From Octopus sinensis (Eukaryota): a stretch of 27,990 nucleotides of DNA. Every line of letters begins with the position of its first letter. Position 1 is the stretch's first letter. Both the position numbers and the translations under genes were made by a program. Below are positions 1 through 27,990 of this stretch, piece by piece. The stretch is taken from NCBI RefSeq assembly GCF_006345805.1, contig NW_021827577.1:1-27990 (forward strand), given 5' to 3'. The notes below the pieces were generated by a model. The model searched no databases. It saw only the letters and a list, made by a program, of their open reading frames with translations, and was not told where the DNA came from.

Positions 1-237
1 CAAGAAATTACAGCCATTCCACATGAAATGACCTGCCAAGTTATTGACACTTTCGTGAACGCCTTCGACAGTCTGTGGACAATAATGGATCCCATTTGAC
101 TGATTTAATTTTTAAAACAATGAAACAAAATGGCATAATATGTATTTTTCAAAAATAAAGACACTTTTTTGTTTCTTTACCTCATTTGCCTTTTATTTAA
201 CCTAAAAATGTGTCAGATCATTTTGCCTGACCCTGTA
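1..237 (+). mobile_element. 3' end of a Tc1/mariner-superfamily (DD37D/maT-like) DNA transposon: transposase C-terminus remnant, right TIR and TA target site
   Basis: 1-150 reads QEITAIPHEMTCQVID-(1-bp frameshift near 50)-FRERLRQSVDNNGSHLTDLIFKT, typical of DD37D transposase C-termini. It ends ...TTTTGCCTGACCCTG|TA (235|236-237), i.e. a CAGGG-type TIR plus TA. Confidence 0.7.
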
Positions 238-255
238 CATACATACATATATATT

Positions 256-1033
256 TTTATTTATTTTTTAAATTTAATTTAATTTTATTTTATCTAGTTT
301 CAGCTCACGAGCTGTGGTCAGGCTGGGGCACCGTCATTCGGTGTTGCTACATGATTTTACTTCACAAATGCTTTTAGCAATTGACATTTGGTGTATGTTG
401 GTTCATTTGGGACACCTGACAGGAAGAGGTCCAGTTTTATTTTAAAGACATCTGCATCCACCCCATGCAGGTCTCTCAGGTCCTTTGGGAGGATATTGAA
501 GAGCTGTGGACCTCTGAAGCCCAGGTTATCACTGTATCTTATCCTACATCTTCATGGCAAATTTGGAGTCCTTGGCACTATGCAGTGGCACCCAGTTCTA
601 GTATTTGTGTAACTCTCGATGCCAAAGTTTGGGACAAGTCCTTCCAGGATTTTCCAGATGTATATTAGGGCATATCTTTCTCGCCTATGCTCAAAGGAAT
701 AGAGTCTTAATCTCTTGAGTCTTTCCCAATAGCTTATACGCTGCACAGAGGTTATCTTCTTCATGTAGCTTAGTTGGATTGCCTCAAGTTCTGTGATTAA
801 TTTGACACTGGTTGGTGACCATAGCTGAGAGCAATAGTCAAAGTGGCTTAGGCCAACTGTCCTCCAGAGGACCATCATGGTTTCCTGGTCTCTTGTTCTA
901 AAAGTTCTATATGGAGGTGGGGGCATTGGCTACTACCACTTGACATCTATCCTTCAAAAAGTCATGAAGTCATTCTCTTAACTACACCGAGATCACACAG
1001 TTTATGACCACATCATTCCATGATTAACTTTAT
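256..1033 (-). mobile_element. 3' fragment of a CR1/L2-group LINE, same family as the element at 5.9-10.3 kb, with internal deletions
   Basis: The minus strand aligns by eye to 9065-10314 (FRTRDQETMMVLW...HFDYCSQLWSP...RLYSFEHRRERY). About 430 bp (equivalent to 9194-9622) and about 50 bp near the ORF2 end are missing. Same 3' terminus GGTGCCCCAGC..CAGCTC-GAGCTGAAACT followed by an A-rich tail. Confidence 0.92.
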
Positions 1034-1036
1034 ACG

Positions 1037-1107
<71 letters not shown>

Positions 1108-1315
1108 TACATATATACATAAATACATATATATTTACATATATACATAAATACATATATATTTACATATATAAATATGTAATTACATATATATATACAT
1201 ATATAATATGTAAATCAATATATACAAATACATATATACATATATAAATATGTAAATCAATATATACATATACATATATACATATATATATACACATACA
1301 TATATAGATATATAT
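1034..1315. repeat. (TA)n microsatellite with TACA variants
   Basis: Direct reading of the sequence. Confidence 0.97.
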
Positions 1316-1475
1316 GAAGTCATAAAACCACACTCCAAGTTTTCCAGCTATGCTGAGGTCACGCAGTTTGTGGCATATCATACCATGATACTCCTTGTCA
1401 AAAGCCTTTGCAAAATCAAGTTAGATTACGTCCACATTTGATTTGTAGAGTAACTGCCTCAACACCCCAGTCATA
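1316..1475 (-). mobile_element. 160-bp RT fragment of a related CR1/L2-group LINE subfamily
   Basis: Minus strand encodes ...[40 protein letters not shown], homologous to about 8989-9147. Both ends merge into TA repeats. Confidence 0.88.
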
Positions 1476-1524
1476 TATATATATATATATACACATATAC
1501 AATATATATATATATACATAACAT

Positions 1525-1598
<74 letters not shown>

Positions 1599-1709
1599 AT
1601 ATATGTATATTATATATATATATTGATATATATATATAATATATATATATATATGTGTGTATATATATATAATGTATATATATATATATATGTATATATA
1701 ATATATATG

Positions 1710-1744
<35 letters not shown>

Positions 1745-1786
1745 TATATGTATATATATATATATATTGTATATATATATAATATG

Positions 1787-1821
<35 letters not shown>

Positions 1822-1873
1822 GTATATATATTATATATATGTATATATATATATATAGATGTATATATATATG

Positions 1874-1911
<38 letters not shown>

Positions 1912-1914
1912 ATG

Positions 1915-1975
<61 letters not shown>

Positions 1976-2344
1976 GTATATATATATGTATATATATATG
2001 TATATATATATGTATATATATATGTATATATATATGTATATATGTATATATATATATATGTATATATATGTATATATATGTGTATATATGTATATGTATA
2101 TATATGTATATATATGTATATATATGTATATATATGTATATATATGTGTATATATATGTATATATATGTGTATATATATGTTATATATGTGATATATATG
2201 TGTATATATGTGTATATATGTATATATATGTGTATATATATGTATATATATGTATATGTATATATATGTATATATATATATATATATGTATATGTATATA
2301 TATGTATATATATATATATGTATATGTATATATATATGTATATG

Positions 2345-2375
<31 letters not shown>

Positions 2376-2509
2376 GTATATGTATCTATATATATAGGTA
2401 TATATATATATGTATATGTATATATATATATTGTATTGTATATATATATATATGTATATATAATATATATATATATGTATATTATATATATATATAGATA
2501 TATATAATG

Positions 2510-2541
<32 letters not shown>

Positions 2542-2563
2542 TATGTATATATAATATATGTAT

Positions 2564-2612
<49 letters not shown>

Positions 2613-2635
2613 TATATATATATATGTATATATAA

Positions 2636-2668
<33 letters not shown>

Positions 2669-4052
2669 GAATATATATATATATGTTATATATATATATG
2701 TATATATATGTATGTATATGATATATTTATATATATATTATGTATATATATTATATATATATATGTATGTATATATATATATCATATGTATGTATATATA
2801 TGTATATATATGTATATATATATGTATATATAGTATATATATATATGTATATAATGTATATATGTATATATATGTATATATAATGTATATATATGTATAT
2901 ATATATAGTATATATATGTATATATATGTGTATATATATGTATATAATATGTATATATGTATATATAATGTATATATATTATATATATATGTATATATAT
3001 GTTATATATGTATTTATATGTTATATGTATATATATGTATATATGTATATATATATGATATATATGTAATATATATGTATATATTGTATATAATATGTAT
3101 ATATATGTAATATATATGTATATATGTATATATATATATGTATATTTGTATATATATATGTATATATATGTATATATATATGTATATATGTATATTATAT
3201 GTATATGTATATATATGTATATATATATGTATATATGTATATATATATGTATATATATGTATATATATATGTATATATATATTGTATATTATGTATATAT
3301 ATGTAATATATATGTATATATAATGTATATATATGTATATATGTATATATATGTATATATATGTATATATATGTATATAAGTATATATATATGTATATAT
3401 ATGTATATATATGTATATATATATGTATATATGTATATATATATGTATATATATATGTATATATGTGTATATATGTATATATATATGTATATATATGTAT
3501 ATATATGTATATATATATGTATATATATGTATATATATGTATATGTATATATATGTATATATATGTATATGTATATATATGTATATATATGTATATGTAT
3601 ATATATGTATATATATGTATATGTATATATATGTATATATGTATATGTATATATATGTATATGTATATATATGTATATATATGTATATGTATATATATGT
3701 ATATATGTAATGTATATATATGTATATATGTATATGTATATATATAATGTATATATATGTATATATATATATGTATATATATGTATATATATATATGTAT
3801 ATATATGTATATATATGTATATATATATATGTATATATATGTATATATATGTATATATATATATATGTATATATGTATATATATGTATATATACATATGT
3901 ATATATATGTATACGTATATATATGTATATATACGTATATATGTATATATATGTATATATATATATATACGTATATATATGTATATATACGTATATATGT
4001 ATATATATGTATATAATATATACGTATATATATGTATATATACGTATATATG

Positions 4053-4084
<32 letters not shown>

Positions 4085-4335
4085 CGTATATATATGTATA
4101 TATATATGTATATATTATGTATACGTATATATATGTATATATACGTATATATGTAATATATGTATATATATATATATACGTATATATAGTATATATACGT
4201 ATATATGTATATATATGTATATATATATATGTATATATATATATACGTATATATATGTATATATATACGTATATATATACGTATATATATGTATATATAT
4301 GTATATATGTATATATATGTATATGTATATATATG

Positions 4336-4386
<51 letters not shown>

Positions 4387-4783
4387 GTATATATATGTAT
4401 ATATATATGGATATATATGTGTATATATATATATATATGTATATATGTATATATATGTATATATATGTATATATATATATGTATATATGTATATATATAT
4501 ATGTATATATATGTATATATATATATGTATATATATGTATATATATATATGTATAATATGTATATATATATATGTATCTATATATATGTATCTTATATAT
4601 GTATATATATATATGTATCTATATATATGTATCTATATATATGTATCTATATATATGTATATATATATATGTATATATATATGTATCTATATATATATGT
4701 ATATATATATGTATCTATATGTATATATATATATGTATATATATATATGTATATATATGTATATGTATATATATATGTATATA
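1476..4783. repeat. About 3.3-kb compound (TA)n / (TATG)-variant microsatellite array
   Basis: Almost continuous alternating purine-pyrimidine sequence with zones of local variants. All Y/I/M/C-rich ORFs here are artefacts of the repeat. Confidence 0.98.
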
Positions 4784-5305
4784 AATGGCGCCGAACTAAC
4801 AAGTGTGTTAACGTGTCTCTCCTAAATATTAAAGAAGTCCTTCCAGAGATCGATGTTATCAGAAGCGAAATTGACTGCAAAGCGAATATAAGTGAGAGTA
4901 CAACAAGTCACTGTATTTGAGAAGAATATTTTCGCTTTTGATATAGTATTTTGCAACTAGAACATACTCGCGAATAAACGTGTTAAAACGCACGTGTGTT
5001 ACTTCCCGAAATCGAAGTGAATTTTATTCTTCATCTGTGAATCAACAAGACACAGGATATTTTCGTTTTTGATGTATATCTGCGTGTTCTGAAAAAAGCC
5101 TCTGAAAAATTTGCTGCTTAATACCAAATCGCTTAGGAAAATACAGAAAGTATCCTCAAACTGTTGCATGTGCTAAATCGAAACTCAAATCCCTTTTGTT
5201 TACAAAATACGCTTAAGGAATATAAAAGTTCTGTCTTGTCTATCTATCTTCCTTTCTCATAAAAAGGAATCACGTAAGTACTCTCTCAGCCGGTAAGGTA
5301 AGGAA
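4784..5305 (+). promoter_or_regulatory. CpG-rich promoter-like region with putative short non-coding first exon (about 5252-5273)
   Basis: CpGs are frequent compared with the unique DNA at 22-27 kb. YY1-like AAATGGCG at 4783-4790, E-box CACGTG at 4991-4996, TATAAAAG at 5221-5228, TCT-type initiator TCCTTTCT at 5250-5257 (C5252 is 31 nt from the TATA T). Donor-like GTAAGT at 5274 and GTAAGG at 5293 and 5298. Confidence 0.5.
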
Positions 5306-5356
5306 GATATTATTTATTTTGTTATCATTAGTGTTCTTTCAAACAGAAAATAATAA

Positions 5357-5660
5357 TATATCTATGTGTATGTATATGTGTGTGTTAGAAGTATAGTCGC
5401 AAATATTATTTGTCACATGCGTGTATATATCTGTATGTATATGTATATGTGTATCGAATTATTGTTTTATATCTCCGGAATTTCTTGTGTTTGTTAGAAG
5501 TATAGTCGCAAATATTATTTCTCACATGCGTGTATATATCTGTATGTATATGTATATGTGTATCGAATTATTGTTTTATATCTCCGTAATTTCTTGTTTT
5601 ACCGTTAACTCCCGTATATCTATGTGTATGTATATGTGTGTTTTAGAAGTATAGTCGCAA
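5357..5660. repeat. Young 109-bp tandem duplication with a partial third copy
   Basis: GTTAGAAGTATAGTCGCAAATATT...AATTTCTTGT starts at 5384 and 5493 with very few differences. 5357-5402 recurs at 5615-5660. Confidence 0.93.
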
Positions 5661-5929
5661 TTAGTTTTTATTTTAGAAGACATTGTCTGTAGCGACGGAC
5701 AAATATATATTTTCTTTTCTCTTTTCCTCTGCTTAAATTCTGTAAAATCTCTTGGATTGTTTTCTTTCAGCTATTTCATTATTATTATTATTGTTTCTTT
5801 ATATACTCACTTGGTACTACTGTTTATATATGTGCATGTGCACACATGTGTATATGTGTGTATATGTATGTATGTATACGCGTGTGTGTGTGTGTACAAA
5901 TAGCTTCGTTTAGAATTCTCCCCTCTCTG

Positions 5930-6150
5930 TCTGTCTCTTCAGTTCTCTCCCTCACGCTTCTCCTTGTCTCTTCATAACTCTCATTCTATCTTACTCCCCT
6001 CTTTCAAATATATAAATTCTCTCTATATTTCTTCCTTCTCTCCCTATCTCTTCAGTTTCTCTCCCGCTTCTCCTTGTCTCTCCATTACTCTCTTCTATCT
6101 CTTCAGTTTCTCTCCCGCTTCTCCTTGTCTCTCCATTACTCTCTTCTATC
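5930..6150. repeat. Polypyrimidine 51-bp tandem repeat (two identical copies, 6044-6094 and 6095-6145, plus one diverged upstream copy), probably LINE 5' UTR
   Basis: The unit CTATCTCTTCAGTTTCTCTCCCGCTTCTCCTTGTCTCTCCATTACTCTCTT is read twice directly. A similar unit lies at about 5934-5995. Confidence 0.9.
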
Positions 6151-6378
6151 TTACTCTCCTCTCTCGGATACATATAAGGACATAGACGCTTTCTCTCTCT
6201 TCCTTCAGCTCTCAGTCTCTCCTCTTCCTCTTCTCTCTTACTCTCGGCTCCCAATTTCTCCTTAAGTACATAGACGCTCTCTTTCTCTACTTCCTCCCTA
6301 CCCCCTATTGCACTATTAGATTAATATAAATTAATATAATATAATTAGATAGATAGATAGATAGATAAAATATCAAGA

Positions 6379-7270
6379 ATGTCCAGAACCTGGAAACGTG
6401 ACGAACTGGCGTGGTTCCTGCGAGGATGGCAATGCGCTGACGGAGAAAATCCAAATAATATAATTACGGCTGCGCTGAAGAACAACGGATACAAAAGGAC
6501 GTCAGCTCAAATAGAGCGGAAGAAGCAAGAATTTATACGCTCCTACGCACTTGTCAGATCGCATATTAACACGCTGGATGCCATTTTTGACAGCGAAAAA
6601 CGCGAACAAAGTAAAGCTGGCAAGGATAGAAACGCGGGCACTGATGAGGAGGGTCACCCCCACCTGGTAGACGCCCAGGAAGAAAACTCCAGTGAGAGGC
6701 CTGCCCGGGAGATGAACCCAGGTGCGGATGCTCCTACCAGCACCAAAAGCCATGGACATGGAGATGAAAAACAAAAAAAGAAGAAGAAAAACTGAAGCTA
6801 AAACACAGACAAAGCCAAGGGGCAAGGCAGCCAGGGATAGAGGCAAACCTAACTATCCATATGCCAAAAAGGATGGAAACAAGCAGCGCACACGGGTATG
6901 TAGGTTCTACCTGAAAGGTGCCTGCCGGCATGGAGAGGAAGGTGCAGGCTGCCGCTTTGCACATCCGGGACCCTGCCACAGAAACCAACCACCGAAAGGA
7001 AATGGGATGGACCACGCATCACCTGCCCCAAAACGGAGGTACGCAGATGTGGTGCATACCACAAACCACCAACGTGTTGTTGAAAGGGCAGCTGCTGAGC
7101 AGGAATCTTTTTTGTGCATGGCACAAAAGATTGTACAGCAGCTAACCTGGCTCCATCAGGCTCAGGCTCGCAGATGGAACTGCCCACAGTTCACAAGACC
7201 GCCACAGCAGATGGACCCAGGGTGGACACCGCCGGCAACAGCATACACCTCACCTCGATGCTCCTACTGA
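6379..7270 (+). pseudogene. LINE ORF1 (about 296 aa if one extra A at about 6788-6792 is removed): Myb/SANT(trihelix)-like N-terminus, charged linker, CCCH zinc finger
   Basis: 6379-6795: W..DE...FL..W...I..AL...GY.RT..QI..K...F...Y pattern. The frame-2 continuation contains C-x7-C-x8-C-x3-H (CRFYLKGACRHGEEGAGCRFAH). The two frames join across an A-rich run. Confidence 0.75.
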
Positions 7271-10217
7271 ACATCAGAGGACTACTAACACACAGTAACA
7301 GGACAAAAGTCCCGTTCCTGAGAGACTTTGTCGCATGCAATCAAGCCTTATGCATAGCACTCACAGAAATGCATCTGAAACCGGACATAGCAGATGCAGA
7401 ATTACACATACTACAGTATGTTGTTCTACGGACCGACAGGAAAGAAAGGAGTCATGGAGGAGTTGCTATGTACATCCATGGGGACCTCACACCCCAGGTC
7501 CTTTTGTCATACTCAAACTCGGTGTGTGACACACTAATTGTACACATAAGGCAACTTGATGTAGTTGTGTGTGCTACATATCGCCCTCGAGATGCCCCAA
7601 GTCATATGGGCAAGTTTGAGGACTGCCTTTTAAAAATAGAAGAAGTTCTAATCACATTAGAACAACACATAAGTGTACTTCTCATGGGAGACTTCAATCT
7701 ACCCAATGTCAGATGGCCCGAGGGCCTTTCTCTCCCAGGAATGACAAGATGTGAACGAGGACAGGCGAGGTCCCTCCTGAACCTCATCAACACCCTGTAC
7801 ATGGAGCAAGTAATACTCCAACCAACCAGAGCAGGTAACACACTGGATCTCTGCTTCACAAATAATATGGATCTCATCCATAATGTGAAAGTGACACCGA
7901 CACTACTCTCGGATCACAACATGGTAGAGCTGACCATGTACGGGCCAAAAGAGAGCACAGACATGCAGCCTACAAGAAACCCTCAGAATCTTTCCAGCTT
8001 GAACTTCAATAAGGCAAACTGGAAACAAATTGAGAAAGAGATCCTCAAACAAAACTGGCCTGAATGTCTCTCCTCGCCGGACATCGACATGATACTTCAA
8101 CAATTCATGTCTGTAATGCAAGCCATATGCTACAAATGTGTCCCAGAGAGAAAGGCCATTGTACACAAGAACAAAATCCCCAGAGAGAGGAAAATTTTAA
8201 TGAGACGGCGTACAAAAATTTCAAATCGCCTAAACAAACAAATTGAAAGCAGTGAAAAGTCCCGCCTGAAAATAAAACTGTTAGAAATTGAAAATTGTCT
8301 GCAACTCTCCCATGAGAAGGAGAGAGCAGACAAAGAAGCCTGGGCTATAGACAACATAAAAACTAACCCCAGAGCTTTCTACAGGTATGCCAAAGAAACA
8401 GCTACGGTGTACTGTAGGATAGGGCCACTCCTTGAAAAGGATGGCACACTCACAGGAAAACCAATGAGGGTAAGTGAAATACTGAATGAACAATTCAAGA
8501 GTGTTTTCACTCCACCCCTTGGGCATGTCCAAATCAGCAATCCAACTGACTTCTTTACCACTGCAGATATAGAATCAGAGGCGGCGACGATAAATTACAT
8601 CGATATAAAGGAAGACGATGTAATAAAGGCTATAGATGAAATGAAAACAGACTCAGCTATTGGCCCCGATGGATTCCCGGCAATCCTCCTAAAAGTATGT
8701 AAGAGAGTCCTAGCAAGACCACTGCAGTTCCTCTTTCAGAGCTTCCTTGCAGCTGGCAAACTTCCAAGAAAATTGAAGGAAGGTAAAATATGCCCTATTC
8801 ATAAAGGAGGTAGCAGAGCGGAGGCCAAGAACTACAGACCTATCTCTCTGACCTCACACATCAGCAAGGTCATGGAACGAATAGTCAGAAGGAAACTAAT
8901 CACCTTCCTTGAAGAAAATGACTTGCTGCCTGACACCCAACATGGTTTCCGACCAGGAAGAAGCTGCTTAACTCAGCTCCTGCAGCACTATGACTGGGTG
9001 CTGAAACAACTGCTCAACCACTCAAATGTGGAAGTCATATATCTCGACTTCGCAAAGGCCTTCGATAAAGTCGATCATGGAATGATATGTCACAAACTGC
9101 GTGATCTTGGCTTAGTTGGAAAACTAGGAGAATGGCTTCATGACTTTCTGAAGAATAGAAGTCAGGTGGTAGCAGCCAACCAACCACTTCCATTAGCATG
9201 CAAATAGTGAGCGGTGTTCCACAGGGCACCGTTTTGGGAACACTACTGTTCATAATGGCCCTCTCAGACATGCCCTCAGCCACACGGAGAGCCACGATCA
9301 CAAGTTATGCAGATGATACAAAAGTTTCACAGGCAATACAGAACCCTGAAGACACTAAGCACCTGCAATGTGAGCTGGACGAAATATACAAGTGGGCTGA
9401 AAAGAATAGCATGCAGTTCAATGCTGAAAAGTTTCAAGCTTTATACTATCAGCATGCAAAACTGAATGCAATACCCAATGAATACACTGGACCCGGAGGG
9501 ATTGCAATCCCAGAGGCACGATCAGTGCGTGACCTGGGTATTCACATGAGTGATGACGCGACCTTTCATGTACATGTTGCTAAACTGACAATGAAATGCA
9601 GACAGCTGGCTGGCTGGATTCTTAGAACCTTTAGAACAAGAGAACAAGAAACCATGATGGTCCTCTGGAAGACACTTGTCCTAAGCCACTTTGACTATTG
9701 CTCTCAGCTATGGTCACCATCCAGTGTCAAGTTGATCACAGAACTTGAGGCGATCCAACGAAGCTACACGAAGAAGATAGCCTCTGTGCAGCATATGAGC
9801 TACTGGGAGAGACTCAAGAGTTTAAAGCTCTATTCCCTGGAGCGTAGGCGAGAAAGATATGCCATAATATATATCTGGAAGATCCTGGAAGGTCTTGTCC
9901 CAGACTTTGGCATCGAGAGTCACACAAACGCCAGAACCGGATGCCACTGCGTAGTACCAAGGACTCCAAATTTGCCATCAAGATGTAGGACATGATATTG
10001 TGATAGCCTGGGCTTCAGAGGCCCACGGCTCTTCAATGTCCTCCCGAAGAACCTGAGAGACCTGCATGGTGTAGATGCGGATGTCTTTAAAGTAGGACTG
10101 GATCTCTTCCTGTCAGGTGTCCCGGATGAACCAACTTCACGGCAGGAGGTGCAGATGAGGGCAGCTGCATCAAACTCTCTCATGCATCAGATGGCGTTTG
10201 CTAAAAAGCATCCGTGA
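7258..10217 (+). pseudogene. LINE ORF2: apurinic-like endonuclease plus reverse transcriptase, with one frameshift (about 9181) and one premature TGA (9993-9995)
   Basis: APE motifs LNIRGL, LTEMHL, MGDFN, LDLCF, SDHN. RT motifs [44 protein letters not shown]. The frame continues past the TGA through ...VPDEP...RAAASNSL to a stop at 10215-10217. Confidence 0.95.
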
Positions 10218-10314
10218 GGTAAACCCGTGTAGCAAACCAAATGGCGGTGCCCCAGCATGGCCACAGCTCATTAGCTGAAACTGGAAAAATCAGAAATCAA
10301 AATCAAAATCAAAT

Positions 10315-10597
10315 ATGTATATTATATATGTATATAATATATATATATAATATATATATGTATATTAATATGTATATAATATATATAATATATATATGTA
10401 TATTATATATGTATATAATATATATATATAATATATATATGTATATTATATATGTATATAATTATATATATATAATATATATATGTATATATATATATAT
10501 ATATAATATATATATGTATATAATATATATATATAATATATATATGTATATAATATATATATATAATATATATATGTATATAATATATATATATGAT
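10315..10597. repeat. (TA)n microsatellite with TAA/TG interruptions
   Basis: Direct reading; lies between the LINE tail and the RTE tail. Confidence 0.96.
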
Positions 10598-10765
10598 ATC
10601 ATCATCATCATCATCATCATTTAGCGTCCGCTTTCCATGCTAGTATGGGTTGGACGGTTCAACTGGGGTCTATGAAGCCAGAAGGCTGCATCAGGCCCAG
10701 TCTGATCTGGCAGTGTTTCTACGGCTGTATGCCCTTCCTAACGCCAACCACTCCGTGAGTGTAGT

Positions 10766-10985
10766 GGGTGCTTTTTACATGCCACCCGCACAGGTTCCAG
10801 ACGGAGCTGGCAAATGGCCACGGACGGATGGTGCTTTTTATGTTCCACCGGCACGGAGGCCAGGCGAGGCTGGCAATGGCCACGATTGGATGGTGCTTTT
10901 TACGTGCCACCAGCACGGAGGCCAGTCGGGGCGGCACTGGCAACGGCCACAGTCGGATGGTTTGCTTACTTGTCATCGGCACTGG
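10766..10985. repeat. About 60-67-bp imperfect tandem repeat (3 copies plus a partial) in the RTE 3' UTR
   Basis: GG(A)TGGTGCTTTTTA..TGCCACC.GCAC...CTGGCAA.GGCCAC recurs at about 10766, 10826, 10888 and 10955. Confidence 0.9.
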
Positions 10986-11170
10986 TATCGCAGCTGCAAT
11001 TTCCATTGATGTTGATCGACTTCGATTTTGGTTCTGATTTGATTTGGTTTGATTTTGATTTTCACTTGCCTCAACGGGTCTTCACAAGTGTAGTTTTGTG
11101 TCCCAAGAAGGAAAGGTATGTATATGTCGACTGGCTACATACCAGGTAGAGGCCACAGGTTATGGTCCCA

Positions 11171-14102
11171 CTAGTCTTGCCGGGTCTTCTCATGCACAGC
11201 ATACTTCCATAGGTCTCGGTCTCTAGTCATTTCCTTGGTGAGACCTAAAGTACGAAGGTCGTGCTTCACCACCTTGTCCCAGGTTTTCCTGGGTCTACCT
11301 CTTCCACAGGTTCCCTCAACTGCTAGGGTGTGGTACTTTTGCACACAACTATCTTCAGCCATTCTCGTCACATGACCATACCAGCGCAAACGTCTCTCTT
11401 GCACACCACAACAGATGCTTCTTAGGTCCAACTTTTCTCTCAAGGTACTTACACTCTGTTGATTATGAACACTGACATTACACGTCCATCGGAGCATACT
11501 GGCTTCATTTCTTGCAAGCTTACGCATATCCTCAGCAGTCACAGCCCATGTTTCACTACCATGTAGCGTGGCTGTATGTACACATGCATCATACAGTCTG
11601 CCTTTTACTCCGAGCAAGAGGCCTTTTGTAACCAGCAGGGGTAAGAGCTCTCTAAACTTTGCCCAGGCTATTCTTACTCTAGCAGTTACACTTTCAGCAC
11701 ACCCACTCCCGCTACTGACTTGGTCACCTAGGTAGCAGAAGCTATCAACTACTTCTAGTTTTTCTCCCTGGAACGTGGTAGAAGTTGGTCTCTGCACATT
11801 TTCAGTGTTTATTTCTCCTGAGCATCTGCCACAGACAGAAACTATTTTGCCAGTTAGCCTTCCTTTGACATTGCTACACCTCTTATGTGTCCATAGCTTA
11901 CACTTGGTGCACCTTATAGAGTTTCTACCTAGCCTTTTTTACAGATCGAGCAGGGCCATCTACCTGAAGGCGTTTGTGATTGTTCTACCTTCCTACTTAT
12001 TTGGACTTTGGTTTTGACTAGGTTGATTCTGAGGCCCTTCGATTCTAAACCTTGCTTCCACACTTGAAACTTCTCCTCCAGTTCTGATAGTGACTCAGCA
12101 ATTAGAGCAAGGTCATCAGCATAAAGGAGCTTCCAGGGGCATCCTGTCTTGAATTCCTCCGTTATTGCCTAGAGGACTATGATAAATAGGAGGGGACTGA
12201 GGACTGAACCTTGGTGGACCCCTACCTCTACCCGGAATTCTTCACTGTACTCGTTGCCAACCCTCACCTTACTAGCAGCGTCTCTGTACATGGCTTGCAC
12301 AGCTCTCACTAACCATTCATCTATCCCTAGTTTCCTCATTGACCACCAGATACGGGATCGGGGGACTCTGTCGAAGGCTTTCTCCATGTCAACAAAAGCC
12401 AGGTACAGGGGCTTATCTTTGGCTAGGTATTTCTCCTGCCGCTGTCTTACCAGGAATATAGCATCAGTAGTACTTTTCCCTGGCACGAACCCAAACTGCA
12501 TCTCATCTAAGCTAACTCTCTCTCTAATTAATTGGGCTATGACCCTCTCCGTAACCTTCATTACCTGATCCAGCAGCTTGATACCCCTGTTGTTATTTGT
12601 ATCTAGGGTGTCACCTTTACCTTTGTAGCATTTGACTATTATGCTGCTACACTAGTCATTGGGTATGACTCCTTCGTGTATCACCTGGTTAACTATACGG
12701 GTGACTAGGCTATAGCCGACACTACCAGATATTTTGAGCATCTCTGCAGTAATTCCTGATGGGCTTTCCCTGTTTTCATGCTTGTAATTGCCTTAACTAC
12801 TAAGGAACTGTCAACTCGGATTGCTGGTCCCTCTGTTGGGTCGACATTCTGCAGACTCTCTTTATCCCATTCATTTTCCTCATTCAGCAACCTTTCATAG
12901 TAGCGTCTCCAAACCTCTCTCTTTGCATCCTCATTTAACGCAAGTGAACCATCATCCATGCGAACACATTTCTCTCCTACCACATCATGATTCTCTCTCA
13001 CACACTGTCTTGCAACATGAAATACCTCAAGTGTTTCATCCTCACGGCGCAGAACATTGGCAAATTTTTTCTTATCTGCTTCCCCTCTGGCTAAATATAC
13101 CTGCCTCCTAGCTTCCCTTCTGGCAGTCTGATACACTTCACTGCTACCACCGTTCTTCCAGTCCTTCCAAGCCTGTTTCTTCTGTCTAATAGCCCTGTCA
13201 ACAATATTGTTCCACCTCCACGTCATTTTGGGTCTTCAGGGGACTTTGCACCAGCCACAGATCTGGTCAGTGGCTTTCAGCAGGTTGTCCCTTAGAAGCG
13301 TCCAGTTGTTTTCTACCCCATGTGTAGCTATACTCCCTTCTATTTCGTCAAAGGCTTCAAGTAATATGTCTCTAAATCTCTGTCCATTCCCAGGGTCTTT
13401 AAGCTTCTAGACCCTTCTTCTCCATGTTGGTCGTCTTCTAGTCGTCCTCTTAGTCCTGATCCTAAAGTCGCTAACTACCAGTCTATGTTGTGGGGTACAT
13501 TCTTCACCTGGGAAGGTTTTAGCATTTATAAGCAGCCATCTTTCCTTTTTTCTGGCAAGGATGTAGTTGATATGGCTAGTATGCCGGCCTGATCGGTAGG
13601 TGACCAAGTGGCTTGTCGGTTTCCTGAAGTTAGTGTTGCAAACCATAAGACTATTCGCATCACAGAACTCCAGCAGCCTGGTTCCCTCCTCATTGCGGGA
13701 ACCATAACTGTAGCCTCCATGTACGCCATGGAAGCCCCCAGCATATCGTCCAACATGCCCATTGAAGTCACCAGCCACAAAGAGAAGGTCCCTGTCATAC
13801 GTCAATGAGGTGGTCTGCAGTAGGGTGTCATAGAAACGGTCTTTCTGTCCATCGGGTAGCCCTGGCTGAGGTGCATAGGCCGATATAATAGTTGCTAAAC
13901 TATGATGGAGCACTAATCTAATCTTCAGTATTTTGTCACATACTCTGACTACCTCGATTACCTTATCTACCCATTTTTCGGCGATAAGTATACCCACACC
14001 CCCGACCCCATCAGTATTCCCAGCCCAGAAAATCTTGTTCCTCTGTTCTTTGTCTGTGAGGAACCTAGCAGAACCTCCTCTCCACCTCACTTCTTGAATA
14101 CA
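11171..14102 (-). pseudogene. RTE ORF: APE endonuclease, RT, PHD-finger insertion and C-terminal domain, with several frameshifts and stops
   Basis: APE: GVGILI, AYAPQ, AGDFNGHVG. RT: QFGFVPGKST, FVDMEKAFDRVP, GVHQGSVLSPLLF, LLYADD. C-terminus: FCYLG, RRLRWYGHV, GRGRPRKTW. Stop at 11171-11173. Confidence 0.93.
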
Positions 14103-14136
14103 TCATATATATAATATATAATATATATAATATATA

Positions 14137-14186
14137 TCAACCCGTGCTAGCGAGGAAAACGGCCGTTAAACGATGATGATGATGAT
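14137..14186 (+). mobile_element. 50-bp extreme 3' end of a related RTE subfamily with a (GAT)5 tail
   Basis: CAACCCGTGCTAGCGAGGAAAACGGCCGTTAAAC(GAT)n versus CAACCCATACTAGCATGGAAAGCGGACGCTAAAT(GAT)n at the 3' end of the large RTE. Confidence 0.85.
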
Positions 14187-14364
14187 TATATATATATAAT
14201 ATATATATATATAATATATATATATAATATATATAATATATATATATTATATATATATAATATATATATAATATATATAATATAAACATATATAATATTA
14301 TATATATATAATATATATAATATATATATATATAATATATATAATATATACATATATATATATA

Positions 14365-14405
<41 letters not shown>

Positions 14406-14443
14406 TATATATATTCATATACATATATATATATATATACATA
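14187..14443. repeat. (TA)n microsatellite with TAA interruptions
   Basis: Direct reading. Confidence 0.96.
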
Positions 14444-14480
14444 GTTAAAAAAAGAAGGGTGGAAACACACTAAAATATAT

Positions 14481-14670
14481 TTAACCCTTTTGCATTTAAT
14501 CAATCCATATCCATCCCACATATTGCACCTGTCTTATGCTAAAGATGATCACTTACCCTACAGTCTCATTTTAAAAGTATACAGCCACACCATTGTAATC
14601 CTGAAGTTACAAGATAATCTGTGATTAATTCAAAACAGTTTGAAATAATAAGCAATATATTTGGCAAAGA
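14481..14670. mobile_element. Degenerate TTAA-type (piggyBac-like) non-autonomous DNA element, one end only
   Basis: Starts TTAA|CCCTTTTGCATT. The internal AAGTTACAAGATAAT..TGATTAATTCAAAACA resembles an abundant octopus repeat as recalled, not verified. No matching second TIR seen. Confidence 0.35.
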
Positions 14671-15283
14671 AATATATTTGTTACATAGCAACTTTTTATA
14701 AAATACTAAGAAATGAAATTCAAAAGTTAGGGCATAAGAAAAGATTGGAAAATTGGAAAGAGTTTGTTGTCATATGTTGTTAATATTTGAGAGGATGTAT
14801 GAAATTTCATATTAGAATATCTTGATTTTCAAGTTGTCAAGTTTTAGGAGTTATATTAAATTTGAAAAGAATTCTTCCAAATCAAATAGCAAGTTTGTAT
14901 TCAGGACATGGTTAGCTGTGTGTGTATGTGTTTTTTTAGAGTGGTGTATGCTATTTCCAGGAAGGAAATATGTCAAAACAATTTTTATTTCTTGTTTTTT
15001 TATATCCAGAAAATGCTTAGCTGCATGTATATATATATTTTTTAAAGAAGGTTGCTGTGCAATGTTGGAACAATGCAAAAAGGTACAAAATAATTTACAA
15101 AAGGAAAAGAAAAAGAAACAAAGTTGCAGTTTTACCTTGTATTTCTATATTTTGGAGTGAAGACCACTTTTTCAGGACATTTGGTAAAAGCAGTAGTTGG
15201 AAAAAGTTGTTCAGATGTGTGCGGGGTAAGGAGATTGGGGAGGATGGAGGAAGGTGCCATGCAGACTGGTGTTGCTATAGCAA

Positions 15284-17310
15284 CTAGTGTGCATCATGTA
15301 GTTCCTTCCTGTTGTTCATGGCTGGTCTCAATTTGTTTATAAGGAGGACTTCCATAATTCTGAGATTGTCCTGTTTCATTGGGTTGTCCTAATGGAAACT
15401 GGGAGATTCTGAGTATGGCACTTCCTAAGGTGTTTCTTTAAAGAAGTGTCCATGTGCATATGCTCCTTTATTCGGATATGCAGTTTACAAGTAGTGTTCC
15501 CTATGTAGGATGCTACACATTTACTGTAGATTATTTCATATACTATATAGGCCCTTGAACATGCTTTGATGTTGTTAAAGGGGCAGCCAGTGCTCTCTGT
15601 GGTATTTTTCCTCGACAGAACTTTCCTCAGGGATGGACTGGTGTGCACCAATTGTATGTGGAGTTTCTCTCTGTGGATGTTATGTTGAATAGATGCAGTT
15701 GTTCTGTTATCCAAGTAGGGTAGTTTAAGAATGCACTTTTTGAACTTGGTGTTATGGGCTTTCTTATGTTGTTTACCCACTTTTATATTTTGTGGATGCA
15801 GTCATTTAGCTGCAGGTGGTAGGTAGCTGTTGTATGCTAAGTTTCTGAGGAACTGCTTGGTCTTGGTAACTTTGTTGCTTTGCTGCATCTGTCTCTTATA
15901 TGTGTGATCTCATTCTGCATGTATGCAACTTTGGCTCTGGTGGGCATGGCTAATTTATAATGTATGAATAGATTCCTACTGACTACTTTTCTATAAATAT
16001 TTATGTAGATGTAACCCTCATTCATGATCTTGACTTGGAAATCTAGCAGAGAGAAGATTCGATTTTGAATTTGATATGGTTGTCAATTTTGTTGAACTTT
16101 TGATGTGTGGCAGTCACTTCTTCATGAGAGTAGGTGAACATCAGGATGTCATCGATGTACCTTGAGAAGAAGACGTATGAGTGGCAGGTGTTAAGTGCCA
16201 TGTGTTTGAATTGATCCATGTAGGAGATGGCCAGCTGACCTGAGAGGCTGGATCCCATTGTAGACTTGAGATCTGTTTATATACTTCACCATTGTATTGG
16301 AAGTAGGTGTTACCTACTATAATGACTAGTAGTTCACATTGTGTTTAATGGATTTCAGACGGGGGTGGAAGAGGGGCAAGAATTTTATTGAATTATCAAT
16401 AAACAAATTCCTTTTCTATTGAGGAAATAGTCATCTGTGTTTATAAATTGTGTTAAATGGTTTTCAATGACAATATTAGAAATTAAAATTTGGAAAGAAT
16501 TATTTTTCTTCTGCTTTGTGGTCTGTGTGTGAGTGTGTGTGTTTGAGTGTGTCAATTAACAAATTCTTTTTCCATTGAAAATATGGCTGTGTATATATAT
16601 TGTGCTAAATGGATTTCAGGGATGGTCAACAATTGAAATGAAAGGGTTAGGAAGGAATTATGTGTGTGTGTGTGTTTGTTCTTGTGGGAAATATGTTGTC
16701 TTGTGTGTGTGTGTGTTTGTGTTTGTGTTTATGTGTGAGTGAGTGAGTGTGTGTGTACTTTGTTTTTGGGAATATGTTGTTTTGTTTTTTGGAATGTGTA
16801 GCTTTGTGTGTGTGTGTATGTATGTGTTTTTTTAATATGTTATATTGTCTTTGAGGAAGCATTTCTTTATGTGTCAAAAATTTATAGGATAGTTTGTGTG
16901 TAAACTATAGATCCTTATATATTGATTAATGATGGATGTTTCCATATTGAATTGATGAAAGAGTTCGAGCATTTGTAGAGGGGTAAGATTTTAAAGTTGG
17001 GTAAGTTAATTCCTGCACAATCTGCAACATGACTACTTAAGGGAATTTTCCATCTATTTTTGTTTTGGATCCATGGCAGCAAGTTGTTATTCTTTTGCAT
17101 AATGAAATGCCTATATGTCCTATGTAATTTTTCTGGCATCCACCACATGTGATTACGTAGTTTAAATTTTCTGAGTTGCAGGTGAAGTTTACTTTTTGCA
17201 ACTCAGCAACTTAGTTTCTCCATATCAAAGTTCAATAAGCTGAAAAAAAATTTTTTTATAGTTCATGGTTATCAACCTTAGTTACTATGAATGTCAATAA
17301 AAATCCAAAC
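15284..17310 (-). mobile_element. Decayed Penelope-like element (RT plus C-terminal GIY-YIG endonuclease), interrupted by CA-rich repeats
   Basis: Minus-strand motifs across frameshifts: IVTKVD (about 17290), LPNFKILP, NTYFQYNGEVYKQ..L.MGS, FFSRYIDDI, IYRK, LKLPYL, VYEI..SKC..SYIGNT..KLHIRIKEH, RIMEVLLINKLRPAMN. Stop at 15284-15286. Confidence 0.88.
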
Positions 17311-17490
17311 TGAGGAAATGGAGCAAATAAAATCCAGGCTACATGTTTTCTAGCTAGCAGATCCTTGAATGTAATAATTACTCAATGAAGGGTACTCCAC
17401 TAGGTACTCATCAGGCCAAAGATACTTTAGTTATATGAAGGTTACATTGTTGTTAAAGAATCCCGAGTTAACTCACTGGAGGTATAATTT

Positions 17491-17514
17491 ATACATACAT
17501 ACATACATACATAC

Positions 17515-17593
<79 letters not shown>
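17491..17593. repeat. (ATAC)n + (TA)n microsatellite
   Basis: Direct reading. Confidence 0.96.
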
Positions 17594-17597
<4 letters not shown>

Positions 17598-18146
17598 TAA
17601 CTAGTTTCATCTTTGATATTCAAAGTGTGTGTCATGTGGAGCAGTGTAGCAAACTGTCTTGTTTTTAGCTGTTGTTGTAAAAATTGTTTGTTTTTGTAGA
17701 GTGAATGTGTATCACATCACTATCAGTTAATGTATACACTGATTGGTTGTGGATGGTCATGTTGTGTGGTAAGTTTTCTGCTCTATCTGTGATAGCCATG
17801 CAAAAAGTTACATCAAAGTTTTTGTTCAGTGTATATGTTATATGACAACAATAGCTATGAAAAGTAGAGCTGTTTTATTTAGCCTTCTGGTTGTGTTTTT
17901 AGTGGCTGTGTGAGTAGCTATCATCTTAGTTAGCCAAGGCATGGTGACCTTTTAATGTCATGTACATCTGTACTCTGCACTATTTTTCACATACAGTATA
18001 CTTATATTCTTTTCAAAATTCAGCAGCACTTCTGAATTAAAAATATAACTAAAAGTATAGGGATTATAAAATAATAAATAATATGTGCATTCTTTGCTTT
18101 TATTTAAAATTAGAATAAAAATGAAAATTACAGATTTATATTTCAT

Positions 18147-19999
<1,853 letters not shown>

Positions 20000-20299
20000 T
20001 GTAGGAGTGTATTCTGTAAGAAAGTTGTTAATTTTAAGGTGCTAAAATTTTAACACTCATTTTTAACTCATACACAATTCTGTAAAATCTAAATGTATTA
20101 TAATTTAACAAATGCTGTTAATTTTGTCTGTTAAAATAAACATTTTAAAGGCATCTAAATAAGTGCCTCTAAAAATTAACACATCTGTTTATTTTGGTTT
20201 ATTTCATAAACGTAAGTTTTCATAAACATAAATGTTTATGGTTATGTGAAAAATAAATTAAGAATCGACATACTGACACAACAAACTTCCCCTCTCACA

Positions 20300-20361
20300 A
20301 GCAAAGCACTGTGTATGAAGGTAATGGGGAGAACATTACCGCTCATACACAGTGCTCTGCT
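20300..20361. other. Strong 62-nt inverted repeat (hairpin)
   Basis: AGCA-a-AGCACTGTGTATGA-a-GGTAATG-gggagaa-CATTACC-gc-TCATACACAGTGCT-c-TGCT: perfect stems of 4, 14 and 7 bp with a 7-nt loop. Confidence 0.95.
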
Positions 20362-20439
20362 GACACACGTTCACTGTGTCAACTTGTATGTTATCCTGTA
20401 TTTTATATTGTTCACCTATCTTTCAAAAGATTTTGTTCA

Positions 20440-20700
20440 AATGCACAAAATTCTGAAACTCTTCTCAAATATCAGCGGAATTTCAGCTGATACATTCAGA
20501 GATGATATAGTGAAGCAACACTTTGATGCTTGCAAATTGCTCTCATTGAGAATTCTTGCAAGTGAGAATCATCCACTACATCATGAACTATCAAAAGCTA
20601 GGTCGTCAATACATACTCAAAGCTGTGTCAAATATATTGGTGGTAGAACTTCCACATTTTCTAATTCTGTTATACCATGCCTCACCTGATTCCTTACAAA
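20440..20700 (+). mobile_element. C-terminal fragment of a non-LTR retrotransposon ORF2 (Rex1/L2-like)
   Basis: RILASENHPLHHEL...RTSTFSNSVIP matches the HPLH...RT.RF.NSFIP pattern at the end of Rex1/L2-type ORF2 proteins. Confidence 0.5.
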
Positions 20701-21169
20701 TCCCAATACAACTACCAATTCCCTCATTTAACCTTATTTTTAGCCATTCAGCACCAAGGAAGTTTTGGCAAGTAATTTTGAAAAAGTAAACATCATTTAA
20801 TAGATATTATTATCAAATATCAACCTTACCTTCAAATTGAGCTTTTGTTCAGTGATTTTTTTATTCTTCTGCTGCACACTACCTAGCGCTTTAATTTGAT
20901 TGGTTCTCTCATCATTTTGATGCAAACGACCTTCAGTCTTATATCTCAACTGACAATCAGATTCAAACTGAGAGAAGAAACCTAATTGCACCAGTTTCCA
21001 AACATTTTGTTGAATATTTCTTTTATATTTAATCTTCTTTTTTAATTCAAGCTGAAAATTTTGGTAACTTTACCAGAATAAAGTTCATTTATTTATCTAA
21101 GATACTCTGTTTATTAAAAGCAGAAACATATTTTAAAATGTATTGTTTATTTTTAAAAAAATTATATTT

Positions 21170-21244
21170 AGGTTACACTGCAGCACATCTTGCATCATCT
21201 TGTGGCACACCAGTGTGCTGCAGCATACCTGTTGTGGAGCACTG
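21170..21244 (-). mobile_element. hAT (Charlie/Buster-type) terminal and subterminal sequence, probably the 5' end of the element carrying the transposase
   Basis: Minus strand CAGTGCTCCACAACAGGTATGCTGCAGCACACTGGTGTGCCAC, a CpG-decayed form of CAGTG.TTCCCAA..GTGCCGCGGCACAC. Orientation matches the transposase. The other end was not found. Confidence 0.6.
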
Positions 21245-21350
21245 ATATGCACTGCTTTAGTGAATGTTTCAGTCTTCCTTTACAAAATATAGTGAAAATG
21301 GTTGAAAAAGAAATGTTACATTTAAACTGCTTAGAATGCATAACTGTTAT

Positions 21351-21810
21351 AAATTCTGGGTAGAGCTAGGGGTCCACCAAGGTTCGGTCCTCAGCCCCCT
21401 ACTATGTTTCATAGTCCTCCAGGCAATAATGGAGGAATTCAAGACAGGATGCCCCTGGGAGCTCCTCTATGCTGACAACCTTGCTCTAATTGCTGAGTCA
21501 CTATCAGAACTAGAGGAGAAGTTTCAGGTGTGGAAGCAAGGATTAGAATCGAAAAGTCTTAGAGTCAACCTAGCTAAAACCAAAGTCCTAATAAGTAGGA
21601 AGGCAGACAAACCACAAATCCCTTCAGGTAGTTGGCCTTGCTCGATCTGTAGAAAAAGCATAGGTAGAAACTCTATAAGATGTATGCAATGTAAGCTATG
21701 GACACATAAGAGGTGCAGCAATATCAAAGGAAGGCTAACTAGGAAGATAGTTTTTGTATGTGGCAGATGCTCAGGAGCAATAAACACTGAAAATGTGCAG
21801 AGAACAACTT
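21351..21810 (+). mobile_element. Internal fragment of the same RTE family (RT C-terminal half plus PHD finger)
   Basis: GVHQGSVLSPLL...WELLYADN...WPCSICRK..RCMQCKLWTHKRC...VCGRC, colinear with 11778-12236 in the opposite orientation. Confidence 0.93.
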
Positions 21811-22340
21811 GAGGACTCTTGTCATGGCTTCCTTCATCTTCAGAATGACTACCCTTGATGTTCACCTTCAGACTGTCAAGTAGTTGGTTACCAGGGTGTT
21901 TGTCACTCAGCGTCCAGGAAACAAATTTCGCACATGTGCAGATCTTGATAAATAATTCTGTGTACAGTTGCTACACCATCTCCAGTCTGTATGTATATTA
22001 TATTTATAGATACACAATGGTCTTCATCCAGAAAATTATGAATTTTCTCAACCAGCCCTGATGTTCTGACAGCCTTCTCCCTCTCGCATCTCTCATTGTC
22101 ACTCACTTCATCTCGAGCAATTTCAATCCTTTTGTGAAAAAGTTAATCCATAGGTAGTCTGGAGCATTTTCTGAACTTCTGTAGCATTTTTACCTAATTT
22201 AACACAAAGCACTGTTGCATAGTGAGCTTCCAAACATTCTGATTGCATTCTGTAAGTTAGTCTACTGTGACAAGCTGTGTTTAGTCACAGCCATCTTCAA
22301 TCTAGAATAACAAAATTTGCCAAGTCAGCTTATTAAATGT
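21811..22340 (-). mobile_element. Internally deleted mariner (DD34D) relic
   Basis: Minus strand: CVKLGKNATEVQKMLQTTYG, then D.ER...VRTSGLVEKI...VATVHRII..DL.M (HTH region), joined directly to a C-terminal KMKEAMTRVL-like stretch. The catalytic core is absent. Confidence 0.75.
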
Positions 22341-22349
22341 ATAGTAATG

Positions 22350-23480
22350 ATATACTAATCTTACAATAATCTAGGACAGTTAGCATCTTCTAAAATAGCC
22401 TCAAAACTTTTGGAATGAAAGTGTTTTGGATTTTCCTTTAATGACTAAATCTATGAAACCAAACAAGTATACATCTGTCAAGGTTTTTAAAGAATTTATC
22501 TTGGTTTAAAGGGGTTTAAGGTCATTCCTACATAGATTTTAGAGTTGTTGTTAGTAGTTATTACACATTTGTATGCAATATCTCTAGCCAAATAAGTCAA
22601 ATATAAAGTTTAGTTGTTGGTATTATGTAGCTAAAGGGTTGATGTTTTGTTAATTACTAATTTTGTTCACATTAGAACATGTTGGATTTAGGTCAAAGTT
22701 TGGTGTAATGCAATACAATAATTTGACAGTATTTTTGTTGACAGAATTTGGTGATTTTTATAATTTAAGGAGAAATGCTTTTTAGTGAGTTTTAAAAAAA
22801 TTTTGAGGTTGGTGATATTGAATGGAGCTGAGTACAAAGTAATGTTTTCTGTTTTTGTTTCTATTAGGACAGGAGTGAGGTGTGATGGTCTAAAAGATCT
22901 TATCCTTAAATCCACTTCTGGCTAAGGCTTCATTGTAGTATTGGGATGTATTATAAAAATCTGTTTATTAGCCAAAAATTTGGCAAGTCTAAGTAAGATG
23001 TTCATTCTCAGGTTTTGAATTATATGCCTGAGAGGTTTGGACTGTTTGTGGATGCATTTTTGTTTTTTGTTAGGCTTGTGGTCTGGAGAGTGAATTGGAA
23101 ATAATTAACATCAACATCATTTGCTTTTGAAACATGACTTCAACAGATATTTGGAAACCTAAGATATTGAAGAAATTGTGGAGGTATTTTCTGGAACAAT
23201 CACTATTCTACCTTCACCATTTTTAACATTTGTATGATAATCTGCAGAGAAAAACCTTCTGCATGTGTTTTGTTTGAACACATCAGACCTTTACTTATGT
23301 GCACAAGATGTGTATATTCTGCATCTTAGAATTGTGTTGATTCCCCACTTGTCAAAAGTTCACTGAAGAAAATATAAATCCAATTTTAGATGTCACTGTT
23401 TGGATATAACCATGTACCATCCAAGTTTCCTGCATTTAATAAAACCTTTTTTTAATGTAGCCAAAAAGATTCAGTTTTTG
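22350..23480 (-). mobile_element. Second, unrelated and highly decayed Penelope-like element (RT C-terminal part, linker, GIY-YIG)
   Basis: Across frameshifts: RKYLHNFFNILGFQISVE, IFYNTSQYYNEALARSGFKDKI, NRNKNRK.ITLYSAPFN..KIFLKLTKKHF, NKNTVKLLYC.TPN, DIAYKCVITT...KIYVGMT.NPFK.R. Confidence 0.7.
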
Positions 23481-23554
23481 GTATTAAGTACACAAAAATG
23501 ATTGAAGAAACTGAAATAAAGATTCTGTAAGTATTTATGAAATTGAAGCTATTT

Positions 23555-23700
23555 TATATTGTGATGATCAATGTGAAACTCAATAATGTTAGTACTAAAA
23601 TGCAAGTTGACACTGGAAGTTATGTAACTATAATACTTTAGCAATTTGAATAACCAAAATTATGAAAGTGTGATTGCAAACCAAAACAATTTGATATAGA
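23555..23700 (+). mobile_element. Ty3/Gypsy aspartic-protease remnant
   Basis: INVKLNNVSTKMQVDTGSYVTII, with the retropepsin DTG motif at 23609-23617. No other LTR-element parts recognised. Confidence 0.45.
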
Positions 23701-24223
23701 CTGATAAAGAAAGAAATACCACCAGATTATTGTTTAGTAAGTAAAAATATGAACTTAAAACTGTCAATGATTTATTAATTTAAAACTGCTAAAGATTTAT
23801 TAATTTCTATGGAAGATTTATTGATCATTATTCAAACTGCTTGCATCACTTTGTAAATGGAATGTCTCATTTTCATAGGGAGTCCAAGAATGAAAGCCAT
23901 TTGAGTATATAAAGCTGATGTTAGTATCAAAACCAGTGTTCCAGATTTATGTCACAAAAATTTAAGAACTCATGCAAGTGAAAAAAGCTATATCAGGAAT
24001 ACTTTTATAAGATGGTCACACTGTTTATATTTGTCAAGAGCATCAACTACAGCTGAAACATGATACTCTAAGAAGGAAGGTTTGGGATTGTATGTTGTAG
24101 TTGAAGAGCACAGCAATTTCTGCTTGGCCAAAAATTTTAATTAGTCTCAGATCACTAGAATTGATATTTTAAGCAATAATTATAGTTTATTGTAGTAATG
24201 TTTGTATCTATTATGAAATGGTA

Positions 24224-25118
24224 TTGGGTCATCCCATAAATAATGTGGGTTTTTTATACTTCTTTTATTTTTCAAAATTAAGATAAACAAAGTTGTTTTG
24301 TAATCTAAAAAATATACTCTCCTTCATTTTCTACAATGCTCTTCCATCTATCTGCTAAACTTGCAAGGCCCCTCTTCCAAAATTCATTTGTCTGTGATTA
24401 AAAATACTCCTCCAGTATTGTTCTGGCCTCATCTACAGAATTCATATGTTTTCCATCGTAATGATTTTGAAGACTGCAGAATAATTGATAATCAGATGGG
24501 GCAAAGTCCATCAAATATGGTGGATGGGGCATTGTTTTCCATTCAAACTGCTCCAGCCTTTGGAATGTCATCCTCGCTGTATGTAGCCAAGCATTATCCT
24601 GATGGAAGAACACCTTGAAACCAAAGATAGTTGTTTTTCTTCTAGCGCTGACTTGAATGACTGGTTTAATACCCAAAATCCAAGATTTTCTGCTAGTTCC
24701 TCAACAGTTATGATGAGATTTTATTCCACTGGGGTTTGTAGGAGTCTCTCATCGAGCTCTACAAACCTTCCAAGATGACGCTCATTTTCTAAGCAGTAGT
24801 TTCTGGCTTGGAATTTCTGGAATCACCATTGATACTGGTTTACACTTATTGTCCGATCCCCATACACTGCATTAATATTCCTTGCACTTTCTGTTGTTTT
24901 GTTGCCTGAATATGCTCCTTTGTCACTTCCTTTATAGCTTTGAAAAAAATAACTGTTAAAATCGAACTACACCCTTCAAAATTAGCACTAAGAATAAGGT
25001 AACAAGGTAAAATTACTACCTGCTTTTATAGCAAGTTCATGCAGGCAGTTTATCCTATCCCCTTCCAACTTTTAGTTCATGCAATTGAAAAAACTGCATT
25101 ATTTATGGGATGGCCCAA
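24224..25118 (-). mobile_element. Internally deleted mariner element (895 bp) with both TIRs and TA duplications
   Basis: TA|TTGGGTCATCCCATAAATAATG at 24222 and CATTATTTATGGGATGGCCCAA|TA at 25118 (1 mismatch in 22). HTH region ATESARNINAVYGD..., then FHQDNA.LH and PHPPY..DFAPSDY. The segment with the first catalytic Asp is missing. Confidence 0.93.
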
Positions 25119-26004
25119 TACATCATCTAATTATGAAATACCTGATGCAGAGGGATCTGAAGTTCCACATCTTGATACATTATCACAAAGTTTATTAAAA
25201 GGGCTTTTTAATAATTGGAGCTATTGTTCTCTAGGCTGCAAAACCATTTAAGTTATTGAAAAATAAATTAGATTGAAGGTGTTATTTTGTGTAATGGAGA
25301 ATTAATTAGTAAAATCTATTTGCCAATGTAGGGTAGCAGTCCTGCATAAGACCATGTTACTACCTTTTAAACCCAGGAAAACATCTTTTCCAGCTGGTTA
25401 TTGACACACTGTCTGTATCTGAAATATATTGTAAGCAAGGGAGTGTACTACCCACTCCTAGCCACTAGCAGTACCATCAGTAGTAATTAATTGTTCAACC
25501 AATTTCCTTGAGAACACTAATGATAAAAGCTGTGTGTGGTTATATGAATTAGTGCTTAGTAGCAGGCAATAAAGGATCAGCTGAAACTGGAAATATGGTT
25601 GTTTGATTACTGTGATGATGTGGAATGATATGGAGGGAAATATCCATGGCACTATTTAATGTAGATACTAATTTAATGAAACAGTTTGACTTGTGAGTTG
25701 GATAAAACATCTGTAAAAGAATGGGTCGCATGTAGCTAAAACTGCATTTGAATAAACACTTATTTTCTTATATGTATGTTAAATGATACTTTGTGTATTG
25801 AAAATTATGATTAATTACATATAATAAATTAAATGGTAAATTTTCTTTGTTATATTGTATAGATTATATAGTATAGCTTATATACTTAAATAAAAATGAT
25901 ATATGTCATATACTATATTGCATGATAGAAACTATTGTTTACATGAATAAATGTATAATGTAAAGAAAAGAGATTTAGTTTTGTTTATAGAATATAATTC
26001 TGTT

Positions 26005-26135
26005 TCCAATCAAGCACCAAGCAAACTTTTGCAGTGGGGAGTAAAATTTATCAATTCCAGTTAAAATGGGTACATATTTTATCAACAATTGGAAATGAAA
26101 GCAAATGTACTCCAAACAAAAATTTTAAGCTGAAT
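26005..26135 (-). mobile_element. Highly decayed SINE fragment
   Basis: ATCAATTCCAGT..GGTACATATTTTATCAAC..ATGAAAGCAAA resembles a CpG-decayed core of an abundant octopus SINE (ATCGACCCCAGT..GGTACTTATTTTATCGACCCC..ATGAAAGGCAAAG). Recalled, not verified. Confidence 0.45.
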
Positions 26136-27046
26136 AATGGTAGGCTTGGCATTCTACCATTTCTTATAAAACACTGGTTTTTATTTATGCTCATCTATAT
26201 ATAACAGATACACTGGAAAAGTAATTCCTCACAATAGATTTGGATTCATATAGAGCTTATAGGATAGTTTTATTCCAACACATCAAATGGTATATGTAAC
26301 TGGATTTTACAGTTCATGTAAATTATTTTAACTTAATTTTGATATGATTAAATAATTTATTTTTACATAAAATATTCAAAGAATCATTAACTAAGTATAA
26401 ATGCATAGAGATGAAATAATTTATTTTTTTGACTCTATATTACAAAAACAGCCATCTATGTTTCATGACTACTGCATAATTTTCACTTAAAATACATTGT
26501 AAAAAGAGTATTGATAACTGAATCAGCATAGTACCAGAGAACTAACTACCTAATGGGTTGAAGATGACTAATGCATTCAGCCTTCAAAGGTTGGGTTCAG
26601 CTAGCTCTTGGTAGGTATTGTGGGTAGGAAAACTCATCATTACAAGCAATCTTGTAGAATTGATGAGCAATTTATTAACCTTTATTATTTTTAGAGATAA
26701 TCCATCTGGGTTAGATGGACCTTCCATTTAGAGACTGGAAGCAAGTAATCAACCTATGGAACTTTGTTATTTAAAAAATGATCAGCTTTGTGTTACAGTA
26801 AGAGATATATTATTTAATTTTTCATTTGATACAATAATGCCACTATAAAACTACCCAATAAGTGATTAGAAAATGTAAGAACAGCTAAAATATAAAAAGT
26901 GGTTTTAGAATGAAACCTGTTAATGTTGGTACTTTGGGTGAGTATTATGTTTGCTCTATGTTAGCACTAATTTACTGCATTTCAGTTCCAACTGAACTTT
27001 CCTTGAAATCTCTGTAATTGATAACTCCTCTTTGCTTTTATTTCAG

Positions 27047-27099
27047 ATTAAACATTGCAGCAATGGATTTGTGGTCACCAAAAATGCCAGTAAGCATGC
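27047..27099 (+). other. Candidate small exon of a host gene
   Basis: Acceptor CTCCTCTTTGCTTTTATTTCAG| at 27046. Donors GTAAGT at 27100 and GTAAGC at 27090. Two frames are open: ATG27063-MDLWSPKMPVSM or IKHCSNGFVVTKNASKH. No protein recognised. Confidence 0.4.
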
Positions 27100-27382
27100 G
27101 TAAGTTACTTGTTATTCTATTATTTCCTTATTTTCAAATGTGGGAAAATATGATAGCATACATGCTTTGCTCTGCAATCACTTCAACACATGATGTGTGA
27201 TACATTATGCACCTGTTAGGGCAACGTTGATTCAATAGGGGCAGTGAGGTAATGTACAGTATGAACATTTAATTACTATAAACAAATTATTTGTGGAGGT
27301 CATTTGGCAAAAAAGCTGAAAACTTATACAACATTTTCAATGGGAGAGTCCATCATATATATGTATGTGTGTGTATATATAT

Positions 27383-27444
27383 GGTGCTATTAAGTTAGAC
27401 ATGGCCTGGGCCAATAATGGCCGAAACCTATCAAAGTATCAAAG
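27383..27444 (+). mobile_element. Short retroposed 3' end (stem-loop plus (TATCAAAG)2 tail) inside a TA/TG microsatellite
   Basis: CATGGCC-TG-GGCCA ataa TGGCC-GAAACC-(TATCAAAG)2 parallels the LINE end CATGGCC-A-CAGCT catt AGCTG-AAACT-(AAATC)n. Confidence 0.5.
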
Positions 27445-27502
<58 letters not shown>

Positions 27503-27503
<1 letters not shown>

Positions 27504-27804
27504 CACCACAATCGCCGTAACTGACCAGGCTATCAGATGTTGCTACACATCGCTGCGCTTCACATGGTTTTAGCCTTCAAATGATGCCACCCCACTGGCT
27601 AAGTGAGCAGGCCAACAGAAGGAAGAGTGATAGAAAGTCGTGGCGAAAGAGTACGGCAGGGATTGCCACCATCCCCTGCTGGAACCTCGTAGAGCTTTTA
27701 GGTGTTTTCACTCGATAAACACTCACAACGCCTGGTCTGGGAATAAAAACCGCGATCCTACAGCCGCGAGTCTGCTGCCCTAACCACAGGGTCATTGCGC
27801 CTCC
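27503..27804 (-). mobile_element. tRNA-derived SINE (octopus OR-type)
   Basis: Minus strand begins GGAGGCGCAATGACCCTGTGGTTAGGGCAGCAGACTCGCGG..., with Pol III A-box-like TGACCCTGTGG and B-box-like GGTTTTTATTCCC. Flanked by (TA)n and (CA)n. Confidence 0.85.
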
Positions 27805-27858
27805 ACACACACACACACACATATATTTATTTATATGCAGATATATATATATTTATAT

Positions 27859-27891
<33 letters not shown>

Positions 27892-27990
27892 TTATGCAGA
27901 TATTATATATATATATATATATTTATATGCAGATATATATATATATATATATATTTATATGCAGATATATATATATATATATATATATTA
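27805..27990. repeat. (CA)n then (TA)n with a recurring TTTAT(AT)GCAGA unit (incipient minisatellite)
   Basis: ATGCAGATAT occurs four times, separated by TA runs of variable length. Confidence 0.92.

What the first reader, a model, noticed from the sequence alone, without database searches (positions are those of the whole stretch)
6379..7270. LINE ORF1 built from a Myb/SANT(trihelix)-like DNA-binding domain plus a CCCH RNA-binding zinc finger
Seen: the first 60 aa or so (TWKRDELAWFLRGW...IITAALKNNGYKRTSAQIERKKQEFIRSY) follow the W..E...LL..W....I...L...G..RT..QC..K...L...Y pattern of Myb/SANT-like trihelix domains. After a 1-base slip in an A run, the ORF carries C-x7-C-x8-C-x3-H. Established: CR1/L2/Jockey ORF1 proteins usually use RRM, CCHC knuckles, PHD or esterase modules; Myb/SANT modules are better known from Harbinger transposons and the N-termini of R2-type proteins. 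Inference: this ORF1 may bind both DNA and RNA, and could steer insertion, for example to the TA arrays where this family sits. I do not recall this architecture being described, but cannot exclude it.
Basis: partly seen in the sequence, partly recalled or inferred. Interest (0 to 1): 0.78.

Follow-up and report, generated by a model that had tools for sequence, protein, structure and literature searches.

The report
Octopus LINE ORF1: Myb-like plus CCCH
A decayed octopus jumping gene (a LINE retrotransposon) has a first protein built from a plant-trihelix-type Myb/SANT DNA-binding fold plus a CCCH zinc finger, a domain combination absent from the LINE surveys I could search, and its copies sit in TA-repeat arrays.

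Summary
Window 6379-7270 is ORF1 of a dead copy of an endonuclease-plus-reverse-transcriptase LINE; the nearest proteins are from Octopus. ORF1 is broken by one extra base in an A-run (6773-6779). A close O. sinensis copy reads straight through that point. Relatives elsewhere carry intact ORF1s of 289-371 aa with the same layout, directly upstream of the endonuclease ORF.

The layout is:
- an N-terminal three-helix domain;
- a disordered linker, acidic then basic;
- one C-x7-C-x8-C-x3-H finger;
- a conserved C-terminal helix.

Four lines of evidence point to a Myb/SANT-like (Pfam Myb_DNA-bind_4, trihelix) N-domain:
- it is the only recurrent Pfam family, hit by 10 of 21 members, one above the curated cut-off;
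- the family profile pulls genuine Myb_DNA-bind_4 proteins out of 1.84 billion sequences;
- hhalign gives 96.5% probability;
- the top PDB fold match of a confident AlphaFold model is the Arabidopsis GT-1 trihelix domain, although that match is not significant on its own.

The finger is CCCH-type with a three-residue longer second loop. Seven of eight 3' ends, and most 5' junctions, abut (TA)n. Binding of DNA or RNA, and any role in steering insertion, are untested. No description of this architecture was found; Repbase and Dfam could not be searched. In passing, I found a conserved slippery heptamer where ORF2 overlaps ORF1.

The parts
5915..6378 (+). Putative 5' UTR of the LINE copy: CT-rich, with 51-bp tandem repeats at 6037-6165. 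The 5' boundary is approximate.
   Evidence: TRF and the sequence. Sister-family copies also have a CT-rich leader before ORF1. No nucleotide homology to those leaders was found.
6379..6594 (+). ORF1 residues 1-72: Myb/SANT-like (Myb_DNA-bind_4, trihelix-type) three-helix domain.
   Evidence: Pfam: only hit, E 0.12. Family level: 10 of 21 members hit it, best E 2e-7. AF2 pLDDT 82-97, helices 7-19, 25-35 and 42-80. Top Foldseek PDB hit is 2jmw, the GT-1 DNA-binding domain. hhalign 96.5%.
6595..6898 (+). Poorly conserved, predicted-disordered linker: acidic part 6595-6762, basic part 6763-6892 (net charge +12, resembles a nuclear localisation signal).
   Evidence: AF2 pLDDT 41-53; not alignable between families; charge.
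6773..6779 (+). A7 run holding the copy-specific 1-base insertion that splits ORF1 (frame 1 stops at 6793-6795).
   Evidence: P0001 reads through in one frame with the same spacing. L002 and the intact relatives are continuous here.
6899..6964 (+). CCCH-type zinc finger, C174-x7-C182-x8-C191-x3-H195 (numbering of the merged ORF1).
   Evidence: the same spacing in L001, L002, L003, L004, L006, L007, L009. Pfam zf_CCCH_4 E 2.3e-4, below cut-off. The family consensus passes zf_CCCH_4 and zf-CCCH. Genuine CCCH proteins P0037-39 were retrieved.
7064..7177 (+). Conserved C-terminal helix of ORF1 (AAxEQxSFLxMAQxIVxxLTWxH); candidate oligomerisation helix. It overlaps the ORF2 reading frame.
   Evidence: AF2 helix 229-266, pLDDT 88-94; conservation; no Pfam match.
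7108..7114 (+). T TTT TTG heptamer in the ORF1 frame: candidate -1 ribosomal frameshift site into ORF2.
   Evidence: An X XXY YYZ heptamer lies at the same motif in 5 of 5 lineages. The -1 frame is open from 7099. No conserved downstream RNA structure was found.
7099..9207 (+). ORF2, first piece (-1 frame relative to ORF1): endonuclease about 7351-7917, start of the reverse transcriptase 8797-9168.
   Evidence: Pfam Exo_endo_phos_2 1.8e-10, RVT_1 4.6e-15; frame analysis.
9198..10217 (+). ORF2, second piece after a frameshift near 9198-9207: rest of the reverse transcriptase (9210-9542) and the C-terminal region. It is interrupted by an in-frame TGA at 9993-9995; the true stop is at 10215-10217.
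   Evidence: comparison with the ORF2 C-terminus of L002.
10253..10312 (+). Conserved 3' end (CAGCATGGCCRCAGCTC..GCTGAAACTGG, 10253-10284) followed by a short copy-specific tail of (AAATC)-like repeats (10285-10312).
   Evidence: the same end in 8 copies, each with a different short tail.
10313..10599 (+). TA-rich microsatellite abutting the 3' tail; probably target DNA.
   Evidence: TRF. 7 of 8 3' ends are followed by (TA)n, against a background of about 10% of positions.
236..1475 (-). Older 5'-truncated fragments of the sister LINE family (236 to about 1036, and 1316-1475), embedded between TA arrays (1037-1315 and 1473-4783).
   Evidence: blastn against L001 and L002; sequence; TRF.

Best explanation
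The interval is ORF1 of a dead copy of an octopus LINE family that encodes an apurinic-type endonuclease and a reverse transcriptase. The intact protein is about 290-370 aa.

It has five parts:
- an N-terminal Myb/SANT-like three-helix domain of the Myb_DNA-bind_4 (GT-1 trihelix) type;
- a disordered linker, acidic then strongly basic;
- one CCCH-type zinc finger with an enlarged second loop;
- a short YADAV-like motif;
- a conserved C-terminal helix.

Proposed mechanism (inferred). The CCCH finger and the basic linker bind the element's own RNA, as ORF1 proteins of other LINEs do. The C-terminal helix makes the protein oligomerise on that RNA. The basic stretch takes the particle into the nucleus. 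The Myb/SANT-like domain, which has a basic third helix, contacts double-stranded DNA and helps bring the particle to the (TA)n microsatellites in which the copies are found. There the ORF2 endonuclease nicks the DNA and reverse transcription is primed.

Shown here: the architecture, its conservation, its position upstream of ORF2, the homology of both domains, and the association with TA arrays. Inferred: every binding activity, and the link between the Myb-like domain and the choice of target. My rough odds are 0.9 for the architecture and homology, 0.6 for nucleic-acid binding by both modules, and 0.3 for the Myb-like domain being what selects TA arrays.
For: Architecture:
- The same order of modules is seen in the window, in O. 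vulgaris loci L001, L002, L007 and L009, and in intact ORFs P0015 (371 aa), P0025 (291 aa) and P0027 (289 aa).
- ORF2 follows directly: the L003 endonuclease is 62% identical and the L006 one 65% identical to the window's.
- Conservation is concentrated in the N-domain, the finger and the C-terminal helix, while the linker is free. This is what is expected of functional modules.

Myb/SANT homology:
- Pfam Myb_DNA-bind_4 is hit by 10 of 21 N-domains; no other family is hit by more than one. The best is P0033 at 29.3 bits, above the cut-off of 27.
- The family consensus gives E 1.6e-3, the only hit.
- A profile of 3 N-domains retrieved P0035 (three Myb_DNA-bind_4 repeats, 105 bits in Pfam) and P0028 from 1.84e9 proteins at E below 1e-3.
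- hhalign gives probability 96.5%, E 1e-9.
- The AF2 N-domain has pLDDT 82-97. The top Foldseek PDB hit is 2jmw, the GT-1 trihelix DNA-binding domain: probability 0.87, TM 0.53, rmsd 2.8 A.
- The N-domain is basic, with a median pI of 9.45.

CCCH. A distant relative (L005) has the Myb-like domain followed by three CCCH-like fingers, one with the canonical spacing.

TA arrays: 7 of 8 3' ends show a short copy-specific tail and then (TA)n. 5' junctions next to TA runs are seen in L001, L002, L008 and L009. Background is about 10%.
Against: - The window's own N-domain scores far below Pfam's cut-off (13-14 bits against 27).
- No Foldseek match reaches E 0.001; three-helix bundles are common and the GT-1 hit has E 0.78.
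- A profile search of PDB sequences gave only weak, irrelevant hits to ribosomal protein uS8.
- The hhalign template was made from proteins that the family profile itself had selected.
- SANT-type relatives of Myb domains bind proteins or histones rather than DNA, so the fold does not prove DNA binding.
- In well-studied site-specific LINEs with an apurinic-type endonuclease, target choice lies largely in the endonuclease (established knowledge, not tested here).
- The TA sample is about 8 copies from TA-rich loci. One copy (L002) has no 3' TA array, and several 5' boundaries are approximate.
- The C-terminal 'helix' region is also constrained by the overlapping ORF2 frame, so its conservation is not purely about ORF1 protein function.
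Confidence: 0.6

Rival explanations
1. The architecture is the same, but the Myb/SANT-like domain does not choose the target. It works as a SANT-type protein or chromatin contact, or as a further RNA-binding surface. The TA-array association would then come from the cleavage preference of the ORF2 endonuclease for TA-rich DNA, and from annealing of the A/T-rich RNA tail to the nicked target.
For: The fold alone does not tell DNA binding from protein binding. The ZZZ3 Myb-like/SANT-type domain 2yum matches about as well (TM 0.56) as GT-1. The endonuclease determines the target in R1-clade site-specific LINEs (established knowledge). The 3' tails are A/T-rich.
Against: The nearest sequence family, Myb_DNA-bind_4, is typified by a sequence-specific DNA binder (GT-1), and its third helix is strongly basic here (net +4, pI 10.9). 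Nothing here tests the endonuclease.
Confidence: 0.3
2. The (TA)n arrays are not targets. They are the element's own 3' microsatellite tail, as in CR1-group LINEs, or later microsatellite expansion seeded by that tail. On this view no targeting needs explaining.
For: TA arrays follow the 3' end in most copies and vary from 0 to more than 300 bp. TA runs cover 4.6% of the loci examined.
Against: A short, copy-specific non-TA tail, such as (AAATC)n, (AATC)n or A9, lies between the conserved 3' end and the TA run. TA runs also abut the 5' junctions of L001, L002, L008 and L009, and the truncated 5' end of the minus-strand fragment in the window.
Confidence: 0.2
3. The Myb/SANT resemblance is a chance match of a generic three-helix bundle, and the N-domain is an orphan LINE-specific module.
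For: Individual scores are weak for the window copy. Foldseek E-values are not significant.
Against: Independent methods converge on one family and no other. One member passes Pfam's curated cut-off, and a source database had already annotated it PF13837.
Confidence: 0.07
4. 6379-6795 is not part of the LINE. It would be an unrelated upstream ORF, or a captured host fragment peculiar to this copy.
For: In the window it is in a different frame from the CCCH part.
Against: Both parts are joined in one ORF in P0015, P0025, P0027 and L002, and in the same order in every locus examined.
Confidence: 0.02

Closest known systems
GT-1 / trihelix Myb/SANT-like domain (Pfam PF13837 Myb_DNA-bind_4; PDB 2JMW)
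   Same: Three helices with a long third helix. The W-x3-E...W hydrophobic pattern and the R-T-x2-Q-x3-K-x3-[LF]-x3-Y signature. It is the only recurrent Pfam match and the top fold match.
   Different: It is not a host transcription factor here but the N-terminus of a retrotransposon ORF1. The window copy scores below Pfam's cut-off. DNA binding is untested.
LINE ORF1 protein types I-V (Khazina & Weichenrieder 2009, as summarised in Metcalfe & Casane 2014, PMC4120745)
   Same: First ORF of an endonuclease-plus-reverse-transcriptase LINE, basic, with a zinc-binding module and a predicted helix that could drive oligomerisation. ORF1s are known to be modular and shuffled.
   Different: None of the catalogued modules (RRM, CCHC knuckle, coiled coil-RRM-CTD, PHD, esterase, zf/lz) was detected. 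It would fall into 'type V, unclassified'. Myb/SANT and CCCH are not in that survey, which contained no cephalopod elements.
Myb-like DNA-binding motifs in other non-LTR elements: the R2 N-terminal zinc finger + Myb, and the Myb-like region in ORF2 of TRAS/SART/R1 (recalled from the literature; R2 is reviewed in PMC12203849, which I listed but did not read)
   Same: A Myb-type helix bundle carried by a retrotransposon that inserts into a repeated target.
   Different: In those elements the motif is part of the reverse-transcriptase protein, not of a separate ORF1, and is of the classical Myb type rather than the Myb_DNA-bind_4 type. No sequence comparison was made here.
Myb/SANT-like second ORF of PIF/Harbinger DNA transposons (recalled)
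   Same: A transposon-encoded Myb/SANT-like accessory protein thought to guide the catalytic protein to DNA.
   Different: That is a DNA transposon, with no zinc finger and no reverse transcription. Not compared here.
Microsatellite-targeting LINEs, e.g. Togen (TG)n and some HERO families (PMC4640811); Waldo, Mino, Kibi, Koshi, Dong (Kojima & Fujiwara 2004, recalled)
   Same: Copies are flanked on both sides by one kind of microsatellite.
   Different: The target here would be (TA)n. The sample is small and the element's clade is unresolved. The named families have other ORF1s or none.
CCCH zinc fingers (Pfam zf-CCCH PF00642, zf_CCCH_4 PF18345)
   Same: The C..C..C...H ligands, aromatic and basic residues around them, and the CRF-x-HP ending. 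It is 57-69% identical to genuine fingers.
   Different: The second loop has 8 residues instead of 4-5. It is a single finger in a LINE ORF1.

Membership tests
Myb/SANT-like, Pfam Myb_DNA-bind_4 (trihelix type) | Match to the Pfam profile at or above the gathering score (27 bits) | tested here: inconclusive
   Window copy 13.2-14.2 bits and family consensus 19.3 bits: below the cut-off but the only hit. Family member P0033 scores 29.3 bits, above it. 10 of 21 members hit at E<=1.
Myb/SANT-like, Pfam Myb_DNA-bind_4 (trihelix type) | Homology to accepted members shown by profile methods | tested here: met
   The family profile finds P0035 (105 bits to PF13837) and P0028 at E 7e-4 and 6e-6 in 1.84e9 proteins. 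hhalign gives 96.5%; the template was chosen by the same profile.
Myb/SANT-like, Pfam Myb_DNA-bind_4 (trihelix type) | Three-helix fold superposable on a solved member | tested here: met
   AF2 helices 7-19, 25-35 and 42-80, pLDDT 82-97. The top PDB hit is 2jmw (GT-1), TM 0.53, rmsd 2.8 A over 65 columns, but E 0.78.
Myb/SANT-like, Pfam Myb_DNA-bind_4 (trihelix type) | Binds double-stranded DNA | not testable with these tools
   Only the basic charge of helix 3 is known.
CCCH zinc finger | Ligand spacing C-x7-8-C-x4-5-C-x3-H | tested here: not met
   The spacing is C-x7-C-x8-C-x3-H in all copies: the second loop is 3 residues longer than canonical. The distant relative L005 has one canonical C-x8-C-x5-C-x3-H finger.
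CCCH zinc finger | Profile match to CCCH families | tested here: inconclusive
   Window: zf_CCCH_4 21.6 bits (cut-off 29) and zf-CCCH 18.1 bits (cut-off 20.5). Family consensus: 29.5 and 21.8 bits, just above both. Genuine CCCH proteins were retrieved by the family profile.
CCCH zinc finger | Binds zinc and single-stranded RNA | not testable with these tools
   None.
LINE ORF1 protein | Encoded immediately 5' of the endonuclease + reverse-transcriptase ORF on the same strand, in many copies | tested here: met
   Window; L001, L002, L007, L009; L003 and L006.
LINE ORF1 protein | Contains one of the catalogued ORF1 modules (RRM, CCHC, Transposase_22, PHD, esterase) | tested here: not met
   No such Pfam hits even at E<=1.
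CR1 group / Jockey superfamily of LINEs | Placement of the reverse transcriptase in that clade by phylogeny (RTclass1 or Repbase references) | not tested
   No reference set was available. The PDB gives only L1 and R2 as distant relatives. The ORF2 C-terminal ...YSLERRRERY...WKILEG motif resembles CR1-group elements from memory only.
Microsatellite-specific LINE | The same microsatellite on both sides of independent insertions, above background | tested here: inconclusive
   3' side: 7 of 8 copies. 5' side: L001, L002, L008, L009 and the minus-strand fragment in the window. Background is about 10%. The sample is small and no empty sites were examined.
Programmed -1 ribosomal frameshift (gag-pol type) | Slippery X XXY YYZ heptamer in the upstream frame, with the -1 frame open from there | tested here: met
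   T TTT TTG/A in the window, L003, L006 and L002; A AAT TTT in L004. The -1 frame is open from 7-82 nt upstream in 4 of 5.
Programmed -1 ribosomal frameshift (gag-pol type) | Conserved stimulatory stem-loop or pseudoknot 5-9 nt downstream | tested here: not met
   RNAalifold consensus -1.6 kcal/mol. Single-sequence z-scores run from -1.55 to +1.27. Pseudoknots were not searched.

The most novel reading that the evidence does not exclude
A cephalopod LINE lineage has replaced the usual ORF1 modules with a trihelix-type Myb/SANT DNA-binding domain plus a CCCH finger. The Myb-like domain reads (TA)n microsatellites and so directs insertion into them. ORF2 is made as an ORF1-ORF2 fusion by -1 frameshifting at a conserved U UUU UUR site, so the targeting domain travels on the same polypeptide as the endonuclease and reverse transcriptase.
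Probability: 0.15. Interest if true: 0.75.

Novelty: new variant of a known kind. Interest (0 to 1): 0.55.

Why it matters
ORF1 proteins are the least understood part of LINEs. Their known repertoire is small: RRM, CCHC, coiled coil, PHD and esterase.

A conserved ORF1 that pairs a DNA-binding-type fold with an RNA-binding-type finger would add a new type. It would also offer a simple, testable case of target choice contributed by ORF1 rather than by the endonuclease. This family visibly piles up in (TA)n arrays, and octopus genomes are known for their transposon expansion.

If the Myb-like domain does read (TA)n, it would parallel the way R2 and Harbinger elements use Myb-type modules. It would also be of practical interest for targeted insertion tools.

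If it does not, the finding is still a clean new ORF1 class for transposon annotation in cephalopods. At present these proteins are labelled 'hypothetical' or are fused into host gene models, as with the LPIN3 model P0001.

Tried and rejected
- PDB sequence searches with the single protein and with the N-domain profile gave only weak, irrelevant hits (UgpB, ribosomal protein uS8).
- Single-sequence AlphaFold gave a poor model (pLDDT 50). It was superseded by the alignment-based model.
- The word-indexed protein search with the full alignment returned few hits, probably because the low-complexity linker swamped it. The C-terminal module search found nothing beyond the family and generic CCCH proteins.
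- I tried to name the LINE clade. PDB relatives are only L1 and R2. The supplements of the gastropod and Jockey-superfamily papers hold no labelled reference sequences I could use. The clade is left unresolved.
- I tried to find the source assembly by exact look-up of the 138-aa ORF; it is not on record. The sample accessions of L003-L006 are not mentioned in the paper library, so the host range beyond Octopus is unknown.
- The 5' end of the window copy could not be fixed by homology to sister-family leaders.
- A search for a frameshift-stimulating RNA structure downstream of the slippery site found none that is conserved.
- The idea that ORF1a is an unrelated upstream ORF was rejected.
- Literature searches for Myb/SANT or CCCH in LINE ORF1s found no description. 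One search failed on syntax, and Khazina & Weichenrieder 2009 is not held.
Full report
**What is at 6379-7270**

The window is animal DNA rich in simple repeats. The nearest relatives of the proteins encoded here come from Octopus sinensis and O. vulgaris.

On the plus strand, an ATG-initiated ORF of 138 aa (6379-6795) is followed, one base out of frame, by an open frame that runs to a stop at 7268-7270. Immediately downstream, overlapping it in the -1 frame, lies an ORF2. It has an Exo_endo_phos/Exo_endo_phos_2 endonuclease domain (E 1.8e-10) and an RVT_1 reverse transcriptase (E 4.6e-15 and 3.5e-10 for the two halves).

This copy is dead. It carries the ORF1 frameshift, a second frameshift in the reverse transcriptase near 9198-9207, and an in-frame TGA at 9993-9995.

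**Is ORF1 one ORF?**

Removing one A from the A7 run at 6773-6779 gives 296 aa. Three independent observations support this reading.

- A copy 82% identical, which NCBI's annotation has fused to the end of an O. sinensis LPIN3 gene model (P0001), reads ...HGHGDERTKKGRKTEAKTQ in one frame across the break, with the same number of residues as the mended window reading.
- In O. vulgaris locus L002 the sister family reads in one frame from the end of the N-domain through the linker, finger and C-terminus.
- An exhaustive profile search found complete ORFs with both halves: P0015 (371 aa), P0025 (291 aa) and P0027 (289 aa).

P0015 and P0027 lie on short contigs on which the next ORF is an endonuclease 62% and 65% identical to the window's. 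The 'single ORF of about 296 aa' is therefore confirmed, and the break is specific to this copy.

**Anatomy**

The alignment of 26 relatives and an AlphaFold model built on it agree on five parts:

| Residues | Feature | AlphaFold pLDDT |
|---|---|---|
| 1-72 | three helices (7-19, 25-35, 42-80) | 82-97 |
| 73-171 | unalignable linker, first acidic then very basic (net +12) | 41-53 |
| 174-195 | Cys-x7-Cys-x8-Cys-x3-His | 75-82 |
| ~219-225 | a short R-x-Y-A-D-A-V-like motif | not assessed |
| 229-266 | helix with the motif AAxEQxSFLxMAQxIVxxLTWxH, then a Pro/Gln-rich tail | 88-94 |

Conservation is concentrated in the three folded parts. That is the pattern expected of functional modules joined by a spacer.

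**Is the N-domain Myb/SANT-like?**

For the window copy alone the evidence is thin. Pfam Myb_DNA-bind_4 is the only hit, at E 0.12 and 13 bits against a cut-off of 27. At family level it is much stronger.

- Of 21 N-domains scanned one by one, 10 hit Myb_DNA-bind_4, and no other family is hit by more than one. The best, P0033, scores 29.3 bits, above the curated cut-off, and a source database had already labelled it PF13837.
- The family consensus hits only this family (E 1.6e-3).
- A profile of just three N-domains, run against 1.84 billion representative proteins, returned 31 hits at E below 1e-3. These were family members plus two outsiders that Pfam confirms as Myb_DNA-bind_4 proteins: P0035, with three repeats at 105 bits, and P0028, with five repeats.
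- A profile-profile comparison with those repeats gives 96.5% probability. The caveat is that the template was selected by the family's own profile.
- The best Foldseek match of the model in the whole PDB is 2jmw, the DNA-binding domain of Arabidopsis GT-1, which is the type member of the trihelix group (probability 0.87, TM 0.53, rmsd 2.8 A over 65 columns). A classical Myb-like domain (ZZZ3, 2yum) is also in the list. No match is significant by E-value, the best being 0.78.

Four methods pointing at the same family, and at no other, make chance unlikely. I accept the assignment at about 0.9. It establishes ancestry and fold, not DNA binding.

**Is the finger CCCH?**

The ligand pattern is kept in every copy examined. 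The window scores below the Pfam cut-offs (zf_CCCH_4 21.6 bits, zf-CCCH 18.1 bits), while the family consensus just passes both (29.5 and 21.8 bits).

A profile of the C-terminal half retrieves genuine CCCH proteins whose finger, VCRFFLTGSCRHGAACRFAHPGPG, differs from the window's VCRFYLKGACRHGEEGAGCRFAHPGPC mainly by three fewer residues in the second loop.

A more distant relative (L005, the locus of P0033) has the Myb-like domain followed, in another frame, by three CCCH-like fingers, one with the canonical C-x8-C-x5-C-x3-H spacing. So this is a CCCH-type finger with a non-canonical loop length.

**The TA arrays**

The conserved 3' end, CAGCATGGCCRCAGCTC..GCTGAAAC, occurs eight times in the window and the fetched loci. 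It is followed by a short tail that differs from copy to copy: (AAATC)n, (AATC)n, A9 or (TAAAAGAG)n. In seven of the eight, a TA run of 12 to more than 300 bp comes next. Only about 10% of positions in these loci have such a run within 60 nt.

TA runs also abut the 5' junctions of L001, L002, L008 and L009. In the window, two old minus-strand fragments of the sister family (236 to about 1036, and 1316-1475) are embedded between TA arrays, one of them the 3.3-kb array at 1473-4783.

Two features favour insertion into (TA)n over a self-made TA tail: the non-TA tail between the element and the array, and TA on both sides. The sample is small, several 5' ends are approximate, one copy lacks the array, and no empty site was examined. 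I rate this as suggestive.

**How it probably works**

By analogy with other ORF1 proteins (established knowledge), the finger and the basic linker would bind the element's RNA. The C-terminal helix would drive oligomerisation, and the basic stretch nuclear entry. The Myb/SANT-like domain, whose third helix is strongly basic (pI 10.9), is the obvious candidate for a DNA contact. Given where the copies sit, it may help to hold the particle on TA-rich DNA.

All of this is inference. The main rival is that the endonuclease and tail-target annealing explain the TA association, and that the N-domain has a SANT-like protein or chromatin role, or an RNA role.

**Comparison with what is known**

The ORF1 classification (types I-V) and the survey of 448 Jockey-superfamily elements list these modules: RRM, CCHC, coiled coil/Transposase_22, PHD, esterase and a zf/lz motif. 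Neither Myb/SANT nor CCCH is listed, and no cephalopod element was included (PMC4120745).

A 2026 study of CR1-group elements in vertebrates reports only esterase ORF1s, plus one ORF1 'with no detectable similarity' (PMC13343379). The work on octopus brain LINEs concerns single-ORF RTE elements and a Dong element (PMC9115989). Full-text searches combining ORF1 or LINE with Myb, SANT, Myb_DNA-bind_4 or CCCH found no description.

Microsatellite-targeting LINEs are an established phenomenon (PMC4640811). From memory, Myb-type modules are known in the reverse-transcriptase proteins of R2 and of TRAS/SART, and in the accessory protein of Harbinger transposons, but not in an ORF1.

I could not search Repbase or Dfam, and the LINE clade is unresolved. 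On this evidence the finding is a new variant of a known kind: a new ORF1 domain architecture. It is not a new kind of element.

**Noticed in passing: a possible frameshift site**

ORF2 is in the -1 frame relative to ORF1 in all five lineages compared. It overlaps the last 110-280 nt of ORF1 and has no conserved AUG.

Exactly at the conserved S/A/N-F-L of the ORF1 C-terminal helix the codons spell a classical slippery heptamer in the ORF1 frame:

- T TTT TTG in the window (7108-7114) and in L003;
- T TTT TTA in L006 and L002;
- A AAT TTT in L004.

The -1 frame is open from just upstream of the site in four of the five. No conserved downstream stem-loop was found.

This is a candidate programmed -1 frameshift that would make an ORF1-ORF2 fusion, and it is unproven. 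It also means that part of the conservation of the 'C-terminal helix' may be due to the overlapping frame and the slippery site, not only to ORF1 protein function.

**Verdict**

- Observation: confirmed.
- Structural interpretation: supported.
- Functional interpretation: plausible but untested.
- Novelty: moderate.
- Interest: 0.55.

Noticed in passing
window 7099-7270 (heptamer 7108-7114); L003 about 998, L006 732, L004 843, L002 about 8639: ORF2 lies in the -1 frame, overlaps the end of ORF1 and has no conserved AUG. A slippery X XXY YYZ heptamer (T TTT TTG/A, or A AAT TTT) sits at the same conserved S-F-L codons in 5 of 5 lineages. This is a candidate -1 frameshift producing an ORF1-ORF2 fusion. 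No conserved downstream RNA structure was found.
   Followed up: partly
window 1037-1315, 1473-4783, 10313-10599, 14187-14443; 3' ends in L001, L007, L008, L009: Copies of this LINE group are flanked by (TA)n arrays: 7 of 8 3' ends, after a short copy-specific non-TA tail, and several 5' junctions. This suggests insertion into TA microsatellites. The window holds a 3.3-kb (AT)n array.
   Followed up: partly
window 236 to about 1036 and 1316-1475, minus strand: Two older, 5'-truncated fragments of the sister LINE family (75-94% identical to O. vulgaris copy L001) are embedded between TA arrays. This looks like repeated insertion into the same array.
   Followed up: partly
window 11171-14090, minus strand: A second, unrelated LINE with a single ORF, now broken into pieces (13407-14090, 12705-13226, 12169-12561, 11171-11797). 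Only the 12169-12561 piece was confirmed, as RVT_1 at E 6e-17. The 13407-14090 piece looks like an endonuclease by eye and was not scanned. The C-terminal ...RRLRWYGHV... motif suggests an RTE-type element, from memory. A TA array (14187-14443) lies next to its 5' end.
   Followed up: partly
window 21336-21812, plus strand: Another reverse-transcriptase-like ORF fragment (…GVHQGSVLSPLL…YADNLALIA…) followed by a Cys-rich motif. It is probably a further RTE-like LINE remnant.
   Followed up: no
window 10767-10945: A 62-bp tandem repeat (2.9 copies, GC-rich) just downstream of the LINE's TA array. Its origin is unknown.
   Followed up: no
P0001 (O. sinensis 'phosphatidate phosphatase LPIN3, partial'): The last 70 or so residues of this public gene model are LINE ORF1 linker sequence. 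This is a likely annotation artefact in which a transposon fragment was taken as a terminal exon.
   Followed up: partly
L005 (GCA_024449705.1, contig JAANSU013389877.1) 38-965: A distant relative from an unidentified genome. A Myb_DNA-bind_4-positive N-domain is followed, after a low-complexity stretch and in another frame, by three CCCH-like fingers, one with the canonical spacing. The Myb + CCCH pairing is therefore older and wider than the octopus families.
   Followed up: partly
window 24421-25118 and 27614-27807: Further repeats shared with the O. vulgaris locus L001 outside the LINE (76-86% identity). They are unclassified interspersed repeats.
   Followed up: no
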